This document shows positions 1-64,000 of a DNA stretch of 64,000 bases, piece after piece. A model generated the notes under the pieces. It had not been told where the DNA came from, did no database searches, and saw only the letters and a program-made list of their open reading frames with translations. How positions within the stretch are numbered: position 1 is the first letter of the stretch; every line of letters begins with the position of its first letter. The position numbers were made by a program, and so were the translations under genes. The DNA comes from Candidatus Nomurabacteria bacterium (GTDB lineage: Bacteria > Patescibacteriota > Minisyncoccia > Phycocordibacterales > UBA5272): the NCBI GenBank assembly GCA_037130925.1, contig JBAXSC010000001.1, positions 26,896 to 90,895 of the forward strand. Direction: 5' to 3'.

Positions 1-594
1 AATACTTTAAATAATAAATATAAAAATCTTATAGCTATTCATCTGGGTGGTGGTGGATCAGTGACTGCTATTAAAAACAGTAAAAGTGTTTATAATTCTT
101 TTGGTATGACTCCTGTCTCTGGACTTATTAATCTGACTCGTGTCGGAGATATAGATCCATTTGTAGTTTTAAAGATTTTTAAAAATCACAAAAAAGCTTT
201 TTCACTTTTAGATGAAGGTGATGTTGCTTTTAATAAATCCTCTGAAGACCTTTATAAAAAAGGTGGACTTTATTCTCTGACTGGAGAAAAAGATATGAGA
301 GATATTTTAAATAATTTAAATTCCAAAGATAAAGAAATAAAAGAAAAAAATAATTTTGCTCTCGATGTCTATGTAGAAAAGATAAATGAATATGTCGGCT
401 CAGCATTTGCTCATCTTGGTAAAACTGATGCTCTCGTTTTAACTGGAGCTATTTTAGAAAAATCAGAAATTTTCAGAGAAAAATTACTTAAAAAAATATC
501 TTGGTTAAAAGTTAAAAAAGAAAATATTTTAGTTTTAAGTACAGAGGAAGAAAAGGAAATTGCGAGATTGGTTTTAGAAGGGGAATTTATTTAG
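1..594 (+). CDS. ackA: Acetate kinase, C-terminal part (5' end lies outside the window)
   Basis: The frame is open from nt 1. IAIHLGGGGSVTAI...FGMTPVSGLINLTRVGDIDP matches the conserved acetate kinase core (HLGxGxS...TPLEGLxMGTRxGDxDP). Confidence 0.8.
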   Translation, partial: NTLNNKYKNLIAIHLGGGGSVTAIKNSKSVYNSFGMTPVSGLINLTRVGDIDPFVVLKIFKNHKKAFSLLDEGDVAFNKSSEDLYKKGGLYSLTGEKDMRDILNNLNSKDKEIKEKNNFALDVYVEKINEYVGSAFAHLGKTDALVLTGAILEKSEIFREKLLKKISWLKVKKENILVLSTEEEKEIARLVLEGEFI

Positions 595-614
595 AAAATA
601 AAATTATAAAATAA

Positions 615-646
615 AAAATGCCGAATAAAAATACTCGGCATTTTAT
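615..646. terminator. Bidirectional intrinsic terminator
   Basis: Perfect 10-bp stem aaaatgccga/tcggcatttt flanked by A and T runs, between convergent genes. Confidence 0.6.
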
Positions 647-672
647 TTAATTCTTCAAAAGAATTTAAATTT

Positions 673-1137
673 TTAATAATACACTCCAAACAAAGTGTAG
701 TCGGCTCCAATAGGATTGAACCCATTGTTTGCTCCCATACTCATACTGAGTCTAGTTGCTCCAGTACGATTAACTGCTTCTTGCACCATTAACAGATTGT
801 CACCCATGATGGCACAATTAATTCTTTCTTTCGAAATGTAAATTGTACCTTCGTAAATTCCGTAGTATTTGTGCACTTGTAACAAGTACCAATACCCTTG
901 TTGGAAGGTGCTTTGTGCTCCTTGGCACGGAGCATAGTAGCCTTTTAACTCCTGTGAAGACAAATCTTCGCTTTTTGCATAACCGGTGTAGGCTTGCAAA
1001 TAAATCTGGTTTGGAGCCCAAAGCTCCTTTGGCGGATTATCTGTCTCCACTACAGAAGGTAAAAGGGTTGTTTTATTACAACTTGTAAAAGTTATAACAG
1101 CTAATACTAAAACTGAAAAGAACGATACTTTTTTCAT
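673..1137 (-). CDS. Putative lipoprotein, unknown function
   Basis: N-terminal MKKVSFFSVLVLAVITFTSC looks like a signal peptide with a lipobox Cys. Confidence 0.55.
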   Translation of the reverse strand: MKKVSFFSVLVLAVITFTSCNKTTLLPSVVETDNPPKELWAPNQIYLQAYTGYAKSEDLSSQELKGYYAPCQGAQSTFQQGYWYLLQVHKYYGIYEGTIYISKERINCAIMGDNLLMVQEAVNRTGATRLSMSMGANNGFNPIGADYTLFGVYY

Positions 1138-1339
1138 CTTAAAAATGTTTTTTTGTTTGAAAATAATTTACATATTAAATATATCATATTTTAGTAAAAT
1201 GTCAAGTATTAATTATTTGTTTATTTTGTTGTAGTTTTTGTTTTTTGAGCTATTTTTTGCTATAATTTCCTCAATAAAATATATCGAATAAAGGTTGCTG
1301 ATATTATTTATTTATAAATTTAGGCTTTTTAATCAAACT

Positions 1340-2719
1340 ATGAAAGAAAAATATTTAACTTACCGTGTCGTCGCCTTATGGCTTCTTGTTTTAGCTGGTG
1401 TGATTTGGTTTTTTTTAATTTACAAAACTCCATCATTCAAATATGGACTTGATCTAAATGGTGGTACATCTCTTACTTATGTAGCAGATTTATCAAAAAT
1501 AAATCAAGCAAATGTGGATGCCGCAAATGCTTCTACTTCTGTTTCTACTACTACAGGACAAGTTGTTCAAACAGTAGATAATACAAAATTAAATATCGAA
1601 GATAGTATGGGCGGTCTTCGTGAAGTTATTGAAAAGAGAATAAATGTTTTTGGTGTTTCAGAGCCAATTATTCGTACAGAATATTCACAATATACAGATG
1701 AGCACAGATTAATTGTTGAGCTTCCTGGTATTACCGATATTAATAAAGCTATCGCAACTATAGGTGATACTCCAACTCTAGAATTCAAATTGGTTGAAAT
1801 TGAAAAAGCTATTGATGGATCAACTTCTACAAAATTGATTGAAACAGGGCTTAATGGTAATTATTTACAAAAATCTATTTTGAGTTTTGACTCTTATACA
1901 AATAAGCCTGAAGTTATTGTAAATTTTAATACTGAAGGTACAAAAATGTTTGCTGATATTACAAAAAATAATATTGGAAAACAAATGGCTATTTATCTTG
2001 ATGGAAATGTTGTTTCTTCGCCTGTTATTCAAGAAGAAATTCCTGGAGGAAGAGCTACAATTTCTGGTAGTTTTACAACAGAAGAAGCAAAGATTCTTGT
2101 AACAAGACTAAATTCTGGAGCTCTCCCTGTACCTATTAAGCTTGTGTCACATCAGGTTGTTACTGCCACATTGGGTGATCAAGCAAAATCTCAAGGATTA
2201 TTAGCTGGAGAAATTGGTATTGCAATTATTATTATTCTTATGATTCTTTGGTATAGACTTCCTGGAGCTATCGCATCAGTTGCTTTACTCGCATATGTAG
2301 GAATAGTACTTATGATATTTAAACTCGTTCCTGTTGTTTTGACTGGAGCTGGAATAGCCGGGTTTATAATCTCTGTCGGTGTCGCAATAGATGCGAATAT
2401 TTTGATCTTTGAAAGATTGAAAGAAGAAATTAATAGAGGAAAAAATTTAGCAGAAGCTGTAGAAGAAGCATTTGCGAGAGCTTGGACTTCTATTCGTGAT
2501 TCAAATATTGCCTCAATACTCGTAGCTTTAATTTTATATAATTTCGGATCGGCATTATTGGCAGGATTCGGACTTGTATTTGGAATAGGCGTACTAGTGT
2601 CTATGGTTTCAGCAATGTTTATTTCAAAATACTTTATGAGAGCAATTGTACCAGTCGATACAAATAGTAAAAATTACAAGCGCATGAAGTTCTTATTCAT
2701 GTCAGGATTCAGTAAATAA
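1340..2719 (+). CDS. secD: Protein translocase subunit SecD
   Basis: Periplasmic domain followed by 6 TM helices with SecD/F motifs (LGLDLNGG, DANILIFERLKEE). The ATG at 1340 is preferred over the TTG at 1295. Confidence 0.85.
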   Translation: MKEKYLTYRVVALWLLVLAGVIWFFLIYKTPSFKYGLDLNGGTSLTYVADLSKINQANVDAANASTSVSTTTGQVVQTVDNTKLNIEDSMGGLREVIEKRINVFGVSEPIIRTEYSQYTDEHRLIVELPGITDINKAIATIGDTPTLEFKLVEIEKAIDGSTSTKLIETGLNGNYLQKSILSFDSYTNKPEVIVNFNTEGTKMFADITKNNIGKQMAIYLDGNVVSSPVIQEEIPGGRATISGSFTTEEAKILVTRLNSGALPVPIKLVSHQVVTATLGDQAKSQGLLAGEIGIAIIIILMILWYRLPGAIASVALLAYVGIVLMIFKLVPVVLTGAGIAGFIISVGVAIDANILIFERLKEEINRGKNLAEAVEEAFARAWTSIRDSNIASILVALILYNFGSALLAGFGLVFGIGVLVSMVSAMFISKYFMRAIVPVDTNSKNYKRMKFLFMSGFSK

Positions 2720-2727
2720 TTAAATAT

Positions 2728-3669
2728 ATGTTTATCATTAAATACAAATGGATATTTTTAACAATCAGTGCTGTTTTGGTTTTTGGTTCATTAATTTTAA
2801 TTGGAACAAAAGGAATTAAAAAAAGTATTGATTTTACAGGAGGAACAGAAGTTGTAGTTTCATACAATGGATATACTTCTACTCCAGAAGGAAAGATAGA
2901 TTTAAATTTTATTAAAGATAATTTAGTAAAAAATAATTTTTCAGTAAAAGATGTTTCAATACAAAAAGAAAACTTAGATGGAAGTATGCTTGTTGATATT
3001 AAATTAACAGGTGACTTGTCAAATGATCAAAGATTAAATTTTGAAAATGCTTGGAGTTTTAATCATGATTCACATTATGAAGCAAAACAAGTTTCTGAGA
3101 CTACAATTGGTCCATCAATCGGAAAAGAATTAACACAAAAAGCTTTTCTTTCTATTATTTTAGTTGCTTTAGTTATTATTCTTTTTATCGCCTTCTCATT
3201 TAGTTCTGTATCAAAGCCTGTTTCAAGTTGGAAATACGGATTGATAGCAATTGTTACTTTGGTCCATGACGTGGCTATTCCTACAGGAATGTATGCTGTG
3301 TTAGGACAAAGAAATGGTGCAGAAGTTGATTCTCTATTCGTGATCGCACTTCTTACAATTATGGGTATTTCTATTGCGGATACTATTGTGGTATTTGATC
3401 GTATTCGTGAGAATTTGAAAAATAGAAAATCAGGTGAGACTTTCCCAGAAATAGTTGGTCACTCATTAAGTCAGACTTTACTCCGATCATTTAATACTTC
3501 ATTTGCTGTCGTATTAGTACTTATTTCATTATTCTATTTTGGTCCTGCATCAATTCATAATTTTGCTTTGACTCTAATAGTTGGAATGATAGTTGGTACT
3601 TATTCATCAATCTTCGTCGCTTCACCATTACTTGTTCTTGTTGAAAAATGGCAAAGAAAAGGTAAATAG
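2728..3669 (+). CDS. secF: Protein translocase subunit SecF
   Basis: IDFTGGTEV, DTIVVFDRIREN, and adjacency to secD. Confidence 0.85.
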   Translation: MFIIKYKWIFLTISAVLVFGSLILIGTKGIKKSIDFTGGTEVVVSYNGYTSTPEGKIDLNFIKDNLVKNNFSVKDVSIQKENLDGSMLVDIKLTGDLSNDQRLNFENAWSFNHDSHYEAKQVSETTIGPSIGKELTQKAFLSIILVALVIILFIAFSFSSVSKPVSSWKYGLIAIVTLVHDVAIPTGMYAVLGQRNGAEVDSLFVIALLTIMGISIADTIVVFDRIRENLKNRKSGETFPEIVGHSLSQTLLRSFNTSFAVVLVLISLFYFGPASIHNFALTLIVGMIVGTYSSIFVASPLLVLVEKWQRKGK

Positions 3670-3695
3670 GAATTAAATATTCATTTAACTTCAGA

Positions 3696-4448
3696 ATGAA
3701 AATCTTAGTAAATAATAATATTGTAAATTATAAAGATATAGGAGACGAAAATAAGCCTGTGGTAGTATTTTTACACGGCTGGTTAGACAATCTTTCTTCT
3801 TTTAAAGATATGGAAATATTGCAAGATGATTTTCGACTTATATTTATTGATTTACCAGGATTCGGAGAATCTGTTATTGGTAATAAAAATGCTGATTTGT
3901 CTTATTATGTAGATTGTTTAAATGATTTTTTAAAAAAAATAAATGTAGTACCTTATACTTATGTTGGACATTCTTTTGGAGGGAGAATTTTAATAAAAGG
4001 TTTTGGTTTAAAATATTTAAATTCTAAAAAAATAATATTAATAGGCTCTGCAGGTATCAAAGAAAGTATTTCTGTTAAAAATAGAATATTATTTGTTTGT
4101 GCAAAAATTTTGAAAATTTTATTATTTCCTTTTAAAAAATATCAACAAAAGTTTAAAAACAAATTATATAATTATATTGGCAGTGATTATACAAAATCTT
4201 CAGAGTTAAATAATATTTATAAAAACATTATTTCTGAAGATCTACAAAAATATGCTAAAAATATATCAGTAAAAACTTTATTGATATATGGTGATAATGA
4301 TAAGACAACACCTATCTCTTATGGAAAATTATTTAATAAATTAATAAAAGATTCTAGACTTGTTATTATTAAAGATGCAGGGCACTTTACACATATGGAT
4401 AAGAAATCAGAAGTTATTGATTTAATAAAATCTTTTTTAATAAATTGA
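3696..4448 (+). CDS. Alpha/beta-fold hydrolase
   Basis: HGW oxyanion region, GHSFGG nucleophile elbow, C-terminal AGHFTH. Ends in TGA. Confidence 0.7.
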   Translation: MKILVNNNIVNYKDIGDENKPVVVFLHGWLDNLSSFKDMEILQDDFRLIFIDLPGFGESVIGNKNADLSYYVDCLNDFLKKINVVPYTYVGHSFGGRILIKGFGLKYLNSKKIILIGSAGIKESISVKNRILFVCAKILKILLFPFKKYQQKFKNKLYNYIGSDYTKSSELNNIYKNIISEDLQKYAKNISVKTLLIYGDNDKTTPISYGKLFNKLIKDSRLVIIKDAGHFTHMDKKSEVIDLIKSFLIN

Positions 4449-4450
4449 TT

Positions 4451-5866
4451 ATGAAATATTTATTTTCTTTGTATTCTTTAAAATTTGTAAAATCATTAGT
4501 TTATTTAATGCAAAAGTGTGAATATTTTGTAATGGACTTTTTAGGTGTTTTGAGACATGTTTCTGATTTTAGAAAAGTAGAAATTCGAGGTAAATTAGTT
4601 TTTACTATTAAGGCTAATATTATATATATAATATTAGAGTTATCACGTATTATTTTATTTTGTTTTGCTTTATATAATATATTTTATTTAAAATTATATT
4701 TTAATATTATCTTTTTAGTTTTAATTCCAGTTCTGATAATTATAGAATTAATTATAATTTCATTATTGGTTAATTTTTTACAAAAACCTTTAGAATATTA
4801 TTTAATATATAAAGCAAAAAGAAAATTAAAAAATATAAAGGCTATAAAAATAGGAATTGTTGGGAGTTTTGGTAAAACTTCAATGAGAGAGATTTTGTTT
4901 TCTGTATTAGATGGCGGCAAAAAAGTCGCTACTGTTTCTGAAAATCATAATACCCCTTTAGGTATTGCTAAATTTATAATGAATTTAAAAGGCGACGAGG
5001 ATATTTTAATATTTGAATTTGGTGAATATTATAAAGGAGATATTAAGTATTTATGTAATTTTATAAAACCAGATATGGGTATTATTACAGGAATAAATGA
5101 AGCGCACATGGAAAGGTTTAAAAGCATTAAAAATATTATTTCTACCATTTTTGAAATATCTGATTATTTAAAAGATAAAAATGTGTATGTAAATACAGAT
5201 AATCAATTAGTTGATCTTAATAAAAGAAAAGTTAATATACCATTTAATGTTAATGGTATTGAGAATTTTTTAACTTCTAATATTAAATCTGATTTAAATG
5301 GTACCAGTTTTTCTCTTGACGAAAATAATAAGATTGTAAATTATAAAACAATATTAATAGGTAAACATAATGTTTCTTATATTACATTATCTATTTTTTT
5401 GGCTAAAAAATTTGGTTTAAGTGATAATGAAATGATGAAAGGTGTTGAAAATATCAAACCAATAAAACATAGATTAGAATTAAAAAAAATAAATAATAAT
5501 TTATCATTTTTAGACGATTCTTATAATGGTAATATTGATGGATTTATGGTTGCTTTAGATTTTTTAAAAGGAATAAAAGATAAAAGAATTTTATATGTTA
5601 CTCCTGGTCTGGTTGAATCTGGTAGTGCAAAAGTTGAATTGCATGAAAAAATAGGTAATTCTATAGCAGAATCTAATATAAAAAATGTTATTTTAATAAA
5701 AAACTCTGTTACTCCTGTTATAGTTAAAGCTCTTAATAATGCTGGATATGATGGTGAAATAATGTTTTTTGATACTATGTTGGACCTTCTTAAGAATTTA
5801 CAGTATTTTACTCTAGAAAATGATTTGCTTGTAATACAAAATGATTGGGGTGATCATCATTTTTAG
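4451..5866 (+). CDS. Mur ligase family protein, MurF-like, with a hydrophobic N-terminal region in place of the usual N-domain
   Basis: P-loop IVGSFGKTSMRE, DDSYNGN motif, next to ddl. The first ~115 aa are predicted TM helices. Confidence 0.65.
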   Translation: MKYLFSLYSLKFVKSLVYLMQKCEYFVMDFLGVLRHVSDFRKVEIRGKLVFTIKANIIYIILELSRIILFCFALYNIFYLKLYFNIIFLVLIPVLIIIELIIISLLVNFLQKPLEYYLIYKAKRKLKNIKAIKIGIVGSFGKTSMREILFSVLDGGKKVATVSENHNTPLGIAKFIMNLKGDEDILIFEFGEYYKGDIKYLCNFIKPDMGIITGINEAHMERFKSIKNIISTIFEISDYLKDKNVYVNTDNQLVDLNKRKVNIPFNVNGIENFLTSNIKSDLNGTSFSLDENNKIVNYKTILIGKHNVSYITLSIFLAKKFGLSDNEMMKGVENIKPIKHRLELKKINNNLSFLDDSYNGNIDGFMVALDFLKGIKDKRILYVTPGLVESGSAKVELHEKIGNSIAESNIKNVILIKNSVTPVIVKALNNAGYDGEIMFFDTMLDLLKNLQYFTLENDLLVIQNDWGDHHF

Positions 5867-5886
5867 TTATGATATATTAATAATAT

Positions 5887-7062
5887 ATGAAGACTAATAA
5901 TAAAAAGAATATAGCTGTAATATTTGGTGGTAAAAGTGCTGAGCATGATGTTTCTATTGTTACAGCTCACATTCCTATTATAGATAGTCTTGTCATTTCA
6001 AAAAAGTATAATATTATACCTATATATATAAATAAAGAGGGAATTTGGTATTCTTCTAAAGAAATGATAAAGCTTTCATTTTTTCAAGATAAAGATTATT
6101 TAAATAAATTAAATAAAAAAGATAAGGTGCAAATTTTTATTGAAGATGGATTTTTTGTAAAACAAAACAATCTTTTTTCTGAAAAAATAAAAATTGATTT
6201 AGTTTTTCCTGCTTTACATGGAACTTATGGAGAAGACGGTAGTCTTACAGGTCTTTTACGTATGGCAAATGTTCCTTTTGTTGGTTGTGATATTTTCGCT
6301 TCAGCTGTTGCTATGGATAAAGTTTTAACTAAACAAATTCTAAGTAGTGAGAATATTCCTGTGACTAAGTATGAATGGTTTACAAAGAAAGATTTTGAAA
6401 TAAAAAAAGAAGAAATATTAAACAGTATTAAAAATTTAAATTATCCATTATTTATAAAGCCAGTACATTTAGGCTCTAGTATAGGAATAACTAAAGCTAA
6501 AAATGAAAAAGAATTAATAAATGGTATTGAAGTTGCTTTATTTTATGATGATAAGATTTTAGTTGAAGAAGGTGTTAATAATTTAATAGAGGTAACATTA
6601 CCAATGATAGGAAATAATGAGATCCTTTTTGGAAACATTGAACGTCCTTTAAGCAAAGAAGATTTTTTTGATTTTAATACAAAATATATAAACAGTAATA
6701 GTAAAATTAGTAATAATGGAGTAAATACAGAATATAGTGAAATTCCTGCAAAGATAGATCAATTTTTTAAAGATAAAGTTTTAGATTATGCTAAAAAAAC
6801 TTTTAATATTTTAGGTTGTAGTGGAATAGTTAGAATAGATTTTTTAATAAACGAATTTACAAAAGAAGTTTTTGTAAATGAAGTTAATACTTTGCCTGGT
6901 AGTCTGTATGCACACAATTTTAAAAAGTCTGGTATCACTAATTTAGAATTAGTAGATAAGTTAATTGATTATGCTTTTGAAAGATTTGAAAGCAAGAATG
7001 CTATCATAAATAATTTTGATTCAAAGATATTGCAAAGTGTCGGTGGCGGAAAGAAGCAATAA
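5887..7062 (+). CDS. ddl: D-alanine--D-alanine ligase
   Basis: IAVIFGGKSAEHDVS, LHGTYGEDGSLTGLL, ATP-grasp C-terminus EVNTLPG. Confidence 0.9.
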   Translation: MKTNNKKNIAVIFGGKSAEHDVSIVTAHIPIIDSLVISKKYNIIPIYINKEGIWYSSKEMIKLSFFQDKDYLNKLNKKDKVQIFIEDGFFVKQNNLFSEKIKIDLVFPALHGTYGEDGSLTGLLRMANVPFVGCDIFASAVAMDKVLTKQILSSENIPVTKYEWFTKKDFEIKKEEILNSIKNLNYPLFIKPVHLGSSIGITKAKNEKELINGIEVALFYDDKILVEEGVNNLIEVTLPMIGNNEILFGNIERPLSKEDFFDFNTKYINSNSKISNNGVNTEYSEIPAKIDQFFKDKVLDYAKKTFNILGCSGIVRIDFLINEFTKEVFVNEVNTLPGSLYAHNFKKSGITNLELVDKLIDYAFERFESKNAIINNFDSKILQSVGGGKKQ

Positions 7063-7103
7063 TTTTTAAATGTTATAATTTAATCAATAAAATAAACAAA
7101 TAT

Positions 7104-7667
7104 ATGTCAGATCCAAAAGAAATTATCCTTAGTTTTCTAAATCATTATATGCCGATTTTAACTTTAATTGGCTTTATATTATTAGTTGTAGTTTATATTC
7201 ATCATTTTCATTTTCATTTTACAAAAAAAGAATCAAATATTTTAAATAAGATTTCAAATATTTCTCTTCCTTTAGGATTTTTTGCTTCACTTTTTGCAAT
7301 GCTTATTTCTTTGATCTATTCTGATTATTTAGGACAAGCAGCATGTGGGCTTTGCTGGTTTCAAAGAGTTTTCATTTATTCTCAAATAGTATTATTTGCT
7401 ATCGCATATGTGAAAAATGATTTAAAAATCTTTCAATATACATTTTGGCTTTCTGTTGTCGGTGGAGCCATAGCTATTTATCATGAGTATTTACAGCTTG
7501 GTTATTCAGAATTGATTCCTTGTCCTGTCGTTGCTACGACAGTTGATTGTGCGAAGCCAACATTCTTATCTTTTGGATTTATTACATTTCCATTTATGAG
7601 TTTGACTCTATTTTTATTCTTAATTTTACTTGCTATCTCAGTTAAATATCACAGAAAGGAGAAATAA
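7104..7667 (+). CDS. Disulfide bond formation protein, DsbB/BdbC family
   Basis: 4 TM helices, CGLCWFQR motif and a second Cys pair CPVVATTVDC. Confidence 0.7.
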   Translation: MSDPKEIILSFLNHYMPILTLIGFILLVVVYIHHFHFHFTKKESNILNKISNISLPLGFFASLFAMLISLIYSDYLGQAACGLCWFQRVFIYSQIVLFAIAYVKNDLKIFQYTFWLSVVGGAIAIYHEYLQLGYSELIPCPVVATTVDCAKPTFLSFGFITFPFMSLTLFLFLILLAISVKYHRKEK

Positions 7668-7682
7668 AAGCTTATTAAAAAT

Positions 7683-8180
7683 ATGAAAAATTTTCTAAAA
7701 ACAATTTTACCTATCATTATAGTAATTATTTTAGTATTGTTAGTTTTATTTTTTTATAAAAATTCTAAAAATGATTCTGACAATTTTATAAATAAACCTA
7801 TAGAAAATACTGTTGCAACAACAACTTTAAATAGTGGTGATAGTTCTACAACTTATTTATATAAAAATCATGGATTTAGTATTGAATTACCAAAAGGGTA
7901 TGTTGTACCAACAGAGTCAGTAAATGGAAGAGGGACTTATACTGAAATTTATTTTCCTAACAGTACAATGACTTATATAACAGATGTTGTTAATCAGGAT
8001 AATAATTTATCAAAATTTGAAAATAAAGGAGAAGAAAAAATTGGAGATACAACTTTTAAGATTTATTTTAATAAAAGTATGAATGCTTATCTTTATTGGT
8101 TTAAACAAGGAAAAGTTGGGTATTTATTTTCTGGAGATAAAGATTTGTTAAAAACTTTTAAATTTATTGGTTGGCAATAA
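7683..8180 (+). CDS. Membrane-anchored hypothetical protein
   Basis: Single N-terminal TM helix. No recognisable domain. Confidence 0.5.
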   Translation: MKNFLKTILPIIIVIILVLLVLFFYKNSKNDSDNFINKPIENTVATTTLNSGDSSTTYLYKNHGFSIELPKGYVVPTESVNGRGTYTEIYFPNSTMTYITDVVNQDNNLSKFENKGEEKIGDTTFKIYFNKSMNAYLYWFKQGKVGYLFSGDKDLLKTFKFIGWQ

Positions 8181-8270
8181 TATTTGTTTTTTAAAAAAAT
8201 AATTATTTTACCTTTAAAAATCAAGCTTATTTAGAGGTTTATGAAAGAGCTTTAAAATAAGGACTTTTCC

Positions 8271-8299
8271 TTGCATTATTTTTTTCCTTATGCTAATAT
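8271..8299 (+). promoter_or_regulatory. Putative 16S rRNA promoter
   Basis: TTGCAT - 17 nt - TAATAT with an upstream TGC (extended -10), about 200 nt before the 16S. Confidence 0.5.
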
Positions 8300-8401
8300 A
8301 TGTGAACTTAACTAATAGGTTTTTATTTACTCTAATTCTTGAAATTAAGTATAAAAATACTTACTAGTTTGGGTGCGCTATTTGTAAACAAAATATTTAG
8401 A

Positions 8402-8487
8402 TTAACACATTTACGAATCTATCCATCTCAATCGGATAGATTCACAATTAAGAGAAAAAGAATTTTATACAAATTTCTTTTGCTCCG
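8402..8487 (+). promoter_or_regulatory. Pre-16S leader strand of the leader/trailer processing helix
   Basis: ttaacacattta (8402-8413) and ttcttttgctccg (8475-8487) are complementary to 10193-10204 and 10158-10170. An internal 10-bp hairpin gaatctatcc/ggatagattc lies at 8415-8443. Confidence 0.6.
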
Positions 8488-8498
8488 TTTTTATTTTT

Positions 8499-9989
<1,491 letters not shown>

Positions 9990-10157
9990 TGAAAAATCGT
10001 GCACACCGAATTCGGTGCATGCATTTGTCGAACAATCTTTATGGTTGTAAAAGTTTATTGAAACTCAAAATCAATCGAGCTACTTCGAGATGTAGAAAAA
10101 ATCGCGTGCACAAATGAGACAATCTTTATTGTCTCGCAGGATAAATCGCGTTGGAAG

Positions 10158-10204
10158 CGGAGCAAAAGAAAGTGGTATAATTTCTCTCTTTATAAATGTG
10201 TTAA
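10158..10204 (+). promoter_or_regulatory. Pre-16S trailer strand of the processing helix
   Basis: cggagcaaaagaa and taaatgtgttaa are complementary to the leader segments. Confidence 0.6.
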
Positions 10205-10287
10205 AAAACAAACTTAAAAAATGATTTAGGTATTTTTTGTTTTATTTGTAGTATAATTAAGACATTAATATAATAAGTTTAAATTCT

Positions 10288-11538
10288 ATGAAAAAATATT
10301 TTTTATCAGTATTGTTATTTGTGGTAGTTTTTGTTTTTAATATTTCTGTATCTAATGCACAATCTAATTGTGTAAATTTAAGAAATAATTTAAAAGTTGG
10401 TTCAAGAGATGTTTATACAAATGGAGAAGTTTCAGAGCTCCAAAGTTTTTTATATAGTAAAGGATATTTAAATACTAATCCAAGTGGATATTTTGGTCTT
10501 GCTACTAAAAGAGCAGTAATTATTTATCAGCAAAATAAAAATCTTTTTCCATCTGGATATGCTGGATCTTTAACAAGAAATGCTATTTATAATGATAGTT
10601 GTGGTTATATCCCAGTTCCGACACCAATTCCTACCCCAAACCCAAACCCAAACCCTGTTACTTATTACTGTAATTTAAATAATCAAACTTATTATAATTT
10701 AAATGATTACAATAATTATTGTAGATCTTCTTCTCTTCCAGATTATTTTGTTTCTATTTCTTTATATTCTACAAATTTATATAAAAATTTGTCGAAAAAT
10801 AATAGTGGATATTATGATTCAACAGGAGCTAATGGTAATGTAAATTTCACGATTGATACAGGTAATAACGCTTCTTGTTCGACTTATTGGAAAGGGCAAG
10901 GAGATAGTTCTTATTCTTTGATTTCAAGTAATAAAAATTTTTCACAAAGTTATGATAGTACTGTTTCAGGAATAGATTCCTATAAAGTATCTTGTGGCGA
11001 TGGTGTAAATTATAAAAATATCGATCAATATTTTTATGTTCAAACAAACCAGCAAACTAGCCAGTCTTACTATTGTAATTTAAATGGACAAACCTATTAT
11101 TCTCAAAATGATTACAATAATTATTGTAAAAGTAATACTGTGACTTATTGTGCTTTAAATACTGATTATCAAGCAGAGTCTCTTGTTATAGGAGGAGGTG
11201 CGAATTGTACTTGTCCTTCAGGATCTGTAATAACTTATAACTCTACAAGTTTCAGATGTGTATCACAAAATACTCAAAATATTTGTCCTACAGGTCAAGA
11301 TTTTTATGGTAGTAGTTATCAAAATTGCTCATGCCCTTCCAACTTTATTAAAGTTTCTTTGTCTGGTTCAATAAGTCCAGAATATTGGAAATATAGATGT
11401 ACTGCTCCAGTTACAACTTGCCCTATCACAAGTAATTATTTTTATGATTACGATTATCCGTCATGTGGTTGTCCTGGCGGATACACTAAAACTATGTCTA
11501 CTATGGTAGGTGGTCCAGGTCAATGGATTTGTAAATAA
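10288..11538 (+). CDS. Secreted Cys-rich protein with a peptidoglycan-binding domain
   Basis: Signal peptide. PG_binding_1-like segment (GEVSELQSFLYSKGYL...GYFGLATKRAVIIYQ). Duplicated YYCNLNxQTYYxxNDYNNYC module. Three C-terminal CxCPxG units. Confidence 0.6.
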   Translation: MKKYFLSVLLFVVVFVFNISVSNAQSNCVNLRNNLKVGSRDVYTNGEVSELQSFLYSKGYLNTNPSGYFGLATKRAVIIYQQNKNLFPSGYAGSLTRNAIYNDSCGYIPVPTPIPTPNPNPNPVTYYCNLNNQTYYNLNDYNNYCRSSSLPDYFVSISLYSTNLYKNLSKNNSGYYDSTGANGNVNFTIDTGNNASCSTYWKGQGDSSYSLISSNKNFSQSYDSTVSGIDSYKVSCGDGVNYKNIDQYFYVQTNQQTSQSYYCNLNGQTYYSQNDYNNYCKSNTVTYCALNTDYQAESLVIGGGANCTCPSGSVITYNSTSFRCVSQNTQNICPTGQDFYGSSYQNCSCPSNFIKVSLSGSISPEYWKYRCTAPVTTCPITSNYFYDYDYPSCGCPGGYTKTMSTMVGGPGQWICK

Positions 11539-11600
11539 TAAAAATATATATTTTTATTTAATTAATATTTAAGTTGTAATTTATATTGTATAATTTAAAT

Positions 11601-12017
11601 ATGCATTACAGTGATCAACTTATAAAGTACATAAAGAATCAGATAATTTATGGCACACCTGAAGAAGATATTCGTCAGGCCTTACTTGGTGTTGGTTGGA
11701 AAAAAGAAGATGTCGATGGAGCTTTTCAGATAGTTGCTGATCTTATAGATAAAGAAGATCTTGAAAAGATTTCTTCTAAAAAGATAAATTTTGCTATCAT
11801 TTTATCTATGATTCTTTTGTCTTTAATTATAATTACTGGATATATGACTTATTTAAAAGTTACAGATGTGAATATTCTTTATAAAGAAGTTGTAATTAAA
11901 AAAGAAAATCCTGCTCCAGTTAATCCAAATCTTAGTCAGCAGCAATATGTAGAAAGTCTTTATAATAAAATGAATCAGAAAAATAATTCTACTTCCTCTG
12001 TCAAAAAAAGTAATTAA
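11601..12017 (+). CDS. Hypothetical membrane protein
   Basis: Central TM helix. The ATG at 11601 lies 6 nt after a TGTATAAT box, so the TTG at 11586 is unlikely. Confidence 0.5.
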   Translation: MHYSDQLIKYIKNQIIYGTPEEDIRQALLGVGWKKEDVDGAFQIVADLIDKEDLEKISSKKINFAIILSMILLSLIIITGYMTYLKVTDVNILYKEVVIKKENPAPVNPNLSQQQYVESLYNKMNQKNNSTSSVKKSN

Positions 12018-12022
12018 TAAAA

Positions 12023-12553
12023 ATGATACAGGCTTTATTTAATATTTTTAGACAAAAATTTTATAGAAAAATATTTTTTATATTAAATTTAATTTTTTTA
12101 TTTTCGTATTTTTTCTTTACAAATTTTTTCTCAGCAATACAGATTTTTTTTGTGTCGATATTTTCTAAATCAGAGCAAGTGAATATATTTCTGAATTCTT
12201 TTTTTGATACCAGTTTGTTAAAAAGTATAACAATATTGATATTAGTGATATTATTTATTTTTTCTTTATCATTATTGTTTTTATTAGTTTATATTTTATT
12301 TAACGAAACAAAAAAGATTAATAAAAAAAGAAGTCTTTTAGGTTCTGTTGGGATTTTTATTTCAATACTTGGTTTATCTTGTGCGACTTGTGGAATTGGC
12401 CTATTGCCTTTTTTTTTGTCTTTATTTGGATTATCTGGATTAATAGTTTATTTTCCTTTACATGGGCTAGAATTTGGATATATAGGGGTCATTATTTTAA
12501 ATGTGACAAGTTTATTAATCTTAAAAAGGATAAGAAATCCTTTTATTTGTTAA
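12023..12553 (+). CDS. Hypothetical polytopic membrane protein with a CATCG motif
   Basis: 4-5 hydrophobic helices and an intramembrane CxxC. Confidence 0.45.
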   Translation: MIQALFNIFRQKFYRKIFFILNLIFLFSYFFFTNFFSAIQIFFVSIFSKSEQVNIFLNSFFDTSLLKSITILILVILFIFSLSLLFLLVYILFNETKKINKKRSLLGSVGIFISILGLSCATCGIGLLPFFLSLFGLSGLIVYFPLHGLEFGYIGVIILNVTSLLILKRIRNPFIC

Positions 12554-12616
12554 ATTAAAATAATTGCCCTTATTGAGTTTTTGTGATAAAATGTGTTCTA
12601 TCTTTAGAGGATGTTT

Positions 12617-12689
12617 GCGCGAATAGCTCAGCTGGTAGAGCACTCGACTGATACTCGAGCGGTCCTAAGTTCGAATCTTAGTTCGCGCA
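12617..12689 (+). tRNA. tRNA-Ile (anticodon GAU)
   Basis: Manual cloverleaf: acceptor gcgcgaa/ttcgcgc, D arm gctc-agctggta-gagc, anticodon arm ctcga-ctGATac-tcgag, T arm ctaag-ttcgaat-cttag. No encoded CCA. Confidence 0.9.
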
Positions 12690-12768
12690 CAAAATTGTGT
12701 CTATAAAAAAATAAAAACAGGTCAATCTTTCGATTAACCTGTTATTTAAATCTTTTAAGAATAAATTT

Positions 12769-13197
12769 TTAACAAATTTGTGGAATATTCATATTTAAAG
12801 CAATATGATCTTTCCAGAATTTTGTGTACATTTGATGTACTTTGATTACTTCTTGAGATTTATCTTCTATCATCTTTTTAAATGCTGCATCTTTTAATAT
12901 TAAGAATAAATGTATTTTTCCTAACATTATAACTTCGGCAATAAAAACCACTAGAAGATCTCCTGTACTTTCCTCTTCTACTTTGAATAGTTCTTCTAAG
13001 GAATTATGTCCAGGGAATTTATATTCATCATTACCAGACAACCTGAGTCTTTTAGACTCAAAAATCTCAACTGTATTTTTAAGTTTAAAACCATAGTTGT
13101 TTCTGTACTCTTCAGGAGAAAGAGGTTTTTGCATTTCAAGCAATCCGGAAGGATTTGCTTCTATTAGACTTTTAATACTTGCTTTTTGCTTTTCCAT
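12769..13197 (-). CDS. Hypothetical protein (ORFan) behind leader copy h
   Basis: ATG at 13197 (MEKQKASIK). The 15 upstream codons of the tracked ORF overlap the conserved leader hairpin and begin with TTG. Confidence 0.5.
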   Translation of the reverse strand: MEKQKASIKSLIEANPSGLLEMQKPLSPEEYRNNYGFKLKNTVEIFESKRLRLSGNDEYKFPGHNSLEELFKVEEESTGDLLVVFIAEVIMLGKIHLFLILKDAAFKKMIEDKSQEVIKVHQMYTKFWKDHIALNMNIPQIC

Positions 13198-13330
13198 TTT
13201 AAAATTTTTTGATTGTTTGTGAATTTGATTAACTTCTTTCAATTTCTATCAAGAAACTAAGAGAAGCTAATAAATAAAACAATTAAAATACGACTATATA
13301 TAATATATCATACTAAATATTATGTGTCAA
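13198..13330 (-). promoter_or_regulatory. Promoter plus structured leader module, copy h
   Basis: Minus-sense TTGACA - 17 nt - TATATT. Hairpin 13228-13271 has the loop tagtttcttgatagaaattg, identical to copy c. Outer helix attgttt/aaacaat. Confidence 0.6.
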
Positions 13331-13393
13331 TGATTATTCATAAAATCAATTAAGATCAACCTATATATTGTTTCAAACAGTTATTTTTTTAAT

Positions 13394-13654
13394 TTAACTG
13401 TTACTAATTTCTTCAAAGTCAGTCGGTAAAACTTTATTCTTTGGTGCAAATATCCAAAGTGTAATATATAGAAATGCGATAATTGGATGTAGAAAATCTA
13501 TATTATCAAAATTACTAGATATTGCAATAATAATTACTATTATTGCCCGGACTAGCCATGTTGGAGTTTTGGTTTGATATGCCACACCTACACAAACTCC
13601 TCCAATCCAACTTCCTTCTTCGAAACGGCGAAATTTTTTTATTTTTTCAAACAT
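13394..13654 (-). CDS. PspC domain-containing membrane protein
   Basis: FRRFEEGSWIGGVCVGVAYQTKTPTWLVRAIIVI matches the PspC N-terminal domain pattern. Confidence 0.6.
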   Translation of the reverse strand: MFEKIKKFRRFEEGSWIGGVCVGVAYQTKTPTWLVRAIIVIIIAISSNFDNIDFLHPIIAFLYITLWIFAPKNKVLPTDFEEISNS

Positions 13655-13789
13655 TTTTAATAAATTTAATTTGTGAAAAATTCTAATAATAATTTATCAT
13701 ATAAAAGTATATGTGTCAATTGTTTTTTATAAATAAAAAACGGCTATAGATTTTTAGTTTATAACCGTTTTGTTTCAATTCGAACATTT

Positions 13790-14170
13790 TTATTTTCCAA
13801 GCCATAATACCCATTGAGAAGTTTTAGGTTTTTTCTTTTTGTGTAAAATATAATTTTTTTGAGGAGCTATGTCAGCCAGTCTTTTTTTGAAAGCAGCTAC
13901 AGATTCCTCTGGAATTATATAAACATTTAAAGGTTTCCCTTTGTAAAAAATTCTTGTACATTCACTGAACAAGCTATTTCTTGTAAGGTATTCAGCAATG
14001 TTTTGTTGAAGGGTCGGGTCTGTGGCAAATATTGCCCAGTCCTGCTCATAAAAACTTTTTGGAACCGGTGGAGTTGTGTTTCTCCCTCTTCCTGGTAATT
14101 TTTTTAATAATTCTTCAGAAGAAAGATTATTAATTTCTGTAATGTCTTTTTTTAAATTAATTTTACTCAT
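13790..14170 (-). CDS. Hypothetical protein
   Basis: ORF with its own TTGCAT - 16 nt - TAGAAT promoter upstream on the minus strand. No recognised domain. Confidence 0.45.
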   Translation of the reverse strand: MSKINLKKDITEINNLSSEELLKKLPGRGRNTTPPVPKSFYEQDWAIFATDPTLQQNIAEYLTRNSLFSECTRIFYKGKPLNVYIIPEESVAAFKKRLADIAPQKNYILHKKKKPKTSQWVLWLGK

Positions 14171-14256
14171 TGTTTATATATTTATTAGTGAAAAATATTT
14201 TGAAAGGACGAGTTTCTATTCTACAACTTTTTTAGAAAAATGCAAGATACAAAATA

Positions 14257-14327
14257 AACCCTTCCTCCTCCTAACTCTGTTCGGAGGTTTCCTTCCCTAA
14301 AATTTAGGGAAGGATTAAGGATGGGTT
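14257..14327. ncRNA. Candidate structured RNA: GC-rich three-helix junction (strand unresolved)
   Basis: P1 aacccttcct/aggatgggtt (9 of 10 bp). P2 cctcc/ggagg with an 11-nt loop. P3 ccttcccta(a)/(t)tagggaagg. Lies between divergent genes. Confidence 0.35.
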
Positions 14328-14364
14328 CTGGCTTATTTTATGATAAAATTATTTTACTAATTAT

Positions 14365-15525
14365 ATGAAGATTTTTGATTTTGCCAGGAAAATAAAGAAT
14401 GAATTTTTTAAATATGAGAATTCTGTTGAAGTTTTCATTTCAGAAGAAAACCTTTTACATAATTTAAATGAATATAAAAATAAATACAAAGATATTTCTT
14501 TTGCTCCAGTTTTGAAAAGTAATGCATACGGTCACGGTTTACTAGAAGTTGCAGAAATTCTAGATAAAGAAAATCTTCCATTCTTTGTAGTTGATTCACT
14601 TTATGAAGCTCGTCTTTTAAAATTAAATTCTATTAAAAAAGATATTTTAATTATTGGATATACAAGATTAGAAAATATTAAAATTTTTAATTCCTCACAA
14701 TTTATTTTTACTGTTATAAGTTTAGATGAACTTAAAAATCTTTCTAAAAATTTTTCAAAGAAAATTAGAATTCATTTGAAAATAGATACAGGGATGCATA
14801 GACAGGGAATTATGATAAATGAGATAGAGGAGGCTATGGATATTTTAAAAGAAAATAAGAATTTTATTTTAGAAGGGATTTGTTCTCATTTTGCCGATGC
14901 AGATAGTCAAGACAAATCTTTCACAGAATCACAAATAGAAAATTGGAAAAAAGTTGTAGAAAAATTTAAAAATAGTTTTGAAACTATAAAATATCTTCAT
15001 ACTTCTGCGACAGCTGGATCTTTTTATAATCAAAAAGATTTTGGAAATGTTATTCGTCTTGGGATAGGTATCTATGGGGTAAACACTTCTCCTTTTTCAG
15101 ATTTAAATTTAAAGCCAGTCATGAAAATTGAAGCAATAATTTCTTCTGTTAGAAATTTAAAGAAAGGCGAGAGTGTTGGATATGGTCATACTTTGACTTT
15201 AGAAAAAGATTCTAAAGTTGCAACTATTACTATGGGATATTTTGAGGGAGTTGACCGTAGACTTTCAAATCTCGCTCATTTTAAAATTGGAAATAATTTT
15301 TGTAAAGTTTTAGGAAGAGTGAGTATGAATATGTCATCAATAGATGTGACAGATTTAGATATTAAGTTAGAAGATAAGGTTATAATTTTGAGTGAAAAGA
15401 AAGAAGATTTAAATTCTTTAGTAAATTTGGCAAAACTAGCAAATACTATTCCATATGATATATTGGTGCATATAATGCCTCATTTAAAAAGAAAAGTCTT
15501 AAAGAGTTTTAATAATATTAATTAA
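14365..15525 (+). CDS. alr: Alanine racemase
   Basis: PVLKSNAYGHG PLP-lysine motif and typical length. Confidence 0.9.
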   Translation: MKIFDFARKIKNEFFKYENSVEVFISEENLLHNLNEYKNKYKDISFAPVLKSNAYGHGLLEVAEILDKENLPFFVVDSLYEARLLKLNSIKKDILIIGYTRLENIKIFNSSQFIFTVISLDELKNLSKNFSKKIRIHLKIDTGMHRQGIMINEIEEAMDILKENKNFILEGICSHFADADSQDKSFTESQIENWKKVVEKFKNSFETIKYLHTSATAGSFYNQKDFGNVIRLGIGIYGVNTSPFSDLNLKPVMKIEAIISSVRNLKKGESVGYGHTLTLEKDSKVATITMGYFEGVDRRLSNLAHFKIGNNFCKVLGRVSMNMSSIDVTDLDIKLEDKVIILSEKKEDLNSLVNLAKLANTIPYDILVHIMPHLKRKVLKSFNNIN

Positions 15526-15620
15526 CACAAATTAAAACAAAATTATTTTCTCAAGTTTCCTTAACCCATAAATGGGCTCCGACAAAAACTCTCGAAAACA
15601 ATTTTGTTTTAAATAAATTT

Positions 15621-16349
15621 ATGAAAGAAAAAATAGAAGAAAAAGTAAAAGAGAAAATATATTCAACTTTTTATATAGTTGGTACTCCGATTGGAAATTT
15701 AGAAGATATGACTTTTCGTGCTGTTCGAATTTTAAAAGAAGTAGATTTGATTTTATGTGAAGATGTCTCTAATGCACAAAAAATATTAAAGCATTTTGAA
15801 ATTGAAAATAAATGTACAAATTATTTTGCAAATTCTAGATTAAATAAAATAGATGAAATTATTGGAAAATTAAAAGAAGGGAAAAATATTGCTATGATAT
15901 CTGATGCTGGGATGCCAACAATTTCTGATCCGGGAAGTCTTTTGGTAAAAAAGATTTATGAAGCAAAAGAGTCTGATCCTGCTATTGATATTAGAGTTGT
16001 CCCAGGTCCGACAGCTATTACGAGCGCTTTTGCTTTATCAGGTTTAACTGGCAATGAGTTCACTTTTTATGGCTTTTTACCGCATAAAAAGGGTCGTGAG
16101 ACGATTTTTAAGGAAATAATGGATAGTGACAAGGTTTCTGTATTTTACGAGTCTGTACACAGATTTTCTAAATGTTTAGAAAGTTTAGAAAAAACTTTAG
16201 ATGAAAATAGGCTTGTAATAGTCGCTAGAGAATTAACTAAAATTCATGAAGAAACTGTTAGGGGAAATATCAAAGAAGTTAAAGAATATTATCTTCAAAA
16301 TCAAGATAAAATCAGAGGTGAATTTGTGATTTTAGTAGAAGGAAAATAA
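15621..16349 (+). CDS. rsmI: 16S rRNA (cytidine1402-2'-O)-methyltransferase
   Basis: YIVGTPIGNLEDMTFRAVRILKEVDLILCED is typical of the RsmI tetrapyrrole-methylase fold. Confidence 0.85.
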   Translation: MKEKIEEKVKEKIYSTFYIVGTPIGNLEDMTFRAVRILKEVDLILCEDVSNAQKILKHFEIENKCTNYFANSRLNKIDEIIGKLKEGKNIAMISDAGMPTISDPGSLLVKKIYEAKESDPAIDIRVVPGPTAITSAFALSGLTGNEFTFYGFLPHKKGRETIFKEIMDSDKVSVFYESVHRFSKCLESLEKTLDENRLVIVARELTKIHEETVRGNIKEVKEYYLQNQDKIRGEFVILVEGK

Positions 16350-16353
16350 TTTT

Positions 16354-17049
16354 ATGGAACACACAGTTATTCAAATATTTTCTAATCAGTGGTGGATATA
16401 TACATCTATCACATGTTTTTTAATTGTTTTTGCTTTATTAATTTCTAAAAAAATTAAAAAAGATAATCTTGTTAAATATTTTAAATATTTTGGATATTTA
16501 ATTTTAATTCAAATTTTATTTACTCAAATATATTTATTTTATGTACATCAAACTTGGTCATTTGAAAATTCCTTACCACTAAGCTTGTGCAGAGCTTCTA
16601 TTATATTTGCAGCTTTAGCTTTGATAAACAAAAAAATATTTTTTGTAGAATGGTCTGTATATTTAGGAATTTCTGGTGGCATTCAATCTATTTTAACTCC
16701 AGATCTTTCTTTTGGTAATACTTCCTATATTATTTTTGATTATTATTTTGTACATGGATTATTACTTTTTGTGCCTATATTTTTAATATATATCTATAAA
16801 TTTAAACTAGAAAAATTTTCTTCACTTAAAGCTATTTTGTATGGAAATATTATGATGTTGATAGTTTTTCCTTTGAATTATATTTTTAATTCTAATTATA
16901 TGTATTTAAAAATAAAGCCAACAGTAAGTAATCCTTTGCTATTTGGTGGTTGGCCTTGGTATATTTTTGGTTTTGAAATTGTTGGAATTGTATCTATTTT
17001 GATTATGGATTGTGTATTTAGATTAATTCCTAAATATTTAAAATTATAA
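16354..17049 (+). CDS. Integral membrane protein (possibly YwaF/TIGR02206-like)
   Basis: 7 hydrophobic helices and an SLPLSLCR motif. The family assignment is tentative. Confidence 0.4.
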   Translation: MEHTVIQIFSNQWWIYTSITCFLIVFALLISKKIKKDNLVKYFKYFGYLILIQILFTQIYLFYVHQTWSFENSLPLSLCRASIIFAALALINKKIFFVEWSVYLGISGGIQSILTPDLSFGNTSYIIFDYYFVHGLLLFVPIFLIYIYKFKLEKFSSLKAILYGNIMMLIVFPLNYIFNSNYMYLKIKPTVSNPLLFGGWPWYIFGFEIVGIVSILIMDCVFRLIPKYLKL

Positions 17050-17104
17050 AATATAAATGATATAATCATATTCTTAAATATTTAAATATAAATTATAGAA
17101 AATT

Positions 17105-18451
17105 ATGCCTGGATTTAAAATAACCGGTGGAAGAAAATTAAGAGGAAAAGTTAAAACGAATACTTCAAAAAATGGAGCTGTAAATATGATAGTGGCTGCA
17201 CTTTTAAACGATGGCGAAACAATTTTGCATCGTATTCCAAAAATTGAAGAAGTCTTTCGTTATATTGAAGTTGTGAGAAGTATAAATGTTGAAATAGATT
17301 GGGTAGATGAAAAAACAAAAGAGAAAGATGAAAATGGTACGAGTCTCAGAATTAAAATTAAAAAAGGTGGAATTAATGTAAAGAATTTAGATATCAAAAC
17401 AGCGAATATGATTCGCAGTTTCACTTTTGTTGGAGCTTTGATTCACGCACAAAAAAGTTTTTCTTGGCCTCATTCTGGTGGATGTAAAATGGGAGAGAGA
17501 ACTGTCGCTTCTCATAAATACGGATTAGAATATTTTGGTGTTGATATAAAGACGAAAGAAAATTCTTATGAAATTAAATCAAAATCTCTTCATCCTGCAG
17601 AGCTTATTCCTATGTATGAATCGAGTGATACAGGAGCTATTACCCTTCTCGTTGCTGCTAGTAAAATAAAAGGCGAGTCTGTTATTAAATTTGCCCCACC
17701 AAATTATCAAGTTCAAGATGTTTGTTTCTTATTAGAAAAATTCGGAGTAAATATTGAAGGTATAGGAACAAGTACTTTAAAAGTTCAAGGTTTAGAAAAA
17801 ATAAATTTATATGTAGAGCATTATAATTCTGAAGATCCTATTGACGCTATGTTTTTTATTTCTTCTGCGATTGTTACAAATTCAACTTTAACTATCACAA
17901 ATGCACCGATAGACTTCTTAGAGTTGGAGCTTGAAAAATTAAAACGTATGGGAGTTAAATTTGAATTAGGAAAAAAATATTTGAGTGATAATGGAAAGGC
18001 AAAATTAGTTGATATTAAAATTTTAGCAAGAAAAGAAGACGAGAAATTAATTGCTCCTCATGACAAGATTCATACAGGCGCATTCCCGGCAATAAATAAT
18101 GACAATCTTCCGTTCTTTGTGCCTATAGCCACACTTGCGGAAGGTATTACTCTTATTCATGATTGGACGTGGGAAAATAGAGCTATCTATTTTACAGAAT
18201 TAAATAGACTTGGCGGAGATCTTCGTCTGGCGGATCCACACAGAGTGTATGTGAATGGTGTTAAAGAATTAAAAGGTGCAGAAGTTGTTTGTCCTCCAGC
18301 TCTTCGTCCTGCGGCTATAATTTTAGTCGCTATGCTTTCTGCGAAAGGTGTTTCTATTTTGAGAAATGTCTATTCTATAAAGCGTGGATATGAAGGTATA
18401 GCAGAAAGGCTTAATAAAATAGGAGCAAAAGTAGAGGTTTTAAAAGACTAA
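17105..18451 (+). CDS. murA: UDP-N-acetylglucosamine 1-carboxyvinyltransferase
   Basis: FKITGGRKLRGKVKTNTSKNGAV, active-site loop SGGCKMGERTV, EPSP-synthase fold length. Confidence 0.9.
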   Translation: MPGFKITGGRKLRGKVKTNTSKNGAVNMIVAALLNDGETILHRIPKIEEVFRYIEVVRSINVEIDWVDEKTKEKDENGTSLRIKIKKGGINVKNLDIKTANMIRSFTFVGALIHAQKSFSWPHSGGCKMGERTVASHKYGLEYFGVDIKTKENSYEIKSKSLHPAELIPMYESSDTGAITLLVAASKIKGESVIKFAPPNYQVQDVCFLLEKFGVNIEGIGTSTLKVQGLEKINLYVEHYNSEDPIDAMFFISSAIVTNSTLTITNAPIDFLELELEKLKRMGVKFELGKKYLSDNGKAKLVDIKILARKEDEKLIAPHDKIHTGAFPAINNDNLPFFVPIATLAEGITLIHDWTWENRAIYFTELNRLGGDLRLADPHRVYVNGVKELKGAEVVCPPALRPAAIILVAMLSAKGVSILRNVYSIKRGYEGIAERLNKIGAKVEVLKD

Positions 18452-18488
18452 TAATTTTGTTATAATGTCTGTATTATAAAAATAAAAT

Positions 18489-18668
18489 ATGACTAAAAAA
18501 TTTTTCCAGAGATCAATTTTGACTTTAATTATTTTGCTTACAATGTTTATTCATGTACCAAGTATTTTTAAGGACACTTTAATTATTCTCTTTGTTTTAT
18601 TTTTATTTTTATCAACATTTGATATTTATCCAAAAAAGAAGAACAGAAGTGAGACTATTGTTGGATAG
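18489..18668 (+). CDS. Possible small membrane protein (59 aa)
   Basis: ATG ORF below the track cutoff with two hydrophobic segments. Weak support. Confidence 0.3.
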   Translation: MTKKFFQRSILTLIILLTMFIHVPSIFKDTLIILFVLFLFLSTFDIYPKKKNRSETIVG

Positions 18669-18738
18669 TTTTTCACTTTGCATTCTATAATATTTTTTGC
18701 TATAATTATACTCATCAATTTGATTGATAATAGAATAT

Positions 18739-18790
18739 TCCGTATTAGCTCAGCGGTAAAAAGAATATAGACAGTTGGCTCAGCCAATAT
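18739..18790 (+). pseudogene. Degenerate duplicate of the 5' half of tRNA-Asn
   Basis: tccgtattagctcagcggta and cagttggct match the tRNA-Asn 5' half, interrupted by aaaagaatataga. No T arm. The 5-nt upstream flank aatat is also duplicated. Confidence 0.45.
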
Positions 18791-18835
18791 AAATATAGAT
18801 CTTTTTAAAAATGAGTTAGTTTTTAAACAAAATAT

Positions 18836-18910
18836 TCCGTGGTAGCTCAGCGGTAGAGCAGTTGGCTGTTAACCAATTGGTCGTAGGTTCGATCCCTACC
18901 CACGGAGCCA
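18836..18910 (+). tRNA. tRNA-Asn (anticodon GUU), CCA encoded
   Basis: Acceptor tccgtgg/ccacgga, anticodon arm gttgg-ctGTTaa-ccaat, T arm gtagg-ttcgatc-cctac, then gcca. Confidence 0.9.
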
Positions 18911-18994
18911 AATAATAGAAAAATCAGTCTCAAAAGGACTGATTTTTCTATTTGAAAATTTAGATAATTTTTGGTATATAATTTAATTATATAT

Positions 18995-19702
18995 ATGGAA
19001 TTTGGAAAATTTAATTTAAGTTTGAATAAAAAAGAAAAAGTTTATGATTATAAATATTTTACTAATAAAGAAAATAGAAAAAATATTTATGAGTTTGGTA
19101 AAGGCGTTACAGAATATTTACATAAAGAAAAAATAACAAATTTAATTCTTTTAGATAGATCGCCTAGACCTTTATGGGTTGCTGTAGATGAATATTGGAA
19201 AACTAATTATAAAGAAGAAAAAAGACCTGATATTTATTTTATTAATCCAGATGCTTTTAATAATCTAAATTCTTCTGGAATGGAAAGTTTTTTTAAAAAA
19301 CTTATTTACAGTTTGTCTGATACAAGTGAAAATGAAGAGCTTAATGAAGAATTTGATTCTATTTACAAAAAACTAGGAAATGAAAAAGATAAACCTTTAG
19401 CTATTTTTGATAATTGTATTCATTCTGGAGACACAATAGAGCCTGTTATAGATTTTTTAAAAGATTATGGTTTTAAAGATATTAGAATATTAATAGGAGA
19501 TACTTCTGCTAATTTTTCTTCTGTCAATATAGATAAATACTGTACTGACAATGCTATAGGTCTTTGTAGTGTATTTGGTAAAGATTTTGGTATTTATAAA
19601 GACAATGAAATTCTTTCTAAATATTATCCAACAGCAAATCGTGATAGGGTTGTACAGTCTCGTAAAGAAGTTAGACAGATAATTAGAGATAAGGGTAGAT
19701 AA
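18995..19702 (+). CDS. Phosphoribosyltransferase-like protein
   Basis: LAIFDNCIHSGDTIEP resembles the type I PRTase PRPP-binding loop. The rest is unrecognised. Confidence 0.45.
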   Translation: MEFGKFNLSLNKKEKVYDYKYFTNKENRKNIYEFGKGVTEYLHKEKITNLILLDRSPRPLWVAVDEYWKTNYKEEKRPDIYFINPDAFNNLNSSGMESFFKKLIYSLSDTSENEELNEEFDSIYKKLGNEKDKPLAIFDNCIHSGDTIEPVIDFLKDYGFKDIRILIGDTSANFSSVNIDKYCTDNAIGLCSVFGKDFGIYKDNEILSKYYPTANRDRVVQSRKEVRQIIRDKGR

Positions 19703-19711
19703 AATTATATA

Positions 19712-19859
19712 TTGACAAATACTTATTATTGTGATAGACTATATTTAGTTGTGTTTTGACGTATTTAAATTGAAAGGATTTAGGAAATCATTTTGTTTTT
19801 CAGTATTGGAAAATAAAATGATTTCCTTAATCTATTATTTAATTTAAAATGTTTTTAAA
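19712..19859 (+). promoter_or_regulatory. Promoter plus structured leader module, divergent copy a
   Basis: TTGACA - 17 nt - TAGACT. 12-bp hairpin ggaaatcatttt/aaaatgatttcc at 19783-19826. Outer helix tttaaatt/aatttaaa. Confidence 0.45.
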
Positions 19860-20441
19860 ATGAAAAGTTTATTTGTCAGTTTATTTTGTATTTTTTCTTT
19901 ATTTTCCTGTAAAACGAAAATTGTTTTACCTGAGAATTTTAGCGATTCAGTAAAAGTTGTTAAGATAGTTAATCATTTAGATAGTCTTACTCTTGTAAGT
20001 CATTTAAATATTGATATGGGGTATTGGTACCACTCTCAGAGGATAATATATATTAATGACTTAAGTTTTTTAGAAATGTCACTGATTCAATCAGATAATA
20101 ATTACCATATAGGTGATAATTTTTCCTGGGGGTTTACAGTAAGTCGTATATGGGTTTACCAAGGTAAATGTTATATAACTACATTTGCTGACGGAGACAA
20201 GAACGGAATACCAGATTGTATTATTGAAAATGAATATGTTAATTTCAAATACAAACCTAATAAAAATTTGTTGGATTATTTTAATACTTATGACAGTATT
20301 AAAGAAGTAATGCCTGTGATTAAATTTAAAGATTTGTCTACAGGTAAACAAAAAACTTATCAGTATGAGTATTCTGAAATCTTAGAAACAATTAAAGAAA
20401 AGCAAGATTCTATTAAAAAAGCAAAGTGGCAAAAAGATTAG
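19860..20441 (+). CDS. Putative lipoprotein (ORFan)
   Basis: MKSLFVSLFCIFSLFSC signal peptide with lipobox. Confidence 0.55.
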   Translation: MKSLFVSLFCIFSLFSCKTKIVLPENFSDSVKVVKIVNHLDSLTLVSHLNIDMGYWYHSQRIIYINDLSFLEMSLIQSDNNYHIGDNFSWGFTVSRIWVYQGKCYITTFADGDKNGIPDCIIENEYVNFKYKPNKNLLDYFNTYDSIKEVMPVIKFKDLSTGKQKTYQYEYSEILETIKEKQDSIKKAKWQKD

Positions 20442-20460
20442 CTTTTTTAAAATGTTTGGA

Positions 20461-20499
20461 AGTCCGGTCTAATTTTTGACCGGACTTTTTATTTTTTTT
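20461..20499 (+). terminator. Intrinsic terminator
   Basis: agtccggtc/gaccggact stem followed by a T run. Confidence 0.7.
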
Positions 20500-20611
20500 A
20501 TACATAGTGATATAGGGTGTGGGGTATATTATCCTTTCATTATTTCTATTCCTTTTTTATTATTCTAAAATAGATAGTAAAGTAAAATTTTAAGTGCTAT
20601 ACTCCAACCGT

Positions 20612-21613
20612 ATGGAAAAATACGAACACCCCTTTAGTTGGAAATCTCTTATTCGTATTACTGTTCTAGGAATTGTAGTTTTTCTTTGCTGGAGACTTTT
20701 ATCAGTACTTTCTATTATTATCCTCGCTTATGTTTTAACGGTAGCTTTTTATCCAGTTGTCAAAACAATTCAGAACAAAACAAAAATACCTCTTCTTTTA
20801 TGTATTTTTTTTATTTTAGTCATTCCTTTTATTTTGTTTTTTATTTTAGGATTAATTTTTATTCATCGTATCATTCTAGAGGCACCAGTTTTATTATCTA
20901 GTATTAATTCTGTTATTGTTAATTCCTCAATGATTCCAGATTTTTTGAAAAATTTCAGTCTTATTTCATATATTCAATCTCATCTTGATTATGCTACCGC
21001 TACTGTGAATGTTACGGTTATAGTATTTGACGTGATCACTACTATTATTTTAACTTTTTTCTTAATATACGATTTTGAAAGATTATTTGAGTTGTCTTTA
21101 CATCTTGTTCCTGGTAGAGAAAGAGATAAAATTAAAGATCTGTTAAAAGAAATTACTTTTGTTATAGGTAAATATATTCGTGGCAATTTACTAATTTCAG
21201 TCATTTGTGGAACTATTTTGTTTCTTGGTCTTACTATTTTACATGTGTCTTTTGCTTTACCGTTGGCTATTTTTGCTGCTGTTATAGATTTACTACCATT
21301 GGTAGGGGGAACTATCGGTGCTATCCCTGCGGTCATAATAGGTTTTGGTGTCTCACCCTTAACAGGTATTTTAGTTTTAATTTTACATCTTATATATCAA
21401 CAAGCAGAAAATGCTATTATATCTCCGATGATTTATAATAAAGCGCTAAATCTTTATCCTTCTGTTATATTTTTATCAGTTCTGATCGGGGGAAGTTTGT
21501 TTGGTATTCTTGGAGCTTTTCTTTCTCTTCCGATTGCCGCAAGTATTCCGGTGATAATTGAGTATCATAAGAATTATAAAATAAGAGACAATCAAATCCA
21601 AAAAATGAATTAG
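20612..21613 (+). CDS. AI-2E family transporter (PerM/UPF0118)
   Basis: 8 TM helices with the typical family C-terminal pattern. The ATG at 20612 lies 8 nt after TGCTATACT. Confidence 0.7.
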   Translation: MEKYEHPFSWKSLIRITVLGIVVFLCWRLLSVLSIIILAYVLTVAFYPVVKTIQNKTKIPLLLCIFFILVIPFILFFILGLIFIHRIILEAPVLLSSINSVIVNSSMIPDFLKNFSLISYIQSHLDYATATVNVTVIVFDVITTIILTFFLIYDFERLFELSLHLVPGRERDKIKDLLKEITFVIGKYIRGNLLISVICGTILFLGLTILHVSFALPLAIFAAVIDLLPLVGGTIGAIPAVIIGFGVSPLTGILVLILHLIYQQAENAIISPMIYNKALNLYPSVIFLSVLIGGSLFGILGAFLSLPIAASIPVIIEYHKNYKIRDNQIQKMN

Positions 21614-21699
21614 TTTATTTTGTTTTGGTAAGTGGTATTGTTTTCTTGTTTCTCTTTAATTATGTTTTTTCTAACATTGTTTCATGTTTTGAACAAAGC

Positions 21700-21828
21700 T
21701 TTACAAATATTTATTAATATATTAGTATATATTCAGTCGTATTTGTTATCTTTTATTAAGTCATCTTTGTTTCTTTATGGAATTAGAGATGGCTTAATAA
21801 ATATTTATAACAATTTAAACATTTTACA
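21700..21828 (+). promoter_or_regulatory. Promoter plus structured leader module, copy b
   Basis: TTTACA - 17 nt - TAGTAT. Hairpin 21753-21800 (ttattaagtcatct/agatggcttaataa). Loop ttgtttctttatggaatt. Confidence 0.6.
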
Positions 21829-22245
21829 ATGGAAGAGTTAATTATTCTGTTAGAGAAATTAGGTTTTTCTAAAAAAGAAGATTATCAAGAACCGAAAGGG
21901 GTTGTTGGTGATGATGAAAAAATCATAGGAGAAATGATTGATGTTGAAAAACATCTTTACACCGTTTTAGAGTTTTGTGACAAGAAAGCAGCTGAATTAA
22001 TAACAGAATTATCTGTATTATCAGCCAAAAGTAGAAGCCGCACAACTGAAAAGAAGATGGAAAAGATTTTCGAAACTCTTGAAAATCTAAAATTTACAAG
22101 AAAGGTAGCTAGTCCTCTTTTATGGTTTTCTATAAAAAATAGATTAAAACCACCAAGGACTAAGAGTTTAGCTTTCAGGGGTTTTAAGGTTGTTGAAATG
22201 TCAACTAAAGATTTTATTACTTTTACAATTTCTACTAAGTGGTAA
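21829..22245 (+). CDS. Hypothetical protein (ORFan cassette gene)
   Basis: ATG directly after leader b and terminator directly after the stop. Confidence 0.5.
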   Translation: MEELIILLEKLGFSKKEDYQEPKGVVGDDEKIIGEMIDVEKHLYTVLEFCDKKAAELITELSVLSAKSRSRTTEKKMEKIFETLENLKFTRKVASPLLWFSIKNRLKPPRTKSLAFRGFKVVEMSTKDFITFTISTKW

Positions 22246-22268
22246 TTATAGGTTAAGAGGGAAATAGG

Positions 22269-22300
22269 GCAGGTCGGTCTTAGTATCGGCCTGTTTTTTT
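22269..22300 (+). terminator. Intrinsic terminator with a CUUAGU loop
   Basis: caggtcggt/atcggcctg stem (with G-U pairs), loop cttagt, T7 run. Confidence 0.7.
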
Positions 22301-22308
22301 ATTTATTT

Positions 22309-22455
22309 TTGACAAATACAACTGAATATATTAGTATGTATTCAGTTGTATTTTACGTATTTTAATTGTTGTCTTTATTAAGTTCTCTTAGTTTCTTGAT
22401 AGAAATTGAGAGAACTTAATAAATAATTTTAAATAACAATTAAATTTTACATTAG
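22309..22455 (+). promoter_or_regulatory. Promoter plus structured leader module, copy c (best exemplar)
   Basis: TTGACA - 17 nt - TAGTAT. 12-bp perfect inverted repeat 22317-22328 / 22339-22350 brackets the -10. P1 22362-22370 / 22435-22443. P2 hairpin 22375-22422. Confidence 0.65.
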
Positions 22456-22839
22456 ATGAGAGTTAATATAAGTATTTTTAAAGAAAGTCCTATAAATTAT
22501 ATAGGAGTAATTTATATAACCGGTAAAAAAGTATGTCATTATAAGTTATTGATTAATCTTCCTATTGAAGAAATCAAAGTTATGCTTATACCAAATACTG
22601 AAGAATCTTTATTAAAATTAGCTGTAGACTTATTTCAGTTTACAGTATTAAAAGATAAAGAAGTAATTGTGATAGATGAAGATTTGTTTTTATTTCTTGT
22701 TGGCCTTATAGTCGATAAAGTTATAGAGCTTTTTGATTTTGAAAACAAACTTCCGGTTTCAGGATTGAAAAAAATTTCTTCACTCATGATATTTTCTTTT
22801 GAAGTTGATAAGATTCCAGAATCTTTATTTTTACATTAG
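22456..22839 (+). CDS. Hypothetical protein (ORFan cassette gene)
   Basis: ATG after leader c, followed by a terminator. Confidence 0.5.
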   Translation: MRVNISIFKESPINYIGVIYITGKKVCHYKLLINLPIEEIKVMLIPNTEESLLKLAVDLFQFTVLKDKEVIVIDEDLFLFLVGLIVDKVIELFDFENKLPVSGLKKISSLMIFSFEVDKIPESLFLH

Positions 22840-22868
22840 CATGAACTTATTTTGGTTTAGAAAAAGTG

Positions 22869-22905
22869 GCAGGTTAGTCTTAATTGACTGCCTGCTATTT
22901 TTATT
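22869..22905 (+). terminator. Intrinsic terminator
   Basis: gcaggt(t)agtc/gactgcctgc stem, loop ttaatt, T-rich tail. Confidence 0.65.
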
Positions 22906-22909
22906 TGTA

Positions 22910-22930
22910 TTGACAAATATTTATTAATAT
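22910..22930 (+). repeat. Truncated third copy of the leader-module promoter
   Basis: acaaatatttattaatat is identical to copy b (21703-21720), after which the similarity stops. Confidence 0.5.
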
Positions 22931-23034
22931 TGAAATAGGTGTTCCGAGAAAAGAATCTGAATCTACATCAAAAATGGCCAAGCTTTTAAATATTTAGCTA
23001 GTATGGTTTTTCTGATATAATCATATTATATTTT

Positions 23035-23541
23035 ATGAGTATATTTTTATTGCACCCATTATTAAATATTTTATTTTTTGCTATACCTTTAGCTTTGTTT
23101 GAAATTTATATAGAAAGAGATCATGGTTGGGGAAGTGGCTGGTCAAAAGATAAGTGGTATGCCAAATCTATTCTAAGAGGAAATAAGTTTGGAAATATTA
23201 TTGTTAAATTAACAAAACTTGAACCTCCACTCAATTATCATCTTTTAGTTTCTTATACTTTATTTCCTCTTATTTTTATACTCGAATATATCTATGGTTA
23301 TAGAAATATATTTTTAATTTTAGGAAGCTTGTTTGCTGTATTAATATTTGCAGAATTAACATGGTTTTCTTGTAATTGGTATTTTAAATCTTGGACAGAG
23401 CTAACTAAAGGACCAAAGGGGTCAATTTTTTGGCATAAAGATTGGGTTAAGATTTATAAAGATAGATATCTTCCAGAATCATATTTTATTTGGTTATTTT
23501 TAATGATTATATTTTTATTGCTTGCTTATTTTTTTCATTAA
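23035..23541 (+). CDS. Hypothetical membrane protein
   Basis: 4 hydrophobic helices, Trp-rich. Confidence 0.5.
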   Translation: MSIFLLHPLLNILFFAIPLALFEIYIERDHGWGSGWSKDKWYAKSILRGNKFGNIIVKLTKLEPPLNYHLLVSYTLFPLIFILEYIYGYRNIFLILGSLFAVLIFAELTWFSCNWYFKSWTELTKGPKGSIFWHKDWVKIYKDRYLPESYFIWLFLMIIFLLLAYFFH

Positions 23542-23560
23542 AAATAAATAAATAAATTTT

Positions 23561-24307
23561 ATGGAAAATATGTTTACTGAAAATAGTTTGAATATAATAT
23601 TATCTCCACATTTAGATGATGCTGTTATTTCTTTAGGGGGATTTATTTATAAACATCCAGATAATACCAAAGTCATTACAATTTTCTCAGGAAAACCGAA
23701 AACAAATAAAGTAAGAATCTGGGATTTATGGTGTGGTTTTAAAAATTCATCTCAAGCTTTAAAATCTAGATTGACAGAAAATGATACAGCTCTAACATCT
23801 TTAGGGTTAATTAAAGCAAATATTATTAATCTCGATTTTTTGGATTATCAATATACAAATAAAAAAGAAAGGGAAAGAAATGGAAATATTATGAATGAAA
23901 TTTTATCTGATAAATTATTAGATACCCTAAATAAGGGAAAGTGTAAAAATATTAATTTATTTGCCCCTATAGCAATAAAACACAAAGATCATGAATTTGT
24001 TCATAATTTTTTAAATTATTTTAAGAAAAATAATTTAAATAGTAATTTTAATATACAATTCTTTTTTTATGAAGATTATCCTTATTTTTTTAAATTTAAA
24101 AAGTCTAAAGGATATTTTCAATATTTAAGTCATGAAAAAGAAAATTTTCTTTTAACAAAAAAAGATTTAGAAATTAAAATAAATGCAATTGGAATATATA
24201 AATCACAATTTAAATTTCCATTTACAGTTTTAGCTAGTTTTTTTAGACAGATTAAAAAAGATAAAAAAAATATTTTTGATAAAGAGACGGTTTATAAATT
24301 AATCTAG
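23561..24307 (+). CDS. PIG-L/LmbE family N-acetylglucosaminyl deacetylase
   Basis: ILSPHLDDAVISLGG matches the PIG-L motif (SPHPDDxxxGxGG). Confidence 0.65.
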   Translation: MENMFTENSLNIILSPHLDDAVISLGGFIYKHPDNTKVITIFSGKPKTNKVRIWDLWCGFKNSSQALKSRLTENDTALTSLGLIKANIINLDFLDYQYTNKKERERNGNIMNEILSDKLLDTLNKGKCKNINLFAPIAIKHKDHEFVHNFLNYFKKNNLNSNFNIQFFFYEDYPYFFKFKKSKGYFQYLSHEKENFLLTKKDLEIKINAIGIYKSQFKFPFTVLASFFRQIKKDKKNIFDKETVYKLI

Positions 24308-24919
24308 ATTATTTTTTTCTTTTATATTTCTTATTTCATTATTAATAAAAATCTTATAAGCAATAAATCCTACTAATATTGTGATAATCGATACAGCAAT
24401 AGCTTTGGTTGAAGAGTTCATTAAATCAAATAGATAAATGTATGCCCCACTTGATAGATATCCAAGTAGTACAAAAAATAAAGATTTAAAAACTGTTATT
24501 ATGGAAACATTTTTTATGTATTTTTTTATATCAGGTTTGAAACTTCCTATTGTTATAAGTCCTAGAGGTCCCATAAAAGGGGAGAATTTTACAAAAATTA
24601 ATGATTTTATGGGGTGTTTCTCTGTTAATTCTTTTAAATTTAAAAATTTTTTTAACCTGTTTTCATCTCTTTTAAAGATTTTAATTTTTGTTACAAGAGA
24701 ATTCCCGTATCTTCCTATTAAATAATATACTATGTCGGGCACTATGTCTCCTAATATAGAAATTATTATTACAAAAAATATATTAAAATATCCAATTCTT
24801 GCCAATATCCCGCCGGCAGTACCAATTAAAGATCCTTCTATGCAGCTAAAAATAAAGAAAAATAAATATCCATGGGACATTAAAAAATTGGTTATATTAT
24901 TTAAATTATCAATAGTCAT
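24299..24919 (-). CDS. DedA/VTT-domain membrane protein
   Basis: EGSLIGTAGGILARIGYFN...GDIVPDIVYYLIGRYG pattern. Confidence 0.6.
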   Translation of the reverse strand: MTIDNLNNITNFLMSHGYLFFFIFSCIEGSLIGTAGGILARIGYFNIFFVIIISILGDIVPDIVYYLIGRYGNSLVTKIKIFKRDENRLKKFLNLKELTEKHPIKSLIFVKFSPFMGPLGLITIGSFKPDIKKYIKNVSIITVFKSLFFVLLGYLSSGAYIYLFDLMNSSTKAIAVSIITILVGFIAYKIFINNEIRNIKEKNNLD

Positions 24920-25661
24920 ATTTGTTATTTTTATCTTTTAATCTTATTGCACGTGGAGGTATTATTGTTTTTTTTGTAAAAAGACAATAAACATAATCAA
25001 ATAAATAAAAAATCACAAAATGAAGAAATCCTTTATTCATTCTTCTTCCAGAAGTGTAAACTTCATTATCAAAAAGAAAAACTATTTTCCCTCTTTTCCC
25101 TAACTGTCTTGCTAAAGCTATCTCATCTCCACCAGCATTCATTTTTACATCATATCCTTCCCACTTTGATTTTTTAAATGCGGTGTTGCTTCCATATAAA
25201 GTAACTTTATTAAAAGAGATTTGAAATATTCTTACTGAATATTTAAAAAATACATTAACTATATTTTTCCACTTAGGTCCATCTATAATAATAAAATGTC
25301 CACCAACAGCCACAATCTCATCATCTTCTTTAAATTTTTCTACTATATTTTTGATCCAATTTTTATTATGTGTAGTATCAGCATCAGTTGAAATTATTAT
25401 TTCCCCAAGAGCAATTTCTGTGCCAGCTTGTCTTGCATAGCATACTCCAGGCCTGTCTTCTCTTATTATTTTTATACCTTCATTAATTGCTAGTTCTCTA
25501 GTTTTATCTGTACTTCCATTATCGGCTAAAATAATCTCAACTTTCCCAGTATATGATTGATTTTTGATAGATTTAATACAATTAATTATATTGTTTTCTT
25601 CATTGAAAGCCGGAATAACAACACTTACTAACAGATTATCGAAATTAATCTCCTCAGACAT
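24909..25661 (-). CDS. Glycosyltransferase family 2
   Basis: VSVVIPAFNEE...ILADNGSTDKT and a DAD motif. Confidence 0.8.
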   Translation of the reverse strand: MSEEINFDNLLVSVVIPAFNEENNIINCIKSIKNQSYTGKVEIILADNGSTDKTRELAINEGIKIIREDRPGVCYARQAGTEIALGEIIISTDADTTHNKNWIKNIVEKFKEDDEIVAVGGHFIIIDGPKWKNIVNVFFKYSVRIFQISFNKVTLYGSNTAFKKSKWEGYDVKMNAGGDEIALARQLGKRGKIVFLFDNEVYTSGRRMNKGFLHFVIFYLFDYVYCLFTKKTIIPPRAIRLKDKNNKYDY

Positions 25662-25804
25662 AATTATATTTTATAATAGACAGTATAGCATTTTTAGTAT
25701 AAATAAACATCTTTAATTATCAGTTAATATTTACAGGAGGGTAAGTTGGATTAAGTTATAAATCTTGACCATTTTTTAAATATCTAGTATAGTTAAAAGT
25801 ATTA

Positions 25805-25955
25805 ATGTAGATGCGAATAGCCTACCCTATGTGATAGTGGTGAATCACTTAATAGCTACTCAGTTAACTTATAAGATAAATTAAACTTATATTTTAACTT
25901 TACAACTCTGACCTATTAACTGGCAATATATTTCTGCATCTATTACATTTTTTTA
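25805..25955 (+). ncRNA. Candidate structured RNA in a 400-nt intergenic region
   Basis: Ends pair (atgtagatgc / gcatcta-t-tacat) and are followed by a T7 run. Internal hairpins gtgat-agtggtga-atcac and agttaacttataag/cttatattttaact. Locally GC-richer. Confidence 0.25.
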
Positions 25956-26060
25956 TTCTTAATAATAGAAATAAATAATAATTTTTAATATTCATTCAAT
26001 TTATAATGTTGCGATTTGAGATTAGAGTAATTACAAAAAAAATAAAATCAAATCAAAATT

Positions 26061-26726
26061 ATGAACAAAATTAACTTTTTAAGTAGCAAGATTCTTGCTG
26101 GTGCTGTTTTATCTATTCCATTATTTTTTGGAATAAGTGGTGTCTCAATGGCATTTAATCCTATTACTTCACAGATGGATCTTGGAAGCAAGGGTGATAA
26201 TGTTACAAATTTACAAACTTTTTTTTCTAGCAATTCTTCTATTTATCCAGAAGGTTTAGTTACAGGATATTATGGAGGTTTAACTGTGAATGCTGTAAAC
26301 AGATTTCAATCTGCTTATGGTCTTGATCAGGTTGGACGTGTTGGCCCTTTAACTATTTCTAAGATTAATTCTCTTATAGCAAATGGAGGATGGGGAGATG
26401 TTTTTGCGCCAATGCTTTATTCTCCTACTGTTAACATAGGAAGAAATTCTGCAACTTTTTCTTGGACAACAAATGAGAATTCTGTATCAGAAATATTTTA
26501 CAGTAATACTCCTGTAGTTATCAATGAAGGCGATATTGATTCTAAAGGATTTGGAGTTGTTAGTGGTAATACTGCTTTAAATAATAATATTGCAGGAATT
26601 TCACAACAAGTAACTATTAATGGTTTACAATCTAGCACTACTTACTACTACATGCTAGTTTCAACAGATGTATCAGGAAATGTTAGTGTTGCTTCTGTTA
26701 ATAATACTTTTGTAACGACAAATTAA
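26061..26726 (+). CDS. Secreted protein: peptidoglycan-binding domain plus Fn3-like domain
   Basis: Signal peptide. GDNVTNLQTFF...GYYGGLTVNAVNRFQ (PG_binding_1-like). SATFSWTTNE...TTYYYMLVSTDVSGN (Fn3-like). Confidence 0.55.
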   Translation: MNKINFLSSKILAGAVLSIPLFFGISGVSMAFNPITSQMDLGSKGDNVTNLQTFFSSNSSIYPEGLVTGYYGGLTVNAVNRFQSAYGLDQVGRVGPLTISKINSLIANGGWGDVFAPMLYSPTVNIGRNSATFSWTTNENSVSEIFYSNTPVVINEGDIDSKGFGVVSGNTALNNNIAGISQQVTINGLQSSTTYYYMLVSTDVSGNVSVASVNNTFVTTN

Positions 26727-26753
26727 TTTCTTATCTTTTAGATATTAAAAAAT

Positions 26754-26783
26754 AAAACCAGTATTTTTACTGGTTTTATTTTT
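26754..26783. terminator. Terminator of the aaaaccagt/actggtttt family
   Basis: 9-bp stem plus T run. 33 nt are identical to 31300-31332. Confidence 0.7.
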
Positions 26784-26835
26784 ATTTATATTTAAGAGGG
26801 TGTTATCCTAAATAGTTTTGGTGTATAATTTGATA

Positions 26836-27330
26836 ATGGAAGAAATTGATAAATCAAAACTTGAACAAAAAGAAAAATTACCTATTTCTATAGAGACATT
26901 AAAAACTGATTCCTTAATTGATTTAATTTATAAAGGAAATAAATTGCCAGAAGATAATCGTTTTTTAACTACTGAAGAAGGGGGTGTGTTTAAGTATTTT
27001 GAATTAAAAGATATTCAGAATCATAAAGAGGATAGATTTTTCTCGATAATTAAAGTCGATGAAAAAATAGTAGGATTAAGTGAATTATTAAAAGACCCTT
27101 TTAATAACAGGAATCTTTGGATTCAATTTTTGTCTATTGATCCTAAAGAGCAAGGTAAAGGTTACGCATCTAAACTTGCTAAGGAGATTTTTGATTTTGC
27201 TAAAGAAAAAGGTTATTCATTAGAAGCTTCCCGTTATACAGAACAAGGAATGTTGAAAATGAGATCTGTATTTGAAAAATTATCAGGAGAATATCCGGAA
27301 GTTGTTTTTATTAATAAGGAAAAACTTTAA
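26836..27330 (+). CDS. GNAT-family acetyltransferase-like protein
   Basis: IQFLSIDPKEQGKGYASKLAKEIFDFAKEKGY resembles GNAT motif A. The ATG lies 6 nt after TGTATAAT. Confidence 0.5.
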   Translation: MEEIDKSKLEQKEKLPISIETLKTDSLIDLIYKGNKLPEDNRFLTTEEGGVFKYFELKDIQNHKEDRFFSIIKVDEKIVGLSELLKDPFNNRNLWIQFLSIDPKEQGKGYASKLAKEIFDFAKEKGYSLEASRYTEQGMLKMRSVFEKLSGEYPEVVFINKEKL

Positions 27331-27424
27331 TAATGTATTAGTTATTATTGTTTTAGTTATATATAGTTTTACATTTTTTGTTTGATCTAGACAAGATTGG
27401 ATTATTTTTGTTATCATATTAAAT

Positions 27425-28114
27425 ATGAAATCAGTAGGAATAATTGGTGGTGTGGGTCCAGAAACAACTTCAGAATTTTATTTGAATGTTGTATTTTCTT
27501 GTCAAAAAATAAATCGTACAAACAGACCATCTGTTGTTATTGCTAGTGTGCCTTTACCTTATCAGATAGAAGATGATGCAATTTCTAAAAATATTGGAAT
27601 AGAAAGATGTTTACCATTTTTAATTCAAGAAGCTCAAAGATTAGAAAAGTCTGGAGTAGATTTTCTTGTTATGCCTTGCAATTCTCTGCATATATTTATT
27701 GAAGATATTAGAAAGTCTGTCGAGATACCGGTTTTGAGTATTGTAGAAGAAACTGTAAAATTTTTACAAAAAAATAATTTTAATACAGTTGGTATTTTAT
27801 CAACATCAGCAACGATTCAGAATAAATTGTATGAAAATGCATTTCAAAAAAATAATATAGGTTACGAAACCCCGGATGATTTCCAGCAGGCAAAAATGGG
27901 TAAAATTATTTTAAATCTCGTCACAGGTCAACAAAACAATAAAGATAGGGAAGGGTTTATTGATATAGTAAATGAATTTGAAAATAAAAATGTTGATTGT
28001 GTTGTTTTGGCTTGTACAGATCTACAATTACTTATACCAAATCATCCAAATTTAAAAATATTTGATACTATGAATATTTTAGCCGAATCTGCTGTAAATT
28101 ATATAGTCAGTTAA
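27425..28114 (+). CDS. Aspartate/glutamate racemase family protein
   Basis: IGIIGGVGPETTSEFY, catalytic Cys motifs MPCNSLH and LACTDL. Confidence 0.8.
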   Translation: MKSVGIIGGVGPETTSEFYLNVVFSCQKINRTNRPSVVIASVPLPYQIEDDAISKNIGIERCLPFLIQEAQRLEKSGVDFLVMPCNSLHIFIEDIRKSVEIPVLSIVEETVKFLQKNNFNTVGILSTSATIQNKLYENAFQKNNIGYETPDDFQQAKMGKIILNLVTGQQNNKDREGFIDIVNEFENKNVDCVVLACTDLQLLIPNHPNLKIFDTMNILAESAVNYIVS

Positions 28115-28218
28115 TTTTTATACTTTTCCTAAATTATATTTTTCTGAATATTTTTTCGTTATCATTCAAAGTTTTTTTATCCTTGCATAGTTTCCAGATA
28201 AGTATATGATGAATATAT

Positions 28219-29064
28219 ATGAATAAAAAACAAATAATAATATCTACAGTTAGTATTGTTATTTTATTTGTGACAGTTATATTCTTTTTGAGAAATAGTA
28301 TAAATAATATTTCTTCTTTAAAGATTCCATTTATTGTAAATGCTTCTTCTGGTATTATAGAAAATTCTTCTACAACATTATCAAAAGATTTATCCCGATA
28401 TGTCGAAGTCATTGATGGTTGTAATCCATATTTTGTTGGTGAATGTGTAAATATGAGAAATGGGCCAGGGACAGAATATCCTGTCGTTGTACATCTTCGT
28501 ACAGGGGTTGTTTTAAGAGTTTCTGGGACGGTTACTCAAAATGGATCTACTTGGTATAAAATTGAATTTGCTCATGACCTTCTTTATCCAGAAAGAGTAA
28601 AAGGTGACTGGTATGTGAATGCACAATTTGTAGAGCTTATCACAAATGAAACTGATCATGAATTAACTAAAGGTGAAATTGTAAATACTGCAAAAAGAAT
28701 TGTTGTGGATGTGTCAGAACAAAAGCTTTATGCATATGATGGTGATAAATTATTTATGGAAGAATCTATTTCTACAGGTCTAGAATTTACTCCTACTCCA
28801 CGTGGAATATTTACAGTGTTTAAAATGACTCCAAGTAGATTCATGCAAGGTCCCACTCCTGGTGTCAGTGATCAAGTTTATGATCTTCCTGGTGTTCCTT
28901 GGGATTTATATTTTACTTCTGATGGTGCTGTCATTCATGGTGCATATTGGCATGATCATTTTGGTAAACCCTGGTCTCATGGATGTGTAAATCTTTCTCC
29001 CCAAAATGCAAAAAAACTTTATGATTGGGCTGTAGTAGGAATAAAAGTTACTGTTCAAAATTAA
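28219..29064 (+). CDS. L,D-transpeptidase (YkuD) with an SH3b-like domain
   Basis: C-terminal HGCVNLS catalytic motif and an N-terminal TM anchor. Confidence 0.8.
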   Translation: MNKKQIIISTVSIVILFVTVIFFLRNSINNISSLKIPFIVNASSGIIENSSTTLSKDLSRYVEVIDGCNPYFVGECVNMRNGPGTEYPVVVHLRTGVVLRVSGTVTQNGSTWYKIEFAHDLLYPERVKGDWYVNAQFVELITNETDHELTKGEIVNTAKRIVVDVSEQKLYAYDGDKLFMEESISTGLEFTPTPRGIFTVFKMTPSRFMQGPTPGVSDQVYDLPGVPWDLYFTSDGAVIHGAYWHDHFGKPWSHGCVNLSPQNAKKLYDWAVVGIKVTVQN

Positions 29065-29074
29065 GGTTTATATC

Positions 29075-29683
29075 TTGATTGTTAAGAAGGTCCTTGCAAT
29101 ATTAACTGTATCTGCCATGATGAATCATATGATATTTAATATACCTACATTTACCACAAGTATTCCAATTGCTCCAATTTCTAATACTGTTCCTGAGATA
29201 CCTTTCTATTCTCAGTTTCAAGATATACATGCGATATCTTGGCAAAAAGTTGGATGTGGAATTACAAGTCTTGCTATGATTATAGATTATTATTCTACGG
29301 ATTCAATTTCTGTAGATAGTTTATTAAAAGAAGGGATCACAAAAGGAGCTTATGATAAAAATGCTGGATGGATACATCAGGGTCTAATTTCTTTATCTAA
29401 TAAATATGGATTACAAGGGAGTGGTTATGATGTATCATCTCTCAGTAAAGAAAAAGCTTTTTCTAAACTAGAATCATATTTAATAAATGGTCCTGTTATG
29501 GTTTCTGTTCATTATAAGTTTAATCCAAAAAGTTCTATACCTCATATTGTTGTGCTTGATGGTATTAAAGATGATATTATTTATTATAATGATCCAGCCG
29601 CCAAGGTTGGCCAAAAGACAATTTCTATTGCAGATTTTCAAAAAGGCTGGAAAGATAAATTTATTGTTATTAGACCGGTTTAA
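29075..29683 (+). CDS. Peptidase C39-like domain protein
   Basis: YSQFQD...WQKVGCGITSLAMII is typical of Peptidase_C39_2. TTG start is assumed. Confidence 0.55.
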   Translation: MIVKKVLAILTVSAMMNHMIFNIPTFTTSIPIAPISNTVPEIPFYSQFQDIHAISWQKVGCGITSLAMIIDYYSTDSISVDSLLKEGITKGAYDKNAGWIHQGLISLSNKYGLQGSGYDVSSLSKEKAFSKLESYLINGPVMVSVHYKFNPKSSIPHIVVLDGIKDDIIYYNDPAAKVGQKTISIADFQKGWKDKFIVIRPV

Positions 29684-29710
29684 AAATAATACATGGTATC
29701 ATATCTTTAT

Positions 29711-29869
29711 ATGATAAAAGGAAATTTTTTAGGTGCTGCAATTATTGCAATAATATATACAATTTATATTGTATGGAATCCTATTTCTACACGTCTCCAT
29801 ACAGTTTTAGTATTAGTTATTTTGAATGTTTTAGTTATTATATTAATGTCTTTTGCATTTAAACAATAA
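29711..29869 (+). CDS. Possible small membrane protein (52 aa)
   Basis: ATG ORF with two hydrophobic helices. Below the track cutoff. Confidence 0.3.
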   Translation: MIKGNFLGAAIIAIIYTIYIVWNPISTRLHTVLVLVILNVLVIILMSFAFKQ

Positions 29870-29891
29870 ATATTTAATTTTATAAGTGATA

Positions 29892-29985
29892 TTGATAAAT
29901 ATGACTGAATATATTCAGACATATTTTAGTTGTTGTATTTTATTAATTTCTTGATGGGGGTTGAGGGAAGTTAGTTAAATTTATT
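29892..29985 (+). repeat. Degenerate leader-module remnant (copy g) with no downstream ORF
   Basis: TTGATA, then a 14-nt perfect palindrome ctgaatatattcag with no -10 between the arms, tttagttgttg, and a weak hairpin around tttcttgatggggg. Confidence 0.4.
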
Positions 29986-29997
29986 TTTTTACAAAAA

Positions 29998-30029
29998 CAA
30001 ACCCATCAAAATTTTATTTTGATGGGTTT
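29998..30029. terminator. Intrinsic terminator for the minus-strand gene
   Basis: aaacccatcaaaa/ttttgatgggttt 13-bp stem. Confidence 0.7.
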
Positions 30030-30050
30030 AAGTTTTATAAATAGTAATTA

Positions 30051-30758
30051 TTATTTAGCTAATTTTTTGAGAGCTTTAATATCTTTTTTGAAAGCTGAAA
30101 TGTCAGATTGTAGAGTTATTCTTATTCCTTTTGCTTGAGCGAAAATATTTTCATTTGAAGCGATGATAGTCTTGTCACCATTATCTATTTTTAATGTTGA
30201 AATTAAATTTAAATAATTTGTTGCTTGTAGACTTGCATCAGCTAATTTTGTTGAAGCGTCAGATAATGTTGTAGAAGCTGTTGTTAATGTGACTAGTTTA
30301 GTTTTTAAATTTGCTAGAGTCGTAGAGGCATCATTTAATTCAGAAACTATTTTGTCTATTTTTGCTACAGCTGTTTCTTGTGGTATTACAACTGAATAAA
30401 TTCTATTATCTTTAAATATTGCAGAATAATCTGCTTTTGCAGAAACTAGATCTGTCTCACTATCGATCTTAGTTTTAAGTGTATTTAAATTTGTTATAGA
30501 AGTATTTAATGCTGATACAATTTTACTTGTCTCATCAGATGATAAATGTTTATAACTTCCTATTTTTGTAATAGTTTTATTTAAAGAATTTATTCTTTTT
30601 GTAATTTCTTTGTCTGATTTTGTTATTATCTTTTGAACATTTTTTGGTATAGAAATACTACTTGTGGCTATCGTTGTGCTAGCTACTTGCGCATTAGCTA
30701 AAGCTAAAAATGTAATACCTATTAATGCTGAAGATATTAAAATTTTTTTAATTTTCAT
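30051..30758 (-). CDS. Secreted Ala/Thr/Ser-rich coiled-coil protein
   Basis: Signal peptide ending ALANA and repeated TxLxxLKTK-type heptads. Confidence 0.5.
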   Translation of the reverse strand: MKIKKILISSALIGITFLALANAQVASTTIATSSISIPKNVQKIITKSDKEITKRINSLNKTITKIGSYKHLSSDETSKIVSALNTSITNLNTLKTKIDSETDLVSAKADYSAIFKDNRIYSVVIPQETAVAKIDKIVSELNDASTTLANLKTKLVTLTTASTTLSDASTKLADASLQATNYLNLISTLKIDNGDKTIIASNENIFAQAKGIRITLQSDISAFKKDIKALKKLAK

Positions 30759-30986
30759 ATTTTATTATTTAGTTATTAATTTTAATAAAAAGATATTCAA
30801 TATTGTCTGAATATATAAAATTATTATAATATAAAAACATTATTTTTATAAAACTATCTTAACAAAGATTTAACATTTATTTTTTTTAATATTTACAAGG
30901 TCCTTATTTTGTAATATTTTTAATATTTAAATGTATTATAATTTAAGAAGTCTTATTTTAGACTTTGTTAATATATAAATAAAATT

Positions 30987-31274
30987 ATGACAGAAGAAAA
31001 AATGAATTCAAAATGTGGAGAATGTTGTGGTAAATATGGTAATGGTGGACATCATGGACCAATAGGATTGGTATTTAAAGTGTTAAAAATTATTATCATG
31101 ATCGCTATTGCGGTTATTCTTGTAAAAGTAGCTGTAAATTTTGATCATCCAGGTAGAGGATTTTCTAGAGAAGGTCAAAGATTTTCTCAAGACAGAGGAA
31201 TGACTAGATTTGATGATATTTCAGCATCATCTACTCCTGTTCAAGCTTTATCTACAACTACAATAAAAAAATAA
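30987..31274 (+). CDS. Small membrane protein with a Cys/Gly/His-rich N-terminus
   Basis: CGECCGKYGNGGHHG followed by one TM helix. Confidence 0.45.
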   Translation: MTEEKMNSKCGECCGKYGNGGHHGPIGLVFKVLKIIIMIAIAVILVKVAVNFDHPGRGFSREGQRFSQDRGMTRFDDISASSTPVQALSTTTIKK

Positions 31275-31302
31275 GTTTTACTTATTAATTTATAAAAAAA
31301 AT

Positions 31303-31332
31303 AAAACCAGTATTTTTACTGGTTTTATTTTT
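31303..31332. terminator. Terminator, identical copy of the one at 26754
   Basis: Same aaaaccagt-attttt-actggtttt sequence. Confidence 0.7.
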
Positions 31333-31344
31333 TTTATTTAACTT

Positions 31345-31848
31345 TTATTTTGTAATAGTCATATTCATAACAACATGATTTGAATATCCTAAAACTTCAG
31401 GATTTAGCATTCCTGCTATCATTGCGATATGTGCAACAACTAGAAAGATTGCTACAAGTATTGCATGTAGTTTTAATTTTTCATTTTGATTTTTCTTTTT
31501 TCCAATTATTCCCATTTCTAGCAAAGCCATTCCCACTAAAGGTATAATACCTAATAGATAAGACGATACTGCTATAAAGTCAGCAGGGCCACGCCATGAT
31601 CCTGTGAGTGTGATAGGAATAAAAGCATTTTTCATTAAATAGATAAATACACCTAAAAAGTATATTCCTACTATTATGCTAGATATTTTATTTATTTTAG
31701 TTGCTAATATATTATTTTGTCTTGTGAATAAAATGTATAATTCTGTGACAGTTATAGTCTCGGCAAGTATTACTGGTATAGCCATGAATAAAATAAGATT
31801 CCAAGGTTGATTGGTAGCTAAAAGCTCCATGTAGTGTGTCATTGTCAT
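31345..31848 (-). CDS. Hypothetical polytopic membrane protein
   Basis: 5 hydrophobic helices. Confidence 0.5.
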   Translation of the reverse strand: MTMTHYMELLATNQPWNLILFMAIPVILAETITVTELYILFTRQNNILATKINKISSIIVGIYFLGVFIYLMKNAFIPITLTGSWRGPADFIAVSSYLLGIIPLVGMALLEMGIIGKKKNQNEKLKLHAILVAIFLVVAHIAMIAGMLNPEVLGYSNHVVMNMTITK

Positions 31849-31877
31849 AAGTTTGATTAAATTTATATTAATATATT

Positions 31878-32285
31878 TTAATAAACTTTAGTATTTAAAA
31901 TTCCTTTAGAAAATAAATGAGTTAATATTATCGGAATCTTGTATTCTTTTTGATTTTTCAGATAAAAGATTTTAAATAAATAAAATAAAGAGAAATAAAA
32001 AGTTAGTAAAATTATTTTCATTAAAAATGAATTTGCAAATAAATTATTAAAATTCAAATAATTAAGATTGATTAAATCTGTAGTTTTTTTATAAGAAATA
32101 TTGCAAAGAATATTTTCTCCAAATACAAAAGGGCAGTTTTCTTTTGTTTGTCCCATATCATGATTTTTATTCATTTCTGTTATATGTGCTGGTATGAATA
32201 TTGATAAACTAAAATAGGATATTAAAATAGTCAGGATTATAAAAAAAGTATGTAATTTTTTTATTTTCATTTTATTATTATACAT
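31878..32285 (-). CDS. Hypothetical membrane protein
   Basis: N- and C-terminal TM helices, likely co-transcribed with 31345-31848. Confidence 0.45.
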   Translation of the reverse strand: MYNNKMKIKKLHTFFIILTILISYFSLSIFIPAHITEMNKNHDMGQTKENCPFVFGENILCNISYKKTTDLINLNYLNFNNLFANSFLMKIILLTFYFSLFYLFKIFYLKNQKEYKIPIILTHLFSKGILNTKVY

Positions 32286-32409
32286 TGTTTTTGGTTTTGT
32301 CTCAATATATGTTAATTTTATTAGAATTATTTTCTAAACTATTTTACTTGACAAATAAAACAGTATATGATATACTCTTATTAGTTTTTAATTATTAAAA
32401 TCATTTATC

Positions 32410-32682
32410 ATGGATATCAAGTATGTTTTAGTAACGATCTTTGTGATCTTATTAGTTTTATTTTTTGTTTTTTATTTCATGTATCTTTCAAGAAATAAAA
32501 GAAGAGAGAAAGAAAATAAAAAATTTAACAAAAAAATTGAAGAGTCTATTGTTATTGAGCAGGAAAAAAATAAAATTCTTGATCGAAAGTTAGAAGAAAT
32601 AGATGAAAAATTGAAAGCCTTCAAAAAAGAAGGCCAGTATGTGATTCAAGATTTTAATAAAAGTACTTATGACTATAAGTGA
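32410..32682 (+). CDS. Small membrane-anchored charged protein
   Basis: N-terminal TM helix plus a Lys/Glu-rich helix. TTGACA - 17 nt - TATACT promoter upstream. Confidence 0.45.
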   Translation: MDIKYVLVTIFVILLVLFFVFYFMYLSRNKRREKENKKFNKKIEESIVIEQEKNKILDRKLEEIDEKLKAFKKEGQYVIQDFNKSTYDYK

Positions 32683-32763
32683 TAAGTTGCTTTTGTTTTA
32701 TTCTGAGCTGTGCCTATTTATTTAGGCGCAGTTTTTTTATTTTTAAATAAAAATAAAAGGAGC

Positions 32764-33300
32764 TTAAAATAAGCTCCTTAAAAAATTGATTAATGTGTTC
32801 AATAAAAACGCAGAGGGAGTCAGGGCAATAGTGGACATTATCACACTCATTAGAAAATATATTTTAATTTTCCAACCTTTCATACCGTCATATAAATAGA
32901 ATCCTTTTCTAAAATATATAACAAATATTGACGGGTCCCAACTCAGTAATACTAAAAGAAGTAAAACTTTTCCTGATACTTTTCCTCCCATTTTTAATAA
33001 CTTTGTTATTTTTTTTGTGGCTAGACTATTATCTTTTTCATCTAATTCCAGATTTTCGAATTTTGCTTTTTTGAAAGCTTCGATTGAAAACCAGTCATCT
33101 TTAAAATAGTCATATAGTTTAATTCCTATATAAAAAGCTATTAAAGAAGTAACAGACATTATTTTTATTGTTAATAAATAATTTCCTGTATGGTGAGTTA
33201 GATACAAAAACATTATAGTTGTAGGACCATTTATAGCACGATTAATCAAAAATTTTTTTAAAAAAGAATTCTTTTTGATTTCTGTTTCCAATTTGTACAA
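32764..33300 (-). CDS. Hypothetical membrane protein (start uncertain, TTG)
   Basis: 4 hydrophobic helices. Confidence 0.4.
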   Translation of the reverse strand: MYKLETEIKKNSFLKKFLINRAINGPTTIMFLYLTHHTGNYLLTIKIMSVTSLIAFYIGIKLYDYFKDDWFSIEAFKKAKFENLELDEKDNSLATKKITKLLKMGGKVSGKVLLLLVLLSWDPSIFVIYFRKGFYLYDGMKGWKIKIYFLMSVIMSTIALTPSAFLLNTLINFLRSLF

Positions 33301-33386
33301 TTTTATTGTTTATGATTTTGTTTTTACTTGTCTCATACTACTATAAAAGGGGATATTAGTAAATGAATCTTTATTATATTTATTAC

Positions 33387-33533
33387 TTGACTTAATTTAT
33401 CAAATATGCTAGACTATATATAGTTATAAATTCTTTGATATTTTAATTTGATTGTTATTTTGTTTAGATCTTTTAGTTTCTTTATGGAGATTAAAAGATC
33501 TAAATAAATATTTTTTAACAACAAATCAATTTT
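33387..33533 (+). promoter_or_regulatory. Promoter plus structured leader module, copy d
   Basis: TTGACT - 17 nt - TAGACT (with TGC). Hairpin 33463-33504 (tttagatctttt/aaaagatctaaa). Loop agtttctttatggagatt. Confidence 0.6.
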
Positions 33534-33971
33534 ATGAATTCATTAAATGTAAGTCAGTTATTAGGGGTATTAGAAATATCTTTAATGTTATCATTAGTTT
33601 TCTTTATTTTTTTATATTTTAGAAATAAAGATATAAAAGTGAAATTAAAAAAAGCAGAGGAAAACCTGGGTAGACCGTGTCTTTTAAAGGAAGTTGCGGT
33701 AAAAATCTTTAATTTGTTTGATGATAGTAAACCTTCGAATATTTTCTATCTTAATTCTTGTGTTTTAAGCAAAAAGAGCGAAGAAGATAAAGAATTTACT
33801 TATTTCAAACATGGAACAGGATTAATTTCTAATCCTGATTATAAATACAGTCCTATTTATACAGAATTACTATTTAAATTTGAAGAAATAATTGAACCTG
33901 ATTCGTTATATATTTTAAGATATGACGAAAGTATTCAGAAAAATTATTTGGAAAAGGTTAAAACTTCTTAA
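33534..33971 (+). CDS. Hypothetical protein with an N-terminal TM helix (ORFan)
   Basis: ATG after leader d, followed by hairpins and a T run. Confidence 0.5.
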   Translation: MNSLNVSQLLGVLEISLMLSLVFFIFLYFRNKDIKVKLKKAEENLGRPCLLKEVAVKIFNLFDDSKPSNIFYLNSCVLSKKSEEDKEFTYFKHGTGLISNPDYKYSPIYTELLFKFEEIIEPDSLYILRYDESIQKNYLEKVKTS

Positions 33972-34071
33972 GTGGATTTATCCACTTGGGCAGGGTTAGT
34001 GAGCAGCGGGTCGATCGAAAGATTGGCCTGTTTTTTTATTTTAAAAAATTATTTGAGTTATAATATTTAAT

Positions 34072-34578
34072 ATGCGTATATCTATTATAGGACATTCGGG
34101 TAGTGGTAAAACTATTTTAGCTAATAAGATTAGTAAAAAACTTAATATTCCTTATATGGAAATAGATAGACTTTGGTTTGAATCTAGGGGAAATAAAGTG
34201 AACGGAAATAATGAAGACGAGAAAAATAAAGTAAGATCTTATATGAAAGAAAAAGTTTTAAATTTTATTGAACAAGATTCTTGGGTTTCTGATGGATGGT
34301 ATTCAAAACTTCAACCTTTTATTTCTGAAAAAGCAGATCTTATTATTTTTTTAGATATATCACTTTATCGTCGTTTATTTAATCATCTTAAAAGAATATT
34401 TGGAAAAGATAAACATAGAGAACTTACAAAATGGGATGATATAAAACATTTTTATTCTATAGTGAGAGGACATTTAATTATGGATAAAAATATCAGAGAT
34501 TTTGCTAATAAATATTCAGATAAAGTTAAAATTTTTAAAAATTATAAAGAATTAGAAAAATTTGTAGAAAGTTTATAA
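34072..34578 (+). CDS. P-loop NTPase, adenylate-kinase/topology-modulation-like
   Basis: MRISIIGHSGSGKTILANKIS Walker A at the N-terminus; ~168 aa. Confidence 0.6.
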   Translation: MRISIIGHSGSGKTILANKISKKLNIPYMEIDRLWFESRGNKVNGNNEDEKNKVRSYMKEKVLNFIEQDSWVSDGWYSKLQPFISEKADLIIFLDISLYRRLFNHLKRIFGKDKHRELTKWDDIKHFYSIVRGHLIMDKNIRDFANKYSDKVKIFKNYKELEKFVESL

Positions 34579-34646
34579 TTATATTATAAAAAATAAAAAC
34601 CCCTTTTGACGGGGGGTTTTTATTAAATTAATTTTAATTAATTTAA

Positions 34647-34769
34647 TTATGCTACTACTTCAGCATCTTTTACTTCTTCAACTTCCTCTGTTACTTCTAC
34701 AGGAGCTTCTACTTCTGTAGCTTCTGTTGGAGTTTCAATAACTTCTTCTGTTTTGATTTCTTCTTCCAT
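34647..34769 (-). CDS. Possible small highly acidic protein (40 aa)
   Basis: ATG ORF MEEEIKTEEVIETPTEATEVEAP... below the track cutoff. Weak support. Confidence 0.25.
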   Translation of the reverse strand: MEEEIKTEEVIETPTEATEVEAPVEVTEEVEEVKDAEVVA

Positions 34770-34893
34770 ATTTTTATTTTAAAATTAATTTGTTAATAAG
34801 CTATTGTAACACACATTATCAAAATATCCACATAAAAATAAAAAGCATTATTTACAAAATAAATTTCATAAATAATGCCTTGTAAATGTAGTT

Positions 34894-35112
34894 TTAATTC
34901 CAGTACAAATGTTCTATTTTAAAGAAAATTCCTTTTTTGTTTAAAATAGAGTCGGGGTTACTTTTCATGCTATTCATAGCAGTCTCGGCTCTTTTTACAT
35001 CTGGATAACCGTGCTGTGGTTGTCCGTCAATCTTCTGTTGAGTGTATTCTTTCGTTTTTCCTTTTACTAGGATAATCTGCATTATAAAATGCCCAAATTT
35101 TAATTCTGCCAT
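34894..35112 (-). CDS. Hypothetical small protein
   Basis: ORF with a TTGACT - 17 nt - TATTAT promoter upstream on the minus strand. Confidence 0.4.
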   Translation of the reverse strand: MAELKFGHFIMQIILVKGKTKEYTQQKIDGQPQHGYPDVKRAETAMNSMKSNPDSILNKKGIFFKIEHLYWN

Positions 35113-35218
35113 AATACTAAGTTTTAATTAATGAACAATATTTGCATATTATAATAATTTATTAAGAAAAATAAGTCAATATATTTTAAGTAGGTATAAA
35201 TGTTATAATTACTAAATT

Positions 35219-35698
35219 ATGAAAAATCATCCAGAAACAACAGTTGGTCATATACATTTAACAGTCTCAGATTTAGATAGGGCTTTAACTTTTTATAGAG
35301 ATTTACTTGGTTTTGAAATATCTGCTAGATATGGAGATTCTGCAGTTTTTCTTTCTGCTGGTGGATATCATCACCATATTGGATTGAATACTTGGTCAGG
35401 AAAAAATGCTACACCCTCACCAGAGGGTCATGCTGGCATGTATCATGTAGCTTTTCTTTATCCAAATAGAAAAGAACTAGCAAGGGTTTTAAAACATATA
35501 ATAGAGTCTGGGTATCCAATTGACGGAGCTGCTGATCATGGAGTATCAGAGGCGATATATTTGCGTGATCCAGATAATAATGGGGTTGAAATATATGTTG
35601 ATAGACCAAAAGATACTTGGAAAGTTTCTAATGATGGTATGGTAGAAATGATAACAGAGACTTTAGATTTTGAATCTTTATTAAGAGAAATCGATTAA
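35219..35698 (+). CDS. VOC (glyoxalase/extradiol dioxygenase) family protein
   Basis: VGHIHLTVSDLDRALTFYRDLLGFE and a second beta-alpha-beta module. Confidence 0.75.
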   Translation: MKNHPETTVGHIHLTVSDLDRALTFYRDLLGFEISARYGDSAVFLSAGGYHHHIGLNTWSGKNATPSPEGHAGMYHVAFLYPNRKELARVLKHIIESGYPIDGAADHGVSEAIYLRDPDNNGVEIYVDRPKDTWKVSNDGMVEMITETLDFESLLREID

Positions 35699-35702
35699 AA
35701 AT

Positions 35703-35728
35703 AAAAACCAGTAAATTTACTGGTTTTT
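35703..35728. terminator. Bidirectional terminator of the aaaaaccagt/actggttttt family
   Basis: Palindrome between convergent genes. Confidence 0.7.
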
Positions 35729-35754
35729 ATTTAATATATTTTTATTTTTAAAAA

Positions 35755-37170
35755 TTATTTTGCTGTAGATACAACAAGTGTATTTGTTAATCCTGATTTT
35801 GTTCCAAAAGGAATGCCTGCTGAAATAACAATTCTATCTCCAGCTTCTACTATTTTTTGTGTTTTTAAATAAGTGTTAATAACTTTCTCTGCTTCTTCTA
35901 GGGTTCTAAATTTTTTAATAATTAATGGATAACACCCATAAGAAAGTATTAGTTGTTTTGCAATATGCTCATGAGGGGTAATTGTTAAAATAGGTTGCTG
36001 TGGTCTATATCTTGCGATAAGTCTTGGTGTTGTGCCAGACATTGTCATTGATACAATAACTTTCGCTTTAACATCTTCTGCGATATGTACTATTGACGAA
36101 GAGATAGAGTCTACAAGACTATCATGGTGTACCTTAAATCTGTTATGTGTACCAATTTCTTGCTCTACTTCTAAAGCAACTCTTACCATTGTTGAGACAG
36201 CTTCGACAGGGAATGAGCCAAGAGCTGTTTCTTCTGAAAGCATGACAGCATCAGCACCATCAAAAATAGCATTCGCTACATCAGATACTTCAGCACGAGT
36301 CGGAACTGGTGTATTTATCATTGATTCGAGCATTTGTGTTGCTACTATGACAGGCTTTCCTAATTCATTACATTTTCTAATAATCATTTTTTGTGCATTT
36401 GGTACTCTTTCTGGACCGATCTCTACTGCAAGATCTCCTCTAGCCACCATGACCGCATCTGTAGTTTCAATAATTGAGTCTATATTTTGTAGAGCTTCTT
36501 CTGTCTCTATTTTTGAAATTATAATTTGATTTCCCCCATGAGATTTAATTAACTCTCTCAAGATTTCAATATCTTTTCCTGTTCTTACAAAAGATAATGC
36601 GATAATATCTACGCCCATTTTAATTCCAAATTCTAGATCAGCTTTATCTTTTTCTGTAATTGCAGAAATTGAAAGATATGCTCCAGGAATATTTACTCCA
36701 CGTCGAGATTTCATTTTTCCTCCAACATCTACATGTGTATAGATATCTGTACCGATAACTTTCGTAACAGTTAATTTTTTTCTTCCATCGTCGAGCATTA
36801 AAACCTGTCCTTCTTTAATATCTTTTTTAATATTGGGATAATTAAAGTATACTTTTGTTGAGTCTCCTTCACATTTTTTACCTGATAAAATAAATTCTTG
36901 CCCTTCTACTATTTCTGCGAAACCTTCTTTGAAATCACCAATTCTTATTTTTGGTCCTGAGAGATCAAGTAGTAATGCAATGTCTACTTTCTCTTTTTTT
37001 GCTACAGCTTTGATAGTTTTTATTCTTTTAGAATGTTCTTCATGATCACCGTGACTCATGTTTGAACGAGTCACATTTACTCCTGCATGAAAAAGCTTTG
37101 CTAATGTTTCTGGTTTTTCGGAACCAGGACCGATAGTTGCTACTATTTTTGTTTTTCTAGATGTGTGCAT
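35755..37170 (-). CDS. pyk: Pyruvate kinase
   Basis: TKIVATIGPGS, NMSHGDHEEH, MVARGDLAVEI. Confidence 0.92.
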   Translation of the reverse strand: MHTSRKTKIVATIGPGSEKPETLAKLFHAGVNVTRSNMSHGDHEEHSKRIKTIKAVAKKEKVDIALLLDLSGPKIRIGDFKEGFAEIVEGQEFILSGKKCEGDSTKVYFNYPNIKKDIKEGQVLMLDDGRKKLTVTKVIGTDIYTHVDVGGKMKSRRGVNIPGAYLSISAITEKDKADLEFGIKMGVDIIALSFVRTGKDIEILRELIKSHGGNQIIISKIETEEALQNIDSIIETTDAVMVARGDLAVEIGPERVPNAQKMIIRKCNELGKPVIVATQMLESMINTPVPTRAEVSDVANAIFDGADAVMLSEETALGSFPVEAVSTMVRVALEVEQEIGTHNRFKVHHDSLVDSISSSIVHIAEDVKAKVIVSMTMSGTTPRLIARYRPQQPILTITPHEHIAKQLILSYGCYPLIIKKFRTLEEAEKVINTYLKTQKIVEAGDRIVISAGIPFGTKSGLTNTLVVSTAK

Positions 37171-37313
37171 TGTTTTATTTTATCTTACTTAAATTTTAAA
37201 GTTTGATTATAGCATAAGACTTTATTTTTTAAATAATTTAAAGGAGTTTCTAAAAGAAAATATGTTATTATGTATATAACTTATTAATTTGTGTGAGCTA
37301 ATTTATCAATTCT

Positions 37314-38981
37314 ATGAATATAAACCAAATCCAAACTTCTTCTTTTTTTGAAAAAGTAAAAACAGTTTTTCTTGAAAATCCTAAAAAATTAATTTTCTTA
37401 ATTCTTGTAATTATTTTTGCTTTTTTCTTTTTTAATAATAATTCTACAGCTATTTCTATCGGTCATTTAGAAAAAGGAAATTTGCAAGAAGTTGTCTCAG
37501 TTTCAGGAACAATTACTCCAAGCCAGGAGTCTTCTATGGCTTTTGAGAAAGCAGGTAGAATAGAAAAAATAAATGTTAAAGTCGGAGATAAAGTTGTAGT
37601 GGGTCAAGTTTTAAGTTCACTTTCTGGTGGAGTTGACTATGCTGGCGTATTAAGTGCGCAAGCTCAATTGGAAGTTGCGCAAGCAAATTTACAAGATGCA
37701 CAAAATGGTCCAAGTCAGACAGATGTTGCTGTTAAACAAACTAATGTTGATTCTGCTACTACAAATTTAAATACGGATTATAATTCTGTTTCTGATACTG
37801 TTAGGTCTATTAATACGACAGTGACAGACATTCTAGGAAATCAAATTAGTAATATTTTCACATATTCTTCATCTTTTTATAAATTAAATTTTAATTCTTG
37901 TGATCAATCATCTCAGTCAAAAATAGAGAACGGAAGATTCGCTTTAGATAGTAAAGTAACAAGTCTTTCTGGTTTAGTTAACTCAAGTTTGTTGATAGAT
38001 AATTCTTTATCTCAAACAGAAAAAGATGCAAAGATAGATAATATTGCAAATCAGGTTTACTCTACTGTTATTGCAGTTTCAACCAATTTGGATGATTTAA
38101 ATAGACTTTTAACATTACCTTGTTCTATTTCAGATAGTTCTTTAGAGAAATATAGAAATTCAGTTTCTGTGGCTAGAAATTCGATTACAGGATTATTATC
38201 AAATATTAATTCATTAAAATCTAAAATAGATACAGATAGGAATACTTTATCTTCCGCAAAAAGTTCTTTAGATCAATTAAAAGCAGGGTCTACAGATGAA
38301 AGAATTAAATCTTTAAAAGCTCAAGTTGAGCAAGCAAATGCAAATTTGATTTCTGCTAAAGCTTCTAATTCTAAAAATTCTATAGTGGCTCCATTTGATG
38401 GGGTAGTAACTGCTATTAACATTAATTTAGGTGAAATATCTTCTCCAAATTCTCCTGCTATAAATTTAATCTCTTCCAATAACCTTGAATTAAAAGTCAA
38501 ATTAGCAGAAACAGATCTGGTTAAAGTTAAAGTTGGAGATAAGGCAAATATTAATTTAGATACTTATGGCGATAGTGTTGCGTTTCCTGGAGTTGTAGGA
38601 CAAGTTGATCCTGCTGCGACAGTAGAGGGTAACGCTTCTACATATTATGCCAAAATAGAATTCAGTACTGCCGATGACAGAATAAGATCAGGAATGAACG
38701 GTTCTGCGGATATAATCACACAAGAAAAAGATAATGTTGATTATATCTCTCCTAATTATTTAAAAGTAGAGGGTATTATAAATAAAGTAAAAGTAATTAA
38801 AGATATTAAATTGTTGGACGATACTTCATCCGGTGATACTGACTCAAATATAGAATGGAAAAATATAGAAATTGGTATTAGGGATAATTCTGGAAAAGTG
38901 GAAGTGCTTTCTGGATTAACAGATAAAGATAATCTGTATCCAATAGGTATAGAAGTTTTAACGGCTACTTCAACTAAATAA
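37314..38981 (+). CDS. Efflux periplasmic adaptor (HlyD/MacA-like membrane fusion protein)
   Basis: N-terminal TM helix, lipoyl-like VKVGDKVVVGQVL, long coiled coil, beta-barrel segment APFDGVVTAINI. Confidence 0.7.
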   Translation: MNINQIQTSSFFEKVKTVFLENPKKLIFLILVIIFAFFFFNNNSTAISIGHLEKGNLQEVVSVSGTITPSQESSMAFEKAGRIEKINVKVGDKVVVGQVLSSLSGGVDYAGVLSAQAQLEVAQANLQDAQNGPSQTDVAVKQTNVDSATTNLNTDYNSVSDTVRSINTTVTDILGNQISNIFTYSSSFYKLNFNSCDQSSQSKIENGRFALDSKVTSLSGLVNSSLLIDNSLSQTEKDAKIDNIANQVYSTVIAVSTNLDDLNRLLTLPCSISDSSLEKYRNSVSVARNSITGLLSNINSLKSKIDTDRNTLSSAKSSLDQLKAGSTDERIKSLKAQVEQANANLISAKASNSKNSIVAPFDGVVTAININLGEISSPNSPAINLISSNNLELKVKLAETDLVKVKVGDKANINLDTYGDSVAFPGVVGQVDPAATVEGNASTYYAKIEFSTADDRIRSGMNGSADIITQEKDNVDYISPNYLKVEGIINKVKVIKDIKLLDDTSSGDTDSNIEWKNIEIGIRDNSGKVEVLSGLTDKDNLYPIGIEVLTATSTK

Positions 38982-38989
38982 TTTAATTC

Positions 38990-40327
38990 ATGTTTTCACA
39001 AATAATATCTTTTATAGGATACATATTAGTAGGATTAATAGCTTATTATATTATCTATTTATTTATCTTTGTCTATAAGAATACTAACTCTATAAGAGTT
39101 GGATATTTTTTAGCTGTGAGATCTATTAAAAGATCAAATAAAATGATGACTTTGGCTATTATTTCTGTCATGACTGCTACATTTTTAGCTTTAATTGTTG
39201 TTTCTGGAGTGATGTCAGGACTTATAGAGGGTAGCGTTATCTCTTTTAGAGAAAAAGATTTAGGTGATTTGGTAATTTCTCCACTTGATAATAAAAGTGT
39301 AATATTAAATGCTTCTGATATGATAGATCTTATTAAAAAAGATGATAGAGTTGCTGGGTATTCTCCAAGATATTCTGGATCTGGATCTATTGAGGCAAAT
39401 TGGAAAACTTTAAAATCAAATGATGTTGCAAATAAAAGAAATGTGAGCTTTTATGGTATTGATCCTGTTTTGGAAGATTCTGTCACAAAATTATCAGCTA
39501 ATGTAAAAGAGGGGTCATGGCTCACAAAAGAAGATGCTTCAAAATATGTATTATTAGGAAAAGAGATGGTAGAAAAATATTCTGTGGCGAGTGATATAGA
39601 TCCTACACTTTTGAGAAATGTTGATCCTGGAGCTAAAGTTAGAATAGTTGTCGGCTCTACTACAAATGAATATATAGTAAAAGGAATAATTGTTGTTAAA
39701 AATCAAGACATAGGACAAAAAGTATTTTTTGTTGATTCTGAATTGCAAAGACTAGAAAATATTTTGCCACAAAATGTGAATATGATTGCTGTAAAATTAA
39801 AACCAAATGTTGATCCAAAATCTGTTAAAGCGACTTTGATAGCAAATGGATTTAATAATTATGCAAAGATTCAAACTTTTGAAGAAGGTACTCCAGCTTT
39901 TGTAAATCAAATGAAGCAACTTTTTGGAATCATGGGGACAATGTTTGGATCAATTGGTATTGTCGTATCTGCTATTACTTTATTTATAGTTATCTTCATT
40001 AATGCTATTACAAGAAGAAAACAAATTGGAATATTAAAAGGGATTGGTATTAACAGTTTTGCAATAGAATTTTCTTATCTATTTCAAGCAATACTTTATA
40101 CCGCAATAGGATGTATTATAGGATCATTGATAGTATTTTTATTGATAAAGCCAGCGATAGATGCTCATCCGATAGATTTCCCATTCTCAGATGGAATATT
40201 AGTAGTAGATCCTGTGACAACCCTCATTAGAGTTGGAATATTTATGTTTATTGCTATGATAGCTGGATATTTCCCAGCTAGAATGATAGTTAAAAGAAAT
40301 ACTTTAGATGCAATTCTTGGAAGATAA
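38990..40327 (+). CDS. ABC transporter permease, FtsX/MacB-like
   Basis: TM1, a large extracytoplasmic domain, then a C-terminal FtsX 3-TM module. Confidence 0.75.
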   Translation: MFSQIISFIGYILVGLIAYYIIYLFIFVYKNTNSIRVGYFLAVRSIKRSNKMMTLAIISVMTATFLALIVVSGVMSGLIEGSVISFREKDLGDLVISPLDNKSVILNASDMIDLIKKDDRVAGYSPRYSGSGSIEANWKTLKSNDVANKRNVSFYGIDPVLEDSVTKLSANVKEGSWLTKEDASKYVLLGKEMVEKYSVASDIDPTLLRNVDPGAKVRIVVGSTTNEYIVKGIIVVKNQDIGQKVFFVDSELQRLENILPQNVNMIAVKLKPNVDPKSVKATLIANGFNNYAKIQTFEEGTPAFVNQMKQLFGIMGTMFGSIGIVVSAITLFIVIFINAITRRKQIGILKGIGINSFAIEFSYLFQAILYTAIGCIIGSLIVFLLIKPAIDAHPIDFPFSDGILVVDPVTTLIRVGIFMFIAMIAGYFPARMIVKRNTLDAILGR

Positions 40328-40332
40328 AATAT

Positions 40333-41016
40333 ATGCAAAATAATAATAAAGAAATAATTTTAGTTAAAGATTTAGTTAGAAGCTTTGTTGATGGAGAGTG
40401 TATTACTATTGTTCTTAAAAATATAAGTTTTAGTATTTTAGAAGGAGAATTTGTAGCTATTATGGGTAGAAGTGGCGCTGGAAAATCTACGACACTTTAT
40501 CAAATTTCATTGCTAGATGATCCTACAAGTGGAGAAATTATTTTAGATGGAATAAATACTCACGATATGAATCAAGAAGAAAAGACACAATTTAGATTAA
40601 ATAAATTAGGATATGTATTTCAAGATTATTCTCTCATGACAGATCTGACAGCTCTTGAAAATGTGGCTTTACCTTTACTTATGCAAGGTGTTGATAAAAA
40701 AGAAGCTTTCTTAAAAGCAGAAGGATCTTTAGGTGAAGTTGGACTTTCTCATGTGATGGATCATGTGCCATCAAGTCTTTCTGGTGGAGAGCAACAAAGA
40801 GTTTCAATTGCGAGAGCTATTGTTCATAATCCTAAAATTATTTTTGCTGATGAGCCAACTGCAAATCTTGATCATATTTCAAGTTTGAATGTGATGGAAA
40901 TTTTTAAAAATTTAAATAAAAATAAAGGTATTACCATAGTTATGGTGACACATGAGGAAGAATATAAAAAAGTTGTAGACAGAGTTATTCATCTTGATGA
41001 TGGAAAGATAATATAA
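40333..41016 (+). CDS. ABC transporter ATP-binding protein (MacB/LolD-type)
   Basis: GRSGAGKST, LSGGEQQRVSIARA, FADEPTANLD. Confidence 0.9.
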   Translation: MQNNNKEIILVKDLVRSFVDGECITIVLKNISFSILEGEFVAIMGRSGAGKSTTLYQISLLDDPTSGEIILDGINTHDMNQEEKTQFRLNKLGYVFQDYSLMTDLTALENVALPLLMQGVDKKEAFLKAEGSLGEVGLSHVMDHVPSSLSGGEQQRVSIARAIVHNPKIIFADEPTANLDHISSLNVMEIFKNLNKNKGITIVMVTHEEEYKKVVDRVIHLDDGKII

Positions 41017-41023
41017 TAAAATT

Positions 41024-41638
41024 ATGAAAAAATTAGGAGAAGGATATTATTATAATGTTTACGAAATAGAGAATAGTAAAGTTATTAAAAAAGTTAAAAG
41101 CAAAATTAGAATGTATATTTTTATTTTAATTTCTAATTACTTTAATTTAAAAAATGCTAAAAAAGAATACAATTCAGCTTTAGAAAATTTAAAAAGTTTA
41201 TCAGAAAAGTATAAAAATATTTTAAATTCAATAAAAGATAAATCTATTTTAGGAAATCCTGAATTTATTGACGATTTAAATTATTATCAAGATAAAATAA
41301 AAGTAATTAAAAAAATAAATAAATTTTCTGATCAAGAATTCGAAAAAACATGTTTAGATTTTGCAAAATTAATTCATATTTTATGGAGTTATAAATTATC
41401 AGATTCTACTTTTAAGCTTCGTAATAATTATGGATATGATAAAAATGGTAATTTAATTATTATTGATTTTGATGAAATTATCTTTAAAAAAGAAGAAGTG
41501 AAAGGGCAAATAGAAAATAAATTTTGGCTTACTAGATATTTTTATAAGATTCTATCTGAAAATAAAAAAGAAATTTTTAAAAGAATAATGGATGCGGAAA
41601 TTAATTTAGAAAATCTAAATAAATATTGGATTGATTAG
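41024..41638 (+). CDS. Small protein-kinase-like fold protein
   Basis: GEGYYYNVYE Gly-rich loop followed by VIKK, then NYGYDKNGNLIIIDFDE (catalytic Asn and DFD). Assignment is tentative. Confidence 0.4.
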   Translation: MKKLGEGYYYNVYEIENSKVIKKVKSKIRMYIFILISNYFNLKNAKKEYNSALENLKSLSEKYKNILNSIKDKSILGNPEFIDDLNYYQDKIKVIKKINKFSDQEFEKTCLDFAKLIHILWSYKLSDSTFKLRNNYGYDKNGNLIIIDFDEIIFKKEEVKGQIENKFWLTRYFYKILSENKKEIFKRIMDAEINLENLNKYWID

Positions 41639-41699
41639 ATGTATTCTTTATGTTATTATCTTTCAGGAATTAAATTTTTAACTATTAAAATTTTAAAAG

Positions 41700-42005
41700 A
41701 TGGCAATAAAAATAAGAATTAAAAAAGTTATTGAAAAAAAATTAATTGAAAAAAGTAATAAAAAGAAGTTAGTGGTATCAAAAAAGATGCCATTAAAACC
41801 TCTAATGAAAAAGACAATACCAAAATCTGTACCAAAAAAGGTTTTCCCAAAATCTATATCAAAAAAGATTTCACCAAAATCTGTACCAAAAAAAGTCTCT
41901 CCAAAAGCTAGACCAAAGAAAATAGAGAGAAAATCAGTAGCTGTCTTAAAAAATAAGATAATACCAAAAAAGTATCCCTTCAAAAATTCATTTAAAAATT
42001 TTTAA
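41700..42005 (+). CDS. Lys/Pro-rich basic repeat protein (histone H1-like composition)
   Basis: Four 9-aa PKSxxKKxx repeats encoded by 27-nt tandem units at 41820-41927. The antisense ORF is a composition artefact. Confidence 0.5.
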   Translation: MAIKIRIKKVIEKKLIEKSNKKKLVVSKKMPLKPLMKKTIPKSVPKKVFPKSISKKISPKSVPKKVSPKARPKKIERKSVAVLKNKIIPKKYPFKNSFKNF

Positions 42006-42126
42006 AATCAGAATGGTATTTTTACAAATTATTAAAAAGGCTAATTATTATGATTAGTCTTTTTGTTTTGATTTATGTTAACATAATAAAGGATTTAAAT
42101 TTAAAATAATCTTTAAAATTTTTCAA

Positions 42127-42234
42127 ATGATTAAGAAAGGTAAAAATCGTACAAAGATTGGACCTGGGTCCGATTTTAGAGAAAAGATTAAGAGTGATAA
42201 GATAAAGAAAAAAAGAATCAAGAAAAAAACTTAA
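42127..42234 (+). CDS. Possible very basic small protein (35 aa)
   Basis: ATG ORF between two terminator hairpins. Weak support. Confidence 0.2.
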   Translation: MIKKGKNRTKIGPGSDFREKIKSDKIKKKRIKKKT

Positions 42235-42298
42235 ATTTAAAATGTTCTTTTAAATTATTAAAAAACAGACTGATTATTATGTCAGTCTGTTTTTATTT

Positions 42299-45200
42299 TT
42301 ATTCTAATCTGAGCGGCTCAATACTATCTATCGACATTGTTTTCTCTCCATTTTTATTTGTAATTTTTCCAATTACGACTATCGGAGTATTCAAAACAAT
42401 TTTTGTTTGGAGATTTTTATAATGTTTTGGAAATACTGCCACTTCCATTTGTCCACTGAGATCGCTGAGTTTTAATAATGCCATATGATCACCAGTTTTT
42501 GTTTTTGTAATTTTAACTTTTTCGATCAAAACAGGCATACGAACATTTTTATTTTCTGCCACATCCGCATTTGCTTCTTCTAAAATATTTTTAATATTAA
42601 TAGTTCTGTTCTTTAATTTATCTCCCCATTTATCGAGAGGTGATCCTGAGACATAACAACCAATTAATTCTTTTTCCCAATTTAACTTTTCATCTTGTGT
42701 GGCACGAGGACAAGATTTTAAAGTGAATGAAGTATCTGCTTTTTCTTCAAAAATATCAAAAATATTATTTTGAGATTTATTATCTTTCACATGAGTTTTG
42801 TGATAATCGAGAAGAGCATCAACATTAAAGAGAAGTTGATTTCTTTCTCCAAATTCATCCATTGCTCCACACATTATTAGAGATTCTAGAGATTTTTTAT
42901 TCAAGTCTTTATGAGTTATGCGAGCAATAAAGTCTTCAAGATTTTCATATTTACCATTTTTTAACCTTTCATTTATTATCGCATCAGCAATATTTCCACC
43001 AAGATTTTTAATTGTATAAAGTCCAAAGCGAATTGATTCTTTATATGTCTCATCAGATAAATTATCTACTATTGAGAATCCTCCAGTTGAATAATTTACA
43101 TCTGGTGGTAATACTTCAATTTTCATTCTTTTACATTCTGAGACAATTTCTGAAATTTTATCAATATCTCCAGACTCTTCGGACATGATAGCTGTCATAA
43201 AGGCGATAGGGTAGTTAGCCTTCATAAAGGCTGTCTGATAGGCTACACGACCATATGAGGCTGAATGGGCTTTGTTGAATCCATACGCAGCAAACGGCTC
43301 TATCCAATGCCAGAGCTCTTCTGCTTTTTTAAGTGGCCAATTAGAATAGCTAACACAACCGTTAATAAATTTATCTTTTTGTTTCTGCATTTCTTCTGAA
43401 ATTTTTTTACCCACAGCCTTTCTGAATTTATCAGCTTCTCCCCATGTGTATCCGGCAATTTTAATACTCATCAAAAGCAAGTCGTCTTGATAAACAAGGA
43501 TACCGTGAGTCTGTTCTAGGATTTCTTTTAAGCTTGGATCGAGATATGTGACGAGTTTTGGGTTATGTTTTCTTTCAATATATAAAGGAATAAATTGAAT
43601 AGGTCCTGGACGATAAAGTGCGACCATAGCATTAATGTCATGAATAGTCGTTGGACGCAATTCTTTTAAGAATTTTGTCATACCGGATCCATTTAATTGG
43701 AAGAGACCCATTGTCTCTCCTTTTGAAAGTAATTCAAAAGTTTTTTTATCTTCTAGATCAATATCTTCAATATCTACATCAATATTGTATCTGTTTTTTG
43801 CCATATTCATGGCAGTTTTTAAAATTGTAAGATTACGAATTCCAAGAAAGTCGAATTTTAAAAGACCAGCATTATCTTCATCCACAGAGTGCATGTCATA
43901 TTGAGTGATAATTTTTCCTTCACCTTTTGGGTCCCATTGAATAGGTGAGAAATTTGTAATTGCTGATGGAGCAATCACAACTCCAGCAGCATGAACTCCA
44001 ATATGTCTCACGAGTCCTTCAACTTTTTTTGCCATGTCTATTATGATTTGTATTTCTCTTTCTGTTTCGTAAAGCTTTTTTAGTTCCTCAACTTCTTCTA
44101 GTGCATTATCAATAAACATAGGGAATCCTTGCTTTGGCATTGGGATCATTTTTGAAATTTTATCTCCTATAGAGTATGGATATTTCATTGCACGAGCAGA
44201 GTCTTTTACGGCACCTCTAGCTAGCATTGTTCCAAATGTTCCAATTTGTGCCACATTTTCTTTTCCGTATTTACTACGAACATAGTCGATCATTTCGTCT
44301 CTTCTATTATCAGAATAGTCCATGTCTATATCGGGAGCAGACGGTCTTTCTGGGTTTAAGAATCTTTCAAAAGGAATCTGGTAAATCAAAGGATCACATT
44401 TTGTAATGCGAAGTAGATATGTAGTCATTGATCCAGCCACTGATCCTCTAATATTTGTAAGTATTCCATGATCTGCTGCATACTTTAGCAAGTCGTATAC
44501 CACTAAAAAGTAAGGAGAATATCCTTTTGTTTTTATAATTCCTAATTCGTATTTTAATCTTGCGATGACGTCTTCTTTTCTTTCTTCTTCTATTTTTCTT
44601 TTTTCTATTCCTTGCATTGCTAATTCTTCTAGTACATCATCTAGAGTTTTTCCTTGATCGATATCTTTTTGATAATCGACAGCAATATTTGGGAAATACC
44701 ATTTACCGAGATCTATTGAAACATTTAATGATTCAGCTAAATCAAAATTATTTTGAATAACATCTATATTTTGATTTTCTAAATTATATTCTTCATCACC
44801 GAGAGTTTTTATAAATTCTTTTGCTTTTTTATTATCTATAAAAGAATAATCAGCTTTGTTAAATTTATTTTGATAAAGCTCCATATCTTCGAGTTCACCA
44901 TGAATACTAAAAAGAACTTTGTGTGCAGATTTATCATTATCACTCAAATAGTGAGGATTTTGAGTGAAGATTAAAAGCTTTTCATTTTTTAAAATTTCTT
45001 TTACGAATTTTATAGTATTTATTTTTATTTCTTTTGCATAATCAAAATTATCTTGAGGAGATATTTCTATATAAAAATTATCTTTGCCAAAAATGTTTTC
45101 AAAATTTTCTACCAATTTTTTTGCTGATTCAAAATCTCCTCTTGCGAGCAAATCTGATAATTCTCCATCTTGAGATCCAGAAAGAATTACAAGATCTGAT

Positions 45201-45661
45201 TCTTGATTAAAATTTTCTTTTAGCATTTTTAAATCAACATGAGGATCAAGTCTGTCTTTCATTTGAGCAAGAGAAACAATATTCATTAAAGATTTATATC
45301 CTGCTCCACTTTTTGCGAGAAAGACAAGTTTGAATTTCTTTTTTAAATTATTTTCTGTACGAAAGTCTATTTCTGCTCCTAGTATTGGCTTGATATTTTT
45401 ATCTTTACAGGCTTTATAAAATTCAATAGCTCCATACATGTTATTGTAATCAGTTAAGGCTAATGAAGGCATTCCGAGTTCTGATGCTTTTTTTACGAGC
45501 TGCTTGATCTGAGGGAGGGATTTAAGAATAGAGTAATGACAGTGTGCACGAAGATGAATTAATGGAGTTTCTTTTTCTGTTTCAATAACTTCTTCTGTAC
45601 TGTCTACTGAGCTTGTCGAAGCATTAATTTCTTCTATGTTTTGTATAGTTTCTGTTGTCAT
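42299..45661 (-). CDS. dnaE: DNA polymerase III alpha subunit
   Basis: PHP domain HLRAHCHYS, GLLKFDFLGIRNLT, YGFNKAHSASY, OB fold at the C-terminus. Confidence 0.95.
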   Translation of the reverse strand: MTTETIQNIEEINASTSSVDSTEEVIETEKETPLIHLRAHCHYSILKSLPQIKQLVKKASELGMPSLALTDYNNMYGAIEFYKACKDKNIKPILGAEIDFRTENNLKKKFKLVFLAKSGAGYKSLMNIVSLAQMKDRLDPHVDLKMLKENFNQESDLVILSGSQDGELSDLLARGDFESAKKLVENFENIFGKDNFYIEISPQDNFDYAKEIKINTIKFVKEILKNEKLLIFTQNPHYLSDNDKSAHKVLFSIHGELEDMELYQNKFNKADYSFIDNKKAKEFIKTLGDEEYNLENQNIDVIQNNFDLAESLNVSIDLGKWYFPNIAVDYQKDIDQGKTLDDVLEELAMQGIEKRKIEEERKEDVIARLKYELGIIKTKGYSPYFLVVYDLLKYAADHGILTNIRGSVAGSMTTYLLRITKCDPLIYQIPFERFLNPERPSAPDIDMDYSDNRRDEMIDYVRSKYGKENVAQIGTFGTMLARGAVKDSARAMKYPYSIGDKISKMIPMPKQGFPMFIDNALEEVEELKKLYETEREIQIIIDMAKKVEGLVRHIGVHAAGVVIAPSAITNFSPIQWDPKGEGKIITQYDMHSVDEDNAGLLKFDFLGIRNLTILKTAMNMAKNRYNIDVDIEDIDLEDKKTFELLSKGETMGLFQLNGSGMTKFLKELRPTTIHDINAMVALYRPGPIQFIPLYIERKHNPKLVTYLDPSLKEILEQTHGILVYQDDLLLMSIKIAGYTWGEADKFRKAVGKKISEEMQKQKDKFINGCVSYSNWPLKKAEELWHWIEPFAAYGFNKAHSASYGRVAYQTAFMKANYPIAFMTAIMSEESGDIDKISEIVSECKRMKIEVLPPDVNYSTGGFSIVDNLSDETYKESIRFGLYTIKNLGGNIADAIINERLKNGKYENLEDFIARITHKDLNKKSLESLIMCGAMDEFGERNQLLFNVDALLDYHKTHVKDNKSQNNIFDIFEEKADTSFTLKSCPRATQDEKLNWEKELIGCYVSGSPLDKWGDKLKNRTINIKNILEEANADVAENKNVRMPVLIEKVKITKTKTGDHMALLKLSDLSGQMEVAVFPKHYKNLQTKIVLNTPIVVIGKITNKNGEKTMSIDSIEPLRLE

Positions 45662-45822
45662 AATTTTAAAGTTTTAATCCAAATAAATTGAATTCTTTAA
45701 TAAAATAAATTATAAAGATGTATTAATTTTAACATACAATTTTAAATATTGACAAATATATTTAATTATGCTATACTGATATTAGTAGTTAATTAAATTT
45801 TAAATTATATAAATCTTCAGTC

Positions 45823-46320
45823 ATGAAAAAGTTATTTATGTTAAGCTCTTTGTTAGTTATTTTATTTTCTTCTTGTCAAAAAGATCTTGTAAATGTGCCA
45901 GATCAAAAATATAATGTGGACGTTATTGTTTCACCAGTTTTAAATTTACAGGCCATCTCTGCGAACCAAAATGTGATAATAACTTCATACAGAATTATTA
46001 ATTATGGCCCAAAGGTTACAATTAATTCTGTTACTTTAAGCGTTTATAATCCTATCGGTATAACGTCGATAGCTTATAGGTTTACTAACAGTACTACGTG
46101 GAATTCTGTATCCTTAGGGATTGGTACTACAGATATTGTATTTAATGTAGGCAAAACTCTTTGTACAGGTGAATCTACAAAAGATTTTAATGTCAGAATA
46201 TCCACAGGATCATTTTATGGTTCTGGAATAGGTATTACAAACATTAAGTCTATAGATACAGATCTTGGTATTTGGACTCCAGCTAGTTCGACTGAAATCT
46301 ATTTTCAGTTGTACAATTAG
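45823..46320 (+). CDS. Putative lipoprotein
   Basis: MKKLFMLSSLLVILFSSC lipobox. Confidence 0.5.
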   Translation: MKKLFMLSSLLVILFSSCQKDLVNVPDQKYNVDVIVSPVLNLQAISANQNVIITSYRIINYGPKVTINSVTLSVYNPIGITSIAYRFTNSTTWNSVSLGIGTTDIVFNVGKTLCTGESTKDFNVRISTGSFYGSGIGITNIKSIDTDLGIWTPASSTEIYFQLYN

Positions 46321-46418
46321 GGTTTCTATGGTTTTAAAAAGCGTTGCTATTTAGCGGCGCTTTTTTTGTTTGTAAAATATGCTGTATAATTAAAATATTA
46401 ATTAATAACTAAATTTTT

Positions 46419-47540
46419 ATGAAAAAAAATAATTTAATAGTTTCTGTTTTGTCTGTTGTGCTTGTGATGTTTATTATTGCTTTTGGTATTATGTCTTATA
46501 AATATTTTACTTCAAATAAAAGTAGTAATTTATCAGAAATAAATCAGAATACTGTTAATCATAATTCTTCTACTACTCCATTATCACAAAATGATAATTT
46601 CAAATCTTTAATAGAAAAATGTGTAATAGAAAGTGGTGTGAAAATTTGTGATTTATCTCATAATGTTAAAAATACTAATCCAGACGGAACAAGAGAAATT
46701 AGTTTTGAAGCAAACAAGATAGATTGTGTGAATGTCTCAACAGGTAAATCAAAACAAATTCAAGGAAATGATATTACTCTAGATAAAGATAACACTTATT
46801 GTGTTTCTGATCTCGGCTCTGTATATATTGATCCAACTGTAAAAGTTGGAAAGAATTTTGGAGAAATTGGTGAGGCTGGAACTGTGACAAACGGTACTTA
46901 TTCTTCGTTATTAGTACCAAGTATTTATAAGACTTGTATTTGGACATTTGATATGACAGCAAATGATCATGTTATAAATATTTCAAATAATATTGGTGCT
47001 CAAAATGCTATGGATTATTCTAACGTCAGAGCATTTTGTAAAAATGGAAATAATCAAGTAAATATTTTTACATATAATGGTCCAGCTCAACAAAAAGATG
47101 TTTATAAAGATAGTAATTATAATTTTTCAATAAAGTTACCTAATGGTGTAAATCAAAGAGAAGATTGGGGGAATCCTAATGGCGGCTCTGTATTAGCTTC
47201 TTTTGGGTGGTCAAATGGTGATAATGTAATGATTACATTTAGTAATCTCACTTGTAATAATCAATGGACTTCAGCTGATGCTTCTACTGTTAACATAAAT
47301 GGAATTAATTTCTTAAGAAGTTATGGTTTTGGTGCTGGTGGTGGTATGGAGAGTGGTTCTATAGATACTACATATTGTACTAGATTTAATAATATAAGTT
47401 ATTCTTTAAATTTTATACATTCATATCCAAAATATTTAGATGATACGACTGGTACACCTGCTCCTGTTCCAGATGTTACAATTACCCATCAAAGATTTGA
47501 ACAAGAATTAAAATCTCTAGATTTTAAATTTCTTAAATAG
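46419..47540 (+). CDS. Membrane-anchored extracytoplasmic hypothetical protein
   Basis: N-terminal TM anchor and a Cys-containing Asn-rich ectodomain. Confidence 0.5.
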   Translation: MKKNNLIVSVLSVVLVMFIIAFGIMSYKYFTSNKSSNLSEINQNTVNHNSSTTPLSQNDNFKSLIEKCVIESGVKICDLSHNVKNTNPDGTREISFEANKIDCVNVSTGKSKQIQGNDITLDKDNTYCVSDLGSVYIDPTVKVGKNFGEIGEAGTVTNGTYSSLLVPSIYKTCIWTFDMTANDHVINISNNIGAQNAMDYSNVRAFCKNGNNQVNIFTYNGPAQQKDVYKDSNYNFSIKLPNGVNQREDWGNPNGGSVLASFGWSNGDNVMITFSNLTCNNQWTSADASTVNINGINFLRSYGFGAGGGMESGSIDTTYCTRFNNISYSLNFIHSYPKYLDDTTGTPAPVPDVTITHQRFEQELKSLDFKFLK

Positions 47541-47622
47541 TTAATTAAAGTCTAATTTTGTCAGGTATTTGCAAAAATACAGTAAAAATGTTATTATTTT
47601 ACAATAATTTAAATACAAAAAT

Positions 47623-47814
47623 ATGGTAGTAAGAATGAGACACACCAGAGCCCATACAGGCAATAGAAGAAGCCATCACGCTTTAGAAGCAGCTAATTTA
47701 CAAGGCTGTTCAAATTGTGGTGTTATGATTCACTCACATACAGCTTGTGACGCTTGTGGAATGTATAAAGGAAAAGTCGTTAAAAAGATCAAGGCTAAAA
47801 CTGTAGCAAAATAA
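47623..47814 (+). CDS. rpmF: 50S ribosomal protein L32
   Basis: RHTRAHTGNRRSHHAL plus a CxxC...CxxC zinc ribbon. Confidence 0.85.
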   Translation: MVVRMRHTRAHTGNRRSHHALEAANLQGCSNCGVMIHSHTACDACGMYKGKVVKKIKAKTVAK

Positions 47815-47903
47815 TTCGGAAGATAAAAATAAAATCCACAATAAATGTGGTTTTTATTTTTTCTAAAAAATCCGTGTTATAATTTATTTAGTAATATAAA
47901 AAT

Positions 47904-48818
47904 ATGAGTATAAATCGACATTTAGCTAGAGGTATTGTTCTTCAAATTCTTTTTGAATTGGATGTTAATGGTAATTTAAACATTCATAAAGAAGAACTTG
48001 AAAAGATGATTCAAAGACAAATAGAAGAATTCGCAGAAGGTTCTGATGATGGATTTATTTTAAATCTTTTAACTATAATTCAAGAAAGAGTTGCTACTCT
48101 TGATGATATTATTTCTCGTGCAGCGCCAGAATGGCCACTTGATAAGATTAATACAATGGATAGAAATATTCTTCGTCTCGGTCTAGCTGAGCTCTTATTT
48201 AACAGTGAGGTTGTTCCACCTAAAGTTGCTATTGATGAGGCTATTGAGCTAGCAAAGAATTACAGTAGTGTAAATTCGCATAAATTCGTAAATGGGGTAC
48301 TCGGATCAATATATAAAGAAATGGGCGAACCTAGAAAAGAAGAATCTAGTCAAAAAAAAAATAATTTAGCGACTTTGAATCTTGCTGGAGGACTTGTCTA
48401 TTCTGTATATGAGGGAAGGGTATTTATAGCTTTCGTAAAAGATATTTTTAAACACTGGACTTTACCAAAAGGTAAATTAATGGAAGACGAAGATATTCGT
48501 GTCGGAGCCGTTAGAAAAATAAAAGAAGAAATTGGATTAAATGCTGTGATTAAAGACAAACTTTCAGAAAATACTTATGTGGCAAATGCATCAGCAAATC
48601 CAAATGAAGAAAAGAAAGAGAAAGTTAAAAAACATGTTTATTATTTCTTAGCTGAAGCAAAACATGAGCCTTTAGTTTTAGAAAAAGAAAATACTGGATT
48701 AACAGAGGCAAAATGGTTTTCACTTGATCAGATAGAAGAATTGAAGACTTATGATGATATAAAGCCGATAATTGCTGCCGGACTCGAAAAGATAAATGAG
48801 AATTATGACAGAAAATAA
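47904..48818 (+). CDS. nusB: NusB antitermination factor fused to a C-terminal Nudix hydrolase domain
   Basis: N-terminal RHLARGIVLQILFELD...AIDEAIELAKNYS...FVNGVLG (NusB). C-terminal GKLMEDEDIRVGAVRKIKEEIGL fits the Nudix box GX5EX7REUXEEXGU with one E-to-K change. Confidence 0.75.
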   Translation: MSINRHLARGIVLQILFELDVNGNLNIHKEELEKMIQRQIEEFAEGSDDGFILNLLTIIQERVATLDDIISRAAPEWPLDKINTMDRNILRLGLAELLFNSEVVPPKVAIDEAIELAKNYSSVNSHKFVNGVLGSIYKEMGEPRKEESSQKKNNLATLNLAGGLVYSVYEGRVFIAFVKDIFKHWTLPKGKLMEDEDIRVGAVRKIKEEIGLNAVIKDKLSENTYVANASANPNEEKKEKVKKHVYYFLAEAKHEPLVLEKENTGLTEAKWFSLDQIEELKTYDDIKPIIAAGLEKINENYDRK

Positions 48819-49554
48819 TATTAAAAAATATACTAAAAAAGACAAAGACTCAAATCAAGAGAAAGATTTTGCTGTGCTTGAAAAGCAGCTTGATCTAAAT
48901 TTTAATAATAAAAATTTATTGATACAAGCTTTTATTCATAGATCATATATCAATGAGAGTGCTGGTGTAAAATTTGGACATAATGAAAGATTGGAATTTT
49001 TAGGAGATGCTGTACTGGAATTGGTTTCTACAAATTATCTCTATCATAAATTTCAAGATTTAGCGGAAGGTGAATTGACTGCTTATCGTGCTGCACTTGT
49101 GAATACGAAATCTATCAGTGGTATCGCGAGAGATCTTGGTTTTAATGATTATTTATTTTTATCAAAAGGTGAAAGTAAAGATTTTGGAAAAGCGAGACTT
49201 TCTATTTTGGCTGATACTTATGAATCATTTATAGGTGCAATATTTTTAGATAAAGGATATGATTTTGCAAAAGATTTTATAGAAAAGACTTTGCTTATTC
49301 ATACTGATAAAGTTATAGAAGAAGGAAAATATAAAGATGCGAAATCTATTGTTCAAGAAAAGGCTCAAGATATATTATCTGTCACACCGAGCTATCGTGT
49401 AGTCTCAGAATCGGGTCCAGATCATGATAAAAAATTCATAATAGCAATATATTTTGGTGAAGAAAAAAATGCAGAAGGTGAAGGAAGAAGTAAGCAGGAG
49501 GCAGAGACTGATGCTGCAAAGAATGCTTTGATAAAAAAAGAGTGGGATAAGTAA
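48796..49554 (+). CDS. rnc: Ribonuclease III
   Basis: ERLEFLGDAVLELV signature and a C-terminal dsRBD. Overlaps the nusB-nudix stop by 14-23 nt. Confidence 0.9.
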   Translation: MRIMTENNIKKYTKKDKDSNQEKDFAVLEKQLDLNFNNKNLLIQAFIHRSYINESAGVKFGHNERLEFLGDAVLELVSTNYLYHKFQDLAEGELTAYRAALVNTKSISGIARDLGFNDYLFLSKGESKDFGKARLSILADTYESFIGAIFLDKGYDFAKDFIEKTLLIHTDKVIEEGKYKDAKSIVQEKAQDILSVTPSYRVVSESGPDHDKKFIIAIYFGEEKNAEGEGRSKQEAETDAAKNALIKKEWDK

Positions 49555-49614
49555 AACAAAAAGACTGCATGAATTTTATTTCATACAGTCTTGTTTTTAG
49601 AAAAATACTAAATT

Positions 49615-50046
49615 TTAGCAAAATTCTGGAAAGTTTAATTCTAATTCTTTGATATATTTTTTCCATTTAGAAACATTTTTATTAGATTTTTGTTCTTTTA
49701 GTAGGCATGATTTTCTAAATTCAAAAATTTCTTTTGCTAAATTTTTACCAAAATATTGTTTGGTTTGATTTACAAAATTTACAGATTCATCTTCAAACCA
49801 AATAGTTAGTTTTAAATCTTCAAATGTTATTTTGTATTTAATAAAATCTGATAAATTTTTAAAAAAAGATAAATCTCTATAAGCATTATTATTTAACATT
49901 TTTCTTATAAAATCTTTTTTTAATTCAAAACTTCTTTTACTTACTAAAAATTTTGCAAAATTTTTTCCAAATCTTTCTAATATATTTGTTTCGTTTTTAA
50001 AATAATCAAAGAGTTCTTCGATTTTTTGATCTCTGTTTTTTCTCAT
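49615..50046 (-). CDS. Hypothetical protein
   Basis: ORF with a TTGACC - 17 nt - TATACT promoter upstream. No domain recognised. Confidence 0.45.
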   Translation of the reverse strand: MRKNRDQKIEELFDYFKNETNILERFGKNFAKFLVSKRSFELKKDFIRKMLNNNAYRDLSFFKNLSDFIKYKITFEDLKLTIWFEDESVNFVNQTKQYFGKNLAKEIFEFRKSCLLKEQKSNKNVSKWKKYIKELELNFPEFC

Positions 50047-50219
50047 CTTGAATGTTTTTATTGTGAACGATAAAATTAAAAGCTATATATAGTATATAAT
50101 ATTTACAAATATTGGTCAAGTTAATATTTTAGAATAAAAATATATTATGTAAAGATTGATTAATTACTATATAACTATATATAATTAAAACATTATAAAA
50201 ACTGAATATAAATAAAAAT

Positions 50220-51257
50220 ATGACATTAGGATCAGCTCCAAAATTTAACAGAGACGAAATGAAAAGTGATATAAAAGATATTTCTAAAAAATATGGTAAA
50301 GATGCAGCAAAAGGAGCTTTTAATCATGTAAAAGATACTGAAGGATTTAAGGAATCAGAAAATCAAAGAATTGAAGATAGGGATAATAAAGATAAGGCTT
50401 ATCTAGATAAACTTGCAGAAGAAGAAGATAGAAAAAGAGCAGAAAGAATGGCTGAGCTTTCTGCTAGATATGATTTAAAACCAAAAGAAGAAACTGTAAA
50501 AGACTCTCCTAAAAATGAAGAAAATGTTAAAACTGAAAGCAATGAAATTCCAGTAGTCGAATCTAACAATTCTCAAGAAGAGAAAAAAGGTGATGAAAAT
50601 TTGAATGATCCATCAAAAAATAATGAAAATTCGGAATTGGAAAAGCAACAAAAAATAGAATTATTAAAAGAAGAAATAGCTAAACAATATCAAGAACTGA
50701 AAGATATAGAACAAAGAAAAGCGGAACACGAAAATGAGTTAAATAAAATTAAAGAAGACAAAGGTTATTTTAAAAAAGAATCTTTATTATCAGATAACAG
50801 TAAGTTTTATGGAGAAAGAATAAAAAAGGAATTATTTGCAAATAAACAGTCTGGTATTAATTATCTTAATAAATTAGCAGAAGTTTCTATTAATGAGCCT
50901 GAAAGATATAAGCAAGATTTACAGAATGTAATAAATGATTTTGATAATAAAAAAGCAGATTTTGAATCTGGCCGTGATACACTAGGCACAGGAGTGTGGA
51001 ATTTACTTAATAAATATGCTGATAAATTAAATAACTCTACTATTGGTGACTTAGTTAATTCTGATAGCTTTAACAAAAAGCAGAGAGTTGATTTGCAAGA
51101 AAATATAGAAAAAGATACTGATTTATCAGAAGCAACAAATCGTCACAAACTTTATAATGAATTAAATAATCCAACTTTAAAGGAAATTGAAATTAAAAAT
51201 AACTTGGCAGAACTTAAAAAACAAGCTAAAGATTTAGGATATAATGATATATTATAA
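50220..51257 (+). CDS. Acidic coiled-coil protein with an MTLGSAPK N-terminus
   Basis: Glu/Lys/Asn-rich. Shares the first 7 residues with the protein starting at 51869. Confidence 0.5.
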   Translation: MTLGSAPKFNRDEMKSDIKDISKKYGKDAAKGAFNHVKDTEGFKESENQRIEDRDNKDKAYLDKLAEEEDRKRAERMAELSARYDLKPKEETVKDSPKNEENVKTESNEIPVVESNNSQEEKKGDENLNDPSKNNENSELEKQQKIELLKEEIAKQYQELKDIEQRKAEHENELNKIKEDKGYFKKESLLSDNSKFYGERIKKELFANKQSGINYLNKLAEVSINEPERYKQDLQNVINDFDNKKADFESGRDTLGTGVWNLLNKYADKLNNSTIGDLVNSDSFNKKQRVDLQENIEKDTDLSEATNRHKLYNELNNPTLKEIEIKNNLAELKKQAKDLGYNDIL

Positions 51258-51342
51258 TTTATTAATCACTTCTTAAATTCTAAATAAAAAATAAAACTCC
51301 ATTTTACTGGAGTTTTATTTTTTTATTTAGAATTTAGACAAA

Positions 51343-51627
51343 TTAGAAATTTCTTCTTGGTCTCTCTTCTCTCTTTTCCATAGGACGAGCTAGGTTTACA
51401 GTAAGATTTCTTCCCATAAATTCTTTCTCGTTGAACATTGAGATAGCTTTGTTTGCTCCTTCAGCTGTTGCCATTTCTACGAAACCGAATCCTTTTGAAC
51501 GGTGAGTCATTTTATCCATGATGATCATAGCATCTTTGACTTCTCCTGCTTCGCTAAATAGTTTTTTTAAATCCTCAGCTGTTGATGAGTAAGGAATACC
51601 ACCAACGTATAATTTATTTTCTTGCAT
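51343..51627 (-). CDS. RRM-type RNA-binding protein
   Basis: RNP2 LYVGGI and RNP1 KGFGFVEM motifs. Confidence 0.85.
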   Translation of the reverse strand: MQENKLYVGGIPYSSTAEDLKKLFSEAGEVKDAMIIMDKMTHRSKGFGFVEMATAEGANKAISMFNEKEFMGRNLTVNLARPMEKREERPRRNF

Positions 51628-51868
51628 TTATTTTACTTCTAAATAATATTTATTTTCATTTAGAATTATAATTAATTTATAATTCGTAAGCACAACTTTT
51701 TCCCAAGCACACAATTTTGATTGATACAAGTGAGAGCGACTTACTTATACATATACTAACACACATTCAGGCTTTCACCTAGTCTTGTCAATCGGACATT
51801 TTTAGCCAAAAAGTGGATAACTTTTGCCATTTTTCTGGTGTATAATTAAAATATTAATATTTAAAATT

Positions 51869-53935
51869 ATGACACTAGGTTCAACGCCAAGAAATGGACA
51901 TTTAAATGTGGGAGCGAAATTGATTGATCCAAATAAGCTTTTAGATGGTGACCCGTCAAGAGGAATAAAGTCAGCCCCTAAAGTATTTGACGCAGCAGAT
52001 TTTGATGATAGATTTCTTGTAAATCCTCCTGTTAAAGAAGGGGTGAATGTATTAAAAGATTTTGATCTTCTTAGTGAAGAAATAAGTCAGACATTTTCTA
52101 GTAATGGAGATGTTTCTAGTGCTGTGTCTAGATTAGATAGTATGGCTGCATCTTTTGGTGATATAAAAGATCCTGCTAAAAAAGCTTTTTTAGAAAAAGA
52201 ATATTCTAGTATAAAAAGAGAAGTTAATAATTATCTTAATCCTAAAAATACGGAAAAACCTGCAAATTCAGGTATTCATGTTGAATATCCTCAAGAAGAT
52301 AATAGTGTAATCATTGAGAATAATGGAATTGATACAGAAAAACCAGTTGAGGAAATAAATTCTGATAATGTAGAAATTTATACAAATCAAGAAAATGATG
52401 TAGAAAATAATAATGAAGGAATTAAAGCAGAAGAATCTGATGAAGAGATAGGAGAACAAAGAATAAAGGAATTTAATGAAAGAAAAAAGCAAACAGGTTT
52501 TATGGGTAAAATTTATAATACTGCTTTTAAGCAACAAAATGCTGCAGCTTTAGATGCACTTGGAAAAACAATGAGTGATATGGAAAAGTTTAATAAATTA
52601 AATGGAAATAATGCTAAAGATTTAGAAAATCAAAATGAAGAAACTATTGTAGTTAATTCTGTAGAAGTTGTAACTCCAACTAATGTTGAAGGCTCAGCAG
52701 TAGTAGAAAATAATGTAATAGATTCGATTAATGGAGTTGAAATAGTAACGCCGGTAGAGGAAATAGTAACGCCAACAACAGGAGTAATAAATCAAGAAAA
52801 TAGTGTTGTGATTTTAGAAAATACGATTACAGGAAATGAAAATGGGGCTAGTGTTCTTGAACAAATACCGAATCTACCAATAGATCCTAAAGCTATTATT
52901 GATAAGTCACCATTTGGGGTAAGAAAATATAAAAATGGAGATTTTGTATCAGAAAAACCAATACAAAGTAAAACTCAAGAAAATGAAGGTATGTCTGATG
53001 TTGATAGGAATACGGGAAGCTATATATCAGAAGAAGACTTTGTTAATGATCATGTGGCAGATTATGAAAAACCAAAACCAAGAACAAGAACACGAAGAGA
53101 CAATGGACAAGTTTTTGAAAATGTTAATACAGGATCAAGAATTGTTTCAGATAATGAAAATGTTAGAGTGGAGACAGTAAATAATCGAAGAAGACAAGAA
53201 AGTAGAATAACAGAAGAAACTTTAGAAGAAGTTAAAGATAATTTGAATTTATCAGAAGAAGAAAAGGATATTATTCTAGAAAATTTAGGTATACCAGAAA
53301 AAGATAGAGATAATTATACAGATTCTATAGAAGAATATTTAATGAAAATGACAGAAGGAGATAGAGAATTTGCTTTAAAACAAATTCCTGAGGATAGAAA
53401 ACTTGATATATTAGATACTCTGTCAGAAGAAGATGGTATATCTTTAGATATTTTAAAAGGAGATCCGAAAGATGTAAATATAGAAGATGTAATCAAAAAA
53501 GCTAGATTAACAAGTAGAAGAGGTGAAACCAGACCAAAAAAGAAAGAAGGATTTTGGGGTGGTGTAGAAAATTTCTTTGATAAAATAAGATCTAATTCTA
53601 GAGAGTCTTTATTGAGAAGAGAAGCAAGACTTGAAAGTCCTGCATTGAAAAGAAAACTAGAAGAGATGAATAATGATGTAGAAAGTAAAATTGGTAAATT
53701 GGGTAATAAGTCATTAAATTTTCTTTGGGATGTAACTCTTGGCAATACTTTTAGAGCTATAGGTGATGGTATAAAGTCAAAGAAAGATTGGGCTGGCTCC
53801 ATCGGTGAAGCGGTAGGATCCTTGATTGGAAGATATCTTAGTAATGTTGGGGATATTTTTGAAGTCGTTTTTGGTTTAGTTGGAGTTTTGGGTAAAAAAT
53901 CTTGGAGAGGTGTTAGAAAATTAGTAGCAAAATAA
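51869..53935 (+). CDS. Large acidic low-complexity protein with an MTLGSTPR N-terminus and a Gly-zipper hydrophobic C-terminus
   Basis: The ATG at 51869 is preferred because it aligns with the paralogous N-terminus. The C-terminal ~60 aa are AGSIGEAVGSLIGRYL...VVFGLVGVLG. Confidence 0.5.
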   Translation: MTLGSTPRNGHLNVGAKLIDPNKLLDGDPSRGIKSAPKVFDAADFDDRFLVNPPVKEGVNVLKDFDLLSEEISQTFSSNGDVSSAVSRLDSMAASFGDIKDPAKKAFLEKEYSSIKREVNNYLNPKNTEKPANSGIHVEYPQEDNSVIIENNGIDTEKPVEEINSDNVEIYTNQENDVENNNEGIKAEESDEEIGEQRIKEFNERKKQTGFMGKIYNTAFKQQNAAALDALGKTMSDMEKFNKLNGNNAKDLENQNEETIVVNSVEVVTPTNVEGSAVVENNVIDSINGVEIVTPVEEIVTPTTGVINQENSVVILENTITGNENGASVLEQIPNLPIDPKAIIDKSPFGVRKYKNGDFVSEKPIQSKTQENEGMSDVDRNTGSYISEEDFVNDHVADYEKPKPRTRTRRDNGQVFENVNTGSRIVSDNENVRVETVNNRRRQESRITEETLEEVKDNLNLSEEEKDIILENLGIPEKDRDNYTDSIEEYLMKMTEGDREFALKQIPEDRKLDILDTLSEEDGISLDILKGDPKDVNIEDVIKKARLTSRRGETRPKKKEGFWGGVENFFDKIRSNSRESLLRREARLESPALKRKLEEMNNDVESKIGKLGNKSLNFLWDVTLGNTFRAIGDGIKSKKDWAGSIGEAVGSLIGRYLSNVGDIFEVVFGLVGVLGKKSWRGVRKLVAK

Positions 53936-53945
53936 TTATAAAAAT

Positions 53946-54236
53946 ATGCCACAAGAAAATAATAATATAGAACAACAGATAATAGATATCTTTAATAAAA
54001 ATGAACCAATGCTTTTATCTTCTGCAAAAGAGGTGGGTAAAATTAAAGAAAAAGTTCTGGCTGATTTTAAGAAAGCTCAAATAGATATAAAAGAAGCTTT
54101 AGTAAAAGATGAGACTATAGACGAAGAAGATCTAGAAGACATCTATATAAAGTCTTTAGAAGAAGTTAAAAAACAAATCGAATATAACGCAAAGTTAGAA
54201 TTCAGTGCTTTAATAGAAAAATATTCTAAAAATTAA
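53946..54236 (+). CDS. Small acidic helical protein
   Basis: Starts 10 nt after the preceding stop. Confidence 0.45.
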   Translation: MPQENNNIEQQIIDIFNKNEPMLLSSAKEVGKIKEKVLADFKKAQIDIKEALVKDETIDEEDLEDIYIKSLEEVKKQIEYNAKLEFSALIEKYSKN

Positions 54237-54246
54237 ATTATATCAA

Positions 54247-55815
54247 TTATATTTTAGACAAATCCAAAGTGTGATTTACTCCGATTTTTCTAACGAAATC
54301 ATTCACATGTGAGACAATAATAACTACACCCTCGTAGTTTTTTATTGCTTCTGCTATTACTGGGATATGTCTGAAATTAATATGATTTGTTGGCTCGTCT
54401 AAGATTAATATTCCAGGCTCTAGTAAAGTTAAATAGGCGAACATTAAAAGTCCTTTTTGTCCTTCAGAAAGGTGTCCGATCTTTGTAGATAGTTCTTTTC
54501 CTCCTAATAAGAATCCTGCAGCTGTTGATCTTAATTGATGATCATCTAATCTTTTAAAGACTTTTGATAATTCTTCGTAAGAACTTTTATTAAAGTCTAA
54601 TGTAGTAAAATCTTGTCTGTAATATCCGATATTGATTCCTTCTTTTATTTTTGTACCAATAGCTCTTTTATTTGCAATTCTTTCAAGTAATGTAGTTTTT
54701 CCTACACCATTTGGTCCAACTATTTGAAGTTTATCTCCTTTTCTTAATTCTATCTTTTTGATTTTTACATCTTTTGATTCTCCGTGTTCTAGAATATTTA
54801 CTTCATCCATTTCTAAAACTAGTCCACCCATATTATCTTTTTCATCTTCATGTATTTTGATATCAAAAGAGCGGATAGTTTTATCTTCTTTTCTTTCCAT
54901 AGTCATATCATCTTCCATTTCTTCATATTCATCTTTCAATTTCGCGGCAAGTTTACGCATTTTTCCTCCTTTGTGTGCAAAGAAGTTTACTTTATCTTTA
55001 TTTTCTTGAATTTTTTTTTCTTTTTGAGCGATTTCTCTTTTTTCTCTTTCGATTTGTTTTTTGATTTCCTCAACAGCTTTAAAATAATTTCCTACGTATT
55101 GTTCGAGTTTATTATTTTGAGTATTGATATATAAAATTCCATGTGTAAAAGAGTTTAGGAAATTTTCATCATGGGAAATAACAATTACAGTGCCTGTGTA
55201 AGTCTTCATGAATTCAGTTAAAAGTTTAACAGCTTCTTTATCAAGATTATTTGTCGGCTCATCTAAAAGTAAAATATCTGGATTTGCAATCAAAGCTTGT
55301 GCGATTAAAAGCTTTCCTTTTTGACCGCCAGAAAGTTCTTTGATTTTTTTATCAAGTAAAAGCATTGCTTCATCTTTTTTGGTTTTAATATCTTTTGTTT
55401 TATGAATAGGGTGTAAATTAATAACAGCAAATACTTCTTCTGCTTTTCTATCTATATCATAAATCTTTTCTTCAAAAGCTTCTTCTAAAAATTCTCTTAC
55501 AGTTTTTTCCCATTTATCATGCGGTATGAATTGTTTAGCAAGACAGATTTTTAAATTGTTACCAATGATTACACGTCCTTCTATAGGTGCTTGCTCTCCT
55601 GTGATTATTGAGAAAAGGGTAGACTTTCCAGCTCCATTTGGACCCATTAATGTCATTTTTTGCCCTCTGCGAATGTTTGAAGTAGCCTCTTTTAAAATAG
55701 GCTTATTTTCATTGTAATAAAATGTTAAATCTTGAAATGATAAAACACTCTCACCCCAAGTTGCTGCGATATTTTTTTCTGTATCTGCATTTGAATAGAT
55801 ATTTTCTTTTGCCAT
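54247..55815 (-). CDS. ABC-F family ATPase (no TM domain)
   Basis: Two ABC cassettes (GPNGAGKST, GPNGVGKTT; LSGGQKGKLL, LSEGQKGLLM) joined by a charged linker. Confidence 0.85.
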   Translation of the reverse strand: MAKENIYSNADTEKNIAATWGESVLSFQDLTFYYNENKPILKEATSNIRRGQKMTLMGPNGAGKSTLFSIITGEQAPIEGRVIIGNNLKICLAKQFIPHDKWEKTVREFLEEAFEEKIYDIDRKAEEVFAVINLHPIHKTKDIKTKKDEAMLLLDKKIKELSGGQKGKLLIAQALIANPDILLLDEPTNNLDKEAVKLLTEFMKTYTGTVIVISHDENFLNSFTHGILYINTQNNKLEQYVGNYFKAVEEIKKQIEREKREIAQKEKKIQENKDKVNFFAHKGGKMRKLAAKLKDEYEEMEDDMTMERKEDKTIRSFDIKIHEDEKDNMGGLVLEMDEVNILEHGESKDVKIKKIELRKGDKLQIVGPNGVGKTTLLERIANKRAIGTKIKEGINIGYYRQDFTTLDFNKSSYEELSKVFKRLDDHQLRSTAAGFLLGGKELSTKIGHLSEGQKGLLMFAYLTLLEPGILILDEPTNHINFRHIPVIAEAIKNYEGVVIIVSHVNDFVRKIGVNHTLDLSKI

Positions 55816-55978
55816 AAAAGTATTATAAATTATGAGTTATTTTAACACAAATTTTGAATTTATGCTATAATTCTTTTATAATATAAAAATAAATTTATGA
55901 ATTGGAAATATTTTAAGCTTGTATTGTTATTTTTTGTAATCTCTGTATTATGTCTAGGTATTGTTTACTGGTTTAATT

Positions 55979-56245
55979 ATGCAAAATAAATTTATGACAA
56001 ATTATTTTATTCACTCATCAATTTTAAATTTATTAATTATTTTTACGTCTATTCAATTTATTTTATTAATTTTATGTTTTATTTTTTCTTTTAGAAAAGA
56101 TGAAGGAAAATCTGCAAAAATTGTTTATAAAATATCTTTAGTTTTTTTATTTATTATTATATTTTTTTCTTTTGTTGTACCTAGCAGATGCGCTCCTGGG
56201 GAATGTGATAATTCTCAAGTCAGAGCAGTACAATTACCTCAATAA
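55979..56245 (+). CDS. Small membrane protein
   Basis: Two TM helices. The ATG at 55979 is preferred over the TTG at 55961. Confidence 0.35.
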   Translation: MQNKFMTNYFIHSSILNLLIIFTSIQFILLILCFIFSFRKDEGKSAKIVYKISLVFLFIIIFFSFVVPSRCAPGECDNSQVRAVQLPQ

Positions 56246-56257
56246 TTTATTTATACT

Positions 56258-57145
56258 ATGAAAAATATCATTGTCTTTTATCATGAAAATTGTTTAGATG
56301 GATTTACTGGAGCGTATGTAGCTTGGAAAAAGTTTAAAGAAAAAGCTGAATATATTCCACTTTCTCGCACTTCAGAAGGTGACAATATTTTACAAAATAA
56401 AAAAGTAAAAATAAAAGATTTAACAGATAAAGAAATTTATTTTATTGATTTTTGTCTTGTAGAATCAGAGGTTAAAAAAGTTGTTAAAGTTGCTAAAAAA
56501 GTAATCATTTTAGATCATCATGTAGGTAAAAAAGATTTGGTGCTATCTATGCCTGGATCTGTGTATTCTGATACTGTATCTGGATCTGTTGTGGCTTTTA
56601 ATTATTTCTTTCCAAAAAATAAAGTTCCAGAGCTTTTGAAATATGTCTCAATAGGAGATACTTATTCATTTAGTAAAAACGAAAAACAAGTAAAAGTGGA
56701 AAAAGAGGTTTTGGCTTATTTGAGTACTGTTGATTTTGATTTTAAAAATTTTTTGAAAGTAGAAAAATTTATTGAAGATAAAAAGAATTTTATAGAAATA
56801 AAAAATATTGGAGAAATTTTAAATAAAAATTTTTATAAGATGATAAAAGACCAATCTCAAAATGCAAAGCTTATAGAGTTTGAAGGATATAAAGTTTATG
56901 CTGTGAACTCTTGTAGATTATTTAAAAGCGAATTAGGACATGTTTTGGCTGAAAAAACTAACTTATTTGGAATAGTTTATTATTTTGAAGGAAATGATTT
57001 GAAATTGAGTTTTAGAGGAATCGGAAAAGTTGATTTGGTGGATATTGCTCAAAAGTACGACGGTGGAGGACATTTTAATGCTTCAAGTTTTAAAACAAAT
57101 GATGAGAAATTTATCTCTGAATTTTTAAAGAAGATAACTGGCTAA
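56258..57145 (+). CDS. DHH/DHHA1 family phosphoesterase
   Basis: N-terminal HENCLDG, a DHH motif (ILDHHVG), and a C-terminal GGGH motif (YDGGGHFNAS). Confidence 0.6.
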   Translation: MKNIIVFYHENCLDGFTGAYVAWKKFKEKAEYIPLSRTSEGDNILQNKKVKIKDLTDKEIYFIDFCLVESEVKKVVKVAKKVIILDHHVGKKDLVLSMPGSVYSDTVSGSVVAFNYFFPKNKVPELLKYVSIGDTYSFSKNEKQVKVEKEVLAYLSTVDFDFKNFLKVEKFIEDKKNFIEIKNIGEILNKNFYKMIKDQSQNAKLIEFEGYKVYAVNSCRLFKSELGHVLAEKTNLFGIVYYFEGNDLKLSFRGIGKVDLVDIAQKYDGGGHFNASSFKTNDEKFISEFLKKITG

Positions 57146-57294
57146 AAATGCTGGATTTATAAGGGTTTTTATTATTTTAAATTGAGTGCTTGACTTTTAA
57201 AATTGATTAGTGTATATTTGACACATAATCAGTAATTAAAACTTTGATTATAAATGGTTCTTTTAAATATATTTTTAACTTAAATTTTATAAAC

Positions 57295-57888
57295 ATGAAA
57301 AACAATTTCAAATCAGCTTTTCTTCCGATTGATATCGAAGAAGATTTTTTACCTACAGGATCAATGAAAGTACCTAATGGTGACAAAGTTATACCTATTG
57401 TAAACAAAGTTTTAAATCAAAAAGGAAAACTTTTTGATTTAGCTGTAGCTACAAAAGATTGGCACCCTGAGGATCATTGCAGCTTTATTGTTAATGGAGG
57501 TATCTGGGCAATCCACTGTGTCAGAAACACTAAAGGTGCCGAATTCCCTAAAGTATTATTATCAGAAAAGTTCGACAAAATTATCGAAAAGGGTACAGAC
57601 TCTAAAGTAGATAGTTATAGTGGATTTTTTGATAATGATCACATTTCTCAAACTGGACTGGATAAGTATCTGAAAGAAAACAATGTTAAAAGACTTTTTG
57701 TTGCAGGTCTGGCGACTGATTACTGTGTAAAATTTACAGTGTTAGATGCCTTAACTCTTGGCTATGAAGTTATTGTTATAATTGATGCTTGTGCAGCAGT
57801 AAATGTTCATCCAGAGGATGAAGCTAATGCTATTAGCGAAATGATTGCTCATGGAGCAGTAATTGTAACTTCCGATGAGATTCTTTGA
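57295..57888 (+). CDS. pncA: Nicotinamidase/pyrazinamidase
   Basis: Isochorismatase fold: DIEEDF, KDWHPEDHCSF, GLATDYCV. Ends in TGA. Confidence 0.85.
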   Translation: MKNNFKSAFLPIDIEEDFLPTGSMKVPNGDKVIPIVNKVLNQKGKLFDLAVATKDWHPEDHCSFIVNGGIWAIHCVRNTKGAEFPKVLLSEKFDKIIEKGTDSKVDSYSGFFDNDHISQTGLDKYLKENNVKRLFVAGLATDYCVKFTVLDALTLGYEVIVIIDACAAVNVHPEDEANAISEMIAHGAVIVTSDEIL

Positions 57889-57990
57889 TTTTAAAAGAAG
57901 TTAAATGTAAAGATGAATTTTTATTCATCTTTACTTTATAAAGTACAGAATATTTCTTTATTGTGTATTTTTAAAGTAAAACAAATTATT

Positions 57991-59871
57991 ATGAAAAAAG
58001 ATTTAAAAGTAACAATTGCACAAATGGAAGTTTTTCCTATGGAATTAAATAAAAATCTAAATAAAATTTTATCTATTATAGAAGATCATAGAAACAAGAC
58101 TGACATTTTAGTTTTTCCGGAAATGTGTTTATCTGGATATTTATTAGGTGATAGATACGAATATCAGGATTTTATTGATGAAATTGAATCTGCTAATAAT
58201 AAAGTAAAAGAAAATTCAAAAGACCTTGTGATTATTTGGGGGTCTCTAATCCAAGATAAAAATAAAATAGGGGAAGATGGAAGAATTAGAAAATACAATG
58301 CAGCATTAATTGCGAAAGATGGTGAATGGGTTTCTAATGGTGTTTTGAATGGATTTATACCAAAAAGTAATTTACCTAAATATCGCTTTTTTGATGATGC
58401 TAGACATTTTTATCCAGCAGAAAAACTTGCTTTAGAATTAGTTAATAATAACGAAATAAAAAATATAGAGGAAATGTTTAAGACTTTTAAAATAAAAGTC
58501 AGAGACTCTGAATACGGTTTTGCTTTAAGTATTTGTGAAGATTTATGGGAGGATGAATATGATTTTAAATTATCAGAAATTTATAAATCACAAAATCCTG
58601 ATCTCGTTATAGATATTTCTTCTTCTCCTTGGACTTTAGGAAAATGGAAAGCAAGAGAGAATATGCTCAAAAAAAGAGTTTTAGATTTAAATTCAGCTAT
58701 ACTTTATGTGAATAATATAGGACTTCAAAATAATGCTAAAAATTTAATTTGGTTTGATGGTTCTTCTGTATTGATTTCAAAAGAAGGAAAGTTTGTTTAT
58801 AGAGCCAAAGAGAATATTGAGGTTTTTGACACTATAAATCTTTTTGAAAATATTAGCATGACTGAAGATGTTGATTTTGTTAAAAGTGATGAAAATAAAG
58901 AACTCTTTGATTCTTTGATTTGTGCAATGAAGAGATTTTATCTACCTTTTAATAAAGTTGTGGTTGGATTATCAGGTGGAGTAGATTCTGCTTTGTCTAT
59001 AGCTTTACTCAGAGAATGTTTTCCTGTAGCAGAATTTAAAGATAAAATTTTGGCGGTTAACATGCCTAGTAAATTTAATTCTAGTACTACAAAATCTTTA
59101 GCTAAAAAATTGGTAGATAATTTAGAAATAGACTATAAAATAGTACCTATTCAAGAAATCCTCGAAACAGAAATAGAAAATTTAAAATTAGGCGATATTG
59201 ATAATCTTTCTACTTTAACTAAAGAAAATATGCAAGCCAGAATAAGGGGTAGTATCTTGGCTACAGTTTCTCAAAATGTCGGAGGAGTATTTACTAATAA
59301 TGGAAATAAAACAGAAGTATCTTTAAATTATTTCACATTATACGGTGATGCTGCTGGGGCGGCTAGTTTCTTAGGGGATTTATGGAAAGGAAAAGTTTAT
59401 GAGTTGTGTAGATATATAAATCAAAAAAATAATAAAGAAGTAATTCCAGAAGGAATTTTGACTATAGTACCTAGTGCGGAATTGTCAGATAGTCAGAATG
59501 TAGACGAAGGAAAAGGTGATCCTATTTTTTACGAGTATCACGATAAATTATTAGAGGCTTTTGTTGAAAAGAGGTGGTCTTTAACTTTGGTTTTGGAAAA
59601 ATATTTACAAGGTAATCTTGAAAAAGATCTTGGATGTAAAGATGGAACGATAAATAAGTATTTTAAAGATAAAAAAGAATTCGTTAGTAATTTGGAATGG
59701 GCTTGGAAAGCTTTAAATACAGAATTTAAAAGAGTTCAACTTCCTCCAGTATTTTTAAATTCTCGTAGAGCTTTTGGTTTTGACAGAAGAGATACAATAG
59801 AAGCTCCATTTATATCAGAAAAGTATTTTAATTTGGAAAAAGAGTTATTGGAAAATAATAATTTTAAATAA
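57991..59871 (+). CDS. nadE: Glutamine-dependent NAD+ synthetase (CN-hydrolase domain plus NadE domain)
   Basis: N-terminal nitrilase-like domain (FPEMCLSGY...ICEDLW) and an SGGVDSAL PP-loop. Confidence 0.85.
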   Translation: MKKDLKVTIAQMEVFPMELNKNLNKILSIIEDHRNKTDILVFPEMCLSGYLLGDRYEYQDFIDEIESANNKVKENSKDLVIIWGSLIQDKNKIGEDGRIRKYNAALIAKDGEWVSNGVLNGFIPKSNLPKYRFFDDARHFYPAEKLALELVNNNEIKNIEEMFKTFKIKVRDSEYGFALSICEDLWEDEYDFKLSEIYKSQNPDLVIDISSSPWTLGKWKARENMLKKRVLDLNSAILYVNNIGLQNNAKNLIWFDGSSVLISKEGKFVYRAKENIEVFDTINLFENISMTEDVDFVKSDENKELFDSLICAMKRFYLPFNKVVVGLSGGVDSALSIALLRECFPVAEFKDKILAVNMPSKFNSSTTKSLAKKLVDNLEIDYKIVPIQEILETEIENLKLGDIDNLSTLTKENMQARIRGSILATVSQNVGGVFTNNGNKTEVSLNYFTLYGDAAGAASFLGDLWKGKVYELCRYINQKNNKEVIPEGILTIVPSAELSDSQNVDEGKGDPIFYEYHDKLLEAFVEKRWSLTLVLEKYLQGNLEKDLGCKDGTINKYFKDKKEFVSNLEWAWKALNTEFKRVQLPPVFLNSRRAFGFDRRDTIEAPFISEKYFNLEKELLENNNFK

Positions 59872-59880
59872 AAGATAGTA

Positions 59881-59909
59881 TTGACTTAATATTTATTATG
59901 TTATATAAT
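59881..59909 (+). promoter_or_regulatory. pncB promoter
   Basis: TTGACT - 17 nt - TATAAT. Confidence 0.6.
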
Positions 59910-59925
59910 AAATTTAAATAATAAT

Positions 59926-59988
59926 ATTTTTGAAACAGAATTTTGTCTAGAAAAGATTGAATTATAGACAGAATTCTGTTTCAAAAAT
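59926..59988 (+). promoter_or_regulatory. 24-nt-arm inverted repeat holding two 12-bp palindromes in the pncB leader
   Basis: Arms 59926-59949 and 59965-59988 match at 23 of 24 positions. ACAGAATTTTGT at 59935-59946 and the perfect palindrome ACAGAATTCTGT at 59968-59979. Confidence 0.55.
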
Positions 59989-60039
59989 AGAAACAGTCGC
60001 TCTTTGTATTATATTAATTAACATTTAAAATTTATTCAG

Positions 60040-61395
60040 ATGAATTATTTTAGAAATTCAGAAGTTCATGAAGTTGCTGATAAAATTTACAACAATCTTC
60101 ATTCTACAAATTTTGTATCGCCAATACAAAATTTAACTGATGTGGACTTTTACAAGTTTACAATGGGACAGTTTATTTTTAGATTCTATCCAGAAGTGGA
60201 GGTTAAATTTAAATTAATTATTAGAGACAAAAAGATTTCTTTAGTAGAAAGAATCGTTTCTGATGAAAAATTTAAAGATGAACTTTTCCAGTCTTTGGAT
60301 TATATCTCCTCGTTACGTTTTCGTAAAACAGACATGTTTTACCTTAGAGGTATGGATCTCTATGATAAGAATATGTTTAAGAACGATTATTTGAACTTTT
60401 TGGGAAATTTAACTTTGCCAAAGTTAAGTCCAAAAATTGGATTTAATACCTTCGATCTTGGTATTGAGGGGCTGTGGAGTGAAAATAGTCACTGGGAGAC
60501 TATTGCAATGGCGACCATCACTGAGCTTTATTATAGAAGCATGATGAGAGACATGTCTGAGCAAGAAGTCCATGATATGTATGTAATCTCTAATAACAGA
60601 TTGCAAAATATGTTATTAGAGATTAAAAAAAATCCGAGTATTTCATTTTCTGACTTCGGTCAGAGAAGGAGAAATTCTTTTCTTTGGCAGGATTATGTTG
60701 TGAAAGAATGTAAAAGAGTTTTAGGTGGTCAATTTGTTGGCACGTCTAATACTTATTTAGCATTTAAACATGACTTAGTTCCGATCGGAACCAATGCTCA
60801 TGAGCTTCCAATGGTAGCTACCGCTCTTGCGGTAGGAGATAAAGCTAAAAGAAACGCTCAATATGCCATTCTTAAACAATGGCAGAAAGTTTATGGAAAA
60901 GGTTTGAGGATTATTCTTCCAGACACTTTTGGATCAGAGCAGTTTTTTAAAAATGCGCCAGATTGGGCGTCTAACTGGATCGGGCAAAGGCAAGATTCTG
61001 GTGATCCTATTGCAGAAGGGGAAAGATATAAAGCCTGGCTTTCAGGTAAAGGTATTAATCTGCTAGAAAGGAAAACTATTTTTTCAGATGGGCTAGATAT
61101 TTCACCAATGAAAGATATTACTTCTCATTTTCATGGTAATCATCAAGCGTCCTTTGGTTGGGGAACATTGTTGACCAATAACTTCGCCGACACTGTTCCT
61201 GGTAATGAAAATTTTAGACCATTCTCAATGGTTGTGAAAGTTTCAGAAGCTAGAAGCAATATTGGTAGTGAGTGGAATCCTTGTGTTAAGCTTTCTAACA
61301 ATATTGAAAAGGCCACAGGTACTCCAAGTGCTATAAAAGACTATATTAGAATCTTTGGCGATTCTGGTAGGGTAGATCAGCAAGTAGTGGTTTAA
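60040..61395 (+). CDS. pncB: Nicotinate phosphoribosyltransferase
   Basis: TDVDFYKFTMGQ, GTNAHELPM, ~450 aa. Confidence 0.88.
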   Translation: MNYFRNSEVHEVADKIYNNLHSTNFVSPIQNLTDVDFYKFTMGQFIFRFYPEVEVKFKLIIRDKKISLVERIVSDEKFKDELFQSLDYISSLRFRKTDMFYLRGMDLYDKNMFKNDYLNFLGNLTLPKLSPKIGFNTFDLGIEGLWSENSHWETIAMATITELYYRSMMRDMSEQEVHDMYVISNNRLQNMLLEIKKNPSISFSDFGQRRRNSFLWQDYVVKECKRVLGGQFVGTSNTYLAFKHDLVPIGTNAHELPMVATALAVGDKAKRNAQYAILKQWQKVYGKGLRIILPDTFGSEQFFKNAPDWASNWIGQRQDSGDPIAEGERYKAWLSGKGINLLERKTIFSDGLDISPMKDITSHFHGNHQASFGWGTLLTNNFADTVPGNENFRPFSMVVKVSEARSNIGSEWNPCVKLSNNIEKATGTPSAIKDYIRIFGDSGRVDQQVVV

Positions 61396-61420
61396 AAATG
61401 TACATTTTGTTCTTTAAAGG

Positions 61421-61448
61421 AGCAGCTCTTAGTTGGGCTGCTTTTTTC
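61421..61448 (+). terminator. Intrinsic terminator with a UUAGUU loop
   Basis: agcagctc/gggctgct stem plus a T6 run. Confidence 0.65.
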
Positions 61449-61498
61449 TTGCATTTTATTTATATATAGTGTATACTATACACATATAAAATAGATTT

Positions 61499-62407
61499 AT
61501 GAAAAACAATAATTTAGAAGAAAAAACAGTGGGTGTTGTAATAGGTAGATTCCAAGTCTCTGACTTACATGATGGACATAAATATTTAATAGATTCAGCA
61601 AAAAAAGGAAGTGATAAATTATGTATCATTTTAGGATCTACTGGTGCTAATCCAACAAGAAGAAATCCTTTATCATTTGAACATAGAAAAGAAATGATTA
61701 AAGATTTATATCCAGAAGCACAAATATTTGAAATATTAGATTCTAGAAAATGGTCAGAAAATTTAGATAATTTATTAAAAGATAAATTTCAAGATAAAAA
61801 AATAAAATTATATGGATCAAGGGACTCCTTTATTGTCCAATATAAAGGATCTTTAGATAAAGTTTTTGTCGAACCTATTGAATGTTTATCTGGTACAGAG
61901 TTAAGAAATCTAAAAAAAGATAATTTAGATAAAAGTAGTTTTAGATCAGGTGTTATAGATTCTCAAAAAATAAGATTTCCGGTTTCTTATCAGACTGTAG
62001 ATATGATTGTTCAGGATTCTAAAAATAGAAAAATTATTTTAGGAAGAAAAAGGGATTCTGATAAATGGTGTTTCCCGGGAGGATTTGTTGATCCTACTGA
62101 TTTGTCATTAGAATTGGCAGCAGAAAGAGAACTGAAAGAAGAAGTTATAAATCTAAGTGTTTATAAAAATCCTACTTATTTAGGGTCATATAGAATAAAT
62201 GATCATAGATATAGAAATGAAGAAGATAAAATTATGACAGCTCTATTTTTATTTGAATACGAAAAAGGAGAAATTGTAGCCGGCGATGATCTTTGTGAAG
62301 TAAGATGGTTTTCGTTGGAAGATATTAATGAGATTAAAGATAATATTAGCGATAATCATCTTCCTTTATTGAATATATTTTTACAAAAAAATATTATTAA
62401 GATTTAG
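61499..62407 (+). CDS. nadM: Bifunctional NMN adenylyltransferase / Nudix hydrolase (NadM-Nudix type)
   Basis: GRFQVSDLHDGH nucleotidyltransferase motif and a C-terminal Nudix box GGFVDPTDLSLELAAERELKEEV. Confidence 0.8.
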   Translation: MKNNNLEEKTVGVVIGRFQVSDLHDGHKYLIDSAKKGSDKLCIILGSTGANPTRRNPLSFEHRKEMIKDLYPEAQIFEILDSRKWSENLDNLLKDKFQDKKIKLYGSRDSFIVQYKGSLDKVFVEPIECLSGTELRNLKKDNLDKSSFRSGVIDSQKIRFPVSYQTVDMIVQDSKNRKIILGRKRDSDKWCFPGGFVDPTDLSLELAAERELKEEVINLSVYKNPTYLGSYRINDHRYRNEEDKIMTALFLFEYEKGEIVAGDDLCEVRWFSLEDINEIKDNISDNHLPLLNIFLQKNIIKI

Positions 62408-62412
62408 TTTTG

Positions 62413-62485
62413 TGCCCTCAGCAGGATTCGAACCTGCGACCGTTTGCTTAAGAGGCAACTGCTCTACCAACTGAGCTATAAGGGC
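62413..62485 (-). tRNA. tRNA-Lys (anticodon CUU)
   Basis: The reverse complement folds as GCCCTTA-TA-GCTC..GAGC-A-GTTGC-CTCTTAA-GCAAA-CGGTC-GCAGG-TTCGAAT-CCTGC-TGAGGGC-A. Confidence 0.9.
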
Positions 62486-62577
62486 TTTTTATTTTTAATA
62501 TAATAGCATATTTTTATATTTTTAAAAAGAAGTAAAACGGATTTGAGTATTTGTAAAATATTTGGTATTATATATTC

Positions 62578-62631
62578 GAGAGGAGGTCAAACAAAGGTAA
62601 TAGGCAAGTTGCTGTTTACTGATCTCCTCTC
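62578..62631 (+). other. GC-rich 11-bp hairpin forming the 5' leader of the tRNA-Leu precursor
   Basis: gagaggaggtc/gatctcctctc. Starts about 7 nt after the TATTAT -10 (TTGAGT - 17 nt - TATTAT) and ends 6 nt before the tRNA. Confidence 0.45.
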
Positions 62632-62637
62632 TTTTAT

Positions 62638-62719
62638 GCCCAGGTGGCGGAATTGGTATACGCGCTAGTCTTAGGAACTAGTGGAGAAATCCTTGGAGGT
62701 TCAAGTCCTCTCCTGGGCA
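62638..62719 (+). tRNA. tRNA-Leu (anticodon UAG), long variable arm
   Basis: Acceptor gcccagg/cctgggc, anticodon arm ctagt-ctTAGga-actag, variable arm tggagaaatccttg, T arm with ttcaagt loop. Confidence 0.88.
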
Positions 62720-62777
62720 CAATGAAATAAAAATATCCTTAAATAATAAGGGTATTTTTATTTATTAATAATCATAC

Positions 62778-62947
62778 TTGACAAATAATCACTATTATGC
62801 TACACTATATATAGTGATTAGTTGTTTTAAAATTTCATATATTTTAATTAAATATATTAAATACTTTTGTGAGTCATTATAGTTTCTAATGACATTTAGT
62901 GATTATAATGACTTACAAAACATTTATTAATTATTAATTTATTTATT
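62778..62947 (+). promoter_or_regulatory. Promoter plus structured leader module, copy f
   Basis: TTGACA - 17 nt - TACACT (with TGC). Inverted repeat aatcactat/atagtgatt brackets the -10. Hairpin 62866-62919 with loop agtttctaatgacatttagtgatt. Confidence 0.55.
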
Positions 62948-63376
62948 ATGAAAATTTCATTGTCAAAAGCAAATTTAGTAGGAGAAAAAATCAAACAGGA
63001 TCTAATAGATGCTAAAAACACTATTATTTATGGAGTGAAAAATTGGAAACAAACCATAAAAAAAGAGTTGAAACATTTATTAAATTTTACCCTGTTAATA
63101 GCAGGATTGATTTATATATTTCATATCCTTTCTGTGATTTTTGTTAATACTCTGGCAGATTTTGATTCGGTAAGCTGCTTGATTTTAAGAGTAGATTACT
63201 TATTAACAAAAGATCTGGTAAGCACACCTATTCAATGTGTAGCAACAGGGGTAGTATCTATAGTTGTTGTTTATATGTTTAATCTAATCTATAGGATACT
63301 TAAAACAGATTTTCTGAGATTGGTATTTATGCTTTTATTTTATTTTGTTTTAGTTTTTATTACTAATAATCTTTAA
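62948..63376 (+). CDS. Hypothetical membrane protein (ORFan cassette gene)
   Basis: 3 TM helices, between leader f and a terminator. Confidence 0.5.
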   Translation: MKISLSKANLVGEKIKQDLIDAKNTIIYGVKNWKQTIKKELKHLLNFTLLIAGLIYIFHILSVIFVNTLADFDSVSCLILRVDYLLTKDLVSTPIQCVATGVVSIVVVYMFNLIYRILKTDFLRLVFMLLFYFVLVFITNNL

Positions 63377-63404
63377 TAATTATTTACTAAAGATTATAAG
63401 TTAT

Positions 63405-63438
63405 ACAGGTCTGTCTTAGTTGATGGACCTGTTTTTTA
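63405..63438 (+). terminator. Intrinsic terminator with a CUUAGU loop
   Basis: acaggtctgt/atggacctgt stem (with G-U pairs), loop cttagttg, T6 run. Confidence 0.7.
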
Positions 63439-63473
63439 TTAGAAATTTATAGTTTAAAAATTATTAATCATGT

Positions 63474-63607
63474 TTGACAAATAATAGTGAATATATTAGG
63501 ATATGTTCAGATGTTTTTAATTGTTTTTGTTGATTTCTTTTAGTTTCTAATTAAAGATATTAAAAGAAGTTAACAAATTTATTTACAATTAAATTAAAAG
63601 TTTAAAT
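63474..63607 (+). promoter_or_regulatory. Promoter plus structured leader module, copy e
   Basis: TTGACA - 17 nt - TAGGAT. Hairpin 63529-63574 (gttgatttctttt/aaaagaagttaac with G-U pairs). Loop agtttctaattaaagatatt. P1 ttaattgt/acaattaa. Confidence 0.6.
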
Positions 63608-63979
63608 ATGGAAAAAGGAAATAGTATTGCAGAAAAATTATACTCTTTTTTTGAAGAAAAATTCGGTATACCAAATACTGAAGTTCTTAATCTTAATGAG
63701 AATCAGCCTAAAATGATGTTAGTAGATCTTGGACTTAAGAAAAAGACGGAAAAAAATAGTTGGACTATTATTTACGAATTGCATTCTGGTGGAGGTTTTG
63801 TTTTAGGAGAAAACTGGCGCACAAATGGATGTTCTTGGTCAAGATTCCTTGTTATTAAAAATAATGAAGATTTTGATCTGGTTAAAATTACTAATAGCAT
63901 GATCTCGGATCCATTTTGTAATTTTGAGACTTTAAAATTTGTTTTTTTAGCTCTTAGAGAATTTTCTTTTGATCTTTAA
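63608..63979 (+). CDS. Hypothetical protein (ORFan cassette gene)
   Basis: ATG after leader e. Confidence 0.5.
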   Translation: MEKGNSIAEKLYSFFEEKFGIPNTEVLNLNENQPKMMLVDLGLKKKTEKNSWTIIYELHSGGGFVLGENWRTNGCSWSRFLVIKNNEDFDLVKITNSMISDPFCNFETLKFVFLALREFSFDL

Positions 63980-64000
63980 AAAAAGTAAACATTATTTTAA

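Follow-up and report, generated by a model that had tools for sequence, protein, structure and literature searches.

The window analysed here (i.e., the whole stretch of 64,000 nt, in which all positions are given) contains a compact, structured element in the spacer between two divergent genes, one for alanine racemase (alr) and the other for an orphan protein (Table 1). The element is flanked on each side by a conserved box. That on the side of the orphan gene begins 10 nt from the element, and relatives that carry the element and relatives that lack it alike conserve its two hexamers, whilst the spacer between these varies; that on the side of alr lies 11 nt past the element. Conservation of this kind suggests that both boxes act as promoters, and it places the element upstream of the two, as the initial annotation had proposed. 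Since it lies upstream of both promoters, it is not a terminator or UTR element of either gene, and that part of the annotation holds as well.

Table 1. Coordinates of the features at the orphan gene-alr locus; a dot in the strand column marks a feature without assigned strand.
Feature	Position	Strand	Details
Orphan gene, fast-evolving, 126 aa (NCBI WCO35_00205)	13790..14170	-	
Putative orphan-gene promoter	14218..14245	-	-35 TTGCAT (14245..14240), 16-nt spacer, -10 TAGAAT (14223..14218)
Repeat unit	14256..14329	.	covariance model R1: 97.6 bits, E 4.5e-27
P1 5' strand AACCCTTCCT	14257..14266	.	pairs with 14318-14327
P2 hairpin CCTCCTAAC-TCT-GTTCGGAGG	14267..14287	.	8 pairs and one U.C mismatch
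P3 hairpin TCCTTCCCTAA-AAT-TTAGGGAAGGA	14290..14314	.	conserved family core CCYTCCCTAA-loop-TTAGGGARGG
P1 3' strand AGGATGGGTT	14318..14327	.	pairs with 14257-14266
Putative alr extended -10 TGATAAAAT	14341..14349	+	invariant in 6/6 aligned sequences
Alanine racemase gene (alr)	14365..15525	+	

A clean insertion at the alr locus

The alr loci of graded relatives were collected via the Alr protein. Where Alr is 93, 87 and 83% identical, the intergenic flanks align with those of the window and leave one gap, exactly over the element; where it is 75, 74, 64 and 63% identical, the covariance model found no element in 48 kb. The homology search in relatives that had been suggested as a check found all seven closer relatives to have the flanking divergent promoters but not the element, and among close relatives the insertion is confined to the lineage of the window. 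From GCAAG to TTTATG, empty sites measure 16 nt, as against 9 + 74 + 7 nt in the window, so the insertion is a clean addition of 74 nt with no target-site duplication; no repeated flank was seen in any of 15 copies either. The insertion site is the gap of roughly 24 bp between the back-to-back promoters of the orphan gene and alr. A copy sits at the matching position upstream of alr in contig L031 of the Patescibacteria MAG JAUPLJ01, whose Alr is only 60% identical to that of the window. For a mobile repeat this occupied site is a difficulty, as seven closer relatives are empty; it would call for a preferred site, for precise loss on repeated occasions or for recombination.

The orphan gene has its own history, of either very fast evolution or replacement. 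Its product is 25-30% identical to its positional counterparts in relatives where Alr is 83-93% identical, 44-46% identical to a protein (P0002) of contig L002 and, by eye, similarly near to a protein of 161 aa in L031; no Pfam domain is present in it, and 5.8 billion proteins include one homologue only. The idea that the element is a companion of this gene was dropped, as L002, the contig with the only detectable homologue, is without it. Transfer of the two as one block was rejected because the promoter between element and gene is of the native type common to close relatives. The whole stretch from tRNA-Ile to alr (12690-14170) is variable among close relatives: the window has extra minus-strand genes there (a 157-aa ORF, 12769-13242, and one for a PspC-domain protein, 13394-13654), L003 has the orphan gene only, and L007 has a MazG-like gene.

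Some other features of the window are worth recording. In the region 8492-12690, the 16S has no 23S after it, nor has it one elsewhere in the window, and the tRNA-Ile(GAT) lies 2.6 kb downstream; three protein ORFs (10288-12553) between the two, with no 23S, indicate that the rRNA operon is split. The intact tRNA-Asn(GTT) at 18836-18910 is preceded, at a distance of about 100 nt, by a decayed partial duplicate of tRNA-Asn (18737-18800; TTCCGTATTAGCTCAGCGGTA... then ...CAGTTGGCTCAGCCAAT). Directly upstream of tRNA-Leu(TAG), a GC-rich hairpin formed over a long range (GAGAGGAG...CTCCTCTC, 62578-62637) and continued by TTTTAT looks like a terminator or processing structure.

Fold of the repeat unit and its conservation

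The borders of the complete unit were set by the alignment of 12 copies with unrelated flanks, together with the empty sites in relatives. They enclose 74 nt which, in the plus-strand sense of the covariance model, run from AAACCC to GGGTTCT. The element is not an assembly artefact, since the identical sequence is present in a Logan assembly (L001) that was made independently from the source sample. Its GC content is 0.37-0.38 in 100-nt windows, with a maximum of 0.47 in 70-nt windows, as opposed to 0.28 for the whole window. On both strands the structure of minimum free energy is the same three-way junction of P1, P2 and P3, at -35.2 kcal/mol as RNA (z -4.3, with 1 of 200 shuffles as good) and at -36.8 kcal/mol for the other strand (z -4.5, 0/200); folded as single-stranded DNA, the two strands reach -21.1 and -22.2 kcal/mol, with z about -6.

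The three helices of the initial annotation, coordinates included, all match the sequence, and the fold beats its shuffles. P1, the terminal helix, pairs at 9 of 10 positions with a single T.T mismatch, and in P3 the strands CCTTCCCTAA and TTAGGGAAGG bring 14290/91-14300 together with 14304-14313/14. P2 had been described as a CCTCC/GGAGG stem with an 11-nt loop; the stem is right, but the loop is not open, since AAC and GUU pair inside it and extend the helix to nine positions closed by a UCU triloop. P2 is the variable module of the repeat family. In the family consensus it is a perfect 9-bp helix, and the replacement of CGC/GCG in the consensus by AAC/GUU in the copy of the window amounts to two compensatory changes.

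The same holds across the family. Among 15 copies from Patescibacteria, paired cells make up 95.6% and both partners have changed in 12 of the 28 pairs; over 20 rows that include distant members the figures are 96.1% and 19 of 28 (with 0/500 shuffles reaching them in either case), all from alignments fitted to a covariance model, which biases them toward structure; slid controls on the 20-row alignment are 39-65% paired. P3 is 99.5% paired over the 20 aligned rows, all nine pairs of P2 have changed on both sides across the family, and P1 persists through subfamilies in which both of its strands have changed. In addition, the subfamily sequences of the diverged JAUPLJ01 copies adopt the same shape when folded alone. 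Judging from the alignments, then, the three helices are maintained through compensatory changes. As to other properties of the units, they have stop codons in all three frames of both strands, and many variants (e.g., L072 6707-6770) have a canonical G-quadruplex motif of four tracts, GGGAGGGGACGGGGGTGGG, as their 3' half and its C-rich complement as their 5' half.

No known RNA family had been recognised in the element, and Rfam agrees: at the gathering threshold the whole window yields only the 16S and four tRNAs, a permissive scan of 14100-14450 (E<=10) gives chance-level matches only, of 16 bits or less, and 14 other loci with variant copies give tRNAs only at the gathering threshold. ARAGORN finds nothing at the element. 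The CCUCCUCC tract had been thought notable because the 16S lacks it. The 16S indeed lacks it, as its 3' end past helix 45 (9940-9989 of a gene at 8492-9989) reads ...GGTCGTAGATTAATTCAATT, with no CCUCC anti-Shine-Dalgarno (SD) sequence, but the connection with the tract falls away: the latter is merely the 5' strand of P2, and sister subfamilies carry unrelated sequence in its place (AAUGC, GAAAAUUUU, AGCUCC). GGAG, GAGG or AGGA occur at -20..-4 of 1 of 60 ORFs in the window, and an SD motif precedes 2 of 39 and 1 of 19 genes at other repeat-bearing MAG loci, against a background of 8.5%, so that translation initiation appears to be SD-independent. A ribosome-binding or anti-SD role of the GGAGGAGG/CCUCCUCC tract was rejected because the hosts do not use SD sequences and the 16S has no CCUCC; sister subfamilies also do without GGAGG/CCUCC.

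Other roles were considered and set aside. An intrinsic terminator is contradicted by a scan that called no terminator-like site, by the position between divergent 5' ends and by the 3' flanks of other copies, which are A-rich when read in the usual sense of the genes; the minus-sense tail GGGUUUAUUUUG, which had seemed terminator-like, turned out to be local flank outside the unit, and other copies continue A-rich. A riboswitch or cis leader of alr is contradicted by the position upstream of the extended -10 of that gene and by the absence of the element in relatives (Alr 93-63% identical). The core sites of integron attC sites, R''/R' RYYYAAC ... GTTRRRY, stand at the base of the folded strand; by inspection, the ends AAACCC and GGGTTCT have AAC/GTT on the outer and not the inner side, and the element was not taken as an attC site.

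Dispersed copies and their placement

A degenerate pattern of the P2 3' strand and P3, scanned against one genome per GTDB species, gave 34 loci, among them 8 copies on 8 contigs of JAUPLJ01 and 4 loci in MAGs labelled Saccharibacteria. In total JAUPLJ01 has at least 11 copies, and further copies are found in three more MAGs. The copies have sharp common ends (AAACCC...GGGTTCT) and unrelated flanks; the copy of the window is 89% identical to their consensus, AAACCCTACCTCCTCCTCGCTCTGCGAGGAGGTCTCCTTCCCTAAATATTTAGGGAAGGATTAAGGATGGGTTCT, and 87-92% identical to the copies in the MAGs labelled Saccharibacteria. A cmsearch with model R1 added three strongly diverged copies of JAUPLJ01 (L008:1981, L008:736 and L040:5096), in which the P1-P2-P3 architecture is kept whilst the stem sequences differ. 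A small independent RNA or regulator specific to this locus is very unlikely given this distribution, with the element absent from the closer relatives examined and present at unrelated loci elsewhere; in practical terms, the alr locus has neither an alr riboswitch nor a dedicated sRNA. It had also been foreseen that the segment might prove to be a fragment of a decayed gene or repeat. A repeat it is, though not a decayed one, as the copy has the make-up of an intact, dispersed mobile element. The window itself has no second copy by pattern search, blastn-short or model R1, and a single copy in 64 kb counts against a mobile repeat.

In JAUPLJ01 and the MAGs labelled Saccharibacteria, copies fill the short spacers of housekeeping operons, as in ABC ATPase-[el]-nusA-[el]-tig-[el], rplO-[el]-secY, holB-[el]-frr, [el]-thrS, [el]-nusG, ssb-[el]...[el]-ndk and [el]-mltG (where [el] stands for a copy). 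They begin 2-13 nt past the upstream stop, once providing the stop itself, and typically end 8-28 nt ahead of the next start. The copy of the window and that of L031, both between divergent genes, are the exceptions to this placement. Of 13 copies between co-directional genes, 12 share one orientation; at these 12 loci the genes are read against the model sense, so the transcribed sense corresponds to the minus strand of the window. This strand bias could equally stem from selection at the RNA level.

Turnover is visible at nusA. In a genome (L077) whose NusA is 87% identical to that of JAUPLJ01, the site upstream of nusA is empty where JAUPLJ01 has a copy, and the nusA-tig spacer has a different subtype in the opposite orientation, the one exception among the 13 copies; a further lineage (NusA 83% identical) shows none in 66 kb. 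Few spacers can tolerate insertion in genomes this compact, and repeated occupation of one spacer does not necessarily imply targeting by sequence. Two results count against a mobile repeat. The flanks of the copies are merely A/T-rich and share no conserved target motif. Among the neighbours examined (stretches of 3-20 kb around copies) there is no transposase, RAYT or other partner gene, but ordinary housekeeping and metabolic genes, and searches of IMG/VR, INPHARED and PLSDB gave no matches that would indicate carriage by phages or plasmids. The literature searched, sequence strings included, yielded no description of such repeats in CPR/Patescibacteria, Saccharibacteria or Parcubacteria; the family is apparently undescribed so far.

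Kin of the repeat extend further. The exact A-type P3 had 0 matches in JGI metagenome contigs, and the family-level pattern gave 24 loci there, with three-way junction, plain-hairpin and modular 113-nt variants, all of which have (T/A)AACCC...GGGTTA as their ends and CCCTCCCTAA-N4-TTAGGGAGGG as their core. Only with read-through of UGA do eight of these loci (L054, L055, L057, L065, L068, L071, L074 and L076) become about 90% coding, the coding density then rising from 0.0-0.33 to 0.84-0.98. In L057 (1850-5385) UGA stands at invariant Gly residues of HtpG and EngA (as in DNGI[G]M, GRPNV[G]KS), which indicates genetic code 25, as used by Gracilibacteria and Absconditabacteria. The marine loci with code 11 are from Balneola, by the names of exact-protein clusters, and have ordinary metabolic genes as neighbours, one with a Por_Secre_tail domain. 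Orientation is mixed in both the Balneola and the code-25 variants. The 113-nt form consists of the 53-nt hairpin of L064 with an inserted module of 60 nt, so the family is modular.

One Balneola spacer, upstream of a Zn-dehydrogenase gene (L056 3050-4345), has several repeat families packed into it, with three element copies (62 and 113 nt) and reiterated ...CCTCTGTGGTTAAAAC... motifs. The GTDB scan also brought up a multi-copy look-alike, AATCCCTTCCGTCTCCTCCGCAGCTAGCGGAGGATCCACCTTCCCTTATCCAAGGGAAGGAGCCCTTG, in Arenibacter spp. (L013, L015, L017-L019, L027, L030, L032 and L037) and Ulvibacterium (L039). It has hairpins like P2 and P3 and a 5' AACCCTTCC, but lacks the 3' GGGTT end, and was not counted as a member.

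A probable mobile repeat, its alternatives and its known counterparts

Taken together, these results make it probable that 14256-14329 is a lone copy of an interspersed structured repeat that is non-autonomous and spreads horizontally, kin in kind to REP, MITE and PATE elements. A trans-acting enzyme that recognises the folded single strand would move it, the candidates being a peel-and-paste mechanism of the HUH/Y1 type, as in IS200/IS605 and REP-RAYT systems, or another route. Insertion would be precise, and excision possibly so too, leaving no scar. At the alr locus the element would be a passenger outside both transcription units, and its effect there is probably to push the divergent promoters 74 bp apart and most likely nothing more.

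The repeat could be mobile and yet have a function as a cis-acting RNA, its three-way junction serving as a 5' or intercistronic stabiliser, a processing signal or an insulator in hosts without SD sequences, with an extended leader of the orphan gene at the alr locus, read from a weak -10-like box upstream. The uniform orientation between co-directional genes would fit this, as would the residence in housekeeping operons (rplO-secY, nusA-tig, frr, thrS, nusG, ndk), the compensatory changes that preserve the structure, the TGnTATAAT boxes just upstream of the L024, L028 and L029 copies and likewise of the copy of the window (CATAAAAT), and the orientation of the latter with its downstream minus-strand gene and not with the plus-strand majority of genes in the window. 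However, in both the window and L031 a conserved promoter stands between element and gene, which leaves the element outside the known transcription unit. The related copy of L077 has the opposite orientation at the identical junction, the Balneola and code-25 variants show no fixed orientation, and close relatives manage without the element at the same sites. Moreover, a quasi-palindrome would stabilise an RNA either way round, and counts of G-U against A-C pairs give no consistent strand signal: they stand at 4 vs 4 in the Patescibacteria set, and at 17 vs 5 in the broad set, where the excess favours the opposite sense and is driven by one Balneola subfamily. On balance, we consider such a function rather unlikely.

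Much less probable still is an independent sRNA gene on the minus strand, with a promoter CTGGCA-16-TATAAT (14387..14360, in the alr start region) and an RNA of about 100 nt ending at GGGUUUAUUUUG. The promoter-like sequence matches at 10 of 12 positions, a U-rich run follows P1 in the copy of the window and in L031, and the fold is stable. Yet such matches are commonplace in this AT-rich region (10 vs 4.7 +/- 2.0 in shuffles), the -35 relies on a base specific to the window, and the -10 is the complement of the conserved start context of alr. The U-run lies outside the unit and gives way to A-rich 3' flanks in other copies, the terminator scan called none, and the supposed gene is absent from all close relatives and elsewhere embedded in operons without promoters of its own. 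A role at the DNA level, in which P3, a perfect 10-3-10 palindrome, would serve the divergent promoters as an operator, or the cruciform as an insulator, is suggested by the near-perfect palindromy of P3 and by the position of the element exactly between back-to-back promoters, 10 nt from a -35 and 11 nt from an extended -10. We regard it as the least probable of these readings, since the same sequence recurs next to unrelated genes, for the most part within operons and away from promoters, relatives with the same conserved promoters do without the element, and no regulator gene is associated with it.

If the mobile-repeat interpretation is correct, a short structured repeat has invaded the spacers of essential operons in Patescibacteria (CPR), whose genomes are small, tightly packed and usually described as poor in mobile DNA. 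It is near-identical in a Nomurabacteria MAG, a related Patescibacteria MAG and MAGs labelled Saccharibacteria, with kin in UGA-recoded lineages and in Balneola, and would therefore be a marker of horizontal exchange among episymbionts. In motif screens of AT-rich MAGs it is also likely to give rise to false calls of 'novel ncRNA', and it is a possible handle on a mobilisation enzyme, or on mRNA processing in bacteria without SD sequences. It is tempting to speculate, though the odds are against it, that SD-less Patescibacteria have recruited these repeats as RNA 'punctuation' in core operons (rplO-secY, nusA-tig, frr, thrS, ndk), shaping mRNA ends or stability, and that the repeats reached different classes and Balneola by a single-stranded nucleic acid route that recognises the three-way junction and matches no described transposition scheme.

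Among known mobile repeats, the REP/BIME/REPIN-RAYT group is similar in being short, extragenic, GC-rich, self-complementary and dispersed, often co-transcribed inside operons, in making no target duplication, and in keeping structure over sequence between families. REPs are single imperfect palindromes of 20-40 nt with a conserved 5' tetranucleotide of the GTAG type, and REPINs are inverted doublets of one REP. The present unit, in contrast, is a three-way junction of 74-75 nt with two different hairpins and a terminal helix, has no GTAG, and ranges over classes of Patescibacteria and Balneola.

Organellar palindromic selfish repeats and double-hairpin elements are the only analogues found in the literature searched (PMC2670323, PMC5910586). 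Like the present repeat, the GC clusters of organelles, the double-hairpin elements and the Rickettsia palindromic elements are GC-rich hairpins in AT-rich spacers of compact genomes and apparently selfish, and double-hairpin elements have, in addition, two adjacent hairpins. Their hosts, however, are mitochondria, plastids and Rickettsia and their sequences are unrelated, so the likeness is one of analogy only.

Bacterial MITEs (Correia/NEMIS of Neisseria, RUP and BOX of Streptococcus pneumoniae, ERIC) resemble the repeat in being non-autonomous and shorter than 200 nt, with terminal inverted repeats, insertion near genes, co-transcription, stable RNA folds and a lineage-specific distribution over filled and empty sites. 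Here AACCCTWCCT and AGGATGGGTT form the terminal repeats as P1, complementary ends recur in all subfamilies, and the copies are dispersed among unrelated flanks and polymorphic between filled and empty sites. MITEs derived from DDE elements make target-site duplications (TA for Correia and RUP), whilst the alr site shows none; we know of no parent IS with ends matching those of the repeat. PATEs derived from IS200/IS605 are alike in the lack of target duplication, in hairpins near both ends (P2 and P3 could serve as LE and RE), in strand-biased insertion (12/13 here) and in possible precise excision. The ends of IS200/IS605 elements are not inverted repeats, and insertion takes place 3' of a fixed tetra- or pentanucleotide; the termini of the present repeat pair as P1 and its flanks show no common motif. 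Given an inverted repeat unlike IS200/IS605 and a lack of duplication unlike DDE-derived MITEs, neither scheme fits cleanly. The best-supported description is that of a mobile repeat which combines the terminal complementarity of MITEs, the duplication-free and strand-biased insertion of IS200/IS605, PATE and REP elements, and two unlike hairpins.

Follow-up and report, generated by a model that had tools for sequence, protein, structure and literature searches.

The window analyzed here, a 64-kb stretch of DNA from a Candidatus Nomurabacteria bacterium, contains a recurrent unit in which a promoter and a structured 5' leader precede unrelated ORFan genes, and it is present in seven full copies (a–f and h) and one decayed copy (g). 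The leader consists of a hairpin, P2, with a fixed length of 23 bp and, in most copies, an AU-rich outer helix, P1, that closes it; it appears to be a regulatory RNA not described before. We consider it most likely, with moderate confidence, to be a cis-acting post-transcriptional control element that is read by a dsRNA-binding factor, for which RNase III is the leading candidate.

A preliminary description of the sequence had proposed such a unit and listed at least eight copies of it. The unit was supported by our analysis; all eight copies were confirmed where they had been placed and read as described, and every quoted stem checked out. The eight copies could be aligned over approximately 150 nt, indicating a single family. 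An HMM built from them matched exactly these eight in the window by nhmmer (E about 5e-27 to 8e-17). In agreement with this, the covariance-model search that the description had proposed, run over the window with filters off, recovered the seven full copies at 48–82 bits, whereas remnant g reached 22 bits (E 0.2) and no further site in the window exceeded 25 bits. The site at 32706–32797 (24.7 bits) was a terminator hairpin pair between convergent genes and was rejected as a copy.

Copy c can serve as the example. Its sigma-70-type promoter (22309–22337, plus strand) reads TTGACA(AATA), 17 nt and TAGTAT, with an 'AG' start context at about 22346–22347. In the MFE fold, the 5' strand of P1 (UUUUAAUUGUUG) lies at 22361–22372 (flank duplex test, p = 0.007), the 23-bp P2 hairpin at 22374–22423, with an apical helix AGUUUCU/AGAAAUU that includes a G·U pair and a UGAU loop, and the 3' strand of P1 (the UAACAAUUAAAA region) at 22433–22444, ending 11 nt 5' of the AUG. 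The promoter and leader of copy a (19712–19859, plus strand; P2 at 19779–19830) carry the most diverged apical helix, GUUUUUC/GGAAAAU. Copy b lies at 21700–21828 (plus strand; promoter TTTACA; P2 at 21752–21801), copy d at 33387–33533 (plus strand; promoter TTGACT; P2 at 33459–33508), where an outer UUUGAU/AUCAA pairing extends up to 4 nt from the AUG, and copy e at 63474–63607 (plus strand; P2 at 63526–63577). Copy f (62778–62947, plus strand; P2 at 62865–62920) is extended in its 5' segment and lacks a clear P1, and copy h (13198–13330; promoter TTGACAcata; P2 at 13274–13225) is the one on the minus strand. Remnant g (29892–29985, plus strand) has a mutated -10 and a degraded stem and is the sole copy without an ORF downstream; both its -10 and its pairing are gone.

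The promoter consensus was TTGACAAATA, an extended -10 and the 'AG' start context, and promoter-like hexamers were recovered independently at 19712, 21700 and 22309 by a promoter/terminator scan. Inverted repeats straddle the -10 of copies b, c, e and f. Since promoters without a hairpin at 32348, 45749 and 13719 (minus strand) carry the identical consensus, the promoter of the module is the general strong-promoter consensus of this genome and is not specific to the module, although the preliminary description had listed it as a part of the module. The module-specific part is the leader. A canonical promoter was present 17–52 nt 5' of P2 in all full copies, and the interval between P2 and the AUG is too short for a second promoter. 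From promoter geometry alone we infer the transcription start, and P2 would be transcribed from this promoter. As read from the sequences, the distance from this putative start site to P2 (approximately 17–52 nt) is more variable than the spacing between P2 and the AUG.

The same architecture was found in other Patescibacteria assemblies (L024, L009, L020, L166 and L028, with L030 identical to L028), in which it precedes further unrelated small genes and the stems differ with complementarity kept. The motif was not found in approximately 80 kb of other relatives (L032, L033, L155–L165 and L167). Relatives at 71–89% MurA identity were represented only by contigs of 2.5–5 kb, of which L032 was tested and had no copy. 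The distribution of the motif is therefore patchy and does not imply a dedicated, conserved partner. A site in L164 (1986–2083, 34 bits) was a different, GC-rich palindromic element and not a member of the family. A MITE-looking palindromic element, with TATA-flanked TATACCCCCACACCTA..TAGGTGTGGGGGTATA, was seen in L009 and L164.

Each full copy folded far better than its dinucleotide shuffles (z -4.1 to -8.6; none of 200 shuffles as good), whereas remnant g was no better than shuffles (z -0.85). The copies fold into an unbranched, nearly perfect rod in which the conserved positions are base-paired and the sequences of the loop and internal loops vary. P2 has a stability of -18 to -28 kcal/mol, and its arms could be aligned without gaps in all 11 copies compared (the seven of the window and four from other Patescibacteria assemblies). 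Its lower stem of 14–16 bp varies in sequence between copies and retains pairing, and above it a 7-bp apical helix, AGUUUCU/RGARAUU, is kept together with its G·U pair. The apical region had been described as conserved with an identical loop in c and h. The helix and the identity of c and h, which extends over the apical 26 nt (TCTCTTAGTTTCTTGATAGAAATTGA), were borne out, but the loop itself varies among copies (UUGAUA, UUUAUG, UAAUUAAAG and others). Beneath the apical G·U, 18 bp were counted in seven of the ten parsed copies, with 15 in h, 17 in L024 and 20 in a.

The end of P2 lies 20–32 nt from the AUG in the ten copies measured. P1 and its extensions come within 2–10 nt of the AUG in several copies, and the rod of copies a, c, d and L028 runs into the start region. 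P1 had been listed as the outer helix of each full copy. It is present in most copies, but it is conserved in sequence (ATTGTTa/tAACAAT) without covariation support; by the flank duplex test it had clear statistical support in a, c, L028 and L024 alone and was not significant in h, the L009 group or f, from which it is absent. The stem is followed on its 3' side by AAUAAAUA..., and the U runs, as read from the sequences, begin 5–8 nt past the stem; h, L024 and a have none.

Covariation was analyzed in the same 11 copies. In this set, 95.7% of the P2 cells were paired, compared with 78.1±1.5% in shuffles, a control that takes no account of relatedness, and pairing was at most 56% when the partners were slid. 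Compensatory changes on both sides were seen in 15 of the 23 P2 pairs, a number that none of 500 shuffles reached, although the independent events are fewer than such counts suggest because the 11–12 sequences gathered include orthologues (L009, L020 and L166) and nearly identical stems (c, L024 and L028). The stem covariation reported in the preliminary description thus held. Non-Watson-Crick positions in P2 were asymmetric, with 34 G·U versus 4 A·C (binomial p = 6e-7), in 11 versus 4 alignment columns, and one G·U was conserved in 10 of the 11 copies. Furthermore, the sense hairpin was more stable than the antisense hairpin by 2.7–12 kcal/mol in every copy, and the covariance model scored the sense strand 30–40 bits over the antisense strand. 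The pairing and compensation in P2, the predominance of G·U over A·C and the greater stability of the sense hairpin indicate that the leader is structured as RNA, on the mRNA strand.

The genes behind the leaders encode small proteins. On the plus strand, copy a precedes a lipoprotein-like ORFan of 193 aa (19860–20441; terminator at 20458–20489), b one of 138 aa (21829–22245; terminator at 22266–22297), c one of 127 aa (22456–22839; NCBI tag WCO35_00260), d one of 145 aa with a hydrophobic N-terminal segment (33534–33971), f one of 142 aa (62948–63376) and e one of 123 aa (63608–63979); copy h precedes one of 142 aa on the minus strand (12769–13197, ATG at 13197). The two intrinsic terminators named above close the cassettes that precede the b and c promoters. 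None of the downstream proteins, that of copy c included, matched a Pfam or PADLOC family, and all-against-all blastp of the ORFans gave a best E of 0.18 in a nine-sequence database, on which grounds hidden paralogy was rejected. Protein c had no homologue among 5.8 billion proteins, and a search of 1.84 billion representatives gave a single remote homologue of protein a. An AF2 model of protein h (pLDDT 40) was unusable. The genes behind the leaders are true ORFans and strain-specific, and, as the preliminary description had stated, their proteins are mutually unrelated.

Between close relatives, promoter, leader, ORF and terminator were present or absent together as one cassette, often beside tRNA genes; this behavior of the whole unit had not been noted in the preliminary description. 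Comparison of L009 with L155, L164 and L165 delimited an inserted unit of approximately 365 bp comprising all four parts, with no flanking direct repeat and with boundaries outside the hairpin, approximately 95 nt upstream. In the window, copy f starts 58 nt after tRNA-Leu (62638–62720) and the stop codon of the copy h ORF lies 79 nt from tRNA-Ile (12617–12690); the clusters h, a-b-c and f-e adjoin tRNA genes, as does the L009/L166 cassette. No transposase or integrase was found among the window proteins scanned. A tyrosine recombinase is encoded 1.1 kb downstream of the L028 copy.

Searches against known families were consistent with the earlier view that the leader belongs to no named riboswitch or leader family. 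With Rfam 15 at the gathering threshold, the whole window yielded only 16S rRNA and four tRNAs, and at E up to 10 the region 19650–22500 yielded only miRNA-like hairpin noise over P2 (17–29 bits against thresholds of 50–100). Blastn against phage and plasmid collections gave a single AT-rich chance match. In viral contigs, a strict pattern and a two-arm pattern had no matches, and the 120 loci hit by a loose apical pattern were rejected, none being supported by nhmmer. A 'master' arm pattern had 17 matches, all within conserved phage coding sequence and with nothing under the covariance model. No match for the leader motif was found in the literature.

The context of translation initiation bears on what such a leader could do. 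No Shine-Dalgarno (SD) signal was seen upstream of the window genes, and the 3' tail of the 16S rRNA has no CCUCC. An alternative SD was rejected, the altered 16S tail (…GAUUAAUUCAAUU) being unmatched by the k-mers enriched upstream of genes; AAUUAA, found in P1 3' strands, and AAUUGA, found in some apical stems, were not conserved across copies. The organism lacks SD/anti-SD pairing, as the preliminary description had suspected, and such a loss is already known for a Parcubacteria subgroup (PMC9297842). The regions upstream of the AUG are A-rich in this genome. With no SD pairing, initiation should therefore depend on an unstructured A-rich region.

In the reading that we prefer, each copy would be a self-contained expression cassette of a strong sigma-70 promoter, a structured leader, an ORFan and a terminator. 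The steps of this reading are given in order of decreasing support. The rod would act as a cis-acting post-transcriptional control element; a dsRNA-binding protein may recognize the conserved apical helix; this protein, most likely RNase III, might then act on the stem at a set distance and cleave the two-turn duplex; and cleavage could free the 5' strand of P1 and the start region, and thereby set translation and half-life of the mRNA. The outcome would be that newly acquired, unrelated genes come under one control through a common leader. Two turns of perfect duplex are approximately the minimal size of an RNase III substrate. P2, with 23 bp in all copies and frequent extension by P1, has the required size of about 20 bp of near-perfect dsRNA, and the second prerequisite is an RNase III with a dsRBD, for which the window contains a gene (48796–49554, plus strand; catalytic domain and dsRBD, Pfam PF14622, PF00636 and PF00035). 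RNase III is a candidate factor only, and its presence is weak evidence because it is a housekeeping enzyme. The trans-acting factor and the direction of its effect are what we infer. The preliminary description had left room for a leader bound by a protein or a ligand; protein binding is plausible, whereas a small-molecule ligand is disfavored by a simple rod that has neither a junction nor a conserved pocket of unpaired bases.

Several known systems resemble the leader in this respect. RNase III acts on leader hairpins at the early R sites of phage T7, in the lambda N leader and in the rnc, pnp and adhE leaders of E. coli, and its cleavage can free a start region occluded by the base of the stem. 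These hairpins, like P2, are duplexes of about two turns in a 5' leader, but they have no sequence similarity to it and are single-gene cases, whereas the present leader is shared by many ORFans. A conserved end element over a stem of fixed length and free sequence resembles the 'ruler' of yeast Rnt1p on AGNN-capped stems, a combination to be expected of a protein that binds the apex and measures off its site of action. Bacterial RNase III is not known to require an apical sequence. The MS2 and PP7 coat-protein operators and lambda boxB are translational operator hairpins bound by proteins; they likewise present a short conserved helix-loop near a start codon, which is read through its sequence and shape, with flanking pairs free to covary. 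However, those are of 7–10 bp with loop bases that are read, whereas here the loop varies and a helix containing a G·U pair sits atop 14–16 bp.

A stable hairpin could also act passively without any partner. A passive structural leader is a possible explanation, though a rather unlikely one. It would hold the upstream part of the mRNA in a single very stable fold, which would insulate the A-rich start region by keeping it unpaired or block 5'-to-3' decay, so that whichever gene had newly inserted could be expressed reliably although the cell has no SD pairing. Such a leader would suit hairpins that are very stable and almost perfect, the constrained distance between P2 and the AUG, a genome that relies on unstructured A-rich start regions, and the lack of relationship among the genes served; the leader of the housekeeping NAPRTase gene likewise holds a 25-bp perfect hairpin, unrelated to the one described here. 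However, such a leader needs neither a conserved apical helix, nor a G·U pair kept in 10 of 11 copies, nor a fixed length of 23 bp across genomes, and the rods of a, c, d and L028 enter the start region instead of freeing it. The classical 5'-terminal stabilizer effect derives from the 5'-end dependence of RNase E/J, and a hairpin 17–52 nt from the putative 5' end is too far away for it. We regard a riboswitch, an RNA thermometer or a transcription attenuator as very improbable. The leader is indeed a conserved structure in a 5' UTR, but an unbranched rod that lacks a junction, a bulged pocket and any conserved unpaired nucleotide, in front of genes without a common function or pathway and without an Rfam match, does not resemble a riboswitch. 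The AU-rich P1 near the start region could melt with temperature, but the stability of P2 (-18 to -28 kcal/mol) far exceeds what a thermometer would allow. As for attenuation, a simple scan flagged the P2 of copy c as terminator-like; the stems, however, are AU-rich, with U runs 5–8 nt away rather than 0–2 nt, or missing, the true terminators of the window look different, and no alternative anti-terminator pairing was seen.

The hairpin could also be read as DNA. A Correia-like miniature mobile element, that is, a palindromic repeat with an outward promoter which spreads by transposition and whose inverted repeats form the hairpin, would account for a dispersed repeat of approximately 150 bp with promoter and inverted repeat ahead of unrelated genes, as known from Correia (CREE) repeats (PMC2649163), and for the presence or absence of cassettes among relatives; the separate MITE-looking palindrome occurs in the same lineages (L009 and L164). 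Decaying transposon copies lose complementarity, whereas the stems here differ at 15 of 23 positions and stay paired. DNA inverted repeats would not be expected to show the strong G·U asymmetry or the greater stability of the sense strand, the L009 insert is the whole promoter-leader-ORF-terminator unit and not the repeat alone, flanking direct repeats were evident neither at the copies (by eye) nor at the L009 insertion, no transposase or integrase was seen among the window proteins scanned, and the orientation is always co-directional with the gene. We therefore consider this origin improbable. A recombination site folded in single-stranded DNA, at which a recombinase would take up or swap ORFan cassettes, frequently beside tRNA genes, seems to us highly unlikely. 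Integron attC sites share with the leader an imperfect palindrome with conserved ends and a variable, complementary middle, a strand-specific structure and an association with promiscuous cassettes that are frequently ORFans; in addition, the cassettes here come and go as whole units, tRNA genes adjoin clusters h, a-b-c and f-e and the L009/L166 cassette, a tyrosine recombinase is encoded 1.1 kb downstream of the L028 copy, and folded single-stranded DNA also tolerates G·T wobble. But attC sites lie 3' of promoterless cassettes that form an array adjoining intI, and have the order RYYYAAC...GTTRRRY. In contrast, the hairpin here lies 5' of the ORF, after the promoter and before the start codon; the rod has ATTGTTa...tAACAAT at its base (GTT...AAC on either strand); the copies are scattered among core genes without an array or, among the proteins scanned in the 64-kb window, an integrase; every cassette has its own promoter and terminator; and the L009 boundaries are approximately 95 nt upstream of the hairpin.

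A precedent for the control element that we favor is provided by the Neisseria Correia elements, which supply promoters and mRNA hairpins that are bound or cleaved by RNase III and control adjacent genes (PMC2649163). Like CREE/NEMIS (PMC2649163), the present unit is dispersed, lies upstream of many unrelated genes, has sigma-70 promoters and varies between strains, the CREE/NEMIS unit being of approximately 100–155 bp. The transcribed CREE/NEMIS hairpin lies in the 5' UTR, is bound or cleaved by RNase III and alters adjacent expression; the leader described here is also a long 5' hairpin, for which processing is only proposed. In contrast, CREE hairpins are formed by the conserved terminal inverted repeats of a transposon-like DNA element that has TA target sites and whose core is conserved, whereas the stems here differ by compensatory changes with an RNA-type G·U asymmetry, no target duplication is evident, the promoter is 5' of the hairpin rather than at the element ends, and the unit gained or lost is a whole gene cassette.

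A more far-reaching version is speculative, and we think it unlikely as a whole: the promoter-rod leader may be a lineage-specific 'plug-and-play' adaptor that travels with, or is grafted onto, newly acquired or newly born ORFans inserting preferentially beside tRNA genes, and a dedicated RNA-binding partner may read AGUUUCU/RGARAUU, so that the strain-specific accessory proteome would form one post-transcriptional regulon. If true, this regulon might, for example, be switched on during host-cell contact. Gene regulation in the Patescibacteria (CPR), a largely uncultured group, is almost unstudied, and the leader is a rare candidate regulatory RNA in these bacteria with good covariation and specificity to strain-unique ORFans, which account for a large share of the coding capacity still unexplained in their genomes. 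The action of RNase III or another dsRNA-binding protein on a stem of fixed length is a concrete prediction, and a covariance model of the leader could tag co-regulated accessory genes in metagenomes. The cassettes may share one format, and their movement as units beside tRNA genes offers a hint of how a tiny genome brings new genes to expression; the motif may show how an SD-less lineage uses mRNA structure near the start codon for control.

An alignment of the eight copies (a–h), which extended over approximately 150 nt, was used to build an HMM, and the window search with this HMM matched all eight copies (E values of 5e-27 to 8e-17) and no further site. A covariance model restricted to the leader (R1) was also run over both strands of the window with filters off. 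The seven full copies scored 48–82 bits and the remnant g scored 22 bits, and nothing else in the window exceeded 25 bits. The full leaders folded with z-scores of -4.1 to -8.6 relative to dinucleotide shuffles, unlike remnant g (z = -0.85). All eight copies of the preliminary description were borne out in both their coordinates and their sequence reading. Because the HMM and R1 were specific and the folding was far beyond that of dinucleotide shuffles, the leader family was confirmed as genuine and not a chance product of AT-richness.

Species-representative genomes were scanned with the promoter-plus-apex pattern, which yielded 27 loci, mostly chance matches. Three of the 27 were true relatives by nhmmer and R1, all in Patescibacteria MAGs: L024 (Ca. 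Paceibacteria), L009 (labelled Saccharibacteria) and L020 (Ca. Nomurabacteria). A metagenome scan added one further copy, L028 (L030 is an identical duplicate), and the L166 copy was found by a protein-guided look-up. The non-window copies showed the same layout with unrelated small genes behind them, encoding two lipoproteins (165 and 41 aa) and a soluble protein of 186 aa. The motif was not found in some 80 kb of sequence from further relatives (L032, L033, L155–L165 and L167), nor in viral contigs, phages or plasmids. The leader motif is real, lineage-restricted and patchy.

The leader begins with a U-rich 5' segment of about 17–52 nt, followed by a rod. The outer helix P1 (typically ATTGTTa/tAACAAT) is AU-rich, 6–12 bp long, and closes an asymmetric internal loop, above which stands P2, a 23-bp hairpin. 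The length of P2 is fixed, since both arms were gap-free in an 11-copy leader alignment that included four copies from other assemblies. The lower 14–16 pairs of P2 are variable, and a weak U·G or U·U position comes next. A conserved loop had been proposed; in the 11-copy alignment, however, the loop (4–10 nt) was variable, and the conserved part was instead the apical 7-bp helix AGUUUCU/RGARAUU. The end of P2 lay 20–32 nt from the AUG in the ten copies measured, and P1 with its extensions came within 2–10 nt of the AUG in a, c, d and L028. In a duplex-versus-shuffle test, P1 gave p<=0.01 in a, c and L028 and 0.04 in L024; support was weak in d (0.08), and in f, h and the L009 group the test fell short of significance. 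As P1 is conserved at the sequence level, it provides no covariation evidence.

Standard pairs occupied 95.7% of the 253 P2 cells of the 11-copy alignment, compared with 78.1±1.5% after column shuffles (observed value reached in 0/500) and at most 56% when the P2 partners were slid. Both-sided changes occurred in 15 of 23 P2 pairs (shuffled mean 6.3; 0/500 reached 15), as anticipated by the claim that the stems covary while staying complementary, in a set of copies that is small (n = 11) and not fully independent: L009 and L020 (later also L166) are orthologous to each other, the stem is nearly the same in c, L024 and L028, and the shuffle control ignores relatedness. The P2 mismatches were 34 G·U versus 4 A·C (binomial p = 6e-7), found in 11 and 4 columns, respectively, and one G·U (columns 43/64) was kept in 10 of 11 copies. 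In every copy the sense hairpin was 2.7–12 kcal/mol more stable than its own reverse complement, and R1 scored the sense strand 30–40 bits above the antisense. A DNA-level palindrome (such as a transposon end or protein operator) would not differ between strands in this way. Remnant g, the sole copy without a gene behind it, has lost both the -10 and the pairing, which fits selection acting only while mRNA is made. We consider it very probable that the leader is a sense-strand RNA under structural selection.

Three additional exact TTGACA-N17-TAnnnT sites were found in the window, each directly upstream of a gene with a short hairpin-less leader: at 32348 (+) before a 90-aa ORF, at 45749 (+) before a 165-aa ORF, and at 13719 (-) before a PspC-domain ORF. 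An extended -35 (TTGACAAATA or TTGACACATA), a TG-extended -10 and a 'tTAG(T)' start context were common to these and the leader-copy promoters. The promoter, previously counted as part of the module, is the genome's strong-promoter consensus, and what is specific to the module is the leader. Terminators of preceding cassettes at 20458–20489 and 22266–22297 indicate that each unit consists of promoter, leader, ORF and terminator. Perfect inverted repeats span the -10 hexamer in several promoters, with 15 bp in c (22314–22328/22339–22353) and 10 bp in f (62786–62795/62811–62820); copy e carries one at 63487–63495/63500–63508, and the hairpin-less promoter at 45749 likewise has a 9-bp perfect repeat (45760–45768/45790–45798). 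The half-sites TGAATA-N10-TATTCA are common to c, e, b and g, and the arm sequences are not the same from promoter to promoter. Because the left arm lies within the untranscribed spacer, these repeats are a feature of the DNA and may be an operator or a cruciform.

The seven window proteins matched no Pfam or PADLOC family and, in agreement with the preliminary description, showed no similarity to one another. Protein c had no homologue among 5.8 billion proteins, and for protein a, a search of 1.84 billion representatives gave a single remote homologue at 25% identity. The L009, L020 and L166 loci have the same neighbour genes (glutaredoxin, tRNA-Arg and a 102-aa protein) as the relatives L155, L164 and L165. 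In L009, an insert of ~365 bp (promoter, leader, 41-aa lipoprotein ORF and terminator) separates the tRNA from the promoter belonging to the 102-aa gene, whereas in the three relatives the tRNA leads straight to that promoter, indicating that the unit gained or lost is the whole cassette, with junctions outside the hairpin. The L009 (7919–7478, minus strand) and L166 (84–594) cassettes directly follow tRNA-Arg(CCT); in the window, the h cassette (12617–13330) adjoins tRNA-Ile, copies a, b and c (18836–22839) follow tRNA-Asn, and copies f and e (62638–63979) follow tRNA-Leu. The probability that three of five clusters would each have one of the four tRNA genes within 1 kb was roughly estimated at ~0.015; the link between cassettes and tRNA genes is suggestive only.

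Downstream of the L028 copy, at a distance of 1.1 kb, a tyrosine recombinase is encoded (L028 2507–3622). The tRNA gene between the glutaredoxin and 102-aa genes, which at the corresponding L009 and L166 position is tRNA-Arg(CCT), looks interrupted in L165 (1240–1433; a D-arm region insertion with an apparent second complete tRNA) and L164 (9785–9955; a GC-rich insertion). Group I introns are on record in tRNA genes of Patescibacteria (PMC13011429). A GC-rich palindrome distinct from the leader, TATACCCCCACACCTA…TAGGTGTGGGGGTATA, occurs at L009 7452–7395 (minus strand), where it interrupts the -10 region belonging to the 102-aa gene and has TATA on both flanks, and at L164 2017–2050, just upstream of leuS. 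It is missing from L155 at the site that it occupies in L009, and it looks like a MITE with TA(TA) target duplication. A 130-aa protein with HNH-like cysteine/histidine motifs (judged by eye) flanks the cassette locus nearly identically in L009 (6674–7066) and L020 (4781–5173), two MAGs labelled Saccharibacteria and Nomurabacteria, respectively, which suggests a common mobile region or mis-binning.

Ordinary chromosomal genes fill the rest of the window, which has a G+C content of ~28% and also carries four tRNA genes and a 16S rRNA gene, the latter unlinked. The chromosomal genes encode SecDF, a Mur ligase, Ddl, alanine racemase and MurA, along with pyruvate kinase, DnaE, a NusB-NUDIX fusion, RNase III, NadE and NAPRTase. 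Among the window proteins scanned there was none of integrase, transposase or phage type. In a comparison with homologues P0009 to P0120, MurA (17105–18451) was 448–459 aa long here and in the nearest relatives (71–100% identity), and more distant Patescibacteria homologues (<=67% identity) were nearly all ~505 aa, with an N-terminal HTH_3/HTH_31 domain fused to MurA. A bidirectional terminator-like hairpin, AAAACCAGTA-tttt-TACTGGTTTT, with A and T runs on its flanks, lies at three gene ends (26748–26783, 31292–31337 and 35699–35732) and is a second repeated intergenic module. The pncB-like NAPRTase gene (start 60040) has, in the region 59881–60039, a TTGACT-N17-TATAAT promoter (59881–59909) and then an unrelated perfect 25-bp leader hairpin (59925–59989; fold z -5.9) with no match in Rfam; long perfect 5'-leader hairpins may be more general in this genome.

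The 16S rRNA (gene 8492–9989; 3' end 9971–9989) ends …GGUCGUAGAUUAAUUCAAUU instead of …GGAUCACCUCCUUA; with the tail GGTCGTAGATTAATTCAATT in place of GGATCACCTCCTTA, the anti-Shine-Dalgarno CCUCC is gone. No SD-like motif was found at the usual distance from any of the 62 window gene starts. The suspected absence of SD-based initiation was supported, and loss of the anti-SD motif is documented in a Parcubacteria subgroup (PMC9297842). Between -20 and -3 the upstream regions were rich in A, and 61% had T at -1; k-mers upstream of genes revealed no alternative SD-like motif and no enrichment of any complementary to the new 16S tail. Given no SD and A-rich upstream regions, structure close to the AUG should affect initiation.

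The conserved G·U helix, fixed two-turn stem and constrained AUG distance would be expected if a protein docked at the apex of P2 and acted on the duplex. We put the chance that a trans-acting dsRNA-binding factor reads the leader at about even, and tentatively propose RNase III, at odds somewhat lower than that, as a candidate for it. The window encodes a canonical RNase III with a dsRBD (48796–49554), and a perfect duplex of 23 bp, the length of P2, is close to the minimal substrate of the enzyme. Cleavage in P2 would place the two P1 strands on separate fragments, and their separation would free the start region; it would also expose a monophosphorylated 5' end, so that translation and decay would both be set. 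The nearest precedent for such control is the Neisseria Correia element, which carries promoters and an mRNA hairpin bound or cleaved by RNase III and controls adjacent genes (PMC2649163). The NusB-NUDIX fusion gene (47904–48818) overlaps the start of the RNase III gene by 23 nt, and a 94-aa RRM-domain RNA-binding protein is encoded 1.8 kb downstream of the latter (51343–51627, minus strand); RNase III and the RRM protein are both conceivable partners of the leader.

A passive insulator or stabiliser would account for the stability and position of the hairpin but would leave the conserved apical helix, the conserved G·U and the fixed length unexplained, and we regard it as unlikely. A riboswitch, thermometer or attenuator is very improbable, because the rod is unbranched, perfect and very stable, the genes served are unrelated, and the U-tract is misplaced or absent. 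Among DNA-level explanations, a Correia-like MITE is contradicted by the compensatory changes and strand asymmetry; target duplications are not evident and whole cassettes are inserted, making this improbable. An attC-like ssDNA recombination site would fit both the tRNA association and the pattern of variable stem, conserved ends and ORFan cassette. Against this, the element is placed 5' of the ORF and behind the promoter, its base reads GTT…AAC instead of AAC…GTT, no integrase is nearby, and one mapped cassette junction falls outside the hairpin, so that very little likelihood is left to it.

Comparison with Rfam 15 gave no matching family, consistent with the initial failure to recognise a named riboswitch or leader, and full-text literature searches turned up no account of such a motif in Patescibacteria/CPR. 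The leader resembles known hairpin leaders in its working and is of a kind already known. What appears new is the leader as a family, as does its association with strain-specific ORFan cassettes in a lineage without SD.
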